Assembly (NCBI GenBank): GCA_014727975.1
Contig: WJMK01000040.1
Span: 1-61,634 of the forward strand
From: Candidatus Micrarchaeota archaeon
GTDB lineage: Archaea; Micrarchaeota; Micrarchaeia; Anstonellales; Bilamarchaeaceae
Length of the DNA stretch: 61,634 nucleotides
Direction: 5' to 3'
Part shown: piece by piece, positions 1-61,634 of the stretch
Layout of the letters: each line of letters begins with the position of its first letter
How positions within the stretch are numbered: position 1 is the first letter of the stretch
Translations under genes and position numbers: made by a program
Notes under the pieces: generated by a model
Database searches by the model: none
Told to the model about the DNA's origin: nothing
The model's input: the letters and a program-made list of their open reading frames with translations, nothing else

Positions 1-544
1 CAGGAGGATATTTGAGGTGTATGATGAGTATGGGGTGGAATACCAGAAGACATTCTACCAGGTTATACACCCGTACAGGCTGGAAGTGGGGCAGGCGGAG
101 AGGATACAGCAGGCGGCGATAGTTGCTTATTTAAGGTCCAAGTTCAGGGCGCTGAAGCCCTATCCTGGGGTAACATCTACCCTGCGGAAGCTTAAGAAGA
201 AAACACAGATAGGGATAGTTACGGACGCCCCAAGGAACAAGGCGTGGATGAGGCTGGTGCTTTCCAGGCTGGACAACCTGTTTGAAACTGTAGTTACTAC
301 GGATGACACCCGAAAAAAGAAGCCGCACAGGGCGCCGTTTGAAAGCGCATTGAGGAGAATTAGGATTGATGCAGAAGATGCGCTTTTTGTGGGGGACAAT
401 AATGACAGGGATATGCTGGGCGCAAAAAACCTTGGGATGAAAGTATGTTTGGCTAAATATGGGGAGAAATTCAAGAGAAATAAGAAAGTAAAGCTGGATT
501 ATGAGATTAAGGATTTCAGGGAATTGTTGGAGATAGTAAAATAG
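1..544 (+). CDS. HAD-superfamily (IA-like) phosphatase, 5'-truncated by window edge
   Basis: The frame is open from nt 2. The product carries HAD motif II (IGIVTDA), the motif III Lys (RKKKP) and motif IV (VGDNNDRD). The N-terminal DxDxT motif would lie outside the window. Confidence 0.7.
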   Translation, partial: RRIFEVYDEYGVEYQKTFYQVIHPYRLEVGQAERIQQAAIVAYLRSKFRALKPYPGVTSTLRKLKKKTQIGIVTDAPRNKAWMRLVLSRLDNLFETVVTTDDTRKKKPHRAPFESALRRIRIDAEDALFVGDNNDRDMLGAKNLGMKVCLAKYGEKFKRNKKVKLDYEIKDFRELLEIVK

Positions 545-575
545 GGAAAGGGAAGAAAACAGGGCATGAAGAAAA

Positions 576-3095
576 TTACTCTTCCTCTTCCGGCTTAATC
601 TTTCCGGATTCGAATTTATTGCTGGACACAGTGTAATCAACATCAAGAATTTCCCCTTTTGGGCCAATCTTTATGCTGGAAATGTTTCCGTCTTTTTTAG
701 GGGCGAAAAGCTCTGCGCCAAGAACCCTGGATATCCTTGCCCCTATCGAATATTCATTTCTTCCAGTGGAACAGGAAACAAGGATTACTGTTGGGTTTTT
801 CGCAAAATAGCGCTTTAACCTGCTAAACATCTTCATGTCTGATGAAGTGATATTTGCTCTGCCGCCCTCTGATGAGCCCAAAGAAATTCCTCTAGTGCTC
901 CCGTGGCCACCGATAAGCAAGGCATTTATGGTTCCCCCTAAAGAAAACCTCCCAAAGCTGTTTTTATGCGGGGACAGGAAGTGCCTTATCCTTTCAGGGA
1001 TTTCATTATCGCGGTTAACTTCTATCAAAAATATTTTGTGGGATTTCAGCAATTGCAGCAGTATCTTTGCATCTGAATAAAAGGCCCCATTCCAGTCATG
1101 CTTATTGTATATCACAAATGCGATTGGTGAATTCTTCTTATAATGCGGGTAATCAGAAAAAAACAAATTTATCAGAAGCTCCTCTGGATATCTTCCAAAA
1201 TACTCCAATCCATACTCCTTATGCAACAAGATAGTACGTTTTTCTCCGATGGTCTCCACCGCATATGCAAAATTCAGGCATATTTCGGGGTTTTTGTAAC
1301 CGGCACCGGATTCTTTGGCAATATGCCTTGCATGCCTGAACTTTTCCGGGAAAGAACGGTCATCAGCAAATATGCCTTGTTCTGCAATGACAGAAAGAAG
1401 GGAAAACATGCTTTTTGGGCGGACTCTCCTTTGCCCAAGGAGGAACCTGAAATTATCCAACGAAACTTGGGGGTTTTTTGAGTTTTCCATTAGTGTGGAA
1501 ATACTTCTGAACATCTCTGCCCTGGCTTTCCAGCCGCGCTTGCGCATTACTATCTTGGACAATTCACCAAACTCCTCAAAAATCCCAGGAGAAATTTTTT
1601 CAGTTTTTACGAGTGTTTCTAGGGCATAAACTGCTGTCCCGGAATCCTTCCTTGCCTTTTTCAGCAAAAACCTGAAGCTGTTCCCGAATTCAGCTACTGT
1701 TTCACGCCCAACTCCCTTGGTGAGGGCCAGGGCGTAGATTGCATTTGCCGCATGAGGAGCATCATTGCTTGCATTGCGTAAGGAGAATTTAAGGAGCTTA
1801 AGGACATCTTCATAATGCCCTGTGGCAGCCAGTGCATTGGCAGCATCAGGTAAACAGGTTGACAAATTGGTTTTTTTAAATGCCGAAAAGAGTTGGTCCA
1901 GGTCCTCCAGCATATCAACAAATAAATACACACCGCTTAAGTTCCGGAAATTCCTGCCTTTTGAGATTATCAGGGCAGATTCCAGGAAATCCTCAAGTGC
2001 ACCATAACGGGAAGCGTATTTTTTAAAGTGCTTGCGCAATGCAGATGAAGCACGAGAATCAAAAAACTCCAGGGAATATATTCCTGCAAGGTGCTTGAGG
2101 GCTAACTTCGAAGAAGAATTGGCACTATGGTCTGAACCGATAACGATTCTCAATTCGGAAACAAGGTCCTCAAACATCTGTTCGCTGAAATTTGGGTTCG
2201 TAAAAGAATTCAGCATTACAACTGCGGCATCTTCCTTTCTTGCCCCGAGATATAACATTCGGGAATTGGTGAAAGGCAGATCTTTTCCGTATCTCTGTAC
2301 CTCCTCTTTAAGTTTAGCCCGTACCATCTGCCCAACGCGCTCTGAGAACAATTCAAAGGTTTCATCCATCACAGCAAATATTTCGGAATGGCAGATTTTT
2401 CTTCTAGAAAGCCCATGAAATGCATTGAGAACAAATAGTTTTTCTTCCCTTGGCATATAGCCTAAAACGCCCCTGCCATCAAAAAAGCGCTTCATCTCTT
2501 TGAGAAATTCGGGGGAATATGCGTCACTCCGGAAGATGGATACGGTGTTGCGCAAAATGTCCAGCCCTTCCTTCTCCAGGTGCGGCCCCCCTTCAACCAT
2601 GTCCAATAAAATGTCAAGTTCCTGAGCGCCAACCTTGGGGCACCTGAACAAACGTTCAAGAGTGTACAACGCTTTTTTGGAGCCAACCAGGCCCTCAGTT
2701 CTCTCTAGAACTGAACATATCAGATTGCAGGATTTCTGGAGGTGGTTTTTGCGCAGGTTGCTGTTTCCCATCAGGGCATCAAATACTTCGGAAGGCCAAA
2801 GTGCTGTCTTGTCCTGTTCCAGGTTAAATGGCTCTTCAAGCAGGTAAGCCTCATGTTCAGTGACTGAATATTTTTTGGAAAACTTTTCCCATCTTAAGTC
2901 CTTGGGAGGCTCAGGCTCCGCTTTTGGAAGTTCAGGGGCAAGGGGGCTGTCAGGTATTGCGGGTTCGGGGAGAGCCCTTGGTGCACATGACAGAGAAAGC
3001 ATTCCTGCCAAAGCAGCACCTGCAAGTTTTCTCTTCATTTGCCTGGGCCTTCTGTTTATAAGGGGTTTAATTTGCTTGGGCTTGTCCGGCATCAC
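576..3095 (-). CDS. Lipoprotein with long helical-repeat region and C-terminal CHAT/caspase-like (clan CD) His-Cys domain
   Basis: 839-aa ORF with a basic N-terminus and lipobox-like LSLSC. The C-terminus has beta-strand/His (ALLIGGHGS) and beta-strand/Cys (TVILVSCSTG) motifs spaced as in CHAT/caspase-fold proteases. A TATA-like box lies about 35 nt upstream. Confidence 0.45.
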   Translation of the reverse strand: MMPDKPKQIKPLINRRPRQMKRKLAGAALAGMLSLSCAPRALPEPAIPDSPLAPELPKAEPEPPKDLRWEKFSKKYSVTEHEAYLLEEPFNLEQDKTALWPSEVFDALMGNSNLRKNHLQKSCNLICSVLERTEGLVGSKKALYTLERLFRCPKVGAQELDILLDMVEGGPHLEKEGLDILRNTVSIFRSDAYSPEFLKEMKRFFDGRGVLGYMPREEKLFVLNAFHGLSRRKICHSEIFAVMDETFELFSERVGQMVRAKLKEEVQRYGKDLPFTNSRMLYLGARKEDAAVVMLNSFTNPNFSEQMFEDLVSELRIVIGSDHSANSSSKLALKHLAGIYSLEFFDSRASSALRKHFKKYASRYGALEDFLESALIISKGRNFRNLSGVYLFVDMLEDLDQLFSAFKKTNLSTCLPDAANALAATGHYEDVLKLLKFSLRNASNDAPHAANAIYALALTKGVGRETVAEFGNSFRFLLKKARKDSGTAVYALETLVKTEKISPGIFEEFGELSKIVMRKRGWKARAEMFRSISTLMENSKNPQVSLDNFRFLLGQRRVRPKSMFSLLSVIAEQGIFADDRSFPEKFRHARHIAKESGAGYKNPEICLNFAYAVETIGEKRTILLHKEYGLEYFGRYPEELLINLFFSDYPHYKKNSPIAFVIYNKHDWNGAFYSDAKILLQLLKSHKIFLIEVNRDNEIPERIRHFLSPHKNSFGRFSLGGTINALLIGGHGSTRGISLGSSEGGRANITSSDMKMFSRLKRYFAKNPTVILVSCSTGRNEYSIGARISRVLGAELFAPKKDGNISSIKIGPKGEILDVDYTVSSNKFESGKIKPEEEE

Positions 3096-3206
3096 ATATT
3101 ATTCTGCATAAAAACATTTTTAAACAATTTTAGAAACAGTATTCTCCCGCTTACCCAAAACCAAAATAAAAACGGGAGCATTAAATAAGGTTGCAATACC
3201 TAAAAG

Positions 3207-4370
3207 ATGCACGGAGGAATGAATTTTATGGAAAAAAAGCAGCTTACAATGGGCGTAATAGGAACGTCCAACAAGGAAAATGAGAAGAGAGTTCCTATTG
3301 CACCGGCGGACATGCCCAAAATACCCAGGCAGCTCAGGGAGAGGATATTTGTGGAAAAGGGGTATGGAAAGCGCTTCCAGATGAGGGATGAAAAAATACG
3401 GGAGCTTTTTGGGGGAACAAAAAGCAGGGAGGAGCTGTTCAGGGACTGTGACATAATCCTTCTCCCGAAGCCAACAAAAGAGGACTTCCCCTCATTCAGG
3501 GAAGGACAGGTGCTCTGGGGCTGGCCCCATTGCGTGCAGGGGGAGGAAATCACCCAGCTGGGAATAGACAGGAAGCTCACATATATCGCATGGGAGGGGA
3601 TGTTCTCCTGGAAAAACGGAGTAAGGGGGCTCCACACATTCCATGCAAACAATGAGATGGCAGGGTATGCAAGCGTTGTGCATGCGCTGCAGCTCGCAGG
3701 GATTACCGGGGATTACGGAAGGCCGAGAAAAGCGGCAGTAATCAGCTTCGGCTCAGTCGGAAGGGGCGCGGTACATGCGCTGCAGGGCCTTGGATTCAAG
3801 GACATTGCAATTTATACAAAAAGGCCAAAGTCGCAGGTTCAGGCGCCCATACCTGGAACCTGCAAGAGGCAGTACCGGGACCTGGGAGAAGGAAACGTGG
3901 CAGCAGTAAAGGAAAACGGGGAAGATGTCCCGATGGAAAAGGAGCTTGCAAAATATGATGTGATTGTGAATGCAATACTCCAGGACACTGACAACCCGCT
4001 CATGTTCATAAGAAACAAGGACATTGGGGAATTCAGGCCAGGGACCCTTATCGTGGATGTAAGCTGCGATGACGGGATGGGATTTGAGTTTGCGAAGCCA
4101 ACCTCTTTTGAAAACCCCTCATTTGAAGTGGGGGAAGGGATAATTTACTATGCGGTTGACCACTCCCCAACATATTTCTGGAGAAGTGCATCAGAGGAGA
4201 TAAGCACCGCCCTTTTGCCGTTTATTGAAACAGTTATGGGGGGCAAGGAGAGATGGATGGAAAACGAGACAATCAAAAAGTCCATTGAGCTGCTGGAGGG
4301 GGAAGTAAAAAACCCGAAAATACTGAGCTTCCAGAATCGCTCTGCAGAATACCCCTACCCAAAGCAATAG
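3207..4370 (+). CDS. Alanine dehydrogenase/PNT-family oxidoreductase (carboxyethyl-ornithine synthase-like)
   Basis: 387 aa with a Rossmann motif (VISFGSVGRGAVHALQGLGF) and an AlaDH/PNT-like N-terminal domain (KENEKRVPIAP). A TATA-like cattaaataagg lies about 30 nt upstream of the ATG. Confidence 0.6.
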   Translation: MHGGMNFMEKKQLTMGVIGTSNKENEKRVPIAPADMPKIPRQLRERIFVEKGYGKRFQMRDEKIRELFGGTKSREELFRDCDIILLPKPTKEDFPSFREGQVLWGWPHCVQGEEITQLGIDRKLTYIAWEGMFSWKNGVRGLHTFHANNEMAGYASVVHALQLAGITGDYGRPRKAAVISFGSVGRGAVHALQGLGFKDIAIYTKRPKSQVQAPIPGTCKRQYRDLGEGNVAAVKENGEDVPMEKELAKYDVIVNAILQDTDNPLMFIRNKDIGEFRPGTLIVDVSCDDGMGFEFAKPTSFENPSFEVGEGIIYYAVDHSPTYFWRSASEEISTALLPFIETVMGGKERWMENETIKKSIELLEGEVKNPKILSFQNRSAEYPYPKQ

Positions 4371-4398
4371 AGAATTCCGGGCGCTGCAGGGAAAGCGG

Positions 4399-5244
4399 CT
4401 AATTGGAAGCTGTATTTACAAGCGAGGTATAGCTCAGCCCGGTTCTGCCGGAATAATCGCGGTCCAGCAAAGCAAGGGAAACTTCCCTTACTTTATGCAG
4501 GAAGGCAGCATCTCCGCTCAAATCAAGGAGTTTTTCCCTGGAAAGCCCTAGCCTTTTTTCAAGCCCCGAGATTATCATTGCCGCGGCATTTGCATAAACC
4601 GAGCCCCGGCTTCCCTGTCGGCTGGCCTTGGAAATGAACGAGCGCAGGATTGCGCCTGTTTCTGATTCCGAAAATGCAAGGGAGGCAAGCTCTGCACGGT
4701 ATTCCCCTAATCCTTCATCCTGGCTCTTGAGCCCAATGCAGGAATCAAATGCATGCTGCAGCTCGTGCTGCATAATCTGCTCGCTAAGATTGGTTACTAG
4801 TATCCTGTCCCTGAATGTGGAGCCTGAAAAGCCCCCAAGCGCACCTTGGTCCTCAAGAAGGAAGCCGTTTGCGCTTCCAAGGGAAAACGAATGGGTGGCC
4901 TCAAGCAGGGCACTTTTTCCTTCATGGTAAACGAGCCCAAGGGAAGCGAGATCGGAAAAATGCTTTGTTCTTAAATAATGGGATTGCTCGGAAAAAGTAA
5001 GGCAGGGGTCAAAAAAGCTCTCGAAACGCTCGTCTTCCCCTGCAACTGCAGCAAGCAACTTGGAAGGGGAAGAGGTTTTTATTATGGAAAGAATGGAAAG
5101 CATCTCTTCTATCGCTTTTGGCCTTGGGTCCTTTGCAAGCAGCCTGAGCCTCTTCCCAATCCTCTTTTTTGGAATGCTTTGGGGGCGCACGCCCTTGCGG
5201 TGCCTGAATGCAGCTAATTCTCTAGGAACTGGAGGGGTAGCCAT
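4399..5244 (-). CDS. Hypothetical protein with HExxH zinc-protease motif
   Basis: The only recognisable motif is MQHELQHAFD. I moved the start to Met58 of the track ORF because a TATA-like tttataagc lies about 30 nt upstream of that ATG. Confidence 0.4.
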   Translation of the reverse strand: MATPPVPRELAAFRHRKGVRPQSIPKKRIGKRLRLLAKDPRPKAIEEMLSILSIIKTSSPSKLLAAVAGEDERFESFFDPCLTFSEQSHYLRTKHFSDLASLGLVYHEGKSALLEATHSFSLGSANGFLLEDQGALGGFSGSTFRDRILVTNLSEQIMQHELQHAFDSCIGLKSQDEGLGEYRAELASLAFSESETGAILRSFISKASRQGSRGSVYANAAAMIISGLEKRLGLSREKLLDLSGDAAFLHKVREVSLALLDRDYSGRTGLSYTSLVNTASN

Positions 5245-5476
5245 ATGGAATAGATTGTGTCTATAAGTGCTTATAAATGCATTGATTGCAGGAAAACAAG
5301 GAGGGGAACAACTCCATAAAACGGCCCAGTAGCTCAAAACCATGAGAATGGCCGGGTTCCTGTTTATTTTGCTGGTTGCACCTGGGCTGTTTTTCAATTT
5401 TTTACTGGAAATCAAAGGAATGCCTTGACCATCTCATTTTATATCCTGGCCCTAGAATAATATTTACAACAATTGC

Positions 5477-5692
5477 ATGTGGAGGATTATGCCGGAGGTG
5501 GATGCCTCCATGTGCAAAAATGATTTGATGAATATGGCTACCCTGGATATTGTGCTTAAGGAAGGAACTGATTTTCCCTATGAGATGAGCCAGCAGGAAA
5601 AAAACAAATTGATGAGAGATGTGGTCCACAAGGTCAGAGTCAGCCTTAAGCTCAAAAGCCGGGACAAGATTACAATCCGCATAAGCAAATAG
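5477..5692 (+). CDS. Small hypothetical protein (start may be ATG 5489)
   Basis: 71-aa ORF preceded by two TATA-like boxes (ttttatatcc, aataatattt). No recognisable motif. Confidence 0.3.
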   Translation: MWRIMPEVDASMCKNDLMNMATLDIVLKEGTDFPYEMSQQEKNKLMRDVVHKVRVSLKLKSRDKITIRISK

Positions 5693-5732
5693 TCAGAATT
5701 TTGATGTGTGGGCGACTGGGAACCCCTTCCTC

Positions 5733-6941
5733 CTATCTTTTTCGCCTTCCACGGTATTTTGGAGACTGCTTGCGCCCGCCAGAACTATTCGGGCTTCCGA
5801 GCGGAGATTGCCTGTGCCCTGGGCCCCGTCCGCCGCCCGGAGGCTTTTGGCTCCTGCTGCCTCTGCACCTTCCCTTCCTGTTCCTATGGTTGGGCTTGCG
5901 GGGCTCATCGTAAGAAATTAAATTAATTACTTTGCCTTCTGCGCCCATGCGCCCTGTTCTTCCTACTCGATGCAAATGAGTTTCCTTGTTTTCAGCCTCA
6001 TCAAAATTTACAATGAGGCCTACCTTGTCTATATGCAGGCCGCGGGCAGCAACATTGGTTGCGACCACTGTGGAGATTGATCCATTCTTGAATCCGGAAA
6101 TTACGCGGTTGCGCTTATTCTGCTCCATATTTCCCTGAAGCATCCCAACTCCATCTATTTTCCTTTTCTCAAGCTTCCGCTTAAGCTTCAATACGCCATG
6201 CTTGGTGCGCATGAAAATGAGGGTCTTTACACCGCGGTGGGAATCAAGTATCCTGTGCAGGGTGGAAACCTTGTCCGCATGGGAAAGCTCAATATGCTCT
6301 TCATTTATTGTAGAAACAATCTCCTGGTCCCCAATCTCTATAAACTCGGAATTGGGCATGTAGCGCGAAACAATTCCTTCAATTTGCTTGTCTATTGTTG
6401 CGGAGAAAAGGAGGGTTACGCGCTTGCGGGGGAGTCGGGAAAGGATATCAAGCACTTCCTTCTGGAAGCCTATGTCCAGCATGTGGTCTGCTTCATCCAG
6501 CACAATCATGTTAAAATTGGAGAGGTCGACTCTCCTGCGGTTGCACAAATCCTGGAGCCTCCCCGGAGTTGCGACAAGGATGTCGTATTTCTTTTCAAGG
6601 TTCCGGAGCTGGATGGTTATTTTCTGGCCTCCGTATGCGGAACATGTCCTAAGGCCGTGTTTTGCGCCAAGCTCCTGCATTTCCGCACATACCTGGATTG
6701 CCAGCTCCCGGGTAGGGGTCAGTACAAGGGCTTTTGATGTAGAGCCGGAAATAACCCTCTCCACCAATCCGATTCCAAATGCTGCGGTTTTTCCTGTTCC
6801 GGTCTGGCTGCGCACAACAAGATTGGCCCCATTGATTATTTTGGGAATTGTCTTTTCCTGCACTTCCGTGGGCTGGGTGTAGCCGCACGCCTCTATTGCT
6901 TTCAGGGTTTTGCCTGAAAGCCCTAAATCTATGAATTTCAT
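5733..6941 (-). CDS. DEAD-box ATP-dependent RNA helicase with Arg/Gly-rich C-terminal tail
   Basis: Q-motif (GYTQPTEVQ), motif I SQTGTGKT, motif II DEAD, motif III SAT and motif [10 protein letters not shown]. Confidence 0.92.
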   Translation of the reverse strand: MKFIDLGLSGKTLKAIEACGYTQPTEVQEKTIPKIINGANLVVRSQTGTGKTAAFGIGLVERVISGSTSKALVLTPTRELAIQVCAEMQELGAKHGLRTCSAYGGQKITIQLRNLEKKYDILVATPGRLQDLCNRRRVDLSNFNMIVLDEADHMLDIGFQKEVLDILSRLPRKRVTLLFSATIDKQIEGIVSRYMPNSEFIEIGDQEIVSTINEEHIELSHADKVSTLHRILDSHRGVKTLIFMRTKHGVLKLKRKLEKRKIDGVGMLQGNMEQNKRNRVISGFKNGSISTVVATNVAARGLHIDKVGLIVNFDEAENKETHLHRVGRTGRMGAEGKVINLISYDEPRKPNHRNRKGRCRGSRSQKPPGGGRGPGHRQSPLGSPNSSGGRKQSPKYRGRRKR

Positions 6942-7095
6942 TAGCTCACTTCTGTTTTGAGAAATAGTCTAACCTGCTTTCTTCGCATTGCTTCTTAAAC
7001 CGGGCGCATACTCTTGCCCTCCAGAAACAGTTTCTAAGTCTCTTTTATTGATTGTGTTTGTATGTGTTTATAAATGAGTGCTATGGGCAAAACGC

Positions 7096-7380
7096 CTAAT
7101 ATTCATCCTCTTTTGCAACATATCCGGATTTGTATTCCTCCACAACTGTGGGCTCTTCATCAGATTCCACTACAAAGCGTACCCTGCGCCGCATCCCCAC
7201 TTCCGGGACAAACCGGGAAAGGAAATCCATGGACTTGGAATTGTTGCTCTCGCAGCCCACGTGGCTGTATTTCCTGTTCCCGAGCATCACAATCCGGTTG
7301 AACAAATGCCCTTCAAACGTTTTTTTCATGTGCCCCACCGGTTTTACTTTCAAAAATGAATGGAAGAGGTTATTTTTCAA
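7096..7380 (-). CDS. Hypothetical protein, translationally overlapped with upstream DUF5320 gene
   Basis: 94-aa ORF that overlaps the stop region of 7370..7654 by 11 nt on the same strand. It has an acidic C-terminus and no motif I recognise. Confidence 0.35.
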   Translation of the reverse strand: MKNNLFHSFLKVKPVGHMKKTFEGHLFNRIVMLGNRKYSHVGCESNNSKSMDFLSRFVPEVGMRRRVRFVVESDEEPTVVEEYKSGYVAKEDEY

Positions 7381-7654
7381 GCTCCTTCAGCCGCTGCTCA
7401 ATGTCCTTTTTCTCTGCATCAAGCTCCTTGAGCTCCGCTTTCAGAAAGGAAATCTCCTCTTCCCTTGAAGGGGTTGGGAGTGCCTGGGGTGCAGGACCAT
7501 AATAAGGTCCGCCGTATCCGGCGCCCCTTCCGTATCCGCGGCCATAGCCACGGCCGTAGCCCCCTCCGAATCCTGCCCCCCTGCCGCAGGGGCCCATTCG
7601 CCTCCCGGTGAGGGAGCCGCGCCCAGTTGGTCCTGTTCCGTCTCTTGCTGGCAT
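7370..7654 (-). CDS. DUF5320-family protein (N-terminal Gly/Arg/Tyr repeats + C-terminal coiled coil)
   Basis: The MPARDGTGPTGRG...GYGRGYGRGYGRG N-terminus followed by a KAELKELDAEKKDIEQRLKELEK coil matches the DUF5320 layout. GAGGTGA lies about 12 nt upstream of the ATG. Confidence 0.65.
   Translation of the reverse strand: MPARDGTGPTGRGSLTGRRMGPCGRGAGFGGGYGRGYGRGYGRGAGYGGPYYGPAPQALPTPSREEEISFLKAELKELDAEKKDIEQRLKELEK
7499..7585 (-). repeat. Low-complexity coding repeat (GRG/YGRG units) inside DUF5320 gene
   Basis: The sequence encodes GRGAGFGGGYGRGYGRGYGRGAGYGGPYY. Short ccgtatcc/ccgtagcc-type units are visible on the + strand. Confidence 0.7.
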
Positions 7655-7784
7655 AACATTTCACCTCTTTTTTTGTTAAACTATATTGAATATATATTCA
7701 TTAAAGCATATAAATGTTGTGGAGCAGGGGAAAGACTGCAATAAAAAAGCAAAACGCTTAATAGGTTGGGAAAGAGTTGGTTGC

Positions 7785-9185
7785 ATGAAAAAGCTATTGT
7801 TTCTTGGGTTAATCTGCGCTTTTGCATTCATGCTTTTTGGATGTGCGGCGCCTATGGAAGACGAAGCAGCAGGGCTGCCGGAAGAAGTGGAAGAGCATGA
7901 GGAGTGTCCGCCTGGAGAAGAGGCAGCGCCCCCGATTAAAGAAGCCGAGCCTGAAGAAGGCCCGGAAACCGCTGAACCGGAAGAGGGAACTTCTGCGGAA
8001 GAAAAGCCACTGGGAATTATGTTTATGATTGAGTACCAGGACACTGTGGGGCTCTCCAATTTCGTGAACGAGATGGAAAAAAGGGAGATACCCGGGCTCC
8101 TGATGGTTACCCCTGAATTCGTAAATGCAAACTGTGAAGACATAAAAGAGTTAATCAGGCACGATGTAGAGATAGTTGCGTGCAACGTGGACGAGCCATT
8201 CTGGGATGTACCCTATGAGGAGCAGAAAGAAAGGATAGAGCAGATGACTACGGAGATAGAAAACTGCACGGGTGAACCGGTAAGAATAGTCTCCTCAAGG
8301 TATTTTGCATCCGATATGAACACGGTAAAGGCAGCGGAGGAGCTGGGGATCCCATATGTAACTGCAAGGGGGACAACAACCACAAAGGCAACAGTTTACC
8401 AGCCGGAAGGGTACAATGTAAGCATACTTTCGGTTTCAAACATCCCGCTGGTTACCTTTGAGTACGGAAGCCTCTGCGACTACTCGTTTTTTGAGAGGGC
8501 AGGGACTCCGGAGGACATGCGCGCAGAACTGGACAGGGCAGTGCTCCCCCTGAGCCAGAAGGAGAAGGAGAGGTATGGAGAGGTTGCAAGAGTGACCCCT
8601 GTTTCTCATACGCGCATCGGGGGATACCTGGAGCCCTGGATGGATATGTGGCTTGGATTCTGGGGTGAATCAGATGTTAAATGGGTAGGCCTGGATGAGA
8701 TCATGGAGGAGCCTGACTGGGAACTGCCGCTCTGGCAGGTGCCCATAAACAGGAATGCACCATATAATGAGGAAAAAATAAGGCCTCTTGTTTCATATGA
8801 GGAAGAGGAAAAGGTGCAGAACCCCTGCGCGGCTACGGACATTGGCCCGGAAAATGAACCTGGAGAGGAAGAAGATGCTGAAGAAGAGCCCGCAGAAGAA
8901 ACAGGATATGTGGAAAACAAATTAGTGATGTTCCACAATGGAAAGGGCCCAATGTGCATAGAAGCGCTGCAGTTCATAGAAACCATTGACTACCCTGTGG
9001 AGCAGCACCTGGATACTGAAGAAGGGTTCCGGGAGGACCTGGATGCGCTTAAAGAGACCTATGGGAACAGTGAAGGGATTTCAGAGTCCTATGGGTATTT
9101 CCCCATAATATTTGTGGAGGACAAAGCATATTCAGGGTTCAACGAAGAAATTGAGGACGAGATACTCGCAGTCATTTCCGAGTGA
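7785..9185 (+). CDS. Secreted lipoprotein with acidic Glu/Pro stalk and C-terminal thioredoxin-fold-like domain
   Basis: The start was moved to MKKLLFLGLICAFAFMLFGC (lipobox), which has a TATA-like cgcttaatagg about 30 nt upstream. The stalk reads EEVEEHEECPPGEEAAPPIKEAEPEEGPETAEPEE. Confidence 0.5.
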   Translation: MKKLLFLGLICAFAFMLFGCAAPMEDEAAGLPEEVEEHEECPPGEEAAPPIKEAEPEEGPETAEPEEGTSAEEKPLGIMFMIEYQDTVGLSNFVNEMEKREIPGLLMVTPEFVNANCEDIKELIRHDVEIVACNVDEPFWDVPYEEQKERIEQMTTEIENCTGEPVRIVSSRYFASDMNTVKAAEELGIPYVTARGTTTTKATVYQPEGYNVSILSVSNIPLVTFEYGSLCDYSFFERAGTPEDMRAELDRAVLPLSQKEKERYGEVARVTPVSHTRIGGYLEPWMDMWLGFWGESDVKWVGLDEIMEEPDWELPLWQVPINRNAPYNEEKIRPLVSYEEEEKVQNPCAATDIGPENEPGEEEDAEEEPAEETGYVENKLVMFHNGKGPMCIEALQFIETIDYPVEQHLDTEEGFREDLDALKETYGNSEGISESYGYFPIIFVEDKAYSGFNEEIEDEILAVISE

Positions 9186-9284
9186 ACCCTGCTTTTTTAT
9201 CTTCTTTTTTGTTCTTATTTTGCTTTTTATCAGGTAGTATAACCTTAAATTACCTTTTATTGTAAATATATATGGGTAGAGGCC

Positions 9285-11447
9285 ATGAAAGTAGAATCCA
9301 GGCAGATTAAGAAAAATATTCAGGGTACAAATGCACCAAAGAACAGGGCAGAGAGGAGAAGCGCCAAATTCTGGAAAACAGTCAAGAATTCTGCAAAGGC
9401 AGTTGGAAGAACTGCAAAGAGCTTTGGGAGAGTTGCGGGTATTGGTGCAGCCGCATTAGTTCTTGGGAGTTCGCTTGCTGCAAAAAACGCAAAAGCGGAT
9501 GACAGCTGGAAACCTGCGGAGGGCAAGGGCGCAGGGGAGCCTGCACCGGTTGCTACGATATACAGTGAAGATGAGGCAGCAGCTGCACTGAAGGCTGCGG
9601 CAGAAAATCCGGAACTTGAACCTAAAGTAAGAGAGGAAGCGAAGGAAGCTGCGGAGGAGCTTGCAGGAGAGGGGGGAGAGGAGGGAGAAGGAAAGAGCCC
9701 CAAACCCAAAAAGAAAACCCCTTCAAAAAAACCAGAAAAAACTGGCGGAGAGGAAGAAGAGGCACAGACTGCATTCTTCAGCACAAACATGGGGGATTTG
9801 GGAAAATACCTCAAGCTCAATGCTTTGCCAATCCCGGGAATGATGGGCGATAGGGAAGGCTCCGGGGAAGGCAGGCTTGACCAGCCGGTACTTGTTGGGG
9901 TGAACGCACTTGGCAATGAAGCAGGGCATGCAGTATTTGGGAATTTTGGATACCTGAATCTTGTAAGGCTGGACCTTGGGGCAGCAATGTTTACAAACAT
10001 GCCAATGGTGCCGATTGGCAGGTTGATGCTCAGCCCTGAATTCAATGTTCGATATGCCAAGGGAAAAAGCGGGGAAGGAAACGTAAAGGGGGCGTACTAT
10101 GGAAGTGCGGCATTTGCAGGGAACCTGCCTTCCTGGATATACAGTTCCCACTCAGCAGGGCTCGGGTGGAGCCAGTCCATGGGGGAAAACTTCAAGCTCA
10201 GGGTTGCAGGAATTATCGGTGGGGCGCTATCCTATCCGGCATGGGACGACATCTACATGAATTTCAGCACAGGGCTCTCTATGGAGATTGCAAAAACAGT
10301 GCTGCTCTATGGGGCACCTACATGCTACTTTGCGGCTGACAACCCGATGAGAACTGCATACGTGGGATATTATGAGCCCAAGTTCCAGGATGTGGAAGTG
10401 GGATTCCAGGTCATGATGCGCCGGGGAGTAGTGGGCCGTGCATTTGCGGACATAGGCCTTGTGGGGAACGATTACGGGCTATTCAACCGTTACGGATTCA
10501 AGCTCACAAAAGCCATGAGCATTCCTGGCAAGCTGGAAGCAGACTTCTGGGGAACAATCGGAATGACCCAGTGGTCCAATCTTTTCGGGGGAGGGATGGA
10601 CCCTGTGATAATGACCGGGATTAACTTCTCATTTGGGCAGGACAGGTTCAGGCACACCTACAGCTACAGCTACTCATACCTGAGAAGCTTTGACACAAGT
10701 GCCCCTGTAACCGACATTCCGAATTCAACCCATCCCGGGCCATATGGGTTCGGGAGGTCAGGGGACCCGTATTATGACGGACCCATAAACGAGGCGAAGC
10801 AAAGGATGGCGGATTCCGTGAGTTTTGAGCAGTTCAGCAACAGCTATTCGGGGGCATCAACAGAAGAGGTGCTGGTAACTGCAAGGTTCCTGGGCGCATT
10901 CATGGCACAGGTTGCATATGCAAACGACGCATATAACTCGATGACCACCGGGAACATTTTTGACGGGGAGATAAAAAGGATTGCAAATGCAGACCATGAG
11001 CAGATGTTCAGCTACCTGAAATCATACCTCTCCTGGTACCAGAACCACAGCGGGAATGAGCCGCTGCCTGAAAGCCTGAGGGGAGGGATTGCAGTATGTG
11101 CAGGGATACATTCCCTTATTACATCTTACCTGAACGCAAACGGGATAAATGCAGTTACTGCAAGCGTAAATACTCCGAACGGCCCTCACATGGTCACAAT
11201 TGCAAGGCTTGGGGGAAAGAATGTACTCCTGGATTATGGAAGCCAGATTAGCACAGAAGGGGATTTCATGCATATGTACGAAGCATATGGGCAACATACA
11301 GGAGCGCCCACATTCAAATCCCAGATTTACGGAAGGGACGGAAAATATGTTGGGACACTCGATACAAGCATGGAAAGGCTGCTGCGCGGGGCCATAGGCA
11401 TTGACAACAAGGAAGTGCTTCTGAGGAATTACCTGGGAGTATGGTAG
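9285..11447 (+). CDS. Membrane-anchored 720-aa protein: beta-rich central region + C-terminal transglutaminase-like Cys-His-Asp core
   Basis: N-terminal TM (AGIGAAALVLGSSLAA) followed by an acidic/Lys-rich linker. The C-terminus has GIAVCAGIHSL...GINAV...GPHMVTIA...VLLDYG, spaced like a transglutaminase core. Confidence 0.45.
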   Translation: MKVESRQIKKNIQGTNAPKNRAERRSAKFWKTVKNSAKAVGRTAKSFGRVAGIGAAALVLGSSLAAKNAKADDSWKPAEGKGAGEPAPVATIYSEDEAAAALKAAAENPELEPKVREEAKEAAEELAGEGGEEGEGKSPKPKKKTPSKKPEKTGGEEEEAQTAFFSTNMGDLGKYLKLNALPIPGMMGDREGSGEGRLDQPVLVGVNALGNEAGHAVFGNFGYLNLVRLDLGAAMFTNMPMVPIGRLMLSPEFNVRYAKGKSGEGNVKGAYYGSAAFAGNLPSWIYSSHSAGLGWSQSMGENFKLRVAGIIGGALSYPAWDDIYMNFSTGLSMEIAKTVLLYGAPTCYFAADNPMRTAYVGYYEPKFQDVEVGFQVMMRRGVVGRAFADIGLVGNDYGLFNRYGFKLTKAMSIPGKLEADFWGTIGMTQWSNLFGGGMDPVIMTGINFSFGQDRFRHTYSYSYSYLRSFDTSAPVTDIPNSTHPGPYGFGRSGDPYYDGPINEAKQRMADSVSFEQFSNSYSGASTEEVLVTARFLGAFMAQVAYANDAYNSMTTGNIFDGEIKRIANADHEQMFSYLKSYLSWYQNHSGNEPLPESLRGGIAVCAGIHSLITSYLNANGINAVTASVNTPNGPHMVTIARLGGKNVLLDYGSQISTEGDFMHMYEAYGQHTGAPTFKSQIYGRDGKYVGTLDTSMERLLRGAIGIDNKEVLLRNYLGVW

Positions 11448-11509
11448 CCCCATTTATTTTTTATATTATTTAAAATAAAGAAAAGAAAAAAACAAAAAAT
11501 CTGAGAAAT

Positions 11510-11701
11510 CTAAAGTTTTTCTACGTTTTCTGCTTTTGGTCCCCTGTCACCTTCGGTGACATCAAACTTTACTTTGTCTCCTTCGCGAATTGCTGTTCCT
11601 TCTTTGAGCCCGCTTGCGTGCACAAAGTACTCTTTTCCATCTTCTCCGGCAATGAAGCCAAACCTTTTGACATCATTGAAGAACTTTACTGTTCCTTCCA
11701 T
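11510..11701 (-). CDS. cspA: Cold-shock domain protein
   Basis: MEGTVKFFNDVKRFGFI (RNP1-like) and EYFVHAS (RNP2-like) motifs in a roughly 63-aa CSD. I took the ATG at 11701 as the start rather than the upstream GTG. Confidence 0.9.
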   Translation of the reverse strand: MEGTVKFFNDVKRFGFIAGEDGKEYFVHASGLKEGTAIREGDKVKFDVTEGDRGPKAENVEKL

Positions 11702-11978
11702 TTTCACACCAAACTATACTAACTGTAAAGAGATATGGAACGCAGATGTTTTAATTGTTCCTTTTGGGCAATTCAGTTCTCAATGCGCCTGAATACGTAT
11801 GCTGCTACGGTTGTGGTGAGCGCAAGGAAGCCCAGGCCATCCCCAGAAAACCCAGCAGGAGGCAAGGAACGTTCTGGATATGCTGGAGCTGGGAAGGCAA
11901 AGGGCGGAGGCGCTAAAAATATGGGCAAATTGGAAAAAGGGGCGGGAGGAAGAAAGCGCTCAGGAGATGGCCCTTTTC

Positions 11979-12878
11979 TTACTCCTGGTCAATGAGCTCC
12001 CGATTCAGCCCCTGGCGCTCAAGCTTAGTTTTCAGTTTCCTCGCTGCAAGCGCCACAAGGGAGCGGGCCTTTTCCCTGCTTAATTTCAGGTCTCCTGCGA
12101 TTTCTGAAACGCTTTTTTGTGGAGTGCCGTTAAGCCCAAAACTTGCTTCCAGTGCAGAGCGCTCGAAATCGTTAAGGGAAAAAAGGGCAGAAGAGATGGC
12201 TTTTTTAAGCGAGGCTTTTTCAACGGAAGAAACCGGATTCGGATAGTGTTCCTGCTTCTTCCTGACCCTGGATATGGGGATATAGGGGGCGGAATCCGGC
12301 TCTGCACCTGTTTTTGGGCCTGCCTTTTCTCCGTAAAGGAGGGTGCTTCCGTCCTTTGGGACCCTTGCGTTTTTGTAAATTTCAGATGTCCATTCTATCT
12401 GCCTGGCTTTGGAAAGGGAAATGGCCATGTATGCAGCAAAATCATCTGTCCTCCCCTGGGGATGGTACCTCTTCCAGGTGCGGTATGCAAAAATATCGTT
12501 CCTGGACTCCTGGGTAAAATGCAGGAGGGAATGTGTCTTCTCAAGCACTCTTTTGCAATCCTTCATGCTTTCAACCGCAAAACTGGAAAACTTCCCTTTT
12601 GGGGGCAGCCATTTCCTTGCACTTTTAATGAGCGAAACAAGGCATTCCTGCTCAACATCCTCCATCTGCACCCCGCGCACTAAATCCAGGTTATGCCTGC
12701 GTATTCCCAAGTAGATGAGGCCCTTGTTCTGGAGGGCAAACTCCCCGGGGTCCTTTTGCGCAAATGAGAACCTCTCTATGTCATCTTTTTCTTTTGCAGA
12801 AATAATGCGTGTTGGCTTCATTGGTGCCCTTTTCCGGGGCTGCCTGGGTTTGATTATGGATTTTCCTGGAGATTGCAT
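11979..12878 (-). CDS. Sigma-70-family-like protein (regions 2, 3 and 4 recognisable)
   Basis: Region 2-like block: NKGLIYLGIRRH..MEDVEQECLVSLIKSARKW.PPKGKFSSFAVESM. Region 4.2-like HTH: LNDFERSALEASFGLNGTPQKSVSEIAGDLKLSREKARSLVALAARKLK. Confidence 0.6.
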   Translation of the reverse strand: MQSPGKSIIKPRQPRKRAPMKPTRIISAKEKDDIERFSFAQKDPGEFALQNKGLIYLGIRRHNLDLVRGVQMEDVEQECLVSLIKSARKWLPPKGKFSSFAVESMKDCKRVLEKTHSLLHFTQESRNDIFAYRTWKRYHPQGRTDDFAAYMAISLSKARQIEWTSEIYKNARVPKDGSTLLYGEKAGPKTGAEPDSAPYIPISRVRKKQEHYPNPVSSVEKASLKKAISSALFSLNDFERSALEASFGLNGTPQKSVSEIAGDLKLSREKARSLVALAARKLKTKLERQGLNRELIDQE

Positions 12879-12969
12879 ATGCTGGGATATTAACCGCCGA
12901 AGGGTTTAAATTGCAATATCCGGGCCTTGATAAGCAAGGATTATATTGGTTCTTGCATCGTTATTGCAT

Positions 12970-13440
12970 ATGGGAAAAAATAAGGAAGCTGCATTCGGGG
13001 CAGGATGCTTCTGGGGAGTGGAAGGCGAATTCATGAAGATAAAGGGAGTGGAAGAAACAGAAGCGGGATACATGGGGGGGAAAACCGAAAACCCAAATTA
13101 CGATGAAGTGTGCACAGGCAAAACAGGGCATGCGGAAACCGTGCACCTGAAATATGACCCGGATGAGGTTTCGTATGGGGAACTGCTGGATGCATTCTGG
13201 GGGATGCACAATCCCACTACTCCCAACCGGCAGGGGCTGGATATGGGGAGCCAGTACCGCTCCGTAATCTTCTACTATAGTGAAGAGCAAAAAAAGCAAG
13301 CGGAAAAATCAAAACAGGAGCAGCAAGAGAAACTGGGAGGGAGAAAAATAGTTACGGAAATCGTTCCTGCAGGGAGATTCTGGAGGGCAGAGGAATACCA
13401 CCAGAAATACAAGCAGAAAAACAAGGGAAAGTTTTTCTAG
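12970..13440 (+). CDS. msrA: Peptide methionine (S)-S-oxide reductase
   Basis: GAGCFWGVEGEF active-site motif, then GYMGG and HAETV..YDP. ATG 12970 was chosen because ggattatattgg lies about 30 nt upstream. Confidence 0.9.
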   Translation: MGKNKEAAFGAGCFWGVEGEFMKIKGVEETEAGYMGGKTENPNYDEVCTGKTGHAETVHLKYDPDEVSYGELLDAFWGMHNPTTPNRQGLDMGSQYRSVIFYYSEEQKKQAEKSKQEQQEKLGGRKIVTEIVPAGRFWRAEEYHQKYKQKNKGKFF

Positions 13441-13442
13441 CA

Positions 13443-14855
13443 CTAGTATTTTTCCTCTACTTTTTTCTGCACCCAGGAGGGCTTGCGGAAATGGAACATG
13501 AGCAGGGGCGCGGAAACAAGCACAATTATCCCAAGCAAAAGAAATCCGTCATAGAACAACAGGTTTCCGACCTGTTCCTGGGAAGGAGGAAAGAACCCAA
13601 GTGCAATTGCAGCAATTGAAGCAAGCAGCCCTGTCCCTGCAATAATCCAAACCCCATGCCTTCCCCCGGGCATGCGGAACATTCCTGGTTTCACCTTTAC
13701 TTTTTTGGAATGGAAGATTGCTGCGGCAAACATCATTATGTACATAATAAGGTAGAGCTGGGCGGTAAGCGCAGTAAGTATCCAGAAGGAGCCGCTTACA
13801 TCCGGCATAAGGATGAAAACCGCACCAAGCAGGGTCACCAGCACGCCCTGGAGGAAGAGCACAGTTGTAGGCATATCCTTGCTGTTTACGCGGCTGAATA
13901 GAGGGGGGAGGGAGCCCTCCCGCGCAACTTTGAGGATGCCGCGGCTGGGGCCTGCAATCCATGTATTGATTTGGGCAACCGTGCCTCCCACAATAAGCAC
14001 AAGCACAACAGGCAGGAGCCAGCCCATGGAATAATGGGAGAGGAGGGCGGTAAAGGCTTCCATTACCCCTGCGACCAGGCTGATTTTCTGCTGCGGGACC
14101 ACCGAGGCGATTGCAAGCGAGCCCAGCACAAAAACAACAAGGGCGATTGCAGAAGCCAGGAAAATTGCGCGCGGGTATTCCTTTGAGGGGTTGCGGAGGC
14201 GCTTTATGTGCGCTGCAGACATCTCTATTCCTGCATAAAGCAGGATTCCCCCTATCGCAAGGACAAGGCTGCCTACTCCCTCGAAATCCGGGAGTAATGC
14301 AGAAGCGGAGATTTCAAATTGAATCGGGTTGCCCTGGAGAATCCAGATGAGGGAAAGCAGGATGAGGAACGCTCCGGGGATAAGTGTGCCCAGCATTACT
14401 CCGTAGGTGCTTATTTTCGTGGAAACTTTCATCCCGCGGAAATTGAGCAGGGTAACGCCCCAGTATATACAAAGGATTACTGCAAACACAAAAAGGCTAT
14501 TGTCCGCAAGTGCAGGATTGAATGCAAATGCAAGGGTTGCTGCAGCAAAGCTCAATATTGTCATGTAAAGGGTAACGCTTTGTATCCACTGGAGCCAGAT
14601 TGCAAGGAGGCCCCATTTCTTTCCAAATGCATTTGAAACCCATACGTTTACGCCCCCTGTGGGGAAGCGGGTTGCAAGGAATGCTGCGGTTAATGCAGCA
14701 GGAATAAAGAACAGGAGCGCGGTGAGCGCATAGAAGAATATGGAAGAAAAACCAAACTCTGCATTCTCAGTGAGCCCGCTGAGGCTGAAGAGCGCTGCAA
14801 CAGTCATCAATGCAAGGGTAACTACCCCGATGTAGCCCTTGCCATTTTTAGGCAT
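13443..14855 (-). CDS. APC-superfamily amino-acid permease (glutamate/GABA antiporter-like)
   Basis: 470 aa with about 12 predicted TM helices and APC-type N-terminal segments. Confidence 0.8.
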   Translation of the reverse strand: MPKNGKGYIGVVTLALMTVAALFSLSGLTENAEFGFSSIFFYALTALLFFIPAALTAAFLATRFPTGGVNVWVSNAFGKKWGLLAIWLQWIQSVTLYMTILSFAAATLAFAFNPALADNSLFVFAVILCIYWGVTLLNFRGMKVSTKISTYGVMLGTLIPGAFLILLSLIWILQGNPIQFEISASALLPDFEGVGSLVLAIGGILLYAGIEMSAAHIKRLRNPSKEYPRAIFLASAIALVVFVLGSLAIASVVPQQKISLVAGVMEAFTALLSHYSMGWLLPVVLVLIVGGTVAQINTWIAGPSRGILKVAREGSLPPLFSRVNSKDMPTTVLFLQGVLVTLLGAVFILMPDVSGSFWILTALTAQLYLIMYIMMFAAAIFHSKKVKVKPGMFRMPGGRHGVWIIAGTGLLASIAAIALGFFPPSQEQVGNLLFYDGFLLLGIIVLVSAPLLMFHFRKPSWVQKKVEEKY

Positions 14856-14973
14856 GGGAGAATATTAAGGGAAAGGCTTAAGTGCATTAGAGGCTGCGCC
14901 TGCATTTCACTTCTTGCAAAAAATGCAGAGGATTCTTACTCTGGGATGCCGTTTTCCCCTAAATAGCAGGGCC

Positions 14974-16698
14974 TCAGGGAAGCCGCCCGAACACCTTCTT
15001 CAGTCTTGAATAGGGAAGTGCATTCAGCACATCTTCTCTGGTAAGCCATCCCCTGCGGGCCTGCCCAACCCCAAAGCGGATGTAGTCCAGCTGGGTGGAA
15101 GCATGCGCATCCGTAACTATTGTGAATTTGAGCCCATGCTTTTTTGCAAGGCGGATGTGGGAAGAATTAAGGTCAAGGCGTAGGGGCTGGGAATTTATTT
15201 CCATTGCCTTCCCATTGTCTGCTGCAACCTTGAAAATCTTCTCAAAATCAACAGCGCAGGGCTCCCTCTGCCCGATAAGGCGGCCGGAGGGATGGGCAAG
15301 GCTGTCCAGGTATTCGTTCTCCAGGGCGGTGCAGATGCGCTCGGTCATCTCCCTCCTGGGCATTTTGAGCGAGGAATGGACGCCTCCCACACAGACATTG
15401 AGCTTCCTGAGTATTTTGTCCGGGTAATCCAGCTCCCCATTCTTGAGTATGTTTACTTCTGCACCCTTCAGGACCTTGAGTTTGGACTTCTTTGCAGCCT
15501 TGTCGATTTCCTTCCACTGGGACCTGAGGCGCTCAACAGAAAGCCCGTGCGCAATCCGTTCGGATTTTGAGTGGTCGGTGATTGCATAATACTTGTATCC
15601 CAGGGAAGATGCTGCCTTGAGCATATCCTCTATTGATTCCACTCCGTCGCTATAGTTTGTGTGGGTGTGCAAATCCCCGCAGATATCCCCTTGCTGGATA
15701 AGCCGGGGGACCTTTGAGTTGGAGGCGAGCCCGATTTCTCCGTTTGACTGCCGCATTTCCGGGGGGATAAACTGGAGCCCGAGCTTCTTGTAAACATCCT
15801 CTTCTGTGCGGGAAGCAAGATTCTTGCCGGTGCGCTTGCTGAAAAGCCCGTATTCGGAAAGCTTGTATCCTTTTTTGATTGCGATTTTGCGGAGCTCTAT
15901 GTTGTGCTGCTTATTTCCGGTGAAATAAAGAAGCGCGGCCCCATACTCCTTCTTGGGCAAAATCCGGAAATCAATCTGCACCCCGGACCTGAGCTGGACG
16001 CTGGACTTGGTTTTGCCCTTTGCAAGCACCCTGGAAACATTGGGCATCTTTGTGAAAACCCCCATGCACTCTTCTGCGTCACTGCAGGTGGCGAGTATGT
16101 CTATGTCCCCAATTGTTTCCTTCATGCGGCGAAGGGAACCGGCATAGTCTATGCTGGAAACAGGCGCATTTTCCTTGAGGTAAGAGATGGTTTCTTCTGC
16201 AATGCCCATTGCCTGGGGGATAAGCATGCGGGCCTGCCCAATGGAAAAGAGCTTGAGGGACTGGAGAATGTTTTTCTCAGTTTTTTCCCCGAACCCGGAA
16301 AGTTCCCGGACCCTGCCTTCCTTAAGGGCTTTCCTTAGCCCATCTACAGAAGAGATGCCCAGTTCATCCTGGAGCTGCTTTACCTTGGAGGGCCCAAGGC
16401 CCTTTATCCGCATAAGCTCGGAAGAGCCAGAAGGAGAGGAGCTGAATAGCCTTTCCCATTTTTTTACCTTACCGGTTTTAATGTATTCTTCAATGTGCAG
16501 GGCAATGGATTCCCCTACTCCGGGGATTTTTTCAAGTCCTTTTTTGCCTTCTGATTCATAGATGGCTTTGAGAGGTTCCCTGAGGCCCTCTATTCCGCGT
16601 GCGGCTCTCCTGTATGCGCGGGGCTTCCATTCTATTTTCTTGAGCTCCAGCACATCGGCGCATTTTCGCAGAAGGGAAACAAACTCCTCATTTGCCAT
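14974..16698 (-). CDS. polX: Family X DNA polymerase with C-terminal PHP phosphoesterase domain
   Basis: HhH motifs (IPGVGESIA, IKGLGPSK), the nucleotidyltransferase motif GSLRRMKETIGDIDIL, and the PHP motif GDLHTHTNYSDG...ITDHS. Confidence 0.9.
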   Translation of the reverse strand: MANEEFVSLLRKCADVLELKKIEWKPRAYRRAARGIEGLREPLKAIYESEGKKGLEKIPGVGESIALHIEEYIKTGKVKKWERLFSSSPSGSSELMRIKGLGPSKVKQLQDELGISSVDGLRKALKEGRVRELSGFGEKTEKNILQSLKLFSIGQARMLIPQAMGIAEETISYLKENAPVSSIDYAGSLRRMKETIGDIDILATCSDAEECMGVFTKMPNVSRVLAKGKTKSSVQLRSGVQIDFRILPKKEYGAALLYFTGNKQHNIELRKIAIKKGYKLSEYGLFSKRTGKNLASRTEEDVYKKLGLQFIPPEMRQSNGEIGLASNSKVPRLIQQGDICGDLHTHTNYSDGVESIEDMLKAASSLGYKYYAITDHSKSERIAHGLSVERLRSQWKEIDKAAKKSKLKVLKGAEVNILKNGELDYPDKILRKLNVCVGGVHSSLKMPRREMTERICTALENEYLDSLAHPSGRLIGQREPCAVDFEKIFKVAADNGKAMEINSQPLRLDLNSSHIRLAKKHGLKFTIVTDAHASTQLDYIRFGVGQARRGWLTREDVLNALPYSRLKKVFGRLP

Positions 16699-18412
16699 GC
16701 TTTATCCCTCGGATTTCATTTACCGTAGTGGCATCTTCCGCCCCCTTGTCCTTCCGGGTGCGGAGGAAACGGGGGAAGCGGAGTGCCAGCCCCTTCCTTT
16801 TCTTTTTGCCTGCAGTGTGGCCCGGGCTGTGGGTTATCTCTGCTCCCAGCACTTCCACCACAAGGCCGGGAGAATAATAAACATCCGGCTCCATCTGCTT
16901 TGCAATCTCCACATTGGGAGGCTTTTTGGAAACCTTGTGCTTCCTGAGCAGCTTTTCGATGCGGGCAAAATCCTCATCCTTGTAGCCTGTGCCAACCTTG
17001 GTAAATGTCTGGAACTTTTTGGTTTTGCGGTTGAATGCGGCACAAAGCAGGGCGCCAAAATGCCCTCTCCTGCTGCCCTTTCCATAATAGCTGCCAACCA
17101 CTGCAAGGTCAAATGTGTCCTGCATCCCTTCTGCATACTCCTTTTTCCATTTTATCCAGAGCCAGCCCCTGTTCCCCGGCTGGTAGATGGAGTCAGGGGA
17201 AGTAGATTTCACGATTATGCCTTCAAGGCCCTTCTTTATGCATTTCCTGAAAAATTCCCGGATTTTCTTGAAATCCTTTGAAACAAGGCGCTTTGCAATG
17301 TGGATTTTTCCGGATTCTTTTATTGTTTTTTCAAGAAGGGCGCGGCGCCTTGGGTAAGGCTTTTTCAGCAGTGATTTTCCGTTCAGGTAAATAATGTCAA
17401 AAAAGAAAACTGCAGCAGGCACCTTTTCCGTGTATTCCTCTATATCATATTTGCGCCTGCGCTGCATAAGGGACTGGAAAGGCTTCAGCTTCCCGTTTTC
17501 ATATGCAACAACCTCCCCGTCAAGCACTGCCTTCTTTGCCCTGATTTGCTTTTTTGCTGCTGAAACTATGGCAGGGTATTGGGAAGTTATGTCGTTCAGT
17601 CTGCGGGAAAATGCGCGCACTTCATCCCCGTTTTTGTGGAGCTGAATGCGTTCCCCATCATATTTTTCTTCTGCGGCAAACTCCTCGGCGCCCTCCATTT
17701 TCTTAAGGATTTCAGAAACTTTCTTTACTCGCTGGGCAAGCATTGCGCGCACCGGGCGGCCAATGCTTATGCTGAAGCGCTTTGCAGATGAGATTCCGTT
17801 TTCTGAAAGCGCGCTGCCCAGCTTGCCGATATCTGTGCATTTATTGTAGGCGTCCTCTATTGCAGCTTTTGCGCCCTCCCCTTCGGCAAAGGCATCTGCA
17901 AACGCATCAATAAGTGTTTGTTCCCCTATCCCCATGCGCAGCTTCCCGAGCGCGATGCGGAGGATGTACTTGGATTCCTCTGCACTTGAATCCTGCAAAA
18001 GGGAGGAGAGTATGCTTGTCTTTTTTGACTGGCTGGACTCCCCGGAAGCATCCTTTATTGCATGGAGGCTGTTGTAAATGCGTTTCATGGGCATTCTGCT
18101 TTTTTTTAGCGGGTTCAGCTTTTGGGCAACATCGCCCAGGTCCCCTGCCTTGTCCAGAAGCTTTTTTGCTTTTTCTTCTTCTATGGAGTATGCCTGTGAC
18201 ACTGCGCGCAGAGCCATTTTCTCTGCAATGCCCAAATCAGTATCCTCGTATTTTGCACCTATTGTGCCTAAGGTGAGGTAGGATGCAATGCGCACATCAG
18301 CGGGCTTAAGCGACTTGAAGAATTTGGAAAGCTCATCGCGCTTGGAATTGTAAGAAGAGATTGCTTCAATGCGGGAATAGAGCTTTGCGAGCCTGCTGAA
18401 AGAAGCGCACAT
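16688..18412 (-). CDS. lig: ATP-dependent DNA ligase (Lig1/Cdc9 type, with N-terminal DNA-binding domain)
   Basis: Adenylation motif I EEKYDGERIQ, plus EGIIVKS and WLWIKWKKEY (motif V-like). 574 aa. A TATA-like gcataaatactgc lies about 30 nt upstream. Confidence 0.92.
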   Translation of the reverse strand: MCASFSRLAKLYSRIEAISSYNSKRDELSKFFKSLKPADVRIASYLTLGTIGAKYEDTDLGIAEKMALRAVSQAYSIEEEKAKKLLDKAGDLGDVAQKLNPLKKSRMPMKRIYNSLHAIKDASGESSQSKKTSILSSLLQDSSAEESKYILRIALGKLRMGIGEQTLIDAFADAFAEGEGAKAAIEDAYNKCTDIGKLGSALSENGISSAKRFSISIGRPVRAMLAQRVKKVSEILKKMEGAEEFAAEEKYDGERIQLHKNGDEVRAFSRRLNDITSQYPAIVSAAKKQIRAKKAVLDGEVVAYENGKLKPFQSLMQRRRKYDIEEYTEKVPAAVFFFDIIYLNGKSLLKKPYPRRRALLEKTIKESGKIHIAKRLVSKDFKKIREFFRKCIKKGLEGIIVKSTSPDSIYQPGNRGWLWIKWKKEYAEGMQDTFDLAVVGSYYGKGSRRGHFGALLCAAFNRKTKKFQTFTKVGTGYKDEDFARIEKLLRKHKVSKKPPNVEIAKQMEPDVYYSPGLVVEVLGAEITHSPGHTAGKKKRKGLALRFPRFLRTRKDKGAEDATTVNEIRGIKHGK

Positions 18413-18454
18413 GGAAGTGTAAATACTTTGCAGTATTTATGCTTTGCTGAACAG

Positions 18455-18829
18455 CTAGATTAAGCCGTTCTCGCGGAAAAACTGCTTTGCCTCTGCCAGC
18501 CTTTTCTCCCCGAAACTTGGGAAAAGCCTGAGCTTGTTCTCCCAATCGGGAGTGGAAGAAAGGAACTTTTTCAGGTCTGGAAGAGCCGGGGAAGAAATGC
18601 ATGCTTCCTTTTGGAAGAATTTTTTCAGGAGCCGGTATGTCTGGGTGGAGAGGGAAGAGAAAGGGGAGCGCGACCATTCGCTCCGCTCCTTTTCCCGTGC
18701 ATAAATCTGGTTGAGGCGCTGCCTGCTTATGCCAAGGGACCTTGCGATGCGGGCCCTTGGCTCACCTCCATCAATGCGCATAACTGCCCGGATATTGCGG
18801 CTGCTTTTGCAGGTTGAGGGAAAATTCAT
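18455..18829 (-). CDS. Small DNA-binding protein: N-terminal HTH plus RNAP alpha-CTD-like helix-hairpin-helix
   Basis: The HTH is RARIARSLGISRQRLNQIY. The C-terminal LSTQTYRLLKK...FPSFGEKRLAEAKQFFRENGL resembles alpha-CTD LTVRSANCLK...NLGKKSLTEIKDVLASRGL. Confidence 0.4.
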   Translation of the reverse strand: MNFPSTCKSSRNIRAVMRIDGGEPRARIARSLGISRQRLNQIYAREKERSEWSRSPFSSLSTQTYRLLKKFFQKEACISSPALPDLKKFLSSTPDWENKLRLFPSFGEKRLAEAKQFFRENGLI

Positions 18830-19719
18830 AAATTACCAGCCTTCCTGCCCCCATATGCACGAAGGAGGCGCCTTGCCTTGAGCTGTTTTGGGAGGCTGCG
18901 CATAAATGCGTAGTCCATCGCGGTGCGCCCCTCTCCGTCCTGCTTGTTTACATTTGCGCCTGCGGAAAGCAGGGCAAGGCAGATTTCAAGATGCCCACGG
19001 GATGCAGCCTGCATAAGCGGGGTGACTCCATATCTGTCTCCGGCATCAACATCCGCTCCGCTTTTGATGAGCTTGTTTGCAAGCCCGATATTTCCGCGGG
19101 TTGCAGCCCAAAAAAGAGGCGTTTCCTTTCCGCTAGTGAAAAGGTTTGGGTCTGCTCCAGACTCCAGGAGGAACTCTGCAGCCTCAGGATAGCCATTCCT
19201 TGAAACGTTGAGCAGGGCAGTCCAGCCATCTTCATCCTGTGCATTAATGTCTGCGCCTGCGGAGAGAAGGAACTTCATGAGGGGAATGTTGCCTGTCCTT
19301 GAAACAGAAAGCAGGGGAGTTTCCCCAATCTTCTCATCCCGGGAATCCACGGGCGCCCCTTTCTGGAGGGAATCTTTGAGCCTGCGGATATCGCCCTGCT
19401 TTGCAGACTCCAGTAGTTGCTCTTTAACTTGTTCAGGGTCCACCTGCACAACCGGGGCTCTTTTCTCGGTTGCAGAAAAGGTGGCTGCAAGGGCCCCGGT
19501 GGCAACCGCCACGCTGATTGTGCCTATAATTATGGGTTTCTTGAACCTGCGAAAAGTTTTTGCTGCGGGCTTTTGCAGGCTGTGCAGGAAGCTTCCGGTT
19601 TTGGTTGCCCTGTGCCTGAGCTGCAGCATTGTGTATTTGAGCCGGGTTACCCTGTCCATTTTCTGGGTAGCTTCGGGCATTGGCTCGGTTGGGGCGTCCC
19701 TGCGGGCGGGTTTTTTCAT
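18826..19719 (-). CDS. Membrane-anchored ankyrin-repeat protein
   Basis: TM helix IIIGTISVAVATGALAATF followed by at least 4 ankyrin repeats (G.TPL..A...G......LL..GAD.N pattern). Its stop overlaps the next start as ATGA. Confidence 0.8.
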   Translation of the reverse strand: MKKPARRDAPTEPMPEATQKMDRVTRLKYTMLQLRHRATKTGSFLHSLQKPAAKTFRRFKKPIIIGTISVAVATGALAATFSATEKRAPVVQVDPEQVKEQLLESAKQGDIRRLKDSLQKGAPVDSRDEKIGETPLLSVSRTGNIPLMKFLLSAGADINAQDEDGWTALLNVSRNGYPEAAEFLLESGADPNLFTSGKETPLFWAATRGNIGLANKLIKSGADVDAGDRYGVTPLMQAASRGHLEICLALLSAGANVNKQDGEGRTAMDYAFMRSLPKQLKARRLLRAYGGRKAGNL

Positions 19720-19777
19720 AATATAAGTTGTGTCTAAAGTTGTTTAAAAAGGTAATGGTTTGGAAGCAATTGCGGGG

Positions 19778-20002
19778 CTACTTTTCGCTTTGCTCTTTTT
19801 CTGAGCCGCGGATACAATAATAGCCATGCGTGAGGCCCATCTCCTTTGTAACCGGGCAGGCTCCGCAGATGCAGCCTTTTTCTTCCTTTATGCAGCTGCT
19901 TTTCCCTATGCTTGGGAGGCAATATGCAATCTTTTCCTTGCACTCTACAAAACTGGGGCACTGCCTGCAGATGCACATCTCAATTGCTTTTTTTTCATCC
20001 AT
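19778..20002 (-). CDS. Cys-rich small protein, DUF2769-like
   Basis: CICRQCPSFVEC...YC...SSCIKEEKGCICGACPV...YYC pattern. Confidence 0.55.
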   Translation of the reverse strand: MDEKKAIEMCICRQCPSFVECKEKIAYCLPSIGKSSCIKEEKGCICGACPVTKEMGLTHGYYCIRGSEKEQSEK

Positions 20003-20052
20003 CCTGACACCTGTTTTTGGGGTCTGCAGGGAGATTTATAATCCTTCCAGGC

Positions 20053-20886
20053 TCAGCTGCGGGCTTCCTTCGCCTCTTTTGCAATCCTGCGCGCCGTGGA
20101 AACAGAAAGCCCTGTTGCCTTCGTGAGCTCTTTTGGGTTTTCCGGAATGTCCTGCACCACAACAAATCCTTTTTTGAGCATGGTGCGGAGAGTATGCTTC
20201 TTCATATTGATTACGCTTATGGGATAGCACTTGGTGCGGTCTGCAAGAATTTCAAGGCTCCCGTCCCTGGGGTAGGCCCAGCCAATCAGCCTCATGCCCA
20301 CGCATTCTGCATACTTAAGCACATGCGAGGAAAACTTTGCATTGGTGGTGAGGCAGGGCTTTGTAAAGGGGATCTTGGAATGTAGGCGGGCGCCCTCTGC
20401 CAGGTCCTGGAAGCGGGCATGGATATAGAGCGCGGTCTGGATGCGGCATTTTGTTCCGGGCTCATTGCGGAACTTGCATTCCACCATTATCTTTTCGCGG
20501 CCCTTTTTTGCAACCACATCCACTTCATGGGTCACGCACCTCCCTATGGGGATTGCGCGGAGCTCGGTTTCATAGCCAAGGAACTGGAAAAGCTTGGCTG
20601 CGTAATCCTCGAAAAAGTATCCTGCGGGCCCGAGCTTGACAAGTGCCTGCTTAAGGTTGAATCGGTATTTTTTCTCCGGGCGGAGGCCCCTCACTATGGA
20701 ATATAGCTTGGAATAAATCTGGCGGGTGGTCATCCCATCCTTAAGCTTAGGGTAAAGGAGCTTGAGCGCGGTATTGGATTCCTTGTGGCTCAGCCCGCTC
20801 CTTCTCAATGCACGCCTTACCTTTGCAGGCTTGAACTTTTCCTTTGTGCCATCCTTCTTTATTACCGTAATGTCCAGCTTCTTCAT
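20053..20886 (-). CDS. ATP-cone domain fused to PD-(D/E)xK (Mrr-like) restriction-endonuclease domain
   Basis: The N-terminal VIKKDGTKEKFKPAKVRRALRRSGL is typical of an ATP-cone. The core HEVDVVAKKGREKIMVECKF fits D...(D/E)xK. Confidence 0.6.
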   Translation of the reverse strand: MKKLDITVIKKDGTKEKFKPAKVRRALRRSGLSHKESNTALKLLYPKLKDGMTTRQIYSKLYSIVRGLRPEKKYRFNLKQALVKLGPAGYFFEDYAAKLFQFLGYETELRAIPIGRCVTHEVDVVAKKGREKIMVECKFRNEPGTKCRIQTALYIHARFQDLAEGARLHSKIPFTKPCLTTNAKFSSHVLKYAECVGMRLIGWAYPRDGSLEILADRTKCYPISVINMKKHTLRTMLKKGFVVVQDIPENPKELTKATGLSVSTARRIAKEAKEARS

Positions 20887-20911
20887 TGTGCAAAATAATC
20901 AGGGAAGGGTT

Positions 20912-21274
20912 TTATTCCTTGTGATTCCTGGAAAGCTCGTGGAGGAGGGGAAGGCTCAGGAGCCCAAAGGGAAGGGAGAAGAGTATTGCGAAAACAAGGA
21001 GCTTGCGCGCGTGCTTCCTTCCCACATTAAAGCGGCTGGAGAAAATGCATGTGGCAAGGGAAAAGAGAAGGATTATTGTGAATGCGCCTGTGGGCAGGGC
21101 CAGCCAGAAGCCCTCCAGCTCATAAATCGGGAAAGTTATCAGGAAGCCAAGCGCACCTGTGAAAATAATGTTGAGGGCTGCGGGGATGTATGCTCCCCCA
21201 ATGCGGTCTGTGAGCGCAAGCAGCCGCTTGCCTATGAATGAGCCGCTTGCCTGTTTTACTCTTTTCACCAGCAT
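20912..21274 (-). CDS. Small polytopic membrane protein
   Basis: The start was trimmed to Met51 of the track ORF so that it no longer overlaps the upstream gene. It has 3-4 hydrophobic helices. Confidence 0.4.
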   Translation of the reverse strand: MLVKRVKQASGSFIGKRLLALTDRIGGAYIPAALNIIFTGALGFLITFPIYELEGFWLALPTGAFTIILLFSLATCIFSSRFNVGRKHARKLLVFAILFSLPFGLLSLPLLHELSRNHKE

Positions 21275-21293
21275 CCTGTCTAAATCCAAAAAA

Positions 21294-22829
21294 TCACTTC
21301 CTTCCTGCAAAAAGCAGTGCTGCAAGCAATATGAATGCGGTCCCGCAGCACTCCTCTCCCCCTGGAGTGGAAACAGGTGTTGCGCCTGCATATGAGGAAA
21401 CCAGGCTGGATGCATCAGGGCCAAGGGAATTGTATTCGCTGGAAACAGTCTGCCCGTTTCCTTCGGTATAAGTTAGCTCTCCGGTGGATTTGTCCAGGGT
21501 GACTACCGAGCCTGCAGGGAAATCCGCAGTATACCATTCCCCTGTCTCCGGGTCCTGGACATCCACATATATTGTGCCTTCAATTGCCTTTACCCCTTCT
21601 TCTGAATTAGTGTTCCAGAGCTGGAAAGCGGTCCCCCTCGCACCTACAAAAAGAGTTTCCATCTTTACGACAAATTCTCGTTCAGCGCTTTTCTCGACCT
21701 TTATCCAGCACTCCCCTTCATTAAGGAAAAACCCTTCAATATCCATTTCGATTACTGTGCCCGGATTGGCAATAAAATAAGAGCCGTCCGGCCACACAAC
21801 CATTGTCCGCTCATTTGTTTTAATCCTGTCATCGAATTCAAGCATTACCTTGTTTCCGGTTAGGGGGGTTCCGCCGCGGGATATTTCCATTGTGGGGCCA
21901 ACTGCCATTGCAACCCTGTCCCCGGAAAAATCCGCGCTGAAGCATGCGCATGAGGGATGCTGGAGCTGAAACTGGGAGGATGGGCAGGAGTTGCTGCACC
22001 TGAGGTCAGATTTGCATCCTTCCCCGGTATATACTGCGGACTCCTGAGTGCACTCCTGGGTTGGGGCCTGGCCCTCAGAAGGGACAGATGCACAGTCAAC
22101 CCCTTCTGCATCACAGCCCTGGGGGCATTCCTCAATATCGCATATGGGCTCCCCATTCTCAGGGTTGCAGTAGCAATTGTAGTAGTGTGTGCTTACGTAG
22201 CATGATTCTTCGGCATAACTATCATAGAAATCTTCGCAATAGTCTGATTCAGGGGCGCTTGCGCACCCTGCATGCGGATTGTCTTCAATGCACCCATGCG
22301 GGCAGGTCTGGATTGGGGTGAGGTCCAATACTTCGCACCTTCCATCCCCAGTGTATTCCATCTCATATAGTTTTCCGTTTATGCATGATGTTGGGCAGGC
22401 ATCGCCCCCTGCATAATCCTCGTACCCTCCCGGATATGGCTCCCCCTCATCGTCGGGGTAAAGGTAATCGCAGTTGGATTCGCAGTTTTCCTTTGTCCTG
22501 CTTGCAGAAAGGATTGCTTCCTCCTTGCAGCAGGCCTGGAGCTGGTCATCGCAACCCGGGCTTCCTTCATCCGTGCAGATTAAGAGCTCCGCAAGGCACT
22601 TTGCCATGTTCGCATAGGGGCCTGAGCCTCCGTAGGTGCTTACGCGCGGGCAGGTTCCCCCATACGTATGGTGCTCGGTGTACATCATCTGGGATGCCAT
22701 GTCTTCTGCTTCAAAAACAGCGGCATCGTAATCTGCCTGGCAATCAGAATAACATTCTGAGCGGGAACCTGCAGAAAAGGAAACTGCTGCGAGGACTAGC
22801 AGTGCAAACAAGGCAAGAGTAGATTTCAT
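21294..22829 (-). CDS. Secreted Cys-rich surface protein with FecR-like domain and C-terminal Cys-Gly/TM/basic anchor
   Basis: Signal peptide, more than 40 Cys, and a FecR-like block (LFVGARGTAFQLWN...IEGTIYV). The C-terminus is GGEECCGTAFILLAALLFAGRK. Confidence 0.5.
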   Translation of the reverse strand: MKSTLALFALLVLAAVSFSAGSRSECYSDCQADYDAAVFEAEDMASQMMYTEHHTYGGTCPRVSTYGGSGPYANMAKCLAELLICTDEGSPGCDDQLQACCKEEAILSASRTKENCESNCDYLYPDDEGEPYPGGYEDYAGGDACPTSCINGKLYEMEYTGDGRCEVLDLTPIQTCPHGCIEDNPHAGCASAPESDYCEDFYDSYAEESCYVSTHYYNCYCNPENGEPICDIEECPQGCDAEGVDCASVPSEGQAPTQECTQESAVYTGEGCKSDLRCSNSCPSSQFQLQHPSCACFSADFSGDRVAMAVGPTMEISRGGTPLTGNKVMLEFDDRIKTNERTMVVWPDGSYFIANPGTVIEMDIEGFFLNEGECWIKVEKSAEREFVVKMETLFVGARGTAFQLWNTNSEEGVKAIEGTIYVDVQDPETGEWYTADFPAGSVVTLDKSTGELTYTEGNGQTVSSEYNSLGPDASSLVSSYAGATPVSTPGGEECCGTAFILLAALLFAGRK

Positions 22830-22861
22830 GGAAAAAGAATGCTGTTAATGTTTAAAATACC

Positions 22862-23017
22862 CTAAGCGGGAGAAATTCTTCCGTTCTTGAGCTTTGCCTG
22901 GCATTCCGGGCAAAGAAGTGCAATCTCCTTGTTGAAAGCCCTTGAGCGCCAGCCCTTCGGGTACCCATATGAGCGGGCTTTGCCCCGGATTCTACAGTTA
23001 GCGCATACGTAATACAT
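22862..23017 (-). CDS. Small zinc-ribbon protein
   Basis: CANC...CPEC pairs. AGGTGG lies about 10 nt upstream of ATG 23017, and a TATA-like gctttatatatt lies further upstream. Confidence 0.4.
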   Translation of the reverse strand: MYYVCANCRIRGKARSYGYPKGWRSRAFNKEIALLCPECQAKLKNGRISPA

Positions 23018-23123
23018 AGTGAACCACCTAAAAGTGCCAAACAACACTAATTAGTATACATATTACGCAGTGGTAATATATAAAGCTACGCTTTTTGCAG
23101 TGTTTTGACACACTTTACCATAA

Positions 23124-23825
23124 TCACTGCTTAATATAAACCCGGGTAATTACCACATCCTCAACCGGCCAGTCCCCGTGCATTCCCCTGTTTGCGGTTT
23201 CCACAGACTCTATGAAATCAACCACATCCATTCCGGAAATAACCTTCCCAAACACCGCATATCCATCATTTCCGGGCGCATAATCCAGGAAAGGGTTGTC
23301 TGCAGTGTTGATAAAAAACTGGGAGGTTGCGGAATCAGGGTCCATTGTGCGTGCCATGGCAACTGTGCCGCGCAAATTCTTAAGCCCGTTCTGGGACTCT
23401 AGTGCTATGGGGCTGTGGGTTTCTTTCTGGGTGCCGTTTGCATGGAATCCTCCTCCCTGCACCATGAATCCGGGGATTACGCGGTGGAAAACAGTCCCAT
23501 CATAGAATCCTTCATTTGCATATGTTTTGAAATTTTCCACAGTTATGGGGGCTTCGTTTCCGTAGAGCTCTAATTCAATTGTCCCTTTTGAGGTTTCGAT
23601 TACTACTACTTCCGTGGCTTCGGGCGCCAACTCTGATTCGGGCTCATGCTCGGGCTCCGGTTCCATTTCCTCTGCCTCTTCCTCTGGCTCGGGCTCCGGA
23701 TCGGGCTCTTCTTCGGGCTCCGGCTCCCCTTGCTGCTGGGCATGGGGACCTAGGAAAAATGCTGCAACAAGCAGCACAACAAAAATCCCTGCAAGAACTG
23801 AAACTGCATGCTCCTGACTACTCAT
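23124..23825 (-). CDS. Cyclophilin-type peptidyl-prolyl cis-trans isomerase, membrane-anchored with acidic stalk
   Basis: FHRVIPGFMVQGGGF and MARTMDPDSATSQFFIN motifs, with an N-terminal TM helix. Confidence 0.9.
   Translation of the reverse strand: MSSQEHAVSVLAGIFVVLLVAAFFLGPHAQQQGEPEPEEEPDPEPEPEEEAEEMEPEPEHEPESELAPEATEVVVIETSKGTIELELYGNEAPITVENFKTYANEGFYDGTVFHRVIPGFMVQGGGFHANGTQKETHSPIALESQNGLKNLRGTVAMARTMDPDSATSQFFINTADNPFLDYAPGNDGYAVFGKVISGMDVVDFIESVETANRGMHGDWPVEDVVITRVYIKQ
23631..23726 (-). repeat. Glu/Pro low-complexity coding repeat (EPEPEEEPDPEPEPEEE...)
   Basis: Iterated ggctc/cgg units are visible on the + strand. The segment encodes the stalk between the TM anchor and the cyclophilin domain. 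Confidence 0.7.
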
Positions 23826-23840
23826 TTTGGTTCACCTGAA

Positions 23841-24080
23841 TTAATCTTTTGCCTTGGGCATCTTTTTTATGTCGCACATCCCGCCGCAGGTGTTTATGCC
23901 AAGGGCGGAATAGGCAGGGCACTTTCCAAAGAGCCCGGTAAGCACCAGGATTGCCCCGAGAATGAGTACCAGGTAGGACAACAGAGGCTCAATGTAAACA
24001 AGCGAACCTGTGATAAATGCGATTCCAAATGCTACCCTGAATATGCGGTCAATCATTCCTACATTATGGTCTTTTGCCAT
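23841..24080 (-). CDS. DUF2892 (YgaP-like) small membrane protein
   Basis: DRIFRVAFGIAFI...LTGLFGKCPAYSALGINTC pattern. ATG 24080 was chosen over the upstream GTG. Confidence 0.6.
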   Translation of the reverse strand: MAKDHNVGMIDRIFRVAFGIAFITGSLVYIEPLLSYLVLILGAILVLTGLFGKCPAYSALGINTCGGMCDIKKMPKAKD

Positions 24081-24111
24081 TTTTCCCACCTGGTGTTTTC
24101 ATTCAGGAAAA

Positions 24112-24122
24112 GCTTAATAAGG
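24112..24122. promoter_or_regulatory. Shared TATA-like box for divergent DUF2892 gene and mscL
   Basis: gcttaataagg lies about 32-35 nt from both the ATG at 24080 (-) and the ATG at 24151 (+). Confidence 0.45.
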
Positions 24123-24150
24123 TAATCATGATTAGAAAACCGGTGCAGAA

Positions 24151-24504
24151 ATGGGCATAAAGGAAGAAATCATGGAGTTCCTCAAGGAATACAAGGTAAT
24201 CGGGCTGGCGGTTGCATTCATCATAGGGGCCGCAACAAATGACCTTGTGAAATCTCTTGTGGACAATGTATTTATGCCGCTGGTGGGCCCGCTTATTCCA
24301 GGAGGAGGGTGGGAAACCGCAACCGTGGCGCTCGGGCCGGTTGTAATCAGGTGGGGGCCATTCCTCTCATCGCTGATCTACTTTATCATAATCGCTATCG
24401 TGGTATTCCTTATCGCAAAAAAAAGTGCTGAAGGAAGAAAAGGTTGGGAAGAAGTAGCTTTCCCTTCTTCTTTTTGCAAATCTTTTTATTATTGCAGTGT
24501 TTAG
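24151..24504 (+). CDS. mscL: Large-conductance mechanosensitive channel
   Basis: FLKEYKVIGLAVAFIIGAA..DLVKSLVDNVFMPLVG plus a second TM helix and a charged cluster. Confidence 0.85.
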   Translation: MGIKEEIMEFLKEYKVIGLAVAFIIGAATNDLVKSLVDNVFMPLVGPLIPGGGWETATVALGPVVIRWGPFLSSLIYFIIIAIVVFLIAKKSAEGRKGWEEVAFPSSFCKSFYYCSV

Positions 24505-24512
24505 TTGATCAC

Positions 24513-25145
24513 ATGGAGGAAAAAAAGAGCGGGCTGGACAAGGCGATTGCTGTTTTTGGGGTAGGGCTAAGCGCATTTGGCATATTGCTTGCAATCTGGT
24601 TTCTTTTCCTGTTCAACGGAATGATTGATTCAGTCCACCAGGCAGGAATAGAGCAGGCAGACGCAGTAATTTCTGTGTTGCAGAATACAAGGATTGTAGT
24701 AAATTCAACTGCAGAGTCAGTAGATTCATTTGCGGAATTTGCAGGGGATGCATACATAACGATGCAGAGCTCTGCTGATGTGATGGCGGATATGTCTGGT
24801 GCGGTAAGCGGGCTTGCAGGGGCAGTGGGGGCAATCCCTTATATGCCTGCAGAAGTGAGCGGGTCGCTTTACTCAACAGCTTCAGATATGGACACTGCAG
24901 CAGTTTCCATGCAGGAAACCGCAGGCTCCATGGAAGGAGTTGCAAACGAAACCCTATCAGCTTCGCTTGGCATAAATGCAATTGAGGAAGATGTTGGGAA
25001 AGGAATTGCAAACCTGGAAAAAACCAAGAAGGAGCTTGATGCGATGCACCTCACCGCAAAAACAGGGCTTTTCCTGGGCACAGGGCTGCTGGTGATGCTT
25101 TTTGCGCTCAACGGGCTGAGCTTCTACAGGCAGCTCCGGGGCTAA
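24513..25145 (+). CDS. Hypothetical bitopic membrane protein (N- and C-terminal TM helices)
   Basis: Start set to ATG 24513 (MEEKKSG), just after the mscL stop. The central region is Ala/Ser/Met-rich. Confidence 0.4.
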   Translation: MEEKKSGLDKAIAVFGVGLSAFGILLAIWFLFLFNGMIDSVHQAGIEQADAVISVLQNTRIVVNSTAESVDSFAEFAGDAYITMQSSADVMADMSGAVSGLAGAVGAIPYMPAEVSGSLYSTASDMDTAAVSMQETAGSMEGVANETLSASLGINAIEEDVGKGIANLEKTKKELDAMHLTAKTGLFLGTGLLVMLFALNGLSFYRQLRG

Positions 25146-25188
25146 TGCAGAAATTATTAAAAGGGTTTAAGGGCCTAAACTAAATTGC

Positions 25189-25515
25189 ATGGGAGCAAAA
25201 GAAGTGGAGAAGTCACTGGAATTCCTGGGCCTGTCCGAGAAGGAGTCTGCAATCTACCTTTTTGTATGCACACATCCCGGGACCACAGGGGGAAGGATAA
25301 TCAAGGTCCTGAAAATTGCCCGCTCCAAAACATATGATGCGCTGGAAAAGCTTGTTTCCATGGGGCTCCTGGAAAAAGATGAAAGCGGGGTTGCGAAATA
25401 CACCTCTGCAGGAAGGGAGAGCCTCGAGTCCATCTACAGGAGCAAAGTGGAGGAGGTCGGGAAAGCAATCCAGTATATTATCCGCAAAGGCACAGGGGGA
25501 GTATCTGTAAATTAG
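25189..25515 (+). CDS. TrmB-family winged-helix transcriptional regulator
   Basis: LEFLGLSEKESAIYLFV....GTTGGRIIKVLKIARSKTYDALEKLVSMGLL is the typical TrmB N-terminal wHTH. Confidence 0.7.
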   Translation: MGAKEVEKSLEFLGLSEKESAIYLFVCTHPGTTGGRIIKVLKIARSKTYDALEKLVSMGLLEKDESGVAKYTSAGRESLESIYRSKVEEVGKAIQYIIRKGTGGVSVN

Positions 25516-25559
25516 GATTTTTTGCATAATCTTAAAAGATAAATGCACGAGTTTAGGCC

Positions 25560-25913
25560 ATGAACTGGAAAAGATTGGCTATTGCACTCCTGGTCGGGGC
25601 GCTGGCCGGAGTTTTCTGCGCATATGGCACCAGCGAGCTGGACCCGGAGGAAATGGGATTTGAGATTGATGATGCGCTGCTGATAACTACCTTCTATAAC
25701 CGGTTGCTTATCGGGCTGGTTGTGGGCCTTGCAGGGGGAGTTGTGCTCCTGAATGGGGTGCTTGCGAATGCTGCGCTCAGGGGACTTGTCCTTGGGGCAG
25801 TTGTGAGCGTTGCAATCGGGTTCTACGGGGGGATGGAAATACTCGTGCTCTTTGGGGCAATCTACGGATTAATTGCAGATGTAGTTGCAACTAAATTTGG
25901 CGGAGAGTACTGA
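25560..25913 (+). CDS. Small polytopic membrane protein
   Basis: Four hydrophobic helices. A TATA-like cttaaaagataaa lies about 30 nt upstream. Confidence 0.45.
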   Translation: MNWKRLAIALLVGALAGVFCAYGTSELDPEEMGFEIDDALLITTFYNRLLIGLVVGLAGGVVLLNGVLANAALRGLVLGAVVSVAIGFYGGMEILVLFGAIYGLIADVVATKFGGEY

Positions 25914-25945
25914 AAAAGGCAGAACGGCAAAAGGAGGGAAAGGGG

Positions 25946-26173
25946 TTAATCCCTTTCTTCTTTCTTTTCCTTCCTGGTGGGCATGGGGGGCGGGGAAAGC
26001 ATTGTCTTGCCTTCAATGGGCTTTATGGTGTTGTCATGCCCGGGCGCCTCTACTTTCGGGGGAAGCTGGAAACCCGGGGTAACCTCGTTTATGAGTTTTG
26101 CGTCCCTTTCCATTACTTCGCGCGCAAAATCCTCCTGGAAATTAGCAGTGAATTTGAACTCTTTTTTCTTCAT
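25946..26173 (-). CDS. Small hypothetical protein
   Basis: Start trimmed to MKKKEFKF, with a shared TATA box about 25 nt upstream. No motif found. Confidence 0.35.
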   Translation of the reverse strand: MKKKEFKFTANFQEDFAREVMERDAKLINEVTPGFQLPPKVEAPGHDNTIKPIEGKTMLSPPPMPTRKEKKEERD

Positions 26174-26194
26174 GGAGGTACTTTGGGGAGAGGG

Positions 26195-26205
26195 CTTTAA
26201 ATAGG
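26195..26205. promoter_or_regulatory. Shared TATA-like box for divergent pair 26173(-)/26236(+)
   Basis: ctttaaatagg lies in a 62-nt divergent spacer, about 25 nt from one ATG and about 35 nt from the other. Confidence 0.45.
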
Positions 26206-26235
26206 TTTTTAAGCGGTCCCTGGCAAAGAAAACCC

Positions 26236-27165
26236 ATGATAAGGGAAGAAGGGAAAAAAAGCAGGTATGCCTTGCATAAGGTTGGGGAAGAGGGGCTTCC
26301 TTCCAACACATACATATTCAATTCCCCCTACTCAAGGGAGATCCTTTACAGCCCGCACCTTGCAGGGATAAGCCTGCAGCGTGCAATGGAAAGGGTAAGC
26401 CCGATTTTCGTGGAAATTGCAACAGAAAAGGCGCTTAAGGGAGAAAAACGCAGAGATGTTGCAGAATTGATTTTGCTTGCTGGGGGACTCTATTACTTCC
26501 TTGCAAAGGGGTTCAGGGACGTGCACGGGTACTCAATCCCCCAGTGCTTCCTGGGGGTGAAAAGGAAACGGGTTGAAGGCACTGAAGGGGATTTTGTGGC
26601 GGTTTCAAGGTATGAAAATTTTGAGTCGCTTCCAGAAGAGGCATGCATAATTATCGGGGATACAATTGCAACCGGCTCCACGCTTGTGGAATCGCTTGGG
26701 AAACTTGAAAACATAATTGAGGCGAAGGGAGGAAGGCTGAAAAAGCTGGTTGTCTGCTCGCTTGCATGCGCAAGTGCGGGCGCGCGGAAGCTGGGGGAGC
26801 TTGAGAAAAAGATAAAGGAAAAAAACCCGGAATTTGAGCTCTGCCTTATTGTGGCTGAGGGGCTGTTCCACCTTATGCCGGACGGAACAGACATGCGTTT
26901 CCTGCACCCTGACTCCATACTGCCGGAATCAACAAGGGAATACACCATTGAAAAATATGGGGAATACCTGGGGAAGAGAATGAAATGTGCGGTATTTGAC
27001 TGGGGGACAAGGTGCAAGAACCCTGCGCAGCATTATGAGGAATTCATGGAATTCCTGGAGGACATTTTGGGGGACCCGGGGCTGGAGGGAAAAGGAAGAA
27101 AGGAAGCAGAGAGAATGAAAAGGGAAGTGGAGCTGGAAACTGCTGAAATGGAAAAAATGCTTTAG
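26236..27165 (+). CDS. Phosphoribosyltransferase (UPRT-like, non-canonical long form)
   Basis: PRPP-binding loop ACIIIGDTIATGSTL. At 309 aa it is longer than canonical Upp. Confidence 0.55.
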   Translation: MIREEGKKSRYALHKVGEEGLPSNTYIFNSPYSREILYSPHLAGISLQRAMERVSPIFVEIATEKALKGEKRRDVAELILLAGGLYYFLAKGFRDVHGYSIPQCFLGVKRKRVEGTEGDFVAVSRYENFESLPEEACIIIGDTIATGSTLVESLGKLENIIEAKGGRLKKLVVCSLACASAGARKLGELEKKIKEKNPEFELCLIVAEGLFHLMPDGTDMRFLHPDSILPESTREYTIEKYGEYLGKRMKCAVFDWGTRCKNPAQHYEEFMEFLEDILGDPGLEGKGRKEAERMKREVELETAEMEKML

Positions 27166-28211
27166 AACATCATTGAGGCAGTTTCCCTAAGTGCAGTTTC
27201 CCCAAGCGCATTCTTTGCAAGGATTACTGCATGCTCCTCTGCTTTTGCTGCGGCCTTGTGCTCCTCTTCTGTTTCCGGGAAGGATTTTCCGGGAATTGCC
27301 CCGATTACTGCAGAAACAAGCCCCGAGTGCACAGGAATCCCTTCCTTTGTGAATTCGTATGCAAGTGCATCTATGGCAATCTGCTCCATTTCTGTGCTTA
27401 TTACGTTATACCTGTCGCGGAGGGCTGCAAAATCGTCCTCGCCCATCTCCGCATAAAGGGAATCCTTGGTGAAATTCGTGCCGCATGCGAACTTTGCCCC
27501 GAGCTCCCTTGCACCTGAGACAAGGGCCGTGCCCATATCTGCAGAAGGGAAAGTGGAGAGGTATTGCCCATCCTCGGTGAACCTGGCAGGGAAATTTGCT
27601 TTTGCTTCTTGCGGCATCGGAATTCCCGTGAAATTCAGCATTCCAAAACTGGACTGGAGAAGTGCACCTACTGAGCCTATTGATTCAGCTGCAATTGCAA
27701 TGTCCCCTATTTCCATTACCGGGGAAGTGCGCTTGTGGCTGTTTACCCCTCCGCAGGTTCCTGCGCGGATTACATGCACTCCGCTGCTGGGGCGCCATTC
27801 TCCGCGAATCTTGTAGCCTTCAGGCCGGGCATGGTATAGCAGTTCTTTCATGTTGATTTGGGCTGCGGGGCAACCCATCTGGGATTCCGCAACCATCAGG
27901 GGAAAGAGGAGTCCCTTGTGCTCCGCGGTTCCTATGCAGATGCAGACGCGTCCGTAATCTGCAATGCTGAATTTCTGCTTTGCAGCATCATCTATAAAAC
28001 TGTGGGACTTCATGCCGAGCGTAAAGGGAGACTGAAGAACCCTGGCCCTGCTCCCCACCGAGATTATGAATGGCGGCACCATGCCCTTATTGTCGCGCAA
28101 AAAGGGGATCTCCTTCCATTTATTGAATTTCTGGAGGTGGCCCACTGCAGTGTGCACCCCGAGAGGCTTCAGCTTTTCCTTTGCCTGGAGCATTTTTGGT
28201 TGGCTGGACAT
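27162..28211 (-). CDS. PNP/UDP-family nucleoside phosphorylase (uridine phosphorylase-like)
   Basis: VIRAGTCGG and ISTEMEQIAI motifs characteristic of the PNP_UDP_1 family. Confidence 0.7.
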   Translation of the reverse strand: MSSQPKMLQAKEKLKPLGVHTAVGHLQKFNKWKEIPFLRDNKGMVPPFIISVGSRARVLQSPFTLGMKSHSFIDDAAKQKFSIADYGRVCICIGTAEHKGLLFPLMVAESQMGCPAAQINMKELLYHARPEGYKIRGEWRPSSGVHVIRAGTCGGVNSHKRTSPVMEIGDIAIAAESIGSVGALLQSSFGMLNFTGIPMPQEAKANFPARFTEDGQYLSTFPSADMGTALVSGARELGAKFACGTNFTKDSLYAEMGEDDFAALRDRYNVISTEMEQIAIDALAYEFTKEGIPVHSGLVSAVIGAIPGKSFPETEEEHKAAAKAEEHAVILAKNALGETALRETASMMF

Positions 28212-28257
28212 TAAGGATAATATGTGATAAGAAAAGGATAAAAAGGGGTGTTCCTGC

Positions 28258-28626
28258 CTAAAGCGGGACCTTCATCTGCTTGCGGTCTATCTGGCGCCCA
28301 ATCGAACGCGGGTCAGCACCAGCCTTTACGAGGCGAAGTACTGAATTCCTGTCTTTTCTGCAGAAAGCATCCCAGAGCTCAGTGTTCAGGACGAGCTGTG
28401 TGCCATCGTGCTTAGGCGGGCGGAGAGGGACATGGTTTTCAAGGAGTTCCTTTCCCCACCTGGCAAGGCGCATCCTCATGCTGTTGATTTCCAGTATCTG
28501 CCTTCGTGTATTTTCCTTTCCTACTGGTGCCTGCTTCATTGGGTTCACCTTAGTTGTGGAATTGAGTGGTAAAGGGTTTAAAAACGTTGGGGAGGTCACC
28601 CTGCATGCAGCCTTTAGGATTGACAT
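28258..28626 (-). CDS. Hypothetical protein with single ankyrin-like remnant
   Basis: The ATG lies about 25 nt from a palindromic TATA element. The C-terminal RNSVLRLVKAGADPRS looks like one ankyrin half-repeat. Confidence 0.4.
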   Translation of the reverse strand: MSILKAACRVTSPTFLNPLPLNSTTKVNPMKQAPVGKENTRRQILEINSMRMRLARWGKELLENHVPLRPPKHDGTQLVLNTELWDAFCRKDRNSVLRLVKAGADPRSIGRQIDRKQMKVPL

Positions 28627-28643
28627 GTTTTTCCAGAAACAAA

Positions 28644-28664
28644 CATTTATAAATATTTATAGAG
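28644..28664. promoter_or_regulatory. Palindromic double TATA element shared by divergent genes
   Basis: catttataaatatttatagag lies about 20-30 nt from both the ATG at 28626 (-) and the ATG at 28685 (+). Confidence 0.5.
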
Positions 28665-28684
28665 TATGTTAATTTGTGAATTAT

Positions 28685-30412
28685 ATGGGCGCTGCACAGG
28701 AGAAAAAACTGAGGACATTAAGGAAAGGGATGCTGGATGAGCTAAAGGCAAAAAAGGCATCCGCTGTAAAAAGCATGGAGGCCGAATTCGGAAGGGAATT
28801 CGCAAGGCTCATGGCCGAAGGAAAGGAGGGAGATGCAGGCAAGTTCGTGGAAATGATGAAGAAAAGGACGGAACAGAAAAAATCCGGGCTTGCAAGGGAA
28901 ATCGTAAAATCAAATTCAGAAAAACTCTCAAATCTGCTTAAACCGGGGAAAGACCCGGAGCCGGACCCGGTGGTAAGGGCGGTTTCTGTGCTCTCTGAAA
29001 GCCAGATGTATGAGGAAGGGGAAGTTGAGAGGGCAGAAAAATACCTCAGGGAAAACCTTACGAGGCAGGAGCTGAGCGAGATGGCCTGCCTTGATGACAG
29101 GACAATGCTCAGGGCATGGGTGCTGCTTGGGGGAAAAATGGAAGAGCCAATGGCAAAACTAGAAAGGAGGTGCCTTACGGAAGCAACGCCCGGGAGAAAA
29201 GCAGAAGAAGGCCCTGAAGATGCACGGGGCCTTGCCTCAATAAACAAGGAGTTCGCCCTCAATAGGCTAATTGAATTCATGGAAAGAAACGAGCTGGACA
29301 GCAGGGCGAATGTCAGGGAAGCGCTTTTGCTTGCGCAAAAGGCAGGGATTGAAGACTCTACCACCCTTAACTATGCATTCAAGAGGCTATACACAATAGC
29401 AACAAGGGAACACAAGGAACTCCACAAGGAGTTCTTCCCGCACAGGAGGGGCCCATCGCTAAATGAATGGGTAGAAGAAAATTTCTCCACCCCTGAAAAA
29501 ATAAGGTCAGTGCTGAAAAAATACAATGCAAAAAGCAGGCTGGAATTTTTCTGCTTTGTGCCGCGCGCAGGGAGGGTTTATGCAAGCAATTCAACTGACA
29601 GGGAGATGGTTAATGCAGTGCTCTCTGAACTCGGGGAAAGACCCGGAAAGAAAGAGGGCGCGCCTGAAAGCATGCCTGCTCCGGACCCGGTTGAAATTGT
29701 GAAAGCGCTGCTGGAGATGATGGAATTCAGCAGGATGGATGCAAAAAAAGTGCTCGGCAAAGTAATAGGGTTCTACAACCTTGAGCCTGTGCGCGCTGAT
29801 GATGCAGGATGGGTACAGAGGCTGGAAAACGCCACAATAGAATATATCTGCGAGCTTGAGATAAAACAGGAGAAGGAAAAAAGGGCAGAGCGGGCCGCTG
29901 AAAAAGCAAATAGGGAAGAGGAAAAAAGGAAGAAAGCGGAAGCAGCTGCAGAGCGGGCAAGGAAAGCAGGGAAAAGGCATGCCCTCAGAAAAAAGAAGAA
30001 GGCAGAGAAGAAAAAGAAGGCGGCCAAGAGCATTGATATCCGCGGGATAACTGCGGAAACACGCATGGTGAGAAAGCTTGCAGCAGAAGAAGGGATTAAG
30101 GAAGCTGAAGTGGTTGAGCACCTCCATGCAATTGTTGCAGGCTTCAAATTCCTTGGGGAAGGCATAATCGGAAGCGGGATTAACCGCACCCTCGTGGAAA
30201 AAAACATACGGGGGGCAATCTCTGACAACAGCGGAAAGACACGCAAAATACTGGGCCTGCTGGAAAAGCGGGGGGTTGCAGTATCTGTTTCAAAATCAGG
30301 GAAAAGGCAGGTCTCGCTTGAGCCCTCCCCTGATAAGATGAGCGGGACATGGGAGCACCTGATGAGGGATTTCTATTCACAGAGGGTGCAGATTATTGCA
30401 AGGGGCTCATAA
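28685..30412 (+). CDS. Large hypothetical protein with Lys/Glu coiled-coil and C-terminal winged-helix-like domain (paralogue of 47608..49128 C-terminus)
   Basis: 575 aa. Contains a KEKRAERAAEKANREEEKRKKAEAAAERARKAGKRHALRKKKKAEKKKK stretch. The C-terminal block AIVAGFKFL...ILGLLEKRGVAVSVSKSGKRQVSL aligns with the second protein. Confidence 0.5.
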   Translation: MGAAQEKKLRTLRKGMLDELKAKKASAVKSMEAEFGREFARLMAEGKEGDAGKFVEMMKKRTEQKKSGLAREIVKSNSEKLSNLLKPGKDPEPDPVVRAVSVLSESQMYEEGEVERAEKYLRENLTRQELSEMACLDDRTMLRAWVLLGGKMEEPMAKLERRCLTEATPGRKAEEGPEDARGLASINKEFALNRLIEFMERNELDSRANVREALLLAQKAGIEDSTTLNYAFKRLYTIATREHKELHKEFFPHRRGPSLNEWVEENFSTPEKIRSVLKKYNAKSRLEFFCFVPRAGRVYASNSTDREMVNAVLSELGERPGKKEGAPESMPAPDPVEIVKALLEMMEFSRMDAKKVLGKVIGFYNLEPVRADDAGWVQRLENATIEYICELEIKQEKEKRAERAAEKANREEEKRKKAEAAAERARKAGKRHALRKKKKAEKKKKAAKSIDIRGITAETRMVRKLAAEEGIKEAEVVEHLHAIVAGFKFLGEGIIGSGINRTLVEKNIRGAISDNSGKTRKILGLLEKRGVAVSVSKSGKRQVSLEPSPDKMSGTWEHLMRDFYSQRVQIIARGS

Positions 30413-30570
30413 AGAAGCAATGGGGCACAGTAGCGGAAACACCGGAAAGGCCCCCCTTCCTTTTCTTTATAAATGCAAAAATCTGCATTAGTACGAGGTT
30501 GATTGCATGGAATGGTCCTGGGAAAAGGAACTGGAATAAGTGGGTAAATCCTTTAACTTTGGGAGGCCAT

Positions 30571-30605
30571 GCTTCCAGAGCGCCTGCGGGATAAGCTCTG
30601 GAAGC
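30571..30605. terminator. Perfect 11-bp inverted repeat between convergent genes
   Basis: gcttccagagc (30571-30581) pairs with gctctggaagc (30595-30605) around a 13-nt loop. The repeat lies 10 nt beyond the stop of 30615..31499 (-). Confidence 0.4.
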
Positions 30606-30614
30606 GTGGAAGAG

Positions 30615-31499
30615 TTATCTTTTTGCTTCAAAAACTCCACAGATTCTTAATTTTGGGCTCCCCGGGTCCGCAATAAGCAGCCTTTCCGAATCCTTAAATG
30701 CGATGGGCTTATCCAGAAGCAACCCCGGGCCGGAGATTGAGCCCTCTACAAACTGGAGGTTGGAATATGCATGGATTTTCTTGGGGAGTTCTCCTTTATA
30801 GAAGGGGGATTTGGAAAAGCTGCCGGGGACCTTTTCGCTTAAGGTGAAGGAGTTGGAGGGGGAAACCAGGATTCCGCGGTCTATTGGGTCGCCCTTGTAG
30901 CAGATTCCATACCTCCCCCCTGCGGAAACCTCTTCCACATCCTTGTCATTCAATTGGATGGACTTGATTTCGATTTCTTTTTTGGAGGGGAGGTGGAGGA
31001 GCCTGGCCCGCTTCTTTATGGAGCCGGATTTTACTGTGCCCAGGATTACATTGCCTACGCTCTTTACCTGGAAATAGCTGTCCACCAGGGAAAAGGACTC
31101 TGCTTTGGGCCACTCGGGCTGGAGGGAGAGGAGCTTTTGCTTTGCCTCTTCCTGGGAGGAGAGGGATTCGTAGTTTTCCAAAACCGTTCCCTTGAGCGGG
31201 AGCGCAGAATTGGAGAGGATTAACCCCTTTTCTTTTTTTAGGGAATCAAGCGCAACAATTATCTCCCCTGCCTGGGGGGTGAGGTCCTCAATAAGGAGCA
31301 CAACATAATCTGCAATTGAGAGGGAATAAAGGAGAGGCTGCAGCTTGTCCGGATACAGGGTGGGCTCAAGGAGCGTGCGGATTGTGCCCTGGAAATTGGA
31401 GGAGTAAAAAGTAATGTCCCCACTGCCTGTTTCCTTCCCGATGGATTTGCAGAACTGCTTTCTTGTTTCCGGGCTGTCTGAAAGAACTGCTAAGAACAT
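30615..31499 (-). CDS. EF-Tu/SelB-like protein with degenerate G domain
   Basis: Domain-2 beta-barrel block: VKSVGNVILGTVKSGSIKKRARLLHLPSKKEIEIKSIQLNDKDVEEVSAGGRYGI. No GxxxxGK(S/T) P-loop is visible in the N-terminal half. Confidence 0.5.
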   Translation of the reverse strand: MFLAVLSDSPETRKQFCKSIGKETGSGDITFYSSNFQGTIRTLLEPTLYPDKLQPLLYSLSIADYVVLLIEDLTPQAGEIIVALDSLKKEKGLILSNSALPLKGTVLENYESLSSQEEAKQKLLSLQPEWPKAESFSLVDSYFQVKSVGNVILGTVKSGSIKKRARLLHLPSKKEIEIKSIQLNDKDVEEVSAGGRYGICYKGDPIDRGILVSPSNSFTLSEKVPGSFSKSPFYKGELPKKIHAYSNLQFVEGSISGPGLLLDKPIAFKDSERLLIADPGSPKLRICGVFEAKR

Positions 31500-31540
31500 T
31501 TTAACCAGCGGGAATTGGAGTATGAAAAAATAAAAAGGGG

Positions 31541-32632
31541 CTACTTGGCCCGGTGCAGGTATTCTGCAACGTCCCTGTGCCCCTCAAGCTCAGCATAATC
31601 CTTCGCATTTTTCCTGTATTTGTCCCTTAGCCTCGGGTTTGCGCCTGCCTTGTGCAGCTCCTTTACTGCTTCAAGGTGGCCCTCCCATGCGGCAAGCATA
31701 ATTGCAGTGCGGTTTTCTTTGTTCCTTGCATTAAGCGCAGGCTTGTTTTTTCCCTTTAGCTTAAGCAGTACCCTCATGCATTTAAGGTGCCCGCACTCTG
31801 CGCAGGCCATAAGCATATTTTCCCCTTTGCTGTCCCTGCGGTCGACATTGCGCATGTACTTTACAAGTTCCTTAAGGAGGCTTATCCTGCCCCTTTCAGC
31901 AACAAACATGAAAAACGGGCGGCCGAACTCGTCCTTGAGGCCTACTGGTGCCCCATGCTCCAGCATTGCGCAGACACTTGAAACAGGCCCGGAAACTGCA
32001 GCTTTGAAAAGGGCTTTCTTTATTGTTCTCTTCCCTTCTGCATCTGCCTGGGCCCATTCCCTGAAAATGGCCGGGGCTGTGGGCTGGCGCGGGGCAGGCT
32101 TTTGGCCGCTTTCTGCCTTTGGCCTGTTGCCCGGGGAAGAGGGACTTTTTGGGGTAAACGCTGAAGGGGTATGCGGAGTGTTTTTCTCATTTGGGCTGCG
32201 GGCAGTGCTTCCGCGGGCAGCAGCAGGTTTTTTGAGGGGTGCACTTTTCCGGGGGGCAGGGGAATGCTCTGCAGGCTTTTGCCCCAGTGTAGATTCGCAG
32301 TGCGCCCTCCATGCGCTGCCTCCATTTCTCCTTACTTCCTGGTGGTAATGGGGAATGCCCATCTCCTCCCAGAGGTCCGGGTTTTTGCGCAGGTGCTCTT
32401 TGAGCTCTTTTGGCGCAAAGCGCCCGAATTCTGTGCGCGTGGTTATCTTTTTCTTTGAGATTAGTTCCCTGCACAAGCCAACAAGCTGTTCCCTTGGGCC
32501 CTGTATCATCCTGCCTATGTCCACTTCCGATAAGGGGTTTGCATATTTTGCCGGAAGCCTCTTTCTCCTGGCTGCCCCCTTCTGGAGCCCTGGCCGGGTT
32601 TCCTTTGCCGGCTTACGAAGTTTGTTTTGCAT
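31541..32632 (-). CDS. Ankyrin-repeat protein with long basic N-terminal region
   Basis: At least 3 C-terminal ankyrin repeats (ENMLMACAECGHLKCMRVLL; RTAIMLAAWEGHLEAVKELHKAGANP). The N-terminus is Lys/Arg/Pro-rich. Confidence 0.8.
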   Translation of the reverse strand: MQNKLRKPAKETRPGLQKGAARRKRLPAKYANPLSEVDIGRMIQGPREQLVGLCRELISKKKITTRTEFGRFAPKELKEHLRKNPDLWEEMGIPHYHQEVRRNGGSAWRAHCESTLGQKPAEHSPAPRKSAPLKKPAAARGSTARSPNEKNTPHTPSAFTPKSPSSPGNRPKAESGQKPAPRQPTAPAIFREWAQADAEGKRTIKKALFKAAVSGPVSSVCAMLEHGAPVGLKDEFGRPFFMFVAERGRISLLKELVKYMRNVDRRDSKGENMLMACAECGHLKCMRVLLKLKGKNKPALNARNKENRTAIMLAAWEGHLEAVKELHKAGANPRLRDKYRKNAKDYAELEGHRDVAEYLHRAK

Positions 32633-32718
32633 GAGTACACCTGTAGAATTGTATAATACTAGTAGATTATGGGAAGGAGTGTTTAAAAAAGGTTTGAATT
32701 TCTGGGAGAATGTAGGAA

Positions 32719-33561
32719 TTAACCCGGAAAAACCCTTTTGCGTGGAGACTCTACATGCTCCAGGTAATCCTTCCTTGTTGCTGACCTGAAATCCATGACT
32801 CTGCGGCTGCAGGCAAGTGGGGCAAGGAGGCGGGAAAGCCCTTTAATCTGGTCAAAATGGAATGCATCAATTATCCAAAGCTTGAATCCAAAATCAAAGG
32901 GAATTTCGGAAACTGCATCAAAAGACTCAAGCTCCCTCCTTGTTTTGGCAATGAGCCTGCTCCGCATATAATCTGTGCCTTCAAGGAGGGTTGCTGCAAA
33001 CACAAGCCCTGGGCCGTGCCTGGGCTCGCAATAGATTGTTTTTCCTGCCCTCCTTACCGTTGCCCTGAGGCCAGGATATCTTCTGGAAAAAACAACCTTT
33101 GGCAGGTCAGCTTCAGGGGGCAGGAGAAGCCGTGAAAAAACAAAATCATGCATGCGCTTCATGGGCTCCGGGTTTCTTGAGTGGGCGGCTTCGGACAGTG
33201 CAATCAGCTCCCTGTTGCGGACCTGTTCCCTCAGCTGGAGGTATTTTCCAAGAGTTTCCACATCAGGGAGGGCGATCCTGGAATAATTGCTCATTCCTCC
33301 CTCCATCACGACCTCCTTTCTCCCAAAATCAAAATTGAGCAGGATTGAGATTCCGCGCTTCCCGTACCTCTCGTATTTTCCCAGGTCAACCCTCGCAGAA
33401 AAAATCTTTTTGAGGGCTTCCGGGCCAATGCCTAGCCTCTTTGCAGCTTCCTCCGTGGTGATGCGGGGAGTATTGTGCCCTATAAGCGGGCTGCGGAACC
33501 CATATCCCTGGCGGGGGCGGGAAAAGCCACGCCTTCTCCTGGTTTTTTGGTGCAGGGCCAT
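32719..33561 (-). CDS. Hypothetical protein with basic N-terminus and HTH-like segment
   Basis: RRRRGFSRPRQGYGFRS followed by ITTEEAAKRLGIGPEALKKIF. The rest is unrecognised. Confidence 0.4.
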   Translation of the reverse strand: MALHQKTRRRRGFSRPRQGYGFRSPLIGHNTPRITTEEAAKRLGIGPEALKKIFSARVDLGKYERYGKRGISILLNFDFGRKEVVMEGGMSNYSRIALPDVETLGKYLQLREQVRNRELIALSEAAHSRNPEPMKRMHDFVFSRLLLPPEADLPKVVFSRRYPGLRATVRRAGKTIYCEPRHGPGLVFAATLLEGTDYMRSRLIAKTRRELESFDAVSEIPFDFGFKLWIIDAFHFDQIKGLSRLLAPLACSRRVMDFRSATRKDYLEHVESPRKRVFPG

Positions 33562-33614
33562 GGAAGGAATGTGTTAATAAAGGAATTTAAAGGGTTCTTA
33601 CATATAATAACACT

Positions 33615-33971
33615 ATGGTAGTTAGAGGAGGACTCAGGATACTCATGATGCCCGCAGCATCCCTTCCGGCTCCCCGCAAAATTGCAAGATTTGCAGCAAG
33701 GGAAGCTGCAAGGAGCGCAACACTCCCCATAATTGTTGGGAAGGTGGTGCTGAGCGAGGGGATTGCAATCGCAAAGGAAGTGAAAAGGCGCAGGGAAAAA
33801 AGGAAAGCAGAAACAGAGATGAGGAAGGAAGCAAAAATGAAAGGGGAGCTTATTGAGCTCAGCGAAAGGCTGGAGCGCAGGAAAACCTCGCATGGGGCCA
33901 GGGGAAGGGTAATCCAGGATGCAAGCCCGTGGTTTGATGGGTGCGGAAGGATAAGGTATCCGCTTGACTAG
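33615..33971 (+). CDS. Hypothetical basic protein
   Basis: 118-aa ORF with a Lys/Arg/Glu-rich helix. No motif found. Confidence 0.3.
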   Translation: MVVRGGLRILMMPAASLPAPRKIARFAAREAARSATLPIIVGKVVLSEGIAIAKEVKRRREKRKAETEMRKEAKMKGELIELSERLERRKTSHGARGRVIQDASPWFDGCGRIRYPLD

Positions 33972-34019
33972 GGCCATAATGGGGAAAACGCTTAAAAAAT
34001 TGCTTCCTGAAATTGGGGC

Positions 34020-35516
34020 ATGAAAGCAAAATTATTGCTCTTTGGACTGTTCGCTTGTTTTCTAGCCTGGGGCGCGCAGGATGCTACTGAATGTGAACTG
34101 GATGAGGAAAGCTGCACTTTTACCATTACCCTGAATATTGCTTTTGATTCGGGTGCAGACGATACTTATATCTACAATGCAAAAACAGAGATTGAGGATT
34201 TCTGGAACAATCTGGGAGGGGACCAGCCCACTGTTGGGGAATGCAAATGCACAGTGAAGTTTGTGGTGAACACAAAAAAGGTGCAGGACTGCGACCAGGA
34301 AGCATCCACTGAATGGCATTGCATAAAAGTGACTTCCTATTCAACTGCTCCCCCTAAGGACACCCGCGGGGAGAAATACATGGGCTACATGTACCCCCCT
34401 GGAATAAGCACCGGGCAGAACCTCACAGGATGGTGGTCAGACCAGATGAGCAGGCCTGCGCCAGGGGGCGGAAACTACCTTGATTTTGCGCATGAAGCAG
34501 GGCACATGATGGGCCTGGAAGACGGGGACGGGGGGATAATGACCAACACTACTCCGGGGAAAGCGGTCCAGACACAGGGGCTTATTGATGAAATTGTAAG
34601 GGACACCTGCAAGAAAGAGTGCCCTGACAGGTGCTGCTGCGGAAACGGAGAAGTGGAAAACGACAAGGGAGAGGGATGTGACCCTGTTGCAACCCCGACC
34701 GGCTGCGGCAGCGGGGACTACTGCTGCCCATACTGCTGCAACTGCTACGGAAAGCAGTGCGACCCGCAGGCAGGCGAGTATGCAACTAAAGCAGGATGCG
34801 ATGCAGGCTGCAAGCCCCAAAACCCCGGGGAAACGGTGCAGTGTGTATATAGCTACTGGACAGGTTGCTGGTTCTGCATACCCACAGGATGGGAATCACT
34901 TTACCCAGAAACAGACCCGGACAAGATAAGGGAGGCAGGAAAAGCAAATCATGATTCCGAGGGGCATTCAAAAGAAGAGCCTTCGGCCCAGCCGTCCACC
35001 TCCACAAAGCCAAGGGTGGGCGAGGAATCCGTTCTTGACCTTTCCCAGGGCCTTGCATCCCTTCCAATGCTTTCAGGGATTATGGGGAACGAGAGGATTA
35101 ATTTCTACATAGAGGGGCTTGGGGAATACCATGCGGCCCTGCAGGGCGGGGTTGTTGTGGAAGGAGGAGAAGGGCTCCAGGAAAACCCGACCATGAATGT
35201 GTTTTCTGATGAGCAGACTGTGGAGATGCTCTATTATGGGGACTTTGGGCACCTGGAAGCGCTCAAAAGGGAACTAATAACCTACGAAGGGGTGGGGCTT
35301 GTAGAAGGAGTGAAGTTCTGGGCAGGCGATTTCCTTTTTGACACGCTTGTTCCGTATGATGGGCCCGGGCCAAATGATACTCCTGAATACGTGATGCAGG
35401 AAGACCTGGACTGCGGTGCAGGGGAATGTGACTGGGAATACCGCGGGGTTCCGGAACAGGAGCCTTTTGAAGGGAGGCCTCCCCTGGGTCCGGGGAAGCA
35501 GGGCACACGGACGTAA
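34020..35516 (+). CDS. Secreted Cys-rich zinc metalloprotease (HExxHxxGxxD, snapalysin-like signature)
   Basis: Signal peptide and FAHEAGHMMGLEDGDGG, followed by a Cys-dense block (CPDRCCCGNG...CCPYCCNCYGKQC). Confidence 0.55.
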   Translation: MKAKLLLFGLFACFLAWGAQDATECELDEESCTFTITLNIAFDSGADDTYIYNAKTEIEDFWNNLGGDQPTVGECKCTVKFVVNTKKVQDCDQEASTEWHCIKVTSYSTAPPKDTRGEKYMGYMYPPGISTGQNLTGWWSDQMSRPAPGGGNYLDFAHEAGHMMGLEDGDGGIMTNTTPGKAVQTQGLIDEIVRDTCKKECPDRCCCGNGEVENDKGEGCDPVATPTGCGSGDYCCPYCCNCYGKQCDPQAGEYATKAGCDAGCKPQNPGETVQCVYSYWTGCWFCIPTGWESLYPETDPDKIREAGKANHDSEGHSKEEPSAQPSTSTKPRVGEESVLDLSQGLASLPMLSGIMGNERINFYIEGLGEYHAALQGGVVVEGGEGLQENPTMNVFSDEQTVEMLYYGDFGHLEALKRELITYEGVGLVEGVKFWAGDFLFDTLVPYDGPGPNDTPEYVMQEDLDCGAGECDWEYRGVPEQEPFEGRPPLGPGKQGTRT

Positions 35517-35520
35517 ATCC

Positions 35521-36405
35521 CTAGCAGTTAATGCCATCAATCCTGTAGCGGAGGCAGCAGCAGGAATATTCCTCACCTCCTGCCTCTATTTCCTTGTAGT
35601 GGTAAGCAGCAACTATTTCCTCGCAATCTTCTTCAGGCTCTAGCGGGTGCCCTTCTATGTATTCCACTGCTTCATCATAGCACTCCCCCTCGTCCATCCC
35701 GGAGCCAAGATAGACATTGTGGCCGATTGAAGGGCAGTACCTGCTGCAGTCCACAGGGCTGGAATCGCAGGAATCTCCCTGGCCGTCCAGGTCATGGTCG
35801 CTTTGCTTTGGGTTGGGGGTTTCAGGGCAGTTGTCTTCATCTCCGCAGACTCCGTCCGAATCCGCATCATTCTGCGGGTCGTTGGGGCAGGAGTCGCACT
35901 CATCTCCAATCCCATCAGAATCTGAATCCAGCTGTTCCCGGTTGCGGGTTCCTGGGCAGTTGTCTTCATTTCCGCAGATTCCGTCTGAATCCGCATCGTT
36001 CTGGAGGTCCAGGGGGCATTCATCGCAGGCATCCCCTTCCCCATCTGAATCCGAATCGTTTTGCCCAGGGTTGTAAACCTGGGGGCAGTTGTCGGACTCG
36101 TCCGGGATGCAGTCGTGGTCCTTGTCCGAGAAGGTTTTCACGCATTCGCAACCCATGCATTCAAAGCAGCCCGGGCAGAGGGTTTCGTTGCTTCCGGGGT
36201 CGCACTCCTCGCCATTGGAAAGGATGCCGTCCCCGCATGCCGGCTCGGTAATGGGGGTCTCTTCTGCTGAATCCATTGGGGGCTCTTCTGCAGGGGTTTC
36301 CTGAACTGGAGGGGCCTCGGCTGCAGGAGTAGCTTCCTCTGCAGGAACCAGGCTGCAGCACCCGGAAAAAAACAGGATTGCGAAGAGAAAAACAGGAAAT
36401 CTCAT
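35521..36405 (-). CDS. Lipoprotein with thrombospondin type-3 (Ca-binding) repeats
   Basis: Lipobox FFSGC and an acidic stalk, followed by iterated DxDxDGxxDxCDxCP units (NDSDSDGEGDACDECP, LDSDSDGIGDECDSCP, NDADSDGVCGDEDNCP). Confidence 0.75.
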   Translation of the reverse strand: MRFPVFLFAILFFSGCCSLVPAEEATPAAEAPPVQETPAEEPPMDSAEETPITEPACGDGILSNGEECDPGSNETLCPGCFECMGCECVKTFSDKDHDCIPDESDNCPQVYNPGQNDSDSDGEGDACDECPLDLQNDADSDGICGNEDNCPGTRNREQLDSDSDGIGDECDSCPNDPQNDADSDGVCGDEDNCPETPNPKQSDHDLDGQGDSCDSSPVDCSRYCPSIGHNVYLGSGMDEGECYDEAVEYIEGHPLEPEEDCEEIVAAYHYKEIEAGGEEYSCCCLRYRIDGINC

Positions 36406-36483
36406 ACTTTTTACAACAAGGTAACCTTTAATTGGATTTAGGAGAATAGATTAACTCATAATTCTAACAATTAAGTGATAAAA

Positions 36484-37719
36484 ATGGGATTTAGGAAAAT
36501 GGCGCTTAACGAAAAAACAATGAAGGCGCTGGAAGAGCTTGGGTATTACAAGCCGACGGAAGTGCAGCAGAAAGTTATTCCGCTTATACTGCAGGGAGAG
36601 AACCTTATTGTAAGGAGCCAGACAGGAACCGGAAAAACCGCAGCATTTGGAATCGGGCTGATTGAGCTCCTGGATGTGGAAAGGGAAAAGAAAGCCCTGG
36701 TGCTTGCTCCAACGCGTGAGCTTGCAGTGCAAATCTCGGAAGAGCTTAAGGGGATTGCTAAGGAGCACCACCACAAGATTGCAGTGGTGTATGGGGGGCA
36801 GAAAATAGATGTGCAGATCCGGGCGCTCCGGAAAGGGGTAGACATACTTATTGCAACCCCTGGGAGGCTTGTGGACCACTCGGAACGGGGAACCGTGAAC
36901 CTTTCCGAATACAGCATAGTTGTGCTCGATGAAGCAGACGAGATGCTGGACATGGGATTCAAGGATGAGATGGACAGGATAATGGGGCAGGTTCCAGAGA
37001 AAAGGACTGTGCTGCTTTTTTCTGCGACTTTGGACGAGCTTATCCTGGAACTGGCTTCGCATTACATAAAGGGGCCTGCAGAAACAATAGAGATAGGGGA
37101 AAAGGAGAGGGCCAAGCAAATCAAAGAAGATTTTGTCCAGGTATCCAGGAGAAAGAAGTTTGCAAATCTGAAGAGGATACTCGGGCAGGGGCAGTACAAA
37201 AAAGTCCTCATTTTCATGTCTACAAAGCGGGGGGTGGACTACCTTCATGAAAGGCTGAAGGAAAGCAGCTACAGGGCTGAAGCAATACACGGGGACATGA
37301 GCCAGGGGAGAAGGGAGCGTGTAATGAGTTCATTTAAATCCGGAAAAACCCATATACTTGTTGCATCCGATGTCGCTGCCCGGGGAATCCATGTTGAGGA
37401 CATTGAGCTGATTGTGAATTATGATGAAGCGCAGGATGCAGATACCCACCTGCACAGGGTAGGCAGGACGGGAAGGATGGGCAAGGAAGGGAAAGCAGTT
37501 ACCTTTATCGAGTCCAGGGAAGAGGAAGACAAAGACAGGAACAGGGATGACCACCCGGACTTTGCATGGATGAAAGGAGGAGGCGAGAGAAAGATGCCTC
37601 CGCGCGGAGAAAGGAGACGTGCCGGGGCTTCTGACCGGGACAGGAGGAGAAGGCCCCGCGCTCATGAGAAGAAGGGCCGCAGGAACTACGGGCCTGCAAA
37701 GAAAAAGCGCAGGAGATGA
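36484..37719 (+). CDS. DEAD-box ATP-dependent RNA helicase (second copy) with Arg-rich tail
   Basis: [15 protein letters not shown] and HRVGRTGR motifs. The start is ATG 36484 or 36499. Confidence 0.92.
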
Positions 37720-37723
37720 ATCC

Positions 37724-38122
37724 TTGGAAAAGACAGGGAAAACGGAAAAAGAATGGAAAGAGGACCTCTCCCCGGAGCAATACAAAGTGCTCAGGGAAAA
37801 AGGAACCGAAATACCATTTACCGGGAAGCTTCTGCACAATAAGGAAGACGGGGTTTATGTTTGCGCGGGCTGCGGGAACGAATTATTTTTATCAGAAGCC
37901 AAGTTTGACTCTGGAACAGGGTGGCCAAGCTTCTGGGACGTTGCTTCTGGAGAGAGCGTTGAGCTTAAGGAGGATGGTGTGTTGGGCATGAAAAGGGTTG
38001 AAGTTGCCTGCGCAAGCTGCGGCGGCCATCTGGGGCACTTGTTCGGGGACGGGCCAAAGCCCACCGGGAAAAGGTACTGCATAAATTCTGCTGCACTTGA
38101 ATTTAAAAAGAAGAAGAAATAA
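37724..38122 (+). CDS. msrB: Peptide methionine (R)-S-oxide reductase
   Basis: CAGCGNELF...GWPSF...[18 protein letters not shown] (SelR domain with two CxxC pairs). An in-frame TTG at 37724 follows the helicase stop directly. The upstream ATGs (37619, 37664) would overlap the helicase by 55-100 nt. Confidence 0.85.
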
Positions 38123-38126
38123 GCGG

Positions 38127-38717
38127 CTATTTCTCTATTGGGTAGCCTGCGGCTTCCCATGCTCCATAGTTGCCTTTTAGCCTGTAAACTTCTGTGAACC
38201 CAATCTCTGCCAGTTCGCCTGCTGCTGCAATTGAGACGCTGTCCGAATGGCAATAAACCAGGTAAGGAACATGCGGGTCCCATCCCTGGTAAGCTTCGGA
38301 GAATGTGCCGTCTCCGTATGGATGGTTGACTGCGCCTGGAAGATGCCCCTGCGCATATGAATTTGAAACATCCACTACAATTAGGTTGGGGCTCATATTG
38401 ATTAGCTCGTATGCTGCCTCGGGGGTCACATCAATGTACTCTGCGGGCATAAGGCCTTCATGCTCAGGAACCTGCTCCGGCTCTCCGGAATCCTCTTCGC
38501 CACTGGCATTTTCCTGGGGAATATGCTCCTCCTGGGGGATGCCGGGGACCTCCTGCTGAGGCTCCTCCCCAAGCGTTTCATCTTCAACTACGCAATCCTC
38601 AATGTCAAGGACTTTTCTCCCATCCGGGCAGACATAGTATTCTGTTTCCTCTTCGGATATGCACCCGAAGGAAGCGGCAAGGAGGAACCCAAGGAAAAGC
38701 AAAACGATCTTTTTCAT
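38127..38717 (-). CDS. Rhodanese-domain lipoprotein with acidic stalk
   Basis: Lipobox ASFGC. The rhodanese fold is LIVVDV....Y..GHLPGAVN with active-site loop YCHSDSVS. Confidence 0.75.
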   Translation of the reverse strand: MKKIVLLFLGFLLAASFGCISEEETEYYVCPDGRKVLDIEDCVVEDETLGEEPQQEVPGIPQEEHIPQENASGEEDSGEPEQVPEHEGLMPAEYIDVTPEAAYELINMSPNLIVVDVSNSYAQGHLPGAVNHPYGDGTFSEAYQGWDPHVPYLVYCHSDSVSIAAAGELAEIGFTEVYRLKGNYGAWEAAGYPIEK

Positions 38718-38748
38718 GGGTAAGGGTTAGGGTAGAACCTATTTAAAT

Positions 38749-39408
38749 TTAGCCTATGCGGAACGGGAAAATAAGCTCTTCTCCCTCCACTCCATTGCGG
38801 TCGTATGCAACGTAGATGGTCCCGGTGGTGTTGCGCCCGCTTGCCTCAAACCAGACATCCCCTGAGCTTGATTGGTTTGGGAGAAGGTAGCTCTGGAGTA
38901 TAAGGTCGTTTTTGTTGGCGCAATAAAGCACATCAAACTCGGAGGCTGTGCGCTTCTTCCCTTCTGAATCAAAGAGCGTGAAATGGGAGGGGGCAAAATA
39001 CTCTTTCTGTGTTCCGGTATTTTCTGCCTCTATATGGAACACAAGGAAATAACCGCGGAAATCCGTCCAGTTCATGAAATCAAATGTGCAGTTTTTTTCC
39101 TTAAGGAAAGTAACGTTGAGCTCCATGCCTTTGCTTGGGGCCGTTGTATTGGGCTGGGCAAAATTGCACCCATAGTCCTCAAGCTCCCCGAATCCGTCCG
39201 GGCACTCCATTGGCTCTTCAGGATGGGTTTCTTTTTCCTGGGGAGGGAGTTCTTCTTCAGGGATTGCTTGCTGCTGGCCGAGCACTTCTTCGGCTTCTTC
39301 TGGCTGGATTTCTGCAAGTTCCTGGGGCCCTTCTGGCTGGGAAAAGCTGCAGCACCCTGAAAACAGGAATAGCAAAAAGAGCAGGGGAATTGCAGCTGCA
39401 CGGGTCAT
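38749..39408 (-). CDS. Lipoprotein, DUF4352-like beta-sandwich
   Basis: Lipobox LFSGC and an acidic stalk, with YFLVFHIEAENTGTQKEYF..SHFTLFDSEGKK. The ATG at 39408 overlaps the upstream stop as ATGA; ATG 39417 is the alternative. Confidence 0.45.
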   Translation of the reverse strand: MTRAAAIPLLFLLFLFSGCCSFSQPEGPQELAEIQPEEAEEVLGQQQAIPEEELPPQEKETHPEEPMECPDGFGELEDYGCNFAQPNTTAPSKGMELNVTFLKEKNCTFDFMNWTDFRGYFLVFHIEAENTGTQKEYFAPSHFTLFDSEGKKRTASEFDVLYCANKNDLILQSYLLPNQSSSGDVWFEASGRNTTGTIYVAYDRNGVEGEELIFPFRIG

Positions 39409-40412
39409 TTGCCCCATCCGGGAACGTATTCTTCCCTGAACATCTGGGCAGTGAGCACAAAAATGGAAATCAGGAGGGGCCCTATTATGATTCCTGTGAC
39501 GCCAAAGTATGCAACCCCGATAATGAGCCCGACTATTGAAACAAATGGGTGGATGCTGCCTATCCGCTTCTGCACCAGCTGCCTCACATACCCATCGAAA
39601 ATGTAGCTCAGGAATGCGCCCCAGAGCATCAGGGCGGCAGCAACTACATAATGCCCTCCGAATATATAGTAAATGCCTGCGGGAATCCAGATAATCTGTA
39701 TCCCTATTACAGGGATTATTGCAGTAAGGGTTCCCAGAACTCCCCAGAATATTATGTTTTCAGCACCTGCAAGGTAAAGCCCTGCAGCAAGGAGCACCCC
39801 GATTACCACAGCAACTGCGCCATTTGTTATGAACGTGGCATTTATTATGTTGTAGAACTCAGATGCAAGCTTCTCGGAGTTCTTTTTGTTGAATGGAATT
39901 ATTGAGCGCATAAGGGAAGATGCGGCCCTGTTCTCAGTAAGCAGGTAATAGAGTATAAGGTACATCACCACCAGGTTTATGGAAATATTTGTAATTACGT
40001 CCAGCGCAAGCAGGGAAATCCCTGTTGCAAAATTGGAAATCTCCAGGATGTGCTCCTCAAAAAGCTTCTCCAGGTTTATTGTTTCCTTTTCCACAGGGAA
40101 ATAGGAAAGCAGAGTATTCAGGTTGCCTGGCTCCTGCAGGAAAGTTGCAATATCAACAACAGCAAAATAGAAAAGCACCAGGATGGGGAGCACAATAAGG
40201 ATAAATGAAAAAAGGAGGACTGTTATTGCAGAAAGCATCTTCCTGTTGAGCCGTTTGTTGAGCTTCAGGTAGATTGGCTTGAGCAGCACATAAAGGATAG
40301 CGGCACCTGAAATCCCCAGGAGCAGGGGCATTGCCGCATAGAAAAAGAAGAGGGCGAAAAGGAGCAGTATGACCAGGGCAAGGTATTTTTTCTCTTTTGC
40401 AGCTTCCTTCAT
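39405..40412 (-). CDS. AI-2E/PerM-family transporter
   Basis: About 8 TM helices with typical PerM family topology. The start was set to ATG 40412 from TATA spacing. Confidence 0.75.
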   Translation of the reverse strand: MKEAAKEKKYLALVILLLFALFFFYAAMPLLLGISGAAILYVLLKPIYLKLNKRLNRKMLSAITVLLFSFILIVLPILVLFYFAVVDIATFLQEPGNLNTLLSYFPVEKETINLEKLFEEHILEISNFATGISLLALDVITNISINLVVMYLILYYLLTENRAASSLMRSIIPFNKKNSEKLASEFYNIINATFITNGAVAVVIGVLLAAGLYLAGAENIIFWGVLGTLTAIIPVIGIQIIWIPAGIYYIFGGHYVVAAALMLWGAFLSYIFDGYVRQLVQKRIGSIHPFVSIVGLIIGVAYFGVTGIIIGPLLISIFVLTAQMFREEYVPGWGK

Positions 40413-40421
40413 GGAGCAAGA

Positions 40422-40760
40422 ATGCAAATAAGATTTATAAATATAGGGGGGTTAGTAGCTTTGGTGGTCCGTTTGGCTAAAAAGAAAGGCTCTAAAAAGA
40501 AACCAAAAAAGAAAGAGAAGAAAATAGAGGATATTGCGCATTCGCTGGAAAAGAGCCCTGCGGTGTGCAAGCTCAGTGCTGAAGAAAAGGAATTTGCAGA
40601 AAGGATGGAAAAGGTCACTAAAAAAATTGACCATGTGCTTTCCGCAAATGAGGAAGTGCAGGTGCTGAAAAAAGAAATAAAGGAAAAGCCGCTCACCTAT
40701 GCTGCCCTTGCATTCACTGCGGGGGTTGCACTGTGTGCGCTTCTAAAAGGGAGGCATTAA
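40422..40760 (+). CDS. Tail-anchored DUF883/ElaB-like protein (true start probably near 40461-40473)
   Basis: Lys-rich N-terminus, a helical middle, and a C-terminal anchor KEKPLTYAALAFTAGVALCALLKGRH as in the YqjD/ElaB family. The TATA box lies inside the annotated 5' end. Confidence 0.35.
   Translation: MQIRFINIGGLVALVVRLAKKKGSKKKPKKKEKKIEDIAHSLEKSPAVCKLSAEEKEFAERMEKVTKKIDHVLSANEEVQVLKKEIKEKPLTYAALAFTAGVALCALLKGRH
40432..40447. promoter_or_regulatory. Palindromic TATA box (tttataaata) serving divergent genes
   Basis: The box is centred about 27 nt from ATG 40412 (-) and about 22-34 nt from the in-frame TTG/GTG/TTG codons at 40461/40464/40473 (+). Confidence 0.5.
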
Positions 40761-40761
40761 G

Positions 40762-41136
40762 ATGATTGAGGAGATTTTGAAGGGAATCCTTATCCCTGTG
40801 TCCAAGACGTATGTAAACACCATGGTGGATGAGGCAACCAACAGGCTGGATGAAAATGTGGACAGGATTATGGACAAGGCGAGCGTGAAGCTGAACGAAA
40901 TGACGCTTAGGAGCGCGCATATCGTAAAGGAGCTTGTCCCGCCCATCCTGTACAGCGCGCTTTTTTCCGGTGCAGGGATGCTGATTCTTGTGCTCGGGGC
41001 CAGCGCATACATAGATTCCGTGCTCATGGTTGAGGGCGCCGGCTTTGTAATTGGCGGTGTATTTCTCCTGCTTGTAGGCGGCTATTACAAAATGCAGCTG
41101 GACAAGGCAATGGAAAAAATAGAGGAATTACACTGA
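40762..41136 (+). CDS. Two-TM membrane protein, YqjE/holin-superfamily-III-like
   Basis: It starts 2 nt after the previous stop. An amphipathic N-terminal helix is followed by two Gly-rich TM helices. Confidence 0.35.
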   Translation: MIEEILKGILIPVSKTYVNTMVDEATNRLDENVDRIMDKASVKLNEMTLRSAHIVKELVPPILYSALFSGAGMLILVLGASAYIDSVLMVEGAGFVIGGVFLLLVGGYYKMQLDKAMEKIEELH

Positions 41137-41294
41137 TTCCTTTATTCCCCATTTTTTCATTAATTCTTTTGCTTCTTTTTCGAAACAGTCGATTACGTAT
41201 TCTTCGTATTCTGTCATGTTGGCCACCGGTATTGGCACAAATTTAACTTTAAAAAGAACTCGGATGCGGGGCCCTTCCGGTGTTTCCGGTGTTA

Positions 41295-41368
41295 TGCCCT
41301 TATGGGGATTCGAACCCCAGTTCCAGGCTCCGGAAGCCCGTGTCCTGTCCAGGCTAGACTATAAGGGC
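41295..41368 (-). tRNA. tRNA-Arg (anticodon CCG)
   Basis: Manual cloverleaf: acceptor GCCCTTA/TAAGGGC, D stem GTCT/GGAC, anticodon stem CGGGC/GCCTG with loop TTCCGGA, and T arm TGGGG-TTCGAAT-CCCCA. The discriminator is A and no CCA is encoded. Confidence 0.9.
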
Positions 41369-41525
41369 TGGCAATATGTGGTCGGAAAAAGAATCGGCCA
41401 CATGTTGACAATGGCAATCCGTAGTGAGGACGACGAAGTCGCTATTCCCGAGCTACGGGTTGGCTAGGGCATAGGGGGAATATAGAGTATGAAAGGAATT
41501 TTAACCTTGAGCTTGAGAAAGGCCC

Positions 41526-42236
41526 ATGGCGCTTTTTGGTGGAAAGACTGCCCTCATAACCGGGGGAGGAAGGGGAATAGGAAAAGAGATTGCACTAATG
41601 CTTGCAAGGAACGGCGCGGATGTGGCAGTTGCCGCGCGCACAAAAAAGGAGCTGGAGAAAACCGCAAAGGAGATTGAACGGCTGGGGAGGGAATCGCTTG
41701 TTATAAAAACGGACCTCGCAAAGGACAAAGACATAAAGAAGATGTATTCAGGGTTCATGAAGAAATTCGGGAAACTGGACATGCTCTTCAATAATGCAGG
41801 GGTTCTTTTTAGCGGGGAATTTGCAAAAAGCAGCCTCAGGCAGGCAGACATGATGATTGATGTGAATTTCAGGGGTACGGTGCGCTCAACCCACGAGGCC
41901 CTGAAGCACATGAAAAACGGGGGAATAATAATAAATACTGCTTCGGTTGCGGGGCTGAATGCATATCCCACTCTCGCGGTTTATTCTGCAACAAAGTTTG
42001 CAGTGGTTGGCTTTACCCAGGCAGTTGCGCAGGAGGCCCAAGAAAAGGGGATACGTGTTTACTCGGTGTGTCCGGGCGCAACAAAAACAAAAATGTTTGA
42101 CAAGGTTTACCCGGGGCAAAATGCAGAATATACTCCTGGGGAAGTTGCAGAAGAAGTGCTGGAGATGATCAGGAGCAAAACGCTCAAGCCAGGGTCAGCA
42201 GTGGTGGTAAAGCACCACAAAAAGCAGAAAAAGTGA
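41526..42236 (+). CDS. Short-chain dehydrogenase/reductase (FabG-like)
   Basis: TGGGRGIGKEIA, NNAGV and the catalytic YSATKFAV motif. Confidence 0.9.
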   Translation: MALFGGKTALITGGGRGIGKEIALMLARNGADVAVAARTKKELEKTAKEIERLGRESLVIKTDLAKDKDIKKMYSGFMKKFGKLDMLFNNAGVLFSGEFAKSSLRQADMMIDVNFRGTVRSTHEALKHMKNGGIIINTASVAGLNAYPTLAVYSATKFAVVGFTQAVAQEAQEKGIRVYSVCPGATKTKMFDKVYPGQNAEYTPGEVAEEVLEMIRSKTLKPGSAVVVKHHKKQKK

Positions 42237-42239
42237 GAT

Positions 42240-42450
42240 GCACACTCTGGACTCGGTCGGAAATGCATAGAGCAAACCGGTACGAACCTAACCCATCAGT
42301 TTACTTCAAGCACAACCACGCTATTAATCTACATGCCGCGCCCAGGTTTCATATGGTGAGTCGCAGGTCCAGCCACCATATTATTGGCCGTAGCAAGGCA
42401 GAGGTATCAACAACGTACCTTTTTCCAAGGCACCCGAATTGTCCGTGTGC
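42240..42450 (+). ncRNA. Candidate structured RNA, element A (identity unknown; strand inferred)
   Basis: The ends pair as a rod: GCACAC 42240-45/GTGTGC 42445-50, GGAC 42249-52/GTCC 42441-44, TCGG 42253-56/CCGA 42434-37, GGAAA 42259-63/TTTCC 42422-26 and GGTACG 42279-84/CGTACC 42414-19. There is also an internal 8-bp hairpin, ATATGGTG 42351-58/CACCATAT 42374-81. Confidence 0.35.
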
Positions 42451-42524
42451 AAAAATAGTTCATTAAGCAAGGAATAAAAGCACTCCTACAAAAAAATTGG
42501 TTACAGACGTGAAAAACAAGGCAA

Positions 42525-42538
42525 AAAAATATATTTTT
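42525..42538. promoter_or_regulatory. Perfect A/T palindrome (AAAAATATATTTTT), TATA-like, upstream of element B
   Basis: It lies in the middle of a 570-bp gene-free region, about 25 nt upstream of GCATGCAAGAGG (42551). Confidence 0.35.
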
Positions 42539-42552
42539 AGAATTTATTTTGC

Positions 42553-42730
42553 ATGCAAGAGGAAGAAGCACCACACTTTTGACTCGGCAGGAAATGTGCA
42601 CAAGCACATAACCTTGCGGCAGGCAGCAAAGCAGGGGACGGATGTCGCAGGTCCACCTTTTCCGTGCCCATAAGCGCCATGCCCGGAAGCCGCATGCCTC
42701 TCCCAAGCCCAGCCTGCTTAAAAAGCAGGG
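42553..42730 (+). ncRNA. Candidate RNA, element B, sharing motifs with element A
   Basis: It shares CACACTtTtGACTCGGcaGGAAATG (42572-96 against 42241-64), GTCGCAGGTCCA (42644-55 against 42360-71) and ACCTTTTCC. It ends in a 7-bp hairpin, CCTGCTT-aaa-AAGCAGG (42713-29). Confidence 0.25.
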
Positions 42731-42807
42731 GGCAGCAGCCGGATTGCCAGTGCAATAAAAATAATCTCAATATAGGGATTTAAGTGTTGTTACAAAAAAT
42801 TTGGTAG

Positions 42808-43422
42808 TTACTCTGCACTGTTCTGGAACACATAAATAATTCTCTGCAGCACAGTGATTGCTGAAAGTATTACCGCAATTATGATTGCCCCCACAAAATA
42901 ATCCATGGAAATTACTATTCCTGCTGCAAGGCCTGCAGTAATAATCAGGAGGCGCTCGGAGCGCTCAAAAAGCCCTCCCATCTTCTTTGCATTTTTATTT
43001 GTAATGACTCCGTGGTGGTCTGCATATGAGCGCACAAAAGAAGGCATGCATGTCCCAAGGAATACAAGGGAGGCAAGCCAGATTTTTGGGTCTATCATTA
43101 TCTCGGGGAGCGGGTAAAACATGAATGCAAAAAGGAAAAGCGCTTCCATGAGCCTGTCAGAAACCCCGTCCAGGAAGCCCCCGAATTTCGTGGACTCCTT
43201 TCTTGCGCGGGCAACTGCTCCATCAACCATGTCCAGTGCCCCCCCAAGCACAAAAAGCACGAGCCCAAAGGCAAGGTCCTGCATCAATGAGATTGCAAAT
43301 GCGCCCATTACCCCAAGGATCAATGCAAGGACTGTCCAGTGGTTGGGGCGCAGGGGGACAAATGCAAGCATCTGCCCGACCTTTTCCTGGATTCCTTTTG
43401 AAGAAGATTTTTGCTTTAGCAT
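42808..43422 (-). CDS. CDP-alcohol phosphatidyltransferase (archaetidyl-inositol-phosphate/serine synthase-like)
   Basis: D-G-x2-A-R-x8-G-x3-D-x3-D signature: DMVDGAVARARKESTKFGGFLDGVSDRL. Confidence 0.85.
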   Translation of the reverse strand: MLKQKSSSKGIQEKVGQMLAFVPLRPNHWTVLALILGVMGAFAISLMQDLAFGLVLFVLGGALDMVDGAVARARKESTKFGGFLDGVSDRLMEALFLFAFMFYPLPEIMIDPKIWLASLVFLGTCMPSFVRSYADHHGVITNKNAKKMGGLFERSERLLIITAGLAAGIVISMDYFVGAIIIAVILSAITVLQRIIYVFQNSAE

Positions 43423-43497
43423 TGAGCTCCTCCCGCCATACTAAAGAAGGCAAATAATAAAAATACTGGAGGTTGCTGTACTTGCTGAAAGAACATT

Positions 43498-44127
43498 TTA
43501 TGGGGAAGCCCCTCCTTCATACATAGGGACAAAAAGCACAGGGCAAATCTCTTTTTTCTCAGTTCCCCGGGAAGTTTTGGTAATTTTGAAAAGTGCCTGG
43601 AAATAGATGGAGCGGAGCGGGATTATCAGGATTCCTCCCTCTTTCAGCTGGGAAATGAGTTCAGGATAGGGCTCGCTTGCTGCGGCACTTACAATTATCC
43701 TGTCGTAGGGTGCCTCTTCAGGATGCCCCTTTACTCCGTCTTTCAGCAGGAGGGTCACGTTTGGGAAATCCCTGAGCTCCTCTTCCGCAAGCGCAAATAT
43801 TTCTTTAAAAATGTCCAGAGTATATACCTTCCCTTTTTCCCCTGCAAGGCAGGAAAGGAGTGCAGTCTGCCAGCCTGAGCCTGTGCCCACCTCCAGAATG
43901 TTCATTCCTGGGGAAATTTCTGCTTCGCGGAGCATTATTCCGACCATGCTGGGCGCGGAAGTAGTCTGGTTGTTTGAAATCTGGGTTGGGGTGTCCTCGT
44001 AGGCATGCTTTTTCTGGGGGACGGGCAGGAAATCGGCGCGCGGAAAGCGCAGCATGCATTCTGCAATCCTTTCATCTATTGCTTCTGTGCGGAGAAGATA
44101 GTCCACCATTTCCTCGTTTGTTTCCAT
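43498..44127 (-). CDS. pcm: Protein-L-isoaspartate O-methyltransferase
   Basis: SAPSMVGIM and the SAM motif ILEVGTGSGWQTALLS, at typical Pcm length. Confidence 0.9.
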   Translation of the reverse strand: METNEEMVDYLLRTEAIDERIAECMLRFPRADFLPVPQKKHAYEDTPTQISNNQTTSAPSMVGIMLREAEISPGMNILEVGTGSGWQTALLSCLAGEKGKVYTLDIFKEIFALAEEELRDFPNVTLLLKDGVKGHPEEAPYDRIIVSAAASEPYPELISQLKEGGILIIPLRSIYFQALFKITKTSRGTEKKEICPVLFVPMYEGGASP

Positions 44128-44128
44128 C

Positions 44129-45010
44129 CTACCTTATCTCGCCATTGAGTGTATTCTGGAAATCAGGGTCATCAAGGACAATATACCATTCAGAGGGGCT
44201 GCGGAAATCCTTTTGCTGTGAAGCGGAAGCGCAGTTCTTTCCTGCATAAACCTCTTTCCTCACCCCTTCCCCATTGTCCTTTGGGCACTCAAAAGTATGC
44301 CAGAACCCCCTGCATTCCCCTGCTGTGCACCCTGTCCCATTTACGGATTCGCGCATATATGTGTGGAGCCAGTGCTCATCATATTTGCCGCACCCCTCAA
44401 CGGGATAATCATAGGGCTCTGCTGCAACTATGGAATGGGAGAGCACAATCCACCCGTCCCCCGAATCAGAGCCAGGAGTTACTCCTTTTCCGATTGCATG
44501 GTTTTCGGGAAGCAGGTAAGGCATATAGTTCCCTGGGCAGGTTGCCCTTGATTCCTGCTCATAAAGCAGCCCGTCCTCTGCAAAATAGAGCAGGAGGGAT
44601 TTGCGCTCTGCCTCCAGGTCTGCAATTTCAGGCCTTCCGTCGCACAGGTAGTCCACTCTCAGTGAGATAAGGAATTCCGCATCAGCTGTTGCGCGGTATT
44701 GGGCCACGGGCTCGCTTGGTGAGCCTGCGATATATGCGTCCTTGCTGGAGGGGTTTTCCCATGCAAACGAGATTACCTCTGGCTCGACTCCATTCGGGCA
44801 GGAAAGGCCTTTCAGCGCATATTGCTGGCTGGTGTATCCATATTCATCCGGATGGGGCGGGACATGCCTCTCCAGCTCCCCTGTGAACTCAGAGAACTCT
44901 TCGCTTTCAAAATAGGGGACCAGCAAAGGCTCTGAACCCTCTTTCCCATTTGAGGGGCACCCTGCAAAAACAAGAAGCAGGGAGAGAAAAATTGAGAGGA
45001 GGATGCGCAT
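44129..45010 (-). CDS. Hypothetical lipoprotein
   Basis: Lipobox LLVFAGC. It has 8 Cys and no recognised domain. It lies 1 nt upstream of pcm. Confidence 0.5.
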   Translation of the reverse strand: MRILLSIFLSLLLVFAGCPSNGKEGSEPLLVPYFESEEFSEFTGELERHVPPHPDEYGYTSQQYALKGLSCPNGVEPEVISFAWENPSSKDAYIAGSPSEPVAQYRATADAEFLISLRVDYLCDGRPEIADLEAERKSLLLYFAEDGLLYEQESRATCPGNYMPYLLPENHAIGKGVTPGSDSGDGWIVLSHSIVAAEPYDYPVEGCGKYDEHWLHTYMRESVNGTGCTAGECRGFWHTFECPKDNGEGVRKEVYAGKNCASASQQKDFRSPSEWYIVLDDPDFQNTLNGEIR

Positions 45011-45013
45011 GGG

Positions 45014-45796
45014 CTATTCCTCCAGCCCCATTTCCCCAAGGTCTTCAGCTTCCTTGTCCTTGCCTTTTCCCCTGGATTTCTTCTTGGGGGCCTTTTCTTT
45101 TTTGGAGGCGGGCTTGCTGGAAGCTGCCTTCCTGGAAGTTGGGCGGACAGGCACCCTTGAGCTTACTGCTTCAGGCATCAGGTGCTTGTACCTGTGCACG
45201 GTATCGTAAAGCAGCAGCAGAAGCCTGAGGGCCCACTCAAGGAACACTATATATATGAAGAACGGCATGCTGATGGGCAGGAGCTGCGTAATCTCGAAGA
45301 ACTTCTCCTCGAATACACCCACAGTAAGGAAAGACGGGTCTGCGACAAAATACGCAAGCAGGCCCAGAGGAAGCATCTTTGCAAGATCTGCGGCAATTCC
45401 CTCATCCCAATAAGCAGTTATCCTTATTGCCCCAACCACTGCAATTGAGATGTACATAATGGTTGCCACGTCCTGGTTGCCCAGGAAAACCAGGAAAATG
45501 GTAAGGAACATGAACCATACAAAAGTTATTATCGGGAATGCAAAAGTGTATTTTGCAATAAGGGAAACATAATGGAGGGCTTTCTCCGCAACTGTTTCCC
45601 TTGGAGTGTGCTCAAGGGCAAAGAATTTCTGCTTGGAGAAGCTGTTGTAGAACGTGCCCAGGATTATTGCGTATGCCGCAACCCCGAATGCTGTTGTGAA
45701 AAAATTTGTAAGGTCTGGGCCGAGAACTGCTTCAACTGCTGAATAGATGCCCACTAAGAATTCTATAAGTGGCTCTTCAAATCCGATTAAGCTCAT
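45014..45796 (-). CDS. Polytopic membrane protein with Lys-rich C-terminal tail
   Basis: About 6 TM helices. The tail reads SRKAASSKPASKKEKAPKKKSRGKGKDKE. Confidence 0.5.
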   Translation of the reverse strand: MSLIGFEEPLIEFLVGIYSAVEAVLGPDLTNFFTTAFGVAAYAIILGTFYNSFSKQKFFALEHTPRETVAEKALHYVSLIAKYTFAFPIITFVWFMFLTIFLVFLGNQDVATIMYISIAVVGAIRITAYWDEGIAADLAKMLPLGLLAYFVADPSFLTVGVFEEKFFEITQLLPISMPFFIYIVFLEWALRLLLLLYDTVHRYKHLMPEAVSSRVPVRPTSRKAASSKPASKKEKAPKKKSRGKGKDKEAEDLGEMGLEE

Positions 45797-45874
45797 GCTC
45801 TGCTTTCAAGGAGAAGGCTTTTATTTTTTTCAGGTGAAGGGGAAAGGGCGGCATGTTCCCGGCACAGCGCAGTT

Positions 45875-46075
45875 ATGCAGTGCCAATGCGGCAAAAAGGT
45901 GACCAGTATGCAAGGATTCGGCGGGTTGGACAATTGCTCCCTTTGCGGAGTGGAAGTAGAGGAAGGAGGGGAAAGGATGCGGAGCATAGATGACATTACT
46001 TATGTGTTCTGCAGCAAATGCGCAAGCACAAGGAAAGATGAGATAAACAAGATGCTCAGGCTGAACGGGGACTAG
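45875..46075 (+). CDS. Small zinc-ribbon protein
   Basis: CQCG...CSLCG...CSKC cysteine pairs in a 66-aa product. Confidence 0.4.
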   Translation: MQCQCGKKVTSMQGFGGLDNCSLCGVEVEEGGERMRSIDDITYVFCSKCASTRKDEINKMLRLNGD

Positions 46076-46428
46076 ATGCTGGACTCTATTTCCTCAAAAA
46101 GCTCATCCGACTCTTCCGAGATTTCAGTTATTATGGATCTTGCATTTTTCCCGGATTGGGATTTCTCCCTGCTCTTGCGGAATATGTAGTTTGTGAAAAG
46201 CCCGAGCGCCTCCATCTGCTTCATGTAAACCTCTTCTTCATCTTTCTCAGGCATCTTTGAGGCAACCAGGTCAAAGAGCATCCTGGTGAATTTTCTTGAT
46301 TTTTCTTTTTTCTCTGCATCGCTTTTTGAAAGGAGGATTGCAAGCATAGCTTTCTTCAGCTGCTTCCTGGAGGGGGGAGCCATGCGTGGATTAGAATGGG
46401 AAAGCTTAAATGCATGGCGCAGGCTCAT
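46072..46428 (-). CDS. Hypothetical helical protein
   Basis: 118 aa. The start overlaps the stop of the upstream gene by 4 nt. Confidence 0.4.
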   Translation of the reverse strand: MSLRHAFKLSHSNPRMAPPSRKQLKKAMLAILLSKSDAEKKEKSRKFTRMLFDLVASKMPEKDEEEVYMKQMEALGLFTNYIFRKSREKSQSGKNARSIITEISEESDELFEEIESSI

Positions 46429-46826
46429 CTTACGCGGGCAGTGAGCTCAGTATATATTATTGCGCCCACCAGCACCAGGGAAAGGGCGCCTGCCAGGAGG
46501 AGGCTGGAAGTCTGGAATATCACAAATAGGATTGCCAGGAAGCTCAGGACATAGATGAAAAAGCGGCCGCTTCCCTTTTGCGCGTGCTTTAGGGGCGCAT
46601 CGATTTCATCCAGGTCGAACTGGAGCTTGTAAAGCTCTGGCTCAGGGACCGAAAAAAGGCTGCCCCTGTACTTGCACTGGGAGCAGACATACGTGCCTTC
46701 AACAGGCTTTATGCTGAGGGAATGGACCTCGTTTTTGCTTTCTATATTGAGGTAATCTCCGGAATGGGGGACAAAGCCGCAATTAGGGCAGAAGATTATT
46801 GCCGCATCTTCGCTTTCCTTCCCCAT
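46425..46826 (-). CDS. Zinc-ribbon protein with two C-terminal TM helices
   Basis: CPNCG...CSQCKYRG, followed by FFIYVLSFLAILFVIF and LLLAGALSLVLVGAIIY. The start was trimmed to an ATG with a TATA-like box about 30 nt upstream. Confidence 0.45.
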   Translation of the reverse strand: MGKESEDAAIIFCPNCGFVPHSGDYLNIESKNEVHSLSIKPVEGTYVCSQCKYRGSLFSVPEPELYKLQFDLDEIDAPLKHAQKGSGRFFIYVLSFLAILFVIFQTSSLLLAGALSLVLVGAIIYTELTARVR

Positions 46827-46933
46827 GTACATTAATATGTTGGGAAAAAAATAAAACTGGCTACGGTTCTGGCCGAAAAAAACCGGGTTTTTCTTATTTT
46901 GCGCTGGGAATAAAAAATATTGGGCGGATATGG

Positions 46934-47575
46934 ATGCTGGTTGGGATGGACGACACCATAAAGCTGGACCGGAGGAGTTTCGAGGCCCTTGCCGCAGACT
47001 CCCGGGTCCGGGTGCTGAAGGCAATTTCCAAGAGGAGGAAGACACTTACTGAATTGTCAAAAGAGCTTGGGCTCTCTGTTTCGACTACCAAGGAACACCT
47101 GGATGTGCTTGTTGACGCGGGGCTCATCATCCAGAAGGACGAGGGAAGGAAGTGGAAATACTACGAGCTTAGCCGGAAGGGGAAGGGGATAGTTAATCCG
47201 TACCCTGCAAAATTCGTGATTATGCTCGCAGTCAGCCTGCTTCTTGTATTGGGGAGCGGATGGAATTTCATGAATTCTTTCGGGGATGTTACACAGGGGG
47301 ATGCTGCTCCCCCGGGTTCTTTTGCTGTGGAGGGTGAAAGCCCTGAAGAAGCTGCCTTGCCCGGGGAAGGCCGGGTGCTGGCAATTGCTGAAGATGAGAC
47401 CGGGGACATGGAAACTGAAAAGGCCCCGTCTGGGGGGCGTGATGCGGCGGAAGAGAACGAGGTGCCTGCTTTTCCTGCAGAGGAAATTGGCTTCCCCCTG
47501 TTTGAGTTCGGGATTTTTGCAGGGTCTGCAGTCCTGTTGTTTGCCTCGCTGCGGATGCTTTTGCAGAGGAGTTAG
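46934..47575 (+). CDS. Membrane-tethered ArsR-family wHTH regulator
   Basis: SFEALAADSRVRVLKAISKRRKTLTELSKELGLSVSTTKEHLDVLVDAGLI, then TM helix 1, an acidic loop and TM helix 2. Confidence 0.7.
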   Translation: MLVGMDDTIKLDRRSFEALAADSRVRVLKAISKRRKTLTELSKELGLSVSTTKEHLDVLVDAGLIIQKDEGRKWKYYELSRKGKGIVNPYPAKFVIMLAVSLLLVLGSGWNFMNSFGDVTQGDAAPPGSFAVEGESPEEAALPGEGRVLAIAEDETGDMETEKAPSGGRDAAEENEVPAFPAEEIGFPLFEFGIFAGSAVLLFASLRMLLQRS

Positions 47576-47607
47576 ATATTAAAACACTTTTATCCATAAA
47601 ATAGAAC

Positions 47608-49128
47608 ATGTCCCGGAGGATAGACAACAGAAGGCTGAATTTTGTGATTAATAAGGCCAGCCAACCCCTCAAAAGGGCCCATAGAGAATTTTCAAGGGCA
47701 AAGTCCAAGCTGGTTAAAGCAATAGAACAAGAAAATGAAAAAACAGACAGGTTCATATACAAAATAGCTTCTTCCCCCAGTTCACTGGCCCTAAACGGAG
47801 AGGGAATTGACAGGGGGCTGGCAAATCTCGTGGCTGTAAACAAGAGAAAGTTTCTTGCAGGCGCATTTGAAGAAAAGCTTGAAGGGGCATATGCGGGAGT
47901 GTGGTGGAGCACAAACGAGGCAAAGGACAGGTTCTCGGAATGGACAGATGACCAGGGCATATTCATAAAAAAAGTGGAAGATCTGCATAGTCAGTTCCTG
48001 CAGTTTACTGATGAAAGATACATGAAAATCAGTGATGGCCTTGCGGTCATTGACCCCAAGCTCCTGGACCAAATGATTGATGCTCACATGGAGATGATGC
48101 ACCAGCTCGGGGAAATTGCAAGGATGACTGCCCACCTGGGGGTTGCCGCATCCATATTCGGTCTCCCCTTCCCTCAAAGGCAGAAGGCAGCTTACGGAGG
48201 GGGGCTGGAGAACCTGCCGGAAAAAATGGAAAAAGAATATCCTGGATTGTCTTTAATCTCAATAGCCGCCCAGGGAAAAGAGAGAGTGGCAGAAGCCCTG
48301 CTGGAAATGCTTTATCCGGGAGAATCAGGGGAGCTGCTTACAAGGTGTTTTGCAGTAGAAACAAGGAAAGTTGAAGTTGATGGAGTTCCGGAAAGAAAAA
48401 CAGATAGATGTCCTGCCCCTGGAGAAGAAATGGAAGGGCTTCCTGCTCCTGCACAACCTCAAAAGCCTGAAATATCCAAAAGCGAAGCAAAGAAGAAAAT
48501 TGCTGAAATTCTTTCTCCTTCACTTGGGGAAAACGCGGACAGGGGGGCAAAAATGTGCCTCAGATACCTGGAAAGGGAAGAATGGGCAGAAATTCTGGAA
48601 GCGCCGGAAAACCTGGCAAGGGTTGTGCACAGGCACCCTGAACTACATGGCTCACTTGACAAAATAAAGGAAACGCTTGGGAAGGAAACAGAAGAAATGC
48701 CACAGGAGCGGAATGGTGTGGATTTGGTCAGGGCACTTGATTTCAGCGATGCTGTGAAGAACGAAATAAAGGGAGGAGGAATGAACATAAGGGATGTAAA
48801 AAAGGCAATAATCTATGGATTCAAGCTCGCTTCTGCGAAAAAAGCCATAGGCAGGGCATACTTCCCTTCCGCAGTGATAGAAGGCAATGTGAAAAATGCA
48901 ATGGATGATGGGAGGCCTGGGCCGGGGCCAAGGGCAAATGAAATCCTGGAATTCCTAAAATCGCACGGAGTCGTCTCGACCGATAAAAACGGCGAAACCA
49001 TGATGATAAACACAGTGGAGAGCAAAGGGCAGGCGCACCCCATTACTCCAGTCGGGGATGAAATTCTTTCTGCAATTAAGAAATGGCTGGTGGACTTCAA
49101 AAAAGAAACAAGAGGAAAGGGTTCCTGA
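47608..49128 (+). CDS. Large hypothetical protein with C-terminal winged-helix-like domain (paralogous to 28685..30412 C-terminus)
   Basis: 506 aa, starting 33 nt after the ArsR-like gene. The C-terminal block AIIYGFKLA...ILEFLKSHGVVSTDKNGETMMIN aligns with the other protein. Confidence 0.5.
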   Translation: MSRRIDNRRLNFVINKASQPLKRAHREFSRAKSKLVKAIEQENEKTDRFIYKIASSPSSLALNGEGIDRGLANLVAVNKRKFLAGAFEEKLEGAYAGVWWSTNEAKDRFSEWTDDQGIFIKKVEDLHSQFLQFTDERYMKISDGLAVIDPKLLDQMIDAHMEMMHQLGEIARMTAHLGVAASIFGLPFPQRQKAAYGGGLENLPEKMEKEYPGLSLISIAAQGKERVAEALLEMLYPGESGELLTRCFAVETRKVEVDGVPERKTDRCPAPGEEMEGLPAPAQPQKPEISKSEAKKKIAEILSPSLGENADRGAKMCLRYLEREEWAEILEAPENLARVVHRHPELHGSLDKIKETLGKETEEMPQERNGVDLVRALDFSDAVKNEIKGGGMNIRDVKKAIIYGFKLASAKKAIGRAYFPSAVIEGNVKNAMDDGRPGPGPRANEILEFLKSHGVVSTDKNGETMMINTVESKGQAHPITPVGDEILSAIKKWLVDFKKETRGKGS

Positions 49129-49132
49129 ATAA

Positions 49133-49438
49133 TCAGGAAACCTGCAAATAATAGCCAAAAAGCGAATCCTTGGTAAATACTCCGGAAACAGTTACGGACT
49201 TCCCCTCTTTCGGGAGGGACCCGCTGGAAACCCTGAGGGAATTCCCTTCATCATCAGTAAGTGTGTACCCTGAAAGTGAACCAAGCTTGACTGTATTATC
49301 CACTGTTCCGGAGACAGTTACTTTCTCCCCAACATATTTCTGGGGATTGTCATTCAGCTCCTCTATAGGAGTGGTCCCGATTCCTGCGCACCCGAAGAAG
49401 AGAAGTGCGAATACTGCGAATGCAATTGATTTTTTCAA
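49133..49438 (-). CDS. Small lipoprotein, OB-fold-like
   Basis: A TTG start gives MKKSIAFAVFALLFFGC (lipobox). VGEKVTVSGTV....GYTLTDDEGNSLRV fits a beta-barrel pattern. Confidence 0.45.
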   Translation of the reverse strand: MKKSIAFAVFALLFFGCAGIGTTPIEELNDNPQKYVGEKVTVSGTVDNTVKLGSLSGYTLTDDEGNSLRVSSGSLPKEGKSVTVSGVFTKDSLFGYYLQVS

Positions 49439-49489
49439 ATTAAACACCTGCAGTGGAATACGCAAAAAAAGTTAAAATGCGTTTCGGCA

Positions 49490-50494
49490 TCAGCGGCCGA
49501 GCCTGTCCAGGTAGGTGTGGGGGAGCAGTATCTCCTCCATGGATTGCGGGGGGTTGTCCGCAACCGCCCTGAACGCCTCCTTCGGGCTTCCCAGTTCCCT
49601 GCATACAGCATCAATGAATCTGGAGCCATCCCTGTAAGGATTTATTGCATAAAACGCAAGTGAATTGTTTTTCTCAAGGGCCTTTGAAAAACTGCTTGGC
49701 TTTCTCCAGATTGTGCAGCGCATAATGCACGCCGCAGCAGCAGCAATGTCTGTTGCGGCAAATGCAAGTGCCCGTGCACTGGCCAGGAGGGGGCGCACGC
49801 TAAACACCTTGACCGCAGATTTTATCATAATAAAAGGAAATTGGAGGGCCCTGATCGCCTTTTCACGGGTTTCCATGGGCGGATACGGGAAATACCTCTC
49901 CTCTGCAAAAACTGCAAGCCCTTCATTTGCACAATTCTTTGCAGCATGGAAGTCCCACCTAAAGGAACCATACCTGCTGTAAATTTTAGACTTCTGCTCC
50001 CAAAGCGCATGATGAGTCAATTCATGTATGACCGCTCTGTTTATAGCTCCAGCACTGCAAAAAAGATTTGCATTTGTTATTTGTATTGAACTGGTCAATC
50101 TGTCATAGGATGCAGGCGACCTGAAATAGAAGTACAGGCTATTGAGCCCAGAGCTGGCGCAGAACGAAATGCGGCGCTTCCATTTGCTGAAAGAGGATTT
50201 CCCTGCCCGCCTGAGCTCTCTTTCGTATATTTTGCTTAGAGGTTGGCTCAGCCATCCAAGTTTTTTCTCAGTAAGCTGGAAATCCTGTATAGTCTTTTGG
50301 TCAGGGAGCAGCACACCTTTTTCAGCGAGAAGAAAGGGCAGTGACTTTAGCTTTATCCCGTAAAGGTGCTCAAGCGCCAGTGCCGCACGGGGGAGTTCTT
50401 CAAGCAGATATTTCTCGAAACGGTTCCTGGGCCCCCTGCTTTGCACTGAAAGCCTTCTTGCCTTCTCCTTGTTTATGAAGCGGAAGAGTGCCAT
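49490..50494 (-). CDS. Hypothetical protein with HExxH motif
   Basis: VIHELTHHALWE is the only motif. A TATA-like caattataaac lies about 32 nt upstream. Confidence 0.45.
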   Translation of the reverse strand: MALFRFINKEKARRLSVQSRGPRNRFEKYLLEELPRAALALEHLYGIKLKSLPFLLAEKGVLLPDQKTIQDFQLTEKKLGWLSQPLSKIYERELRRAGKSSFSKWKRRISFCASSGLNSLYFYFRSPASYDRLTSSIQITNANLFCSAGAINRAVIHELTHHALWEQKSKIYSRYGSFRWDFHAAKNCANEGLAVFAEERYFPYPPMETREKAIRALQFPFIMIKSAVKVFSVRPLLASARALAFAATDIAAAAACIMRCTIWRKPSSFSKALEKNNSLAFYAINPYRDGSRFIDAVCRELGSPKEAFRAVADNPPQSMEEILLPHTYLDRLGR

Positions 50495-50617
50495 TGATGT
50501 TATTTGGTGGGTTAATGTTTATAATTGCTATTTATTTACATAATGCCCCACACCCCTGCAGAAAATACGCAAAACAAACCTAAAAGATATTTAAATACGC
50601 AAACCCAAAGCATCTGC

Positions 50618-51145
50618 ATGAGATTCCTGATGGTGTTTATGGCCTTGGGGCTGCTCCTTGCGGGCTGCCCAGGGGACTCCGGGTCCGGGGTAGCAGATGT
50701 AGATGAAGGATTAGAGGCGCCTGAGCCTGCGGAAGAAAGCCCCCTTCCTGCAGAAGAGGCGGAGGAAACCCCTGAAGAGGTTGCCGCAGAGCCCGAAGAG
50801 GAACCTGAGATAGCGGAAGAAGAGATTGTGCACTGGGGGGTGGGGGTAACGGAGGAGGATGAAGATGAGGGCCACAGGCAGCTCCAGGCAGTTGAATTTG
50901 ATGGGTATGCGCTTATTGTTGATGATATCACAGATGATTACCCTGAGCCCTGCGCAGCAATAAGGGTGGGTGAGCTGGGCGGAACCTATATTGAAACCCT
51001 GTTCCAGGATAAGGTATGCCCGGGAGAAAGCACATATTGGACTTCCCCTGAAGGCGATGAATACCGCATAAAGGTGTTTGAGACTGCCGCAGGCTACCAG
51101 GGATATGAATACTGGGCAGATGTTGCGGTATACAAACAAGGGTGA
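50618..51145 (+). CDS. Lipoprotein with acidic stalk
   Basis: The start was trimmed to MRFLMVFMALGLLLAGC, with TATA gatatttaaatac about 25 nt upstream. The stalk reads EAPEPAEESPLPAEEAEETPEEVAAEPEEEPE. Confidence 0.5.
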   Translation: MRFLMVFMALGLLLAGCPGDSGSGVADVDEGLEAPEPAEESPLPAEEAEETPEEVAAEPEEEPEIAEEEIVHWGVGVTEEDEDEGHRQLQAVEFDGYALIVDDITDDYPEPCAAIRVGELGGTYIETLFQDKVCPGESTYWTSPEGDEYRIKVFETAAGYQGYEYWADVAVYKQG

Positions 51146-51150
51146 TATGG

Positions 51151-51552
51151 ATGAAATGGATATTTGCGTTCTTGGTTTTGGCAGGCATGGCTTTTGCAGG
51201 GCAGATTGTCAATGTAGGGGAAGATACTGGAGGCGGCACGGCCCCCTCTGAACAGGAGGATTCTGAATGCTATGCGCAGTATTTCCAGTGCCTGAGGGAC
51301 GGATGCGCTGCTGCAGGGGGAGAATTCAATGAGCTTACCCAGGGATGTTATGGAGGGGATGATGCAGAATTCTCAGAAGCGGTCGGGAAATGTGCAGATG
51401 CACAGGGAAACTGCATAATGGGCAAGAGCCCTTCCGGCAGCGGTGGAGCATACAACGGGGGCAGTGCCCCTGCTGAAGAAGGCGGGCTCTGCGGAATTGG
51501 TTTTGTGCTCCTTGGACTTGGGGCGCTCCTGTTCAGCCGGGTGAATGGGTAA
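51151..51552 (+). CDS. Small secreted Cys-rich protein with C-terminal Cys-Gly/TM/basic anchor (paralogous ends to 21294..22829)
   Basis: Signal peptide MKWIFAFLVLAGMAFAG. It contains the SECY motif and the C-terminus is EEGGLCGIGFVLLGLGALLFSRVNG. Confidence 0.5.
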   Translation: MKWIFAFLVLAGMAFAGQIVNVGEDTGGGTAPSEQEDSECYAQYFQCLRDGCAAAGGEFNELTQGCYGGDDAEFSEAVGKCADAQGNCIMGKSPSGSGGAYNGGSAPAEEGGLCGIGFVLLGLGALLFSRVNG

Positions 51553-51584
51553 AGTATTAAACCCTTTTCTGGGATTATGGGTCC

Positions 51585-52853
51585 ATGAAAAAGAAGAAAA
51601 ACCAATTATGGGTTTATGCATTAGTTGCTGTTGTGGCACTTATTTTGCTGGGCCTGGCTTCGGGCCCGCTTATAATGGGTTATTTTGAATTCGGGGAAGC
51701 AGAAACAGAGGAAATGCCAGGGGAGGCCCCTGCTTCCTCAGGATATGCTGCAGAAGTGGAGCAGCCGGAAGAGGAGGAAACCCCTGAGGCAGAGGCAGTT
51801 GTGCCTGTTGAGCCCCCTGAGATGCACGATACACCTGAAGAAATGCTTGAGTGGTTTATGCTTGTGCAGATGATGGATGAGAATGGGGGAGTAAGGAATG
51901 AGTACGCCAATGGGAGGCCCTACATCCTTGCAGAAACAATGGGGCAGATGATGGAGTATGCGCTCAGGGTTGACAACCAGGAGCTTTTTGATGTTGAATG
52001 GAATTTTGTAAAGGAAAACATGATTAGTGAGGAGTATGGGCTTGTGCGTGCCTCAATCTGGGCGGACGACTATTCCCCCAGGGAGAATGCATCAAATACG
52101 GATGATGATATGCGTATACTCTGGGCCCTTTACGAAGCAGAGGAAAAATGGGGGCCCGGGCATGGGTACAAGGCAGGCGGAAAGGCAATAGCTGACCAGA
52201 TGGTTGAGTACAACCAATATATGAACATCATGAGCAAGGGGATCTCATGGGATGAAAACAGCTACGAGATAAACCACCGCATGGACATAGATGATTTGAG
52301 GTGGGAAGTTATGCAGGCCCTTGCAAATGAGGACGCAATCTGGAGGGTGATGGTAGTAAAAACAAATGCCCAGTTCCTAACCTGCCAGGACCAGACAAAC
52401 GGCCTTTTCTGGCAGGAATATGACATTGAAAAAAGCAGGGCTGTTTACCCTGTGGGAAAAGACGAATGCCGGACAAGCCATATGCTCAGGGCAGGGATGT
52501 ACTACTCGGATTACAAGACTTATGTGCCCGCCACTACCCTCCACAACAAGATGAAGCAGGAATGGGAGGGAACCGGGAAAATAAGCAGCGGATACAAGAT
52601 GGAGAACCTTGGCACCGGTAACGGGATAGAGGAAATGGAAACATATGCACTTGCCGGAAGGAATGCAATAAGGCTCGGAGACTGCGATTTTGCAATTGAA
52701 ATGAAGGAAAGGATACTGCTGGAGCAGGTGGGAGACACCGACTCCCCAATCTATGGGTCAGTGAGCAGGAACAGGAAGGAGAACGGGGTAGAGGATGATA
52801 TGGATACCCTGCTCCTGCTTGAAGAGCTGAAGACCTGCAAGAAAAACCAGTAG
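51585..52853 (+). CDS. Membrane-anchored glycoside hydrolase family 8-like protein
   Basis: ILAETMGQMMEYAL (SEG-type catalytic Glu region) and NASNTDDDMRILWALYEAEEKW resemble the GH8 signature A-[ST]-D-x-D-x2-[IM]-A-x-[SA]-L..A...W. Confidence 0.5.
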   Translation: MKKKKNQLWVYALVAVVALILLGLASGPLIMGYFEFGEAETEEMPGEAPASSGYAAEVEQPEEEETPEAEAVVPVEPPEMHDTPEEMLEWFMLVQMMDENGGVRNEYANGRPYILAETMGQMMEYALRVDNQELFDVEWNFVKENMISEEYGLVRASIWADDYSPRENASNTDDDMRILWALYEAEEKWGPGHGYKAGGKAIADQMVEYNQYMNIMSKGISWDENSYEINHRMDIDDLRWEVMQALANEDAIWRVMVVKTNAQFLTCQDQTNGLFWQEYDIEKSRAVYPVGKDECRTSHMLRAGMYYSDYKTYVPATTLHNKMKQEWEGTGKISSGYKMENLGTGNGIEEMETYALAGRNAIRLGDCDFAIEMKERILLEQVGDTDSPIYGSVSRNRKENGVEDDMDTLLLLEELKTCKKNQ

Positions 52854-52866
52854 TTTTTCTTTTTCC

Positions 52867-53550
52867 CTATTTTTTCTTTATTGGAAGGAAGGGGAGCAGC
52901 CTTTCCGCAAGCAGGCTCATGCTCATGGTCTGCAGGTAAACTTCCCCTGGCCCGGTAAGCTTTGAGAGCCAGAAGCCCTCCCCCCCAAAAAGCACATTCC
53001 TTACGCCCTTTAGGCGCTGGACATCATAGGATACAGTGCGGTCGAATGCTGCAATGCTTCCGGTTTCAACATAAATGGTTTCCCCTGCTTCCAGGTGTTT
53101 TTTGTAAACTTCCCCGTCTATCTCCAGGAAGGCGTGGCCGTCCCCGGAAAGCTTCTGGAGCACAAATCCCTCCCCTCCTACAAATCCAACCATCAGCTTT
53201 TTCTTTACATATGAGTCCAGCTTTATCCCCCCTGTTGCTGCAAGAAACGCATCTTTCTGGCAGATAAGCTCCTTGCCTTCAGAGATTTTGAAATCCATTA
53301 TTTTTCCCGGGGCAGAAAGTCCGAAGGAAACTGAGCCAGGGCCGCCCTTTGCAGTAAATTTGTTTATGAAAAAGGATTCCCCCATGAGCATGCGATGGAC
53401 CCCGCCCCCAATCCCTCCGTGGGAGCCTGTGTGCATGTCAATATTGTCATCCATCCATATCATGGCGCCCCTTTCAGAAATAACCGATTCGCCTTCGTCC
53501 AGAAAAATATGCAAAAGCGGCATCACCGTGCCTTCCATCCTGTATTCCAT
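52867..53550 (-). CDS. AIM24/TIGR00266-family protein
   Basis: A full-length match by eye to the conserved family pattern: ...GESVISERGAMIWMD...GESFFINKFTA..GPGSVSF....G.I.... Confidence 0.75.
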   Translation of the reverse strand: MEYRMEGTVMPLLHIFLDEGESVISERGAMIWMDDNIDMHTGSHGGIGGGVHRMLMGESFFINKFTAKGGPGSVSFGLSAPGKIMDFKISEGKELICQKDAFLAATGGIKLDSYVKKKLMVGFVGGEGFVLQKLSGDGHAFLEIDGEVYKKHLEAGETIYVETGSIAAFDRTVSYDVQRLKGVRNVLFGGEGFWLSKLTGPGEVYLQTMSMSLLAERLLPFLPIKKK

Positions 53551-53571
53551 GCAGGGTAAAACGAGCCTAAA

Positions 53572-53587
53572 GTTAATAAATTTTAAG
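53572..53587. promoter_or_regulatory. Shared A/T box in 51-nt divergent spacer
   Basis: gttaataaattttaag lies about 25-30 nt from both the ATG at 53550 (-) and the ATG at 53602 (+). Confidence 0.45.
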
Positions 53588-53601
53588 CGGGTTGTTGGGG
53601 C

Positions 53602-53850
53602 ATGATAAAAGAACTGATATTGCTTGTGCTTGCAGTTGTTTTCTTCTGGTACGCACTTGGGCTTTTTGGACCGGTTGCGCTTTTCATAAATTCGCTTATC
53701 GCCCTGGTCGCGCTTAAGCTCCTTGGCTGGCTCGGCATAAAAATAGAAATAAGCATCTGGACGCTCCTGATTACGGTGATTTGGGGAATCCCAGGAGTGC
53801 TTGTGCTCATGTTCCTTGCGCTTACCGGGATTGCATTCCGCGGGCGCTGA
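53602..53850 (+). CDS. BofA-family small membrane protein
   Basis: LGIKIEISIWTLLITVIWGIPGVLVLMFL aligns with B. subtilis BofA LGIHVPINLVTTAISGILGIPGIAALVVI (recalled from memory). Confidence 0.55.
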   Translation: MIKELILLVLAVVFFWYALGLFGPVALFINSLIALVALKLLGWLGIKIEISIWTLLITVIWGIPGVLVLMFLALTGIAFRGR

Positions 53851-53853
53851 ACC

Positions 53854-54321
53854 TCACTCTTTTGCCTTTTTCCAGAGCTCCAGTGCTGCCCATATCAGGA
53901 TAGTGTATGCAAAACCGAGCACCCAGGAAAGATATCGGATGCTCCCTGTTTCAATAGTGCCTGCCCATGTTAGCAGGCCGAGGAGGTGTCCTGCAAAAAG
54001 GCTAAGCAGGGTAAAATATGCAAGAGGTCGGAGGTTTATGCGCAGGAAAAGCTCCGCAAGGGCAATCCAAAGGAACGCCCAAAGGAACGCCCCAAGCACA
54101 ATCCCAAACTCAAAAGAAAGGAACAATGCAGTAAGCGGGTTTCCTTCCATTTCCGGGTTTAAGTATGCATAATGTGTTGTAATTACCACGTCCGGGATCC
54201 CGGTTGCTGCAAAAAGAAGCAGGAGGGTTATTAGCGGCCGGGAACCATAAATCCTGAAATCCAGCCTTATGCCAAGCGCAACAGCAGCAAAAACCGCAAT
54301 GACCACAAGCAACTCAATCAA
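53854..54321 (-). CDS. Polytopic membrane protein (TTG start)
   Basis: 155 aa with 4-5 TM helices. The NPEMEGNPL loop is reminiscent of the DUF5658 family. Confidence 0.35.
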   Translation of the reverse strand: MIELLVVIAVFAAVALGIRLDFRIYGSRPLITLLLLFAATGIPDVVITTHYAYLNPEMEGNPLTALFLSFEFGIVLGAFLWAFLWIALAELFLRINLRPLAYFTLLSLFAGHLLGLLTWAGTIETGSIRYLSWVLGFAYTILIWAALELWKKAKE

Positions 54322-54432
54322 TTCAATCCCCTGAGTATGTTTCTATTATCTCCTTAGGTAAGCCCAGGCCTGCCTGCACTTTCCTGCCATGATTGCCCAC
54401 CCAAACAATGATTTTTACGGAAAAGATTAAAA

Positions 54433-55194
54433 CTACTCTTGCACTGTGAAAAACCTGCCTGTGTGCGCCTTCAGGTTGGAAACATACGAGCCGGATGGGT
54501 TTTCAAAAAAAAGCAGCGGGCCTTTTGCGCCGAGCACTTTCCCATTTATGTTCTCTGCAACCGAATATTTTTCCGGGAGGGAATAATCTATCTTTTTTGG
54601 GCTTGGGCAGTCCAGCATATACTCATTGAACGGGGAGGTGGATTCCACCTCTACTATTGCGTTTTCCAGGAACTGGGGGTCTTCCCTCCCCAGGAGCTTG
54701 AGCTTGGTTCTTGCCTGCACCGCGTTGCTGAAGCCAAAATGGCTTTGGAGAAGGCGTTCCATTTCGTAGGCCTCAGCGCCCTTCAGCTGCATTATTTCTG
54801 CGTAATAGTCTGCCCCTTGCTCCTTTACGCGCTCCCTGATCCTTCCTTTTTGGGTTACTCCGCATTTTACCCTTTCCCCGAAGGAAACAAGGTAAATGGA
54901 AAACTCCTTTTCTGAAAACTCGTCCTCCAGCTCTTCATATCCTTTAAAATCATGGCGGGTGTAAATCCTGGAAATGTCTTTGGAGCCGCAAAAAGGGCAC
55001 TGTATCCTTCCTTCGTAATGGTAAGGGCAGCGGTAGCGCCTGTTTCTTGATTGGAACCCTACGCAGGCTTTCGGGCCCTCGAACTCCAACTTGAGGTTCC
55101 CTTCAAGCTTTGCGGATGCCTCTTCCTCTCCCTCCCAGTAACTGATAGACGGAACATCCGTTGAAAAGAATGAAATCATGTGCTTGGGGGGCAT
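54433..55194 (-). CDS. Zinc-finger-containing conserved hypothetical (DUF2797-like)
   Basis: CVGF...RCPYH...QCPFCG cluster followed by an alpha/beta region. The family assignment is from memory only. Confidence 0.35.
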   Translation of the reverse strand: MPPKHMISFFSTDVPSISYWEGEEEASAKLEGNLKLEFEGPKACVGFQSRNRRYRCPYHYEGRIQCPFCGSKDISRIYTRHDFKGYEELEDEFSEKEFSIYLVSFGERVKCGVTQKGRIRERVKEQGADYYAEIMQLKGAEAYEMERLLQSHFGFSNAVQARTKLKLLGREDPQFLENAIVEVESTSPFNEYMLDCPSPKKIDYSLPEKYSVAENINGKVLGAKGPLLFFENPSGSYVSNLKAHTGRFFTVQE

Positions 55195-55290
55195 GCGGCT
55201 ATATCGGGGAGAAAGTTTATAAAGAGTGGGAAAATGGGAATAAAAAGCTTTTTGCGAATGGTTTTAATTTATGGATGAGTATTGTGCTCC

Positions 55291-56124
55291 ATGAACTGGA
55301 TGAGATGGATTATCCTGGTTTTGCTCCTCGGGTCAATAGGAGTCAGTGCGTATTACTATGATGCGGTTCCTGAATACATGGCCACCCATTGGAATGCTGC
55401 AGGGGAAGCCGACGGGTATATGGAGAAGGGCGTAGGGATGTTCCTGATGCCCGGAGCCATGCTTGTGCTGCTGGTCTTTTTCTACCTGATTCCGCACATA
55501 GACCCCCTGAAGGAGAACATAAAGAAATTCGACAGGTATTATGAAGGCTTTATCTTCCTGTTTACGTTTTTCCTTGCATATATACATTTTCTTTCTGTTG
55601 CATGGAACATCGGGTACTCCTTTGAGATAAACCGGTTCACTGCTCCTGTGCTGGGAATCCTCTTTATTTACCTTGGGGTGCTCTGCGGGAAATCCAAGCA
55701 GAACTGGTTTATAGGGATTCGCACTCCCTGGACTTTAAGCAGCGAAAGAGTCTGGGAGCGTACCCATAATATTGCAAAGGATGTATTTATCGGCCTTGGG
55801 GCGCTCTGGCTGGTGGTTGGGTTCATCATGCCCGGATATATCCTCTACCTTGTCGGGCTGCTGATTGTCTCCGCAGTTATCCTTTTCGTGGACTCCTACT
55901 TTGAATACAAGCGGGAGCTTGCAGGGGAAAGGGCGGAAAAGGTTGGCAAGGAGATCTTGAAAGGAGAGATTGTGGAAGCTGCGCCCATGAAAACAAAGGC
56001 CGGAAAGAAGTCTGCTGCAAAAAAGAAAGCTGCTGGGAAGAAGAAAGCGCCAAAAAAGAAACCGCAGAAAAAGAAGAAGGCGTCTGCAAAACCCACTAAA
56101 AAGGCTTCCAAAAAGAAGAAATAA
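55291..56124 (+). CDS. SdpI/DUF1648-family membrane protein with Lys-rich tail
   Basis: YYDAVPEYMATHWNAAGEADGYMEK (DUF1648) and NWFIGIRTPWTLSSERVWERTH (SdpI). The tail reads KKSAAKKKAAGKKKAPKKKPQKKKKASAKPTKKASKKKK. Confidence 0.7.
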   Translation: MNWMRWIILVLLLGSIGVSAYYYDAVPEYMATHWNAAGEADGYMEKGVGMFLMPGAMLVLLVFFYLIPHIDPLKENIKKFDRYYEGFIFLFTFFLAYIHFLSVAWNIGYSFEINRFTAPVLGILFIYLGVLCGKSKQNWFIGIRTPWTLSSERVWERTHNIAKDVFIGLGALWLVVGFIMPGYILYLVGLLIVSAVILFVDSYFEYKRELAGERAEKVGKEILKGEIVEAAPMKTKAGKKSAAKKKAAGKKKAPKKKPQKKKKASAKPTKKASKKKK

Positions 56125-56130
56125 TGCCCG

Positions 56131-56352
56131 CTAGAAATGCGGGCTAAACACTCCGTAGGCCAGGAAAAGTGTCCCCAGCAAAAGGATCAGCTTCATGTAA
56201 AAGATGCTTGCTTCGGAAAGGCAGGAGCATTGTTTCCGCCTTGCCATCATCGCCCTTCTTGCTTCACTGTGCTTGGCATAGTTGAAGGGGTGCACTTCAT
56301 TGGCCCCGGACACATGGTACCTTGTCTTTTCTTGGGGACCATTCCTTTTCAT
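56131..56352 (-). CDS. Small tail-anchored hypothetical protein
   Basis: TATA catttaaatacc lies about 40 nt upstream and GGTGA about 10 nt upstream. There is a C-terminal TM helix. Confidence 0.35.
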   Translation of the reverse strand: MKRNGPQEKTRYHVSGANEVHPFNYAKHSEARRAMMARRKQCSCLSEASIFYMKLILLLGTLFLAYGVFSPHF

Positions 56353-56480
56353 TTATCTCACCTCTGTAATTGGTTCGAATTTTGGGTATTTAAATGCATG
56401 CTGTCCGCTGCAGGAGGACAGTATTCTATAGAATAGGGGGATTGGCATTTATATTATTTTCTTAACCTAATCAGAAGGAC

Positions 56481-56603
56481 GGAGCAAGGCTGTGTTTTCT
56501 TGAGCGGATGCTAAAGAGAAGCGGCCGAATCGTGAACTTTGTTCACGAGAAGAAAGCGAAGCTTTCTCAGAGGTCGCTAAGATTTGGTGCGGCTTTTTGC
56601 TCC
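56481..56603 (+). ncRNA. Candidate structured small RNA upstream of tRNA-Leu (identity unknown)
   Basis: TATA tttatatta (56448-56) lies about 25 nt upstream. The closing helix is GGAGCAA 56481-87/TTGCTCC 56597-603. Inner helix GCGGCC 56521-26/GGTCGC 56572-77. Hairpins are CGTGAAC-ttt-GTTCACG (56531-47) and AGAAAGC-gaa-GCTTTCT (56551-67). A T5 run lies at 56594-98. Confidence 0.3.
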
Positions 56604-56626
56604 GGAATAAAACTGCATAAAAAGCC

Positions 56627-56712
56627 GCAAGGGTGGCGGAGCTTGGTCAAACGCGCAGGGCTTAGGACCCTGTAGCTTAGTGCTTGCGCAGGTTCAAATC
56701 CTGCCCCTTGCA
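56627..56712 (+). tRNA. tRNA-Leu (anticodon TAG), class II with long variable arm
   Basis: Acceptor GCAAGGG/CCCTTGC, anticodon stem CAGGG/CCCTG with loop CTTAGGA, and T arm GCAGG-TTCAAAT-CCTGC. The discriminator is A and no CCA is encoded. Confidence 0.9.
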
Positions 56713-56713
56713 T

Positions 56714-57010
56714 TCAAATGTATTCAGTGCCGAATTTTCTCCATCGGTTGAGCCTGGGGATGGTTTCGTTTGCAAGCTTATCAGCTTCTTCTTTGGGCAT
56801 CCCTTCATTTACCATGAAGCCTATCACTTGCTCGATCATTTCCCGCATTGAAATATCCGGCTCGGTGAAAACCCCATTCTGGAAGCAGTGGGTGCAGAAT
56901 TCCTCGCTAGGGGTGCCGTCCGCATTGGTCCCAAAATCCTCGGGCTTTTCCATAGGCATCCCGCAGCTCTGGCAGATTGGCGTTTTTGGCTTCTCTTCCG
57001 GTTCCTCCAT
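56714..57010 (-). CDS. Zinc-ribbon domain protein (Zn_ribbon_2-like)
   Basis: CQSCGMPMEKPEDFGTNADGTPSEEFCTHCFQNGVFTEP is the typical putative-zinc-ribbon family motif. The start was trimmed to ATG 57010, with TATA cccttaaaaacc upstream. Confidence 0.6.
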   Translation of the reverse strand: MEEPEEKPKTPICQSCGMPMEKPEDFGTNADGTPSEEFCTHCFQNGVFTEPDISMREMIEQVIGFMVNEGMPKEEADKLANETIPRLNRWRKFGTEYI

Positions 57011-57062
57011 AATACGCACCAGTAAAAGAACGGAGGTGAGGTTTTTAAGGGATGCAGTTAAG

Positions 57063-58814
57063 CTACTTTTTCCCCTTATAGCCCTCGAGCTTATGGTATT
57101 TGTCTTCGTGCGGGGCAAGAAGCTGGGTAGCTAGCCTCGCAAGGTCCCACAGGAAAAGGAATGCTGCAAGAAGGGGGATGAGGAAGGCTTCCTGGAGGAA
57201 GCCCGGGAGGTTTAGCACGCTTACTGCAAAAGGGATGGGAAGCGCAAGGAGCAGGAAGAATGCAAAGAAGAAGAAATTCTCTATCATCTTGCTGCGGATG
57301 TTTGCATGGGCTGCGGGCCCAAAATGGAAAGCATGGGCAAATTTCCCTGCAAGCATTGTAATTATGCGGAATATATTGTAGAGGGGGTAAATGGAAAGCA
57401 GGATTGCCCCGAGCTCGAATATATCTATTGGCCCGACCATATAGGGAGCAAGCCCGGAATGGAGGGCAAACTGGCCCCTCACTATTACCAGGAAGGAATC
57501 GATAAGGAAGAGCGCAACAAGGTTCAATACAAGGGAATATGCATGCTTCCTGAATGTTTCGTAGAAGGGGCCCTTTGGCTCAAAATGGTGGAGCACATGG
57601 CTCATGTAAGCGGATAGGTGGCGGAAGGGATTTCTCTTCCGGTCGAGCCCGAACCTCGTACCCAGGAAAAGCCCTACTCTCTTTTCCCTTGGGATAAGTA
57701 TTGATGCTATGAGGCCGCTTATCACTATAAGCGCGGTAGAAAGCGAAACAAAATCATACGATGTTATTCCTACAGTCTGGGAGGCAATAATGAGGCCAAA
57801 CTCGCTGGAGGTAAGCATCAGGAGGCCCGCAAATAATGAGGCTGTCCCTCCGAATCCTGTCATGTATGTGGAAAAAGAGATTGAAAAGAGCTTCAGCAGC
57901 ATGTTGAAGATGGCAAAAAATATCACTATCCCTATTGCGCCAATTATGAATTCCGGATTTACCAGCATTCCCATGGAAAAAAAGAAGAATGCTGCAAAAA
58001 GCAGAGTCATTTGCTTAAGTGTGGATTCTATTTTGCGGAAGGAAGGGATTGCTGCAACCGTGCTCCCCGCAAGGAACGCACCTATTGAGGGGGAAAGGTG
58101 GAAAGACATTGCAATCAGGGCAAGGAGGGCGCAGAGGGAGAGGGCAGAGAAAAGCTGGGCCTCAAGGTTCTTTTCGTCCATCCACTTTGAAAGGCGTATT
58201 ACGAGCCAGCGGAGGATCAGGTAGGAGCAGAAAAGGATGAGGAGGGAGAAAAGCACCGAGACCAGGACCTGGCCTATGGAAAGGGTTGTGTCGCCCTGCA
58301 TCTGTGAAAGGAGAGTAAGGGTGAATACTGCTACAACATCTTCCAGTATAAGGACTGCAGACATGAAATTTGACTCGTCCCTTTTCTGGTGCCTGGAATC
58401 CGCCACAATCCTTGCAAATATTGCGGTGCTGGAGAAAGAAAGGACCACTCCCATTATTATGGCATCGAGCATCTGAAAGCCCAGGAAAACCGCTGCAAGG
58501 TAGGTGAGTAGGAAAATTATTGAAAACTTGACTAGGAGAACGAATGTGGCGCGGAGCCCGAACCTGGCGATCCTGTCCAGGTTGAAGTGGATTCCGATGT
58601 AAAAAAGGAGCAGGATTACCCCGATTTCAGAGATAAGGGAAATAAAATCCGTTTCTGTTACTATGCCCAGGAAATTCGGGCCTATAAGCGCTCCAAAGAA
58701 AAGCAGGCCGATTACGCTGGGGAGCCTGAGCTTCGCGCTTAGCGCTACACCCAGGAAAGAGAAGAATATTATTACCCAGAAATCCAGCAAATCGGCTGTA
58801 AGCACTACGTCCAC
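57063..58814 (-). CDS. Cation:proton antiporter (CPA2/Kef-like)
   Basis: 583 aa with 12 or more TM helices and a Na_H_exchanger-like N-terminal two-thirds. Confidence 0.75.
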   Translation of the reverse strand: MDVVLTADLLDFWVIIFFSFLGVALSAKLRLPSVIGLLFFGALIGPNFLGIVTETDFISLISEIGVILLLFYIGIHFNLDRIARFGLRATFVLLVKFSIIFLLTYLAAVFLGFQMLDAIIMGVVLSFSSTAIFARIVADSRHQKRDESNFMSAVLILEDVVAVFTLTLLSQMQGDTTLSIGQVLVSVLFSLLILFCSYLILRWLVIRLSKWMDEKNLEAQLFSALSLCALLALIAMSFHLSPSIGAFLAGSTVAAIPSFRKIESTLKQMTLLFAAFFFFSMGMLVNPEFIIGAIGIVIFFAIFNMLLKLFSISFSTYMTGFGGTASLFAGLLMLTSSEFGLIIASQTVGITSYDFVSLSTALIVISGLIASILIPREKRVGLFLGTRFGLDRKRNPFRHLSAYMSHVLHHFEPKGPFYETFRKHAYSLVLNLVALFLIDSFLVIVRGQFALHSGLAPYMVGPIDIFELGAILLSIYPLYNIFRIITMLAGKFAHAFHFGPAAHANIRSKMIENFFFFAFFLLLALPIPFAVSVLNLPGFLQEAFLIPLLAAFLFLWDLARLATQLLAPHEDKYHKLEGYKGKK

Positions 58815-58875
58815 AGGAAGAGATAATGTATAAAAGGTTATAATGGTTTACAATTTGGGGGAAAAATATTGCAGT

Positions 58876-59592
58876 TTACCTCACAGGGTCATACCTGCCG
58901 TGCGCCTCCCCCTTGAAGTGATATTTGAGGAAATTGGAGGTATGGAAGGAAAGGTATTTCCAGTAGCCCCACTCCCTCACCCTGCGCATTGAAACATATA
59001 CGTGTGCATCCGGAAGGTAGGCAATCTTCCCATGGGGCTTTACCCTGCGCACAAGGTCTGTGTCTTCACCTGTTACAAGGTCGGTATTGAAGCCTCCTGC
59101 CTTATGGAAGGTTTTTGCATCAAATGCCATGTTGTCTGCTGCTGCAAAATGGGAATCTGTTTTGGAAAGGAGATGGCCGAGCGGGGTAAGGATTCCGTGG
59201 GAAAATGCATTCTCCATGAAGTTCCCGTCCCTGGGGACTACCGGGCCGATTGAGGCTATATGGGTCTTTTCGAAAATAGGGCGGGTAAGTGAGTCCAGCC
59301 AGTGGGGGTCTGCATAGCTGTCTGCCCCTGCAGAAACAAGTACATCTCCCTGGGCTGCCAAAGCGCCTGCCTGCCTTCCTGCTGCAATTGTCCTTTTGCG
59401 CTCAAATATTACTTTTGCACCATATTTTTCCGCGATTTGCACTGTTCTGTCATCGCTGTGGCCGTCTGAGATGATTATCTCGTATTTCCTGTGGATGAAC
59501 TGGTTCCTGAGGGAACTTAGCGCATCCTCCAGGTACTCCTCCTCATTGAGGGTTGGGATTACGATTGAAATCTCTGGTTTTTTATTAATCAT
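58876..59592 (-). CDS. Family 2 glycosyltransferase
   Basis: ISIVIPTLNEEEYL, SDGHSDD and a DxD-like GAD motif, at 238 aa. Confidence 0.85.
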   Translation of the reverse strand: MINKKPEISIVIPTLNEEEYLEDALSSLRNQFIHRKYEIIISDGHSDDRTVQIAEKYGAKVIFERKRTIAAGRQAGALAAQGDVLVSAGADSYADPHWLDSLTRPIFEKTHIASIGPVVPRDGNFMENAFSHGILTPLGHLLSKTDSHFAAADNMAFDAKTFHKAGGFNTDLVTGEDTDLVRRVKPHGKIAYLPDAHVYVSMRRVREWGYWKYLSFHTSNFLKYHFKGEAHGRYDPVR

Positions 59593-59617
59593 GCACTACA
59601 ACCTTCTGCAACTAATT

Positions 59618-60709
59618 TTAGGGGCGTTTTGTTTTTAAATATTGCATTCCGGCATCCGGGCCTTCCAGAAGGTGCTCAAACAGCTTCTGGGGGTCGAATA
59701 AACCCACTTTGCCCTGCAGGCGCTCCCTGAGGCGCTGCTCGGAGAGTTCCCTCATGGAGAGCTTGTTTTCCCTGAGTTCTCGCAATTTCTCTATCTCTTT
59801 TTTCAGGCGGCGCTCATTCAGGTGGTTGTCTATGAAAACACCTTCTTCCTGCGGCAGGTTGAGGTCCGATGCCTTGAAGCCATGGGCAAGCGTGCCTTTT
59901 ATTTTTAGCTTGATCACTGCATCCGGGGCTTTGAGTTCCTGGAGTTCTTCTTCTATTTGTTTTTTTGCCTCGTTTGGGGCTGCGTTGTGCATCTCAATTT
60001 CCCGCAATATGAATTTTCTTGAAGGTATTTCCACGAACTCGTAGGAGTTTGAATTTGTGTCGTAGAGGAGGTATCCCTTGGGCTTTGTTTCCTCCTTTGT
60101 GAGCTGGGTGAGCACTGTGCTTCCCGGGATTAAGAATTTGCCATCCATGCCGGTTTTGTGCGCATGAATGTGCCCGTTCATGTAAAGGGAATAGTTGAGG
60201 GGCTCCAGGTCATGGATTGAGGAAAGGTTTTCCCCATATACAAATTCCTTGAAAGACTGGTGGAGTAGGAGGATTGAGAATGCATCTGCTGGAGGAGTTA
60301 CAGTTTGCCTTAGCTTTTCCAGGGCGCGTGGGGTGAGGTCATCCGGCACGTTGCCCATTCCTGCAATGAATATTTTTTCTCCATCTTTTTCAAAGGTGGC
60401 GGAATCCATGTGCAGGTGGGTAAGGAGGCCTGCTTTTGCAAGGAGCTCTACAGGGTTGAGTGCGCCTCTGCTCCTCCTTTCATGGTTTCCGTGAATTGCA
60501 TAAACCTGTGTTTTTAGCTCGCGGAAAAGCGAAATTGCCTCGCCCAGGACCTGTAGAGAAGGGACCCTGGAATCGTATAGGTCCCCGAGGAAAAGGATTA
60601 GGTCTGCTTTCTGGTCCGCGTCTTTAAAGGCGGCCCTTGCCTGGGTGAAGCTATCCGTGTAGAATCTTGGGTAGCCAAGGTGCGTATCGCCTATTACTGC
60701 TATTTTCAA
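59618..60709 (-). CDS. mre11: Mre11/SbcD-type metallophosphoesterase nuclease
   Basis: Phosphoesterase motifs GDTHLG, GDLYD, GNHE, LLLHQ and GHIH in canonical order. Confidence 0.8.
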   Translation of the reverse strand: MKIAVIGDTHLGYPRFYTDSFTQARAAFKDADQKADLILFLGDLYDSRVPSLQVLGEAISLFRELKTQVYAIHGNHERRSRGALNPVELLAKAGLLTHLHMDSATFEKDGEKIFIAGMGNVPDDLTPRALEKLRQTVTPPADAFSILLLHQSFKEFVYGENLSSIHDLEPLNYSLYMNGHIHAHKTGMDGKFLIPGSTVLTQLTKEETKPKGYLLYDTNSNSYEFVEIPSRKFILREIEMHNAAPNEAKKQIEEELQELKAPDAVIKLKIKGTLAHGFKASDLNLPQEEGVFIDNHLNERRLKKEIEKLRELRENKLSMRELSEQRLRERLQGKVGLFDPQKLFEHLLEGPDAGMQYLKTKRP

Positions 60710-60943
60710 GAGTGTTCACCCGTATTGATTTTATGAGGGCGGATTTTTAAGGAATTGGGGGGTGGTCTTCCGCTGGGAGAAAGATATAAAAAACTGAAAG
60801 GGAGTAATGAAAGCGTATGATGGTTGAGGTAATCTTCTTCACGGTGCTTATTGCGCTAGCGCTGATGGTAGCTTACCTTCTGACCAAATAGTTTGATTTT
60901 TAAACATTAGTGGACTAAAGTTTGAAACATCGTTTTGGTTTAA

Positions 60944-61018
60944 GGGCCCGTAGCTCAGTCTGGTTGGAGCGTTCGACTGATAATCGAAAGGTCGTGAGTT
61001 CAAATCTCATCGGGCCCA
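60944..61018 (+). tRNA. tRNA-Ile (anticodon GAT)
   Basis: Acceptor GGGCCCG/CGGGCCC, D stem GCTC/GAGC, anticodon stem TTCGA/TCGAA with loop CTGATAA, and T arm GTGAG-TTCAAAT-CTCAT. The discriminator is A. Confidence 0.92.
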
Positions 61019-61634
61019 ATTTCTCTTTAAGGTCTTCTGTTTCGGGTTTTGGGTTTTGTAAAGATACTTCTGTGGGTTCCGGGTTTGGAGTTTTGGAAAA
61101 TGGGAAAACAGGAGCAAAGAGCGAAAACAATAAAGACTGGGCCCCGGAGCAAAGCGCATTTAGGCAGGTTCATGCCTCCCAAAACGCGAAGCGCGCAACC
61201 CAAAACAGCGCAGAGCTGCCCACCCTGAAACGGGCAGTCCGGGCCAACTGGCCTGCTGTGAAAGCCCAGCTAGAGCAGCTCGGAGCTTGCCTTCCCAAGC
61301 AGAAGCTGATACAAGCGATTACTGTGCTTTCTGAAGCCCGCAAAAGGCGTTTTCTGCGCTCGCGCAGGCCCAAGTATGGAAGCATGAACAAGGGCTTTAC
61401 GGAGGAGGAATTGGAACGTTTCTTCCGCTTTGTGGATGATGAGCGATTCCGCTTGATTTTTAGCTTCCAGGCGTTCCTTGGGCTGCGGATTGGTGAAGCA
61501 ATCCGCATAAACGTGAAGGACATCAACCTGCGGACGCGGGAGCTTCGTACTTTCACCGAAAAGAGCGGAAAAACAGACTATCTGCTGATTCCCGACCACC
61601 TGTTTGAAGCCACTCTGGAATTCATTTCCGCGCA
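61019..61634 (+). mobile_element. Probable left end of an integrated element inserted at tRNA-Ile
   Basis: The integrase gene begins about 75 nt after the tRNA 3' end. GGGTTT(T) motifs are iterated at 61044-61088 between them. Confidence 0.45.
61093..61634 (+). CDS. Tyrosine recombinase/integrase, 3'-truncated by window edge (start uncertain)
   Basis: Frame 1 stays open to the end of the window and is absent from the ORF track because it has no stop. It encodes ...FTEEELERFFRFVDDERFRLIFSFQAFLGLRIGEAIRINVKDINLRTRELRTFTEKSGKTDYLLIP, with the catalytic box-I Arg in GLRIGEA. The only in-frame candidate starts are TTG 61093 and GTG 61258. An out-of-frame ATG at 61100 opens a 42-codon basic ORF. 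Confidence 0.7.
   Translation, partial: MENGKTGAKSENNKDWAPEQSAFRQVHASQNAKRATQNSAELPTLKRAVRANWPAVKAQLEQLGACLPKQKLIQAITVLSEARKRRFLRSRRPKYGSMNKGFTEEELERFFRFVDDERFRLIFSFQAFLGLRIGEAIRINVKDINLRTRELRTFTEKSGKTDYLLIPDHLFEATLEFISA

Follow-up and report, generated by a model that had tools for sequence, protein, structure and literature searches.

A sigma-70-family protein maintained by selection in Micrarchaeota and possibly re-tooled for the archaeal RNA polymerase

Sigma factors and TBP/TFB are textbook markers of the bacterial/archaeal split in transcription initiation, and a locus in which a sigma-70-family gene lies on a contig from Micrarchaeota, small symbiotic archaea of the DPANN group, raises the question of what such a protein does among archaeal promoters. 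The presence of a sigma-70 gene in an archaeon is a known phenomenon and not a first sighting: sigma-70 genes in DPANN archaea were previously reported by Castelle et al. 2021 (PMC8204110), who called their mechanism unclear, found TBP, TFB and TFE in the genomes that carry them, found no anti-sigma factor and excluded mis-binning. Since the existence of such genes has thus already been published, the value of the present analysis lies in making the open question testable. To this end, we analysed the gene, its product and its surroundings in the window, by which we mean the whole 61.6-kb stretch of DNA; the coordinates are collected in Table 1.

Table 1. Positions in the window of the sigma-70-family gene, its promoter element and the parts of its product
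Feature	Position	Strand	Remarks
TATA box AATTTAAA of the gene's own promoter	12905..12912	-	-34..-27 from ATG; predicted leaderless or near-leaderless mRNA
Sigma-70-family gene P0001	11979..12878	-	ATG start, 299 aa; ORF list, profile and PDB matches, AlphaFold and Foldseek
N-terminal tail, basic, disordered, aa 1-27	12798..12878	-	pLDDT 51-58
Sigma2, aa 28-120: region 1.2-like helix and regions 2.1-2.4	12519..12797	-	AlphaFold, Pfam r2, SigA profile alignment
Sigma3-like three-helix domain, aa 123-171	12366..12512	-	AlphaFold; aligned to SigA regions 3.0/3.1
Long linker at region 3.2 position, mostly disordered, aa 172-214	12237..12365	-	pLDDT 44-60
Motif PKDGSTLLYGE, aa 174-184, at beginning of bacterial sigma finger position	12327..12359	-	Subfamily alignment
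Sigma4, aa 215-288: regions 4.1 and 4.2 with HTH	12015..12236	-	Pfam Sigma70_r4, RpoS match, AlphaFold

The initial annotation had described the product as a full-length sigma-70 homologue, quoting region blocks that are found verbatim in its sequence, and this description was confirmed by Pfam, NCBIfam, PDB searches, AlphaFold and Foldseek, with sigma2 and sigma4 and, in the models and the profile alignment, a sigma3-like domain between them. Pfam Sigma70_r4 (PF04545) matched residues 231-283 at 25.5 bits against a gathering score of 24.1, and Sigma70_r2 (PF04542) matched residues 66-102 at 23.2 bits, marginally under its gathering score of 24; a PF04542 match is also precomputed for the orthologues, which NCBI already names sigma-70 family proteins. 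The NCBIfam model of the sigma-70 superfamily, TIGR02937, was passed at 43.5 versus a cut-off of 42.9 over residues 66-286. Sigma70_r3 (PF04539) gave no match in the window protein or in any of 20 relatives, among which r4 was found in all 20 and r2 in 12. In the PDB, phmmer found RpoS at E = 4e-7, with a match covering RpoS region 4, and the family profile found SigA at E = 1.6e-36, from region 1.2/2.1 through 3.1 and again in region 4, so that regions 2 and 4, on which the annotation had rested its case, were both recovered by profile. Two AlphaFold models (mean pLDDT 70.5 and 77.7) predicted sigma2, sigma3, a disordered linker and sigma4, and the 50 Foldseek matches listed for each model were all sigma factors or integrative models of sigma-RNAP complexes, with alignments of about 277 columns and a best E among the matches listed of 1.9e-8; the TM-scores were modest (0.41-0.46) because the arrangement of the domains is uncertain. 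The homology to sigma factors far exceeds chance, and we are highly confident that a sigma-70-family protein resides here in an archaeon.

The predicted layout of the protein is that of a multi-domain sigma factor. In the AlphaFold models, sigma2 consists of helices H28-42, H44-50, H53-61, H72-89 and H97-115 (pLDDT 83-94), sigma3 of H123-138, H144-151 and H155-170 (pLDDT 89-94), and sigma4 of H215-233, H237-247, H257-264 and H268-288. What had been taken for a region-3-like spacer is therefore better described, as far as the models go, as a sigma3 domain folded from three helices and, after it, a long linker, which exceeds the bacterial length, the bacterial rows of the joint alignment being gapped at residues 177-188 and 194-202 of the window protein. 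The basic N-terminal extension noticed earlier was borne out as well: of residues 1-27 eight are K/R and none is D/E, the pI computed for this stretch is about 12, and basic tails with an FPKKTH-like motif are also present in distant relatives. The protein as a whole is basic, with a pI of 9.9.

The surroundings of the gene had been judged archaeal from the outset, and for the promoters and the orthologous loci this judgement held. TATA-like hexamers peak at -30..-26 from the start codons of the window's genes, with 28 occurrences upstream of 51 genes, and a Shine-Dalgarno-like site precedes only five of the 51, a pattern which suggests leaderless genes with TATA boxes, that is, archaeal promoter architecture; three tRNAs are also present. 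The TATA box of the sigma gene agrees in position with the window-wide peak, and its core does not vary among three orthologous loci, although the gene upstream of it there differs from that in the window. With this ordinary archaeal TATA-box promoter, the gene is presumably transcribed by the TBP/TFB-dependent machinery. We also considered a sigma-70-like promoter before the gene, TTGCAA-N18-TAATAT, and rejected it: it agrees with the consensus at only eight of 12 positions, is unreported by the promoter scanner, and lies across the TATA box and the A/T-rich stretch at -10 that archaeal promoters have in common. Across the window, promoters of the sigma-70 consensus are not in excess (60 observed versus 55 +/- 9 simulated), and a regulon signature was not seen, the extended promoter motif GTAATTTAAACCCTTCG occurring only once.

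Orthologues 54-62% identical to the window protein, with gene order preserved around them, were found in independent assemblies recorded at NCBI, ENA and GTDB, three of them being Micrarchaeota MAGs. Carriers of the gene include GCA_014727925.1, GCA_030648615.1 and the MAGs to which JBKHJL010000010.1 and CAIKOA010000031.1 belong. The conserved order runs DNA ligase, PolX, amino-acid permease, sigma gene and a 720-aa protein, and the neighbours in conserved order are housekeeping genes (permease, MsrA, PolX, DNA ligase, Csp). The syntenic orthologues are 59-62% identical, near the 50-69% of the neighbouring genes. In codon-usage distance the sigma gene ranks 14th of 41 genes, GC is flat over the region, and the tetranucleotide distance of the gene stands at the 1.5th percentile among 900-nt windows, which places it nearer the window average than almost any other stretch. 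Because of the synteny in independent assemblies and the typical composition, the chimeric assembly against which the initial annotation had cautioned is ruled out, and we conclude that the gene is vertically inherited in the Micrarchaeota lineage. No conserved operon partner was found across eight related loci, AcnX, Hjc and DUF498 being common neighbours in only one group of relatives, and no anti-sigma gene was found in the window locus or in the same eight loci. An FecR-domain protein 9 kb away (21294-22829, minus strand) was dismissed as an anti-sigma candidate: its signal peptide is followed by a Cys-rich extracellular body that a C-terminal segment anchors in the membrane, and a cytoplasmic anti-sigma domain is lacking. 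Likewise, we asked whether an 86-aa ORF (11735-11995, plus strand) is what remains of a 174-aa gene convergent with the sigma gene in orthologous loci, and rejected this, since no similarity between the two was found.

The window protein is a member of a divergent set of sigma-like proteins of about 300 aa, of whose five named archaeal-type members four are from Micrarchaeota. A degenerate DNA pattern search returned only three clearly archaeal-type loci, and a genome scan with the single window protein as query gave no match. On two contigs, L012 and L014, there are two sigma-like genes each. In a neighbour-joining tree the archaeal-type clade was recovered in 31 of 100 bootstraps, or in 54 of 100 with two borderline proteins counted in, and the window subfamily received 91 of 100. 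The bacterial donor lineage that a phylogeny had been expected to identify could not be named from this tree; the relatives appear to form a deep, divergent group mostly from Micrarchaeota and not the product of a recent transfer.

The sequence of the protein departs from bacterial sigma factors at sites of known importance (E. coli numbering). Equivalents of D403, Q406, E407, K414 and K418 are kept, G408, N409, W433, W434 and Q437 are replaced, and Y425 and T440 are deleted. In the core-binding signature of region 2.2, D74, Q77, E78 and L83 of the window protein are kept, and C79, L80 and S82 replace G408, N409 and G411; across the archaeal-type set, only D and SL of this signature are conserved. 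Since the equivalents of Q406, E407 and N409 vary across the wider set, even a re-modelled core-binding surface is a matter of conjecture. Among the residues for -10 recognition and melting, the changes, besides the two deletions, are T429 to S, Y430 to F, W433 to E, W434 to S and Q437 to D, so the replacement of the YATWWIRQ cluster that had been pointed out earlier is real. The WW dyad is also absent from sigma factors of groups 3 and 4, and these still melt DNA, so its loss alone is weak evidence; group 1/2-type melting can be taken as excluded by these residues, and sigma function as such cannot, because groups 3 and 4 also deviate at the -10 residues. The archaeal-type set as a whole lacks both the bacterial QEGNxGL motif, which contacts beta-prime in core binding, and the WWIRQ melting motif, and judged from the sequences the loss of QEGNxGL, missed in the initial annotation, is the more telling change. 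In sigma4, the recognition helix varies among orthologues, and the equivalents of the -35-reading residues R584, E585 and R588 differ even between close ones.

Alongside these losses the set has conserved residues of its own. The shared residues include N51, L54, D74, S82-L83, A87, G95, F97-S98, R110, RFGL-G and KLR, and those gained are W46, W90, C108, Y132, W135, P140 and F147-A148. The most conserved stretch of the subfamily is PKDGSTLLYGE in the linker, in which P174, K175, G177, S178, L181, Y182, G183 and E184 are invariant in seven sequences (PKDGSxLLYGE); distant archaeal-type relatives retain 'P.....lfys', and P174 falls opposite the proline of the bacterial SLDxP consensus. None of the seven subfamily members has a broken reading frame, their alignment contains 62 invariant positions, and dN/dS for the whole gene against its orthologues is 0.17-0.28. 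By part, it is 0.11-0.36 in sigma2, 0.18-0.36 in sigma3, 0.11-0.15 in the linker and 0.15-0.30 in sigma4, the N-terminal tail being the least constrained (0.4-1.0). Thus, the gene is under purifying selection in every domain and is not decaying, and because the values are low in sigma2, sigma3, linker and sigma4 alike, it is the whole protein and not the HTH alone that is maintained. The suggestion that the protein might be degenerate is contradicted by these values and by the newly conserved residues found family-wide.

Our best guess, which we put forward tentatively, is that the protein is a promoter-specificity factor re-tooled to dock on the archaeal RNA polymerase. It would be a modular factor bound to a multisubunit polymerase, here the archaeal one, with DNA read by sigma4 and perhaps also by sigma2 and sigma3; region 2.2, with its re-modelled surface, would touch Rpo1 at the homologous clamp coiled-coil, the PKDGSxLLYGE element of the linker would occupy the cleft or the RNA-exit path, like the sigma finger or the TFB B-reader, and the protein would steer or modulate initiation at some of the promoters, for which the paralogues seen on other contigs could supply alternative specificities. 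The replacement of QEGNxGL together with the gain of conserved residues is the pattern expected of a changed partner surface, and loss of the partner is disfavoured because it would not be expected to add conserved residues. Moreover, the maintenance of sigma2, sigma3 and linker is more than a plain HTH regulator would need, the strongest motif of the subfamily opens region 3.2 and is seen again in distant archaeal-type relatives, and the two gene copies on each of two contigs, with the variable recognition helix, fit a diversification of promoter specificity. Counted against such docking are the missing residues for -10 reading and wedging, and the variable -35-reading equivalents together with the lack of a sigma-70 promoter excess in the window. 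A bacterial-style placement would also put sigma4 at about -35, where TFB and TBP bind BRE/TATA, and so the two systems could clash. A more far-reaching proposal, which we regard as doubtful, is that a sigma-derived set, mostly from Micrarchaeota, has been re-fitted to the archaeal RNAP and drives or gates a second initiation route, either TFB-independent or TFB-competing. Here the PKDGSxLLYGE 'finger' would stand in for the sigma finger of bacteria or the B-reader of TFB, region 2.2 would have been re-modelled for the Rpo1 clamp coiled-coil, and the paralogues would be alternative specificity factors.

The main rival to docking on the archaeal polymerase is that the protein is an RNAP-independent DNA-binding regulator, whose sigma4 HTH, possibly with the sigma2 and sigma3 helices and the basic tail, binds operators and represses or activates TBP/TFB-dependent promoters, like other bacterial-type HTH regulators in archaea; we consider this possible, if rather unlikely. 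It would account for sigma4 being the best-conserved module among the 20 relatives by Pfam match, for the loss of the core-binding and DNA-melting motifs, for the basic character of the protein and above all of its tail, and for the lack of an anti-sigma gene or conserved operon partner in the examined loci, the authors of PMC8204110 having likewise found no anti-sigma factor; bacteria-like regulators are, according to a passage of PMC2995911, the general means of control of archaeal transcription. However, purifying selection on sigma2, sigma3 and the linker motif is as strong as on sigma4, and the set-specific conserved residues in these three parts are hard to explain if the HTH alone matters. 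Free bacterial sigma factors, moreover, bind promoter DNA poorly without core polymerase.

That the protein is a canonical sigma factor working with a bacterial-type RNAP, whose genes would lie elsewhere in the genome or on a mobile element, or which would belong to a bacterial partner cell that receives the protein, is very unlikely. In fold and domain order it matches the sigma factors that form holoenzymes, and one relative, P0021, comes from a MAG labelled only '[bacterium]', but the 61.6-kb window contains no bacterial rpo gene, the QEGNxGL and WW motifs used for binding and melting with the bacterial core are lost, and the N-terminus has no hydrophobic signal peptide; furthermore, the DPANN genomes with sigma genes have the archaeal factors listed above (PMC8204110), and one Micrarchaeota host is, in a passage of PMC8975820, itself an archaeon, of the Thermoplasmatales. 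We find it still less credible that an old transfer left a gene which has lost its function and is now decaying, a reading to which the lost canonical motifs and the marginal Pfam scores might lend some colour but with which the intact frames, the low dN/dS, the invariant positions and the conserved promoter are at odds. An equally remote origin is an integrated virus, plasmid or defence system: weak matches to the phage sigma family phrog_351 and to the defence-associated sigma MzaA (18.9 bits with PADLOC; 27.1 bits versus a cut-off of 800 with NCBIfam) are generic and limited to the sigma core, the housekeeping neighbours stand in conserved order, composition is typical of the window, and the flanking genes gave no notable defence-system match in PADLOC. 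Neither an assembly or binning artefact, with a fragment of bacterial DNA fused to an archaeal contig, nor a transfer of very recent date has anything in its favour beyond the bacterial ancestry of the family, and, given the shared synteny, the ordinary composition and the gene's own conserved archaeal TATA promoter, both deserve next to no weight.

What makes the locus of wider interest is that a sigma factor is here vertically inherited, kept by selection, duplicated on some related contigs and systematically altered inside archaea with TATA-box promoters. Either the sigma scaffold can be adapted to the archaeal polymerase, or the whole multi-domain scaffold is used without a polymerase. An adaptation to the archaeal polymerase would be relevant to the proposed relationship between sigma and TFB and would show how far initiation factors are exchangeable between polymerases; a second initiation route, if real, would amount to a naturally occurring cross between bacterial and archaeal initiation. 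As experimental material, the locus offers a compact 299-aa protein, its orthologues, and the set-specific residues W90, C108 and PKDGSxLLYGE.

Among known systems, the bacterial group 1/2 sigma factors (RpoD/SigA, RpoS) are the best matches of the window protein in both sequence and structure, and their order of region 1.2/sigma2, sigma3, region 3.2 linker and sigma4 is also the one predicted for it. Common to both are D403, K414, K418, F427-S428, R441, RFGL-G and the KLR end of region 4.2, and SRERxRQI of group 1/2 is also kept in the wider archaeal-type set. In contrast to group 1/2, the window protein lacks region 1.1 and the non-conserved insert and has a short basic tail instead, keeps QEGNxGL only partly (QECLVSL), has W for F419, ESMKD for WWIRQ, and E and N for the extended -10 residues H455 and E458, and carries a longer linker with its own conserved motif. 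Only its C-terminal part was matched by the RpoS equivalog TIGR02394 (51.3 versus 378.7) and by RpoD_Cterm (41.1 versus 354). The host has archaeal promoters and, to our knowledge, no bacterial core polymerase. Group 3 and group 4 (ECF) sigmas resemble the window protein in lacking the WW dyad and region 1.1; the superfamily model that it passes is named 'sigma70-ECF' by NCBI, and region 2 gave weak matches to the FliA/WhiG and SigB/F/G models of NCBIfam, all of whose subfamily cut-offs were missed by wide margins. ECF sigmas, however, are two-domain proteins of sigma2 and sigma4, usually with a cognate anti-sigma gene, whereas the window protein has a predicted sigma3 domain and no nearby anti-sigma gene. 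Nuclear-encoded plastid sigma factors and those of phages (phrog_351) are precedents for sigma-70 outside bacterial chromosomes; they still serve a bacterial-type polymerase, either the plastid PEP or that of the bacterial host, and we know of no such polymerase for the window protein. The DPANN sigma genes of fam00359 are alike by description, being sigma-70 genes on genuinely archaeal contigs, for which the published account dwells on Woesearchaeota and does not describe the anatomy of the proteins (Castelle et al. 2021, PMC8204110), whereas the named relatives of the window protein are from Micrarchaeota. Finally, if the protein docks on the archaeal polymerase, TFB/TFIIB would be its functional analogues from a different family: the window protein lacks the Zn-ribbon and the two cyclin-fold repeats, matched no TFIIB-family Pfam model and had no TFB among the 50 Foldseek matches listed per model, and is thus not a member of the TFB/TFIIB family. 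TFB and sigma nevertheless both bridge promoter DNA at about -35, through BRE and the -35 element, respectively, and in both a linker, the B-reader of TFB/TFIIB or the sigma finger, is threaded towards the active site.

We found that the ORF which the initial annotation took for a full-length sigma-70-family homologue, starting at an ATG and encoding 299 amino acids, indeed belongs to that family: the sequence blocks quoted there are present, and Pfam, NCBIfam, PDB, AlphaFold and Foldseek agree. On profile search, Pfam Sigma70_r4 matched aa 231-283 with 25.5 bits (gathering score 24.1), Sigma70_r2 fell slightly under its threshold (23.2 bits versus 24, aa 66-102), and the NCBIfam superfamily model TIGR02937 cleared its cut-off of 42.9 with a score of 43.5 over aa 66-286; the NCBIfam equivalogs for RpoS and RpoD matched the C-terminus alone, with scores far under their cut-offs. 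In the PDB, phmmer matched the protein to region 4 of E. coli RpoS (E = 4e-7). Two AlphaFold models, generated from a 7-sequence (pLDDT 70.5) and a 26-sequence alignment (pLDDT 77.7), showed identical domain anatomy, and 50 of the 50 Foldseek matches listed for each were sigma factors (SigA, RpoS, sigma-32) or integrative sigma-RNAP models, with about 277 columns covered; the best E was 1.9e-8, and TM-scores lay between 0.41 and 0.46. What had been called a region-3-like spacer does lie in the position of region 3, but was modelled as a three-helix sigma3 domain plus a linker rather than as a mere spacer. By all routes tried, the homology to sigma factors was significant; by homology criteria it extends to sigma-70 regions 2 and 4, region 3 being ambiguous, and the protein falls outside the group 1/2 sigmas and does not have the ECF architecture.

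Positions of the sigma gene, its protein domains, neighbouring genes and related loci
Feature	Location	Strand	Remarks
Sigma gene	window 11979-12878	-	299 aa
Basic N-terminal tail	aa 1-27		AlphaFold, disordered
Sigma2 domain	aa 28-120		AlphaFold, helical, pLDDT 83-94
Sigma3 domain	aa 123-171		AlphaFold, three-helix, pLDDT ~90
Linker	aa 172-214		AlphaFold, for the most part disordered
Sigma4	aa 215-288		AlphaFold
TATA box AATTTAAA	window 12905-12912		-34 to -27 from sigma ATG
Cold-shock protein, CspA/CspE-like, bacterial-type	window 11510-11707	-	65 aa; 270 nt downstream of sigma gene
720-aa protein	window 9285-11447	+	N-terminal membrane segment, Glu/Lys-rich region
Two ankyrin-repeat proteins and one with thrombospondin type 3 repeats	window 18826-19719, 31541-32632, 35521-36405	-	
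FecR-domain protein	window 21294-22829	-	511 aa; FecR aa 336-420
173-174-aa protein	L001 4229-4750	-	HEAT-like internal repeats (PGKIREMAGE...); equivalents in L002, L003, L004
Two sigma-like genes	L012 307-1167, 1203-2138		adjacent, then DUF498 gene
Two sigma-like genes	L014 10001-10861, 11335-13434		DUF498 gene between
Sigma-like proteins of 243-282 aa	L015, L018, L022, L026, L028, L029, L031-L033, L040, L041, L043, L045, L050, L051		

The comparisons show that the gene resides in a genuine Micrarchaeota genome and is inherited vertically. Its product has five closest relatives among 5.8 billion proteins, at 54-62% identity, one of them named by NCBI 'sigma-70 family RNA polymerase sigma factor [Candidatus Micrarchaeota archaeon]', and on GTDB one-genome-per-species contigs the family occurred only in three Micrarchaeota/Micrarchaeia MAGs, one of which holds the syntenic orthologue and a second copy. 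Independent assemblies share one gene neighbourhood, made up of ATP-dependent DNA ligase, PolX, an amino-acid permease, sigma, a cold-shock protein and an uncharacterised protein of 640-720 aa, with sigma orthologues 59-62% identical, comparable to the 50-69% of neighbour genes. The sigma gene is also typical of the window in composition, ranking 14th of 41 genes in codon-usage distance from the rest and lying nearer the mean tetranucleotide profile than 98% of 900-nt windows, with flat GC around it. The synteny argues against the mis-assembly considered in the initial annotation; this is excluded, and the contig is not chimeric. Across the 51 long ORFs of the window, A+T content was highest between 30 and 21 nt before the ATG, a TATA-like hexamer began at -30 to -26 in 28 cases, and only 5 of 51 genes had a Shine-Dalgarno-like site; this layout is that of archaeal leaderless mRNAs with TATA boxes, in support of the archaeal-looking surroundings described earlier. 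Archaeal markers are likewise found on the contigs of more distant relatives, among them Hjc resolvase and two archaeal mevalonate-pathway enzymes, AcnX and UbiD.

Selection on the gene was estimated by the Nei-Gojobori method from four orthologues, giving a dN/dS of 0.17-0.28 across the gene, with 0.11-0.36 for sigma2, 0.18-0.36 for sigma3, 0.11-0.15 for the linker and 0.15-0.30 for sigma4; the sole relaxed region is the N-terminal tail (0.4-1.0). The 45 nt 5' of the ATG are near-invariant among orthologues (GATTGyTGTAATTTAAACCCTTCG...TTA.TA..CCA), and this promoter is kept despite a different upstream gene, a divergent msrA in the window and a co-directional permease in other loci. These results show that the gene is selectively maintained and in use, so that of the earlier wording 'repurposed or degenerate' the first term stays plausible and the second does not hold. 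The promoter belongs to the ordinary TBP/TFB type, and therefore archaeal machinery presumably transcribes the gene. The only TATA element in the 67-nt gap to msrA (12879-12945) is nearly palindromic, reading AATTTAAA on one strand and TTTAAATT on the other, and could act in both directions. The true start of msrA probably lies downstream of the annotated TTG; eight codons in, an ATG stands ahead of the conserved GAGCFWG motif.

At the residue level, positions were set through RpoS/SigA alignments and are given in E. coli sigma-70 numbering (F419 and so on). Retained are the region 2.1 core (N51, L54), D74 (=D403), Q77 (=Q406), E78 (=E407), L83 (=L412), K85 (=K414), K89 (=K418), F97-S98 and R110 (=R441), as well as the sigma4 motifs ER, FGLNG, S-R-E-x-x-R (=T583, R584, E585, R588) and KLK. 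Substituted are G408 to C, N409 to L, G411 to S, F419 to W, T429 to S, Y430 to F and the extended -10 readers H455 to E and E458 to N, while Y425 and T440 are deleted; the alignment also bore out the reported replacement of the aromatic melting cluster (W433 to E, W434 to S, Q437 to D). The QEGNxGL motif is wholly unconserved across the wider set of relatives, and the equivalents of R584 (R/K/S), E585 (E/D/G/N) and R588 (R/I/Q/K) vary within the close subfamily. Invariant in this subfamily is a linker motif (P174, K175, G177, S178, L181, Y182, G183, E184), of which P174 falls on the proline of SLDxP, the bacterial consensus that opens region 3.2; compared with the aligned bacterial sequences, which are gapped at its residues 177-188 and 194-202, the linker is longer.

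When 1.84 billion cluster representatives were searched exhaustively with HMMER, 26,476 matched at E <= 1e-3, and almost all of these were ordinary bacterial sigmas. Among the best 150, about 24 proteins of 250-360 aa aligned over their full length to the query and had common derived characters: a basic N-terminal tail, often with FPKKTH; W for F419; the loss of one residue at Y425; 'M-[RK]-x-C' where bacteria have WWIRQ; conserved Y132, W135, P140 and F147-A148 in sigma3; and, directly after sigma3, 'P.....lfys', which is PKDGSTLLYGE in the window protein. Four of the five named members are Micrarchaeota (P0002, P0064, P0166, P0172), the fifth (P0021) being labelled only '[bacterium]', and contigs L012 and L014 have two sigma-like genes apiece. 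The neighbours of both pairs look archaeal, and the 699-aa product of the second L014 gene is extended at its N-terminus by a long stretch. In a neighbour-joining tree the set formed a clade, though with a weak bootstrap of 31/100 (54/100 with two borderline sequences included), and the window subfamily one with 91/100; no bacterial donor lineage could be named. For common descent, the shared indel and motifs are stronger evidence than the tree. Since a 20-member profile matched cyanobacterial and Firmicute SigA in the PDB (E ~1e-36) from region 1.2/2.1 to 3.1 plus region 4, the ancestor was probably a sigma with a sigma3 domain. Two other groups were seen. Proteins of 550-1700 aa with 6-12 tandem sigma4-like HTH repeats (P0008, P0009, P0011-P0014, others) were among the strongest profile hits, and the one such context examined (L013 8001-9944) had toxin-antitoxin and acetyltransferase genes around it, without clear taxonomic signal. 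The tight group of 243-282-aa proteins on metagenome contigs, reading ...LLRAIDGWDPTKGALSTYAYQWI..., has the W for F419 and the one-residue deletion but retains a W in region 2.3.

The cold-shock protein scored 65 bits to the CspE model, under its cut-off. Because a CSD gene lies within the same syntenic block of the orthologous loci L001 and L002, the two 'bacterial' nucleic-acid-binding proteins travel together in this archaeal lineage. Between sigma stop and csp start (11708-11978, 270 nt) there is no convincing gene, Rfam family match or similarity to the neighbour gene of the orthologous loci. There, the 173-174-aa gene is convergent with sigma, overlaps its stop codon by 4 nt and, in L001 and L002, is followed by an ABC transporter pair; the window sigma gene adjoins neither and has msrA upstream. 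The 720-aa protein, with no match in Pfam, NCBIfam or PADLOC, is kept at ~50% identity beside the sigma block in all related loci. The FecR-domain protein was considered as a FecR-type anti-sigma factor and rejected: with its N-terminal signal peptide, very Cys-rich body and C-terminal hydrophobic anchor, it looks secreted or surface-bound. In codon usage, the thrombospondin type 3 repeat protein stands apart from all other genes of the window by a wide margin (distance 1.18 versus 0.17-0.53 for others).

As to function, we tentatively favour a sigma re-tooled as a specificity factor, which would still dock on a multisubunit polymerase, in this case the archaeal enzyme. Docking is suggested because all polymerase-spanning modules are under selection (sigma2, sigma3, the linker with its invariant finger-like motif, and sigma4), because the bacterial beta-prime-contact surface is replaced by new conserved residues instead of drifting, because free sigma factors are poor DNA binders, and because two copies on some contigs and a variable recognition helix resemble specificity-factor diversification. 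Against docking, the -10-reading residues are gone, a sigma4 positioned near -35 could collide with TFB/TBP on BRE/TATA, and sigma-70-type promoters were not enriched in the window. The main rival, an HTH regulator acting independently of RNAP, strikes us as somewhat less likely; it draws on sigma4 being the best-kept module (r4 in 20/20 relatives, r2 in 12/20, r3 in 0/20) and on bacteria-like regulators, described in PMC2995911 as common in archaea. The minor alternatives are contradicted by the evidence above, whether the protein is taken to work with the polymerase of a bacterial partner, to stem from a mobile element or defence system, or to be a decayed relic or an assembly artefact.

If a sigma does work with an archaeal polymerase, the interest would be high, and the possibility can be tested directly on this locus. 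Sigma-70 genes (fam00359) have been reported in DPANN genomes, above all in Woesearchaeota, with mis-binning excluded, no anti-sigma factors found and the mechanism termed unclear (Castelle et al. 2021, PMC8204110); beyond that report, our literature search found no paper on sigma-70 genes in DPANN archaea, nor a functional study. The orthologues already carry the NCBI name of sigma-70 family proteins, so the existence of such genes is known and the window protein is a further member. Our analysis adds synteny and purifying selection for this lineage, a conserved TATA promoter of the sigma gene itself, a mostly-Micrarchaeota set with a consistent pattern of motifs lost and gained, and two sigma-like copies on some contigs.

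Follow-up and report, generated by a model that had tools for sequence, protein, structure and literature searches.

What is encoded in the 571 bp (42237–42807) that separate two convergent protein genes in the 61,634-nucleotide stretch of Candidatus Micrarchaeota DNA analysed here (the window)? The window is contig C45 of a 1.07-Mb source genome (G000; 55 contigs, 88% complete). If three open reading frames (ORFs) inside it are disregarded, the gap is bordered by the stop codon of a plus-strand gene for a short-chain dehydrogenase (SDR; PF00106, 41526–42236) and by the stop codon of a minus-strand gene for a CDP-alcohol phosphatidyltransferase (PF01066, 42808–43422). ORF tiling identifies it as the longest non-coding stretch of the window, as the initial annotation had stated, with a runner-up of 407 bp; the next largest stretches without a long ORF are located at 20887–21293 (407 bp) and 46429–46798 (370 bp). 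The three in-gap ORFs (77–99 aa), which had been judged random-looking, have no Pfam match, and a protein-coding reading of the gap was rejected on that ground. The initial annotation had placed two related structured RNAs in the gap, here called element A and element B; overall, its observations are partly confirmed and its interpretation is partly supported by the analysis that follows.

Element A (42237–42452, minus strand) belongs to a family with a patchy distribution. BLAST of the region identified homologues in six of the seven other genomes of the same genus and in three more distant genomes. A covariance model, R1, matches element A with 232.6 bits (E = 2.6e-58; model positions 1–216) over the core of the putative primary transcript, comprising a closing stem (P1), a bulge-helix-bulge site and a structured body. 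Of the 151 genomes of the order, 47 have an R1 match, nearly always about one full-length copy each, and the conservation in relatives by which the initial annotation had proposed to judge the locus is thereby established. The carriers include 40 of 73 genomes of the source family and 6 of 26 genomes of four other families, with none among the 42 genomes of one large family. A second model, R2, finds the RNA in 18 of 151 genomes of a phylum-wide sample, including two of eight genomes in a family of another order of the same class and none in two other large families (0 of 45 and 0 of 25). Since the RNA was not found in 104 of the 151 genomes of the order, including one of the seven of the same genus, it is not essential to the group; part of these absences may reflect model sensitivity or incomplete assembly. 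A loose pattern scan of genome contigs gave, among the matches listed, mostly chance matches in GC-rich bacteria; of 80 loci fetched from among those matches, the model confirmed four (two from Candidatus Micrarchaeota archaeon and two from Nanoarchaeota archaeon), all in DPANN archaea. A viroid-like or Obelisk-like replicon was also considered, and was rejected because 47 of the 151 order genomes carry the RNA gene on chromosomal contigs, and its neighbours are stable in the genus.

Features of sequence and fold indicate that the element A RNA is encoded on the minus strand. Specifically, folding gives z = −3.72 on the minus strand and −1.56 on the plus strand; one pair is G-U in all 28 sequences and several others are G-U in the majority, where the opposite strand would give A-C; a run of at least five U within 40 nt downstream is present at 17 of 33 loci on the RNA strand versus 3 of 33 on the opposite strand; an all-A/U 8-mer is present upstream at 23 of 33 loci on the RNA strand versus 7 of 33 on the opposite strand; and a small ORF that follows the RNA in relatives lies on the same strand as the RNA. 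The initial annotation had instead read two plus-strand RNAs, with B driven by a perfect A/T palindrome (AAAAATATATTTTT, 42525–42538) acting as a TATA box. The palindrome is present, it lies ~30–45 nt before what would be the plus-strand start of B, and Watson-Crick helices can be drawn on either strand; each of the features listed above nevertheless points to the minus strand, and a pair of plus-strand RNAs is scarcely credible. With the RNAs on the minus strand, the palindrome is located downstream of B and so is not a TATA box for B. Its surrounding spacer is conserved across loci of the genus, those lacking B included.

Read on the minus strand, element A is flanked by a putative promoter and a putative archaeal terminator. 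A TATA-like box (TTTTATT, 42473–42479, minus strand) is positioned 22 nt upstream of P1, and two U5 runs (42219–42232, minus strand) are positioned just after P1, overlapping the final codons of the SDR gene that converges on element A. A/T-rich imperfect palindromes of the ACAAAAA..TTTGTA type, conserved in same-genus loci, are located upstream of both elements: one (42487–42505, minus strand) sits just upstream of the TATA-like box of A and is present also in G023, and a second copy (42789–42807, minus strand) sits upstream of B, likewise just before a TATA-like box. They may constitute a regulator site common to A and B.

The consensus structure of element A is a branched four-arm fold around one junction, with a pseudoknot, and not the long rod that had been proposed. 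In particular, the fold comprises the closing stem P1; short helices P2 and P3; a junction with a small hairpin carrying a GAAA-type loop; a long arm (arm 2) that contains two conserved internal loops and ends in an 8-bp hairpin, its 15-nt apical loop starting with invariant CUGGAC; and a third arm capped by GGGUUAAG. An RNAalifold consensus of 10 A-type sequences contains 71 pairs, 38 of them compensated. In the larger alignments of 28 and 31 sequences, which were fitted to the structure of the model and are thus biased toward it, 90.4% of cells form standard pairs on 28 sequences compared with 35–44% when partners are slid by 1–3 columns, 57 of 72 pairs have changed on both sides, and 0 of 500 shuffles attain any of five structure measures, with similar results for the 31-sequence set. 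An alignment of homologous regions, which the initial annotation had suggested as a source of compensatory changes, thus yields them at most pairs of the structure. The small hairpin (helix 5; 42417–42431, minus strand) is 97.3% paired, with three of four pairs compensated (CCUU/AAGG, CCCU/AGGG, UCCU/AGGA), and the apical hairpin of arm 2 (helix 9; 42351–42381, minus strand) is 94.4% paired, with 8 of 11 pairs compensated.

Of six helices listed in the initial annotation, four are part of this covariation-supported structure (GCACAC/GTGTGC, GGAC/GTCC, TCGG/CCGA and the 8-bp hairpin ATATGGTG/CACCATAT) and two are not (GGAAA/TTTCC and GGTACG/CGTACC). On 28 sequences the latter two have 74.2% of cells paired, which does not exceed what shuffles give: 109 of 500 attain the same percentage and 233 of 500 attain the covariation score. 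On the 10 closest sequences the same two helices look better (84.5% paired).

Two contacts go beyond the secondary structure, one supported by covariation and one possible. The first is a pseudoknot between GGGUU in the apical loop of arm 3 (42290–42294, minus strand) and AACCU after the apical hairpin of arm 2 (42344–42348, minus strand). Its five pairs are 96.4% paired, three of them having changed on both sides, and its variants include GGGUU/AACCC, GAGUU/AACUC, GAGCU/AGCUC and AGGUU/AACCU. The second involves the invariant CUGGAC of the arm-2 loop (42367–42372, minus strand), which is complementary to GUCCAG at 42247–42252; at each of the six positions, 25–28 of 28 sequences pair. These hexamers, which are almost without variation, may form a kissing interaction.

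The ends of element A, which the initial annotation had described as closing the rod, instead form a bulge-helix-bulge processing site. In RNA numbering, which starts at 42452, P1 pairs G3–C8 with G208–C213 (6 bp), the 4-bp helix P2 pairs G9–C12 with G201–C204, and P3 pairs U16–G19 with C197–A200 (UCGG/CCGA); the bulges are A205 G206 A207 and, on the other strand, A13 A14 U15. The 5′ half of the site (42438–42450, minus strand) consists of a P1 strand (42445–42450), the helix strand GGAC (42441–42444) and the bulge AAU (42438–42440), with a cut between 42439 and 42438. The 3′ half (42240–42256, minus strand) consists of CCGA of P3 (42253–42256), GUCC (42249–42252), the bulge AGA (42246–42248), with a cut between 42247 and 42246, and the second P1 strand (42240–42245). 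PMC5829648 describes the bulge-helix-bulge motif as a 4-bp helix set between two 3-nt bulges, and the closing stems of element A form a canonical motif of this kind, the predicted substrate of the tRNA-splicing endonuclease. A pattern search recovered this geometry in each of the 34 family members examined, and the P1 stem that flanks it forms in most mini-constructs of family members. The sequence of P1 is free to vary, yet P1 covaries at six of six pairs; the P2 helix is compensated in the B copy (UGGC/GUCA; alignment pair 10–343, UA:1).

Metatranscriptome contigs reveal the product of this site. We compared the region 41900–43100 with Logan contigs of four metatranscriptome runs from two studies; such contigs are assemblies, not raw reads, and carry no information on strand, on ends or on later re-opening of a circle. 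The contigs are 90–95% identical to the window, indicating that they come from close relatives and not from the source strain. They cover 42247–42438 only, with none on the flanks or on element B in the four runs, which is no sign that these are untranscribed, and in all four runs position 42438 is joined back to position 42247 (a path that "goes back 192", with no ambiguity), exactly at both bulges. The contigs are 222, 222, 205 and 209 nt long, and a separate 43-nt contig spans the junction alone; we read 222 nt as 192 + 30, the length that a 31-mer assembler yields from a 192-nt ring. The mature RNA is therefore a covalently closed 192-nt circle (42247–42438, minus strand; U15 to G206, with the junction G206–U15), as shown by the circular junction in contigs of close relatives. 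A tandem repeat in the DNA is argued against by the 34 genomic loci with unique flanks. The transcript that the initial annotation had proposed to look for is thus found for element A, in relatives, in head-to-tail form. In the family, circle lengths range from 189 to 233 nt. On the plus strand opposite the RNA, one frame of 42247–42438 is stop-free right round the 192-nt circle; because few of the circle lengths in relatives are divisible by three, we take this frame to be a chance feature.

The position of the joint and the gene content of the genome point to the splicing machinery. EndA cuts after the second bulge nucleotide. At the G206–U15 joint, both cuts lie after the second nucleotide of a bulge, and the genome encodes EndA domains (PF01974, 77 bits) on C37 and RtcB (PF01139, 574.6 bits) on C26, which we infer to be the enzymes that act on element A. 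The splicing-endonuclease locus (G000:C37:12386–14150; L170–L172) contains a 383-aa frame with two endonuclease-domain matches and, just upstream, a separate 152-aa frame with a third. Circular tRNA and rRNA introns and circular pre-16S and pre-23S rRNA reportedly occur in archaea. Circular EndA products are described in PMC5829648 and PMC7714728, and the archaeal EndA/ligase circles treated in the latter (tRNA and rRNA introns, pre-16S/23S rRNA) share with element A the geometry of the cut site, the junction at the bulges and the enzymes. Those circles, however, arise inside tRNA or rRNA genes, as introns or intermediates, whereas element A appears to be a free-standing gene with the circle as its conserved folded product. 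Rfam and tRNA scans detected no tRNA or rRNA at or beside 42237–42807, and the distance of only ~22 nt from the TATA-like box to P1, together with oligo-U directly after P1, argues against placement within a tRNA or rRNA gene as an intron.

Could the circle be a known RNA in unfamiliar form? Rfam 15 scans, which used the linear DNA sequence, returned only three tRNAs at gathering scores over the whole window and, at a permissive threshold (E ≤ 10) over 42100–42900, four chance-level matches, none of them within A on the minus strand. SRP RNA (95.7 bits), RNase P RNA (92.8 bits) and 5S rRNA are located on contigs C22, C52 and C9, respectively. Known RNA classes (these three and others) were rejected on the basis of their location and the absence of a relevant Rfam match, in agreement with the initial annotation, which had matched neither element by eye to SRP RNA, RNase P RNA, 5S rRNA or a tRNA; the cmscan that it had recommended assigns no family to A or B at gathering score. 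The SRP RNA (G000:C22:9578–9838) is short (261 nt), and its score is just below the Rfam gathering score of 96.5. A hammerhead or C/D reading of the CUGAUGG in arm 3 was set aside because inspection by eye showed that the family does not conserve the motif.

A circularly permuted or very divergent known RNA might be missed by linear covariance models, and such permutation has precedents. The 23S rRNA of Pyrococcus is said to be permuted. In Thermoproteus, a permuted SRP RNA is made functional by circularisation at a site of the same type (Plagens et al. 2015, PMC4731332), so that there, too, the mature form of a non-coding RNA needs bulge-helix-bulge cutting and ligation. The Thermoproteus RNA, as described in that account, is a known RNA with a rearranged gene, whereas element A matches no known family and the SRP RNA of the source genome is separate. 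With SRP, RNase P and 5S RNAs all elsewhere in the genome, and with no partial match on the minus strand within A in the permissive local scan, we consider a disguised known RNA very unlikely.

Comparison with other structured RNAs likewise sets the element A family apart. The RNAs raiA, OLE, ROOL and GOLLD are orphan large structured bacterial RNAs, for some of which kissing contacts have been reported. Like them, element A combines an intricate conserved fold with strong covariation and self-complementary loops; unlike them, it is archaeal, much smaller and circular, and it shows no sequence or model similarity to them in the Rfam scans. Circular omega-RNAs and box C/D sRNAs are described as stable circular small RNAs in archaea (PMC12558985). 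Element A differs from both in that its circularisation site is a canonical bulge-helix-bulge; moreover, its family consensus lacks conserved C/D boxes, and no TnpB or IS element lies beside it. In the literature, searches turned up no report of such a circular or structured RNA from DPANN, Micrarchaeota, Nanoarchaeota or Woesearchaeota.

The biogenesis of the circle is well supported, and we propose the following pathway. An archaeal promoter would drive a short element A transcript that ends at the oligo-U runs, and the ends of this transcript would pair as P1 and, together with the GGAC/GUCC helix and the two 3-nt bulges, create the bulge-helix-bulge site. EndA would cut both bulges, and RtcB would join the excised piece into the 192-nt circle (42247–42438), which would fold as four arms round one junction, locked by the GGGUU/AACCU pseudoknot. 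In the precursor, GUCC would be held in the cut-site helix with the 5′ exon, and excision would free GUCCAG. In the predicted circular fold after ligation, GUCCAG(U) becomes the loop that caps P3, and this loop could kiss the invariant CUGGAC loop of arm 2. Such a kiss would explain why both hexamers are frozen; before excision, the 3′ partner of this putative kissing loop is also base-paired to the 5′ exon. The final fold may thus form only after processing, or the contact may occur between molecules.

The surroundings of the RNA in relatives suggest a protein connected with it. Within the genus, the neighbours of element A are stable; beyond the genus, a survey of ORFs of at least 80 aa, a cut-off that missed a tiny ORF identified later, detected no conserved neighbour gene (best clusters, 6 of 33 loci). 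In distant carriers, an ORF of 38–63 aa begins 17–30 nt after the RNA on the same strand (L042:1745–1933, L037:1757–1927, L038:1749–1913, L043:1390–1509 and L046:1753–1899; and, on the minus strand of their loci, L040:1369–1482, L044:1329–1478 and L100:2348–2467). The encoded protein is very basic and has G-R-x-P-S, K and S-K-V-x-K as its invariant residues. It has no match in Pfam, NCBIfam or PDB, and its 45 database relatives are all unnamed proteins of DPANN MAGs; these tiny basic proteins are a new family. A profile of the eight ORFs has matches in 22 of the 151 order genomes. Each of these 22 belongs to the 47 that carry the RNA, and the ORF was found in none of the 104 genomes negative for the RNA. 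In 20 of the 22 genomes the ORF lies directly behind the RNA (start 12–113 nt after the RNA, same strand); seven of the 22 supplied the profile and are adjacent by construction, and 13 of the other 15 are adjacent. The spacer between RNA and ORF contains a GGUG-type ribosome site. The protein was not found in the source genome by profile, motif and composition search, nor in the genus (0 of 7). This linkage suggests either a protein partner or an ancestral role of the RNA as an intron in a 5′ UTR.

On the second of these readings, the element would chiefly be a bulge-helix-bulge intron within the 5′ UTR of the tiny-protein gene: its excision would mature or regulate the mRNA, the circle would be a by-product, and A and B would be orphan relics in the window, where the protein gene would have been lost. 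The same-strand ORF behind the RNA in 20 of 22 ORF genomes, the presence of the RNA in all 22, and the ribosome site in the spacer accord with such a role, and there is a precedent in Haloferax volcanii, in which HVO_1309 has a 46-nt bulge-helix-bulge intron in its 5′ UTR (Schwarz et al. 2020, PMC7714728). In the 20 related genomes, the RNA is likewise placed where the 5′ UTR of a small ORF would be, and its splicing would follow the same route. The Haloferax intron, however, is short and no conserved fold is reported for it, whereas the element A family measures ~190–230 nt and has four arms and a pseudoknot. In the window, moreover, A is followed by no ORF on its own strand: the two U5 runs come next, and then the SDR gene, which is antisense; in the source genus, the RNA has its own oligo-U terminator and no ORF. 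The RNA is also present in more genomes (47) than the ORF (22), it is within the excised circle that sequence is conserved and tertiary pairs covary, the "exon" stem P1 being free to vary, and the circle is the species that accumulates in the RNA runs. We therefore regard an intron serving the tiny-protein gene as an unlikely account of the element.

As to function, we favour the circle as a ribonucleoprotein scaffold. It would be a stable scaffold that binds protein, with the tiny basic protein as its partner in about half of the carriers, G000 excepted. The way in which loops and tertiary contacts are constrained is more in keeping with a core that binds protein or is catalytic than with a regulator that acts by base pairing.

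Element B (42570–42755, minus strand) is a reduced paralog of A. The model R1, built from A-type sequences alone, matches B with 15.9 bits (E = 0.0087 over the 61.6-kb window), and the two elements have in common a 25-nt repeat with 84% identity (42241–42265 and 42572–42596) and an exact 12-mer, GTCGCAGGTCCA (42360–42371 and 42644–42655), which together bear out the shared motifs noted in the initial annotation. Element B retains P1, an AAA bulge, the UGGC/GUCA helix, the AAU bulge and P3, as well as the small hairpin and an arm with a GACCUGCGAC loop. It has a short hairpin in place of arm 3 and, with arm 3 missing, has no pseudoknot. The hairpin that had been noted near the end of B is present in the sequence. 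Sister B copies were found in two genomes only, both of the same genus (G005, R1 39.4 bits, E = 1.3e-8; and G004). B is probably processed like A, with a predicted circle of 166 nt (42578–42743). The proposal of two paralogous structured RNAs thus holds, with one of them full (A) and the other reduced (B). In other genera, second copies include a reduced 122-nt match ~840 nt from the main copy (G062:C23:11243–11364) and two full-length copies each in G046 (C31, C5), G066 (C41, C5) and G086 (C58, C108); duplication of the RNA gene recurs.

Variable copy number of this kind, with reduced copies (B and the 122-nt match in G062) and paired full copies in G046, G066 and G086, would also be expected of an intron-like insert, selfish or neutral, that makes use of the splicing enzymes without benefit to the cell, and the patchy distribution within the order is compatible with such an insert. 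Element A, however, lies inside no gene, and none of five pattern matches in viral contigs was confirmed by the model; its neighbours are stable in the genus, and its loops and pseudoknot are strongly constrained across families. A selfish or neutral insert is accordingly highly improbable.

Taken together, the evidence makes it probable that element A is a stand-alone minus-strand gene whose conserved product is a 192-nt circle made by EndA and RtcB; B is a shorter tandem paralog. A more specific view of the circle, as the RNA core of a new DPANN-specific machine, is conceivable but speculative; such a machine could unite the circle with the tiny basic protein as a ribonucleoprotein, act as a ribozyme, or be a multimer of RNA alone held by GUCCAG/CUGGAC, its fold would become active only after GUCCAG is freed, and the closed backbone would guard against exonucleases in host-dependent cells.

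To our knowledge, the known products of archaeal splicing endonucleases are introns, rRNA intermediates, one rearranged SRP RNA and two mRNA introns. Element A would depart from all of these as a free-standing gene with a circle as its sole conserved product. Its fold is as elaborate as that of a riboswitch or small ribozyme and matches no described family, and its circle is abundant enough to assemble from sediment metatranscriptomes. The combination of its own putative promoter, a closing stem and a bulge-helix-bulge site is a design that can be searched for across archaea. For the DPANN archaea, whose RNA biology is little known, element A would add a newly defined RNA whose biogenesis can be tested, together with a candidate partner protein and, possibly, a change of fold triggered by processing.
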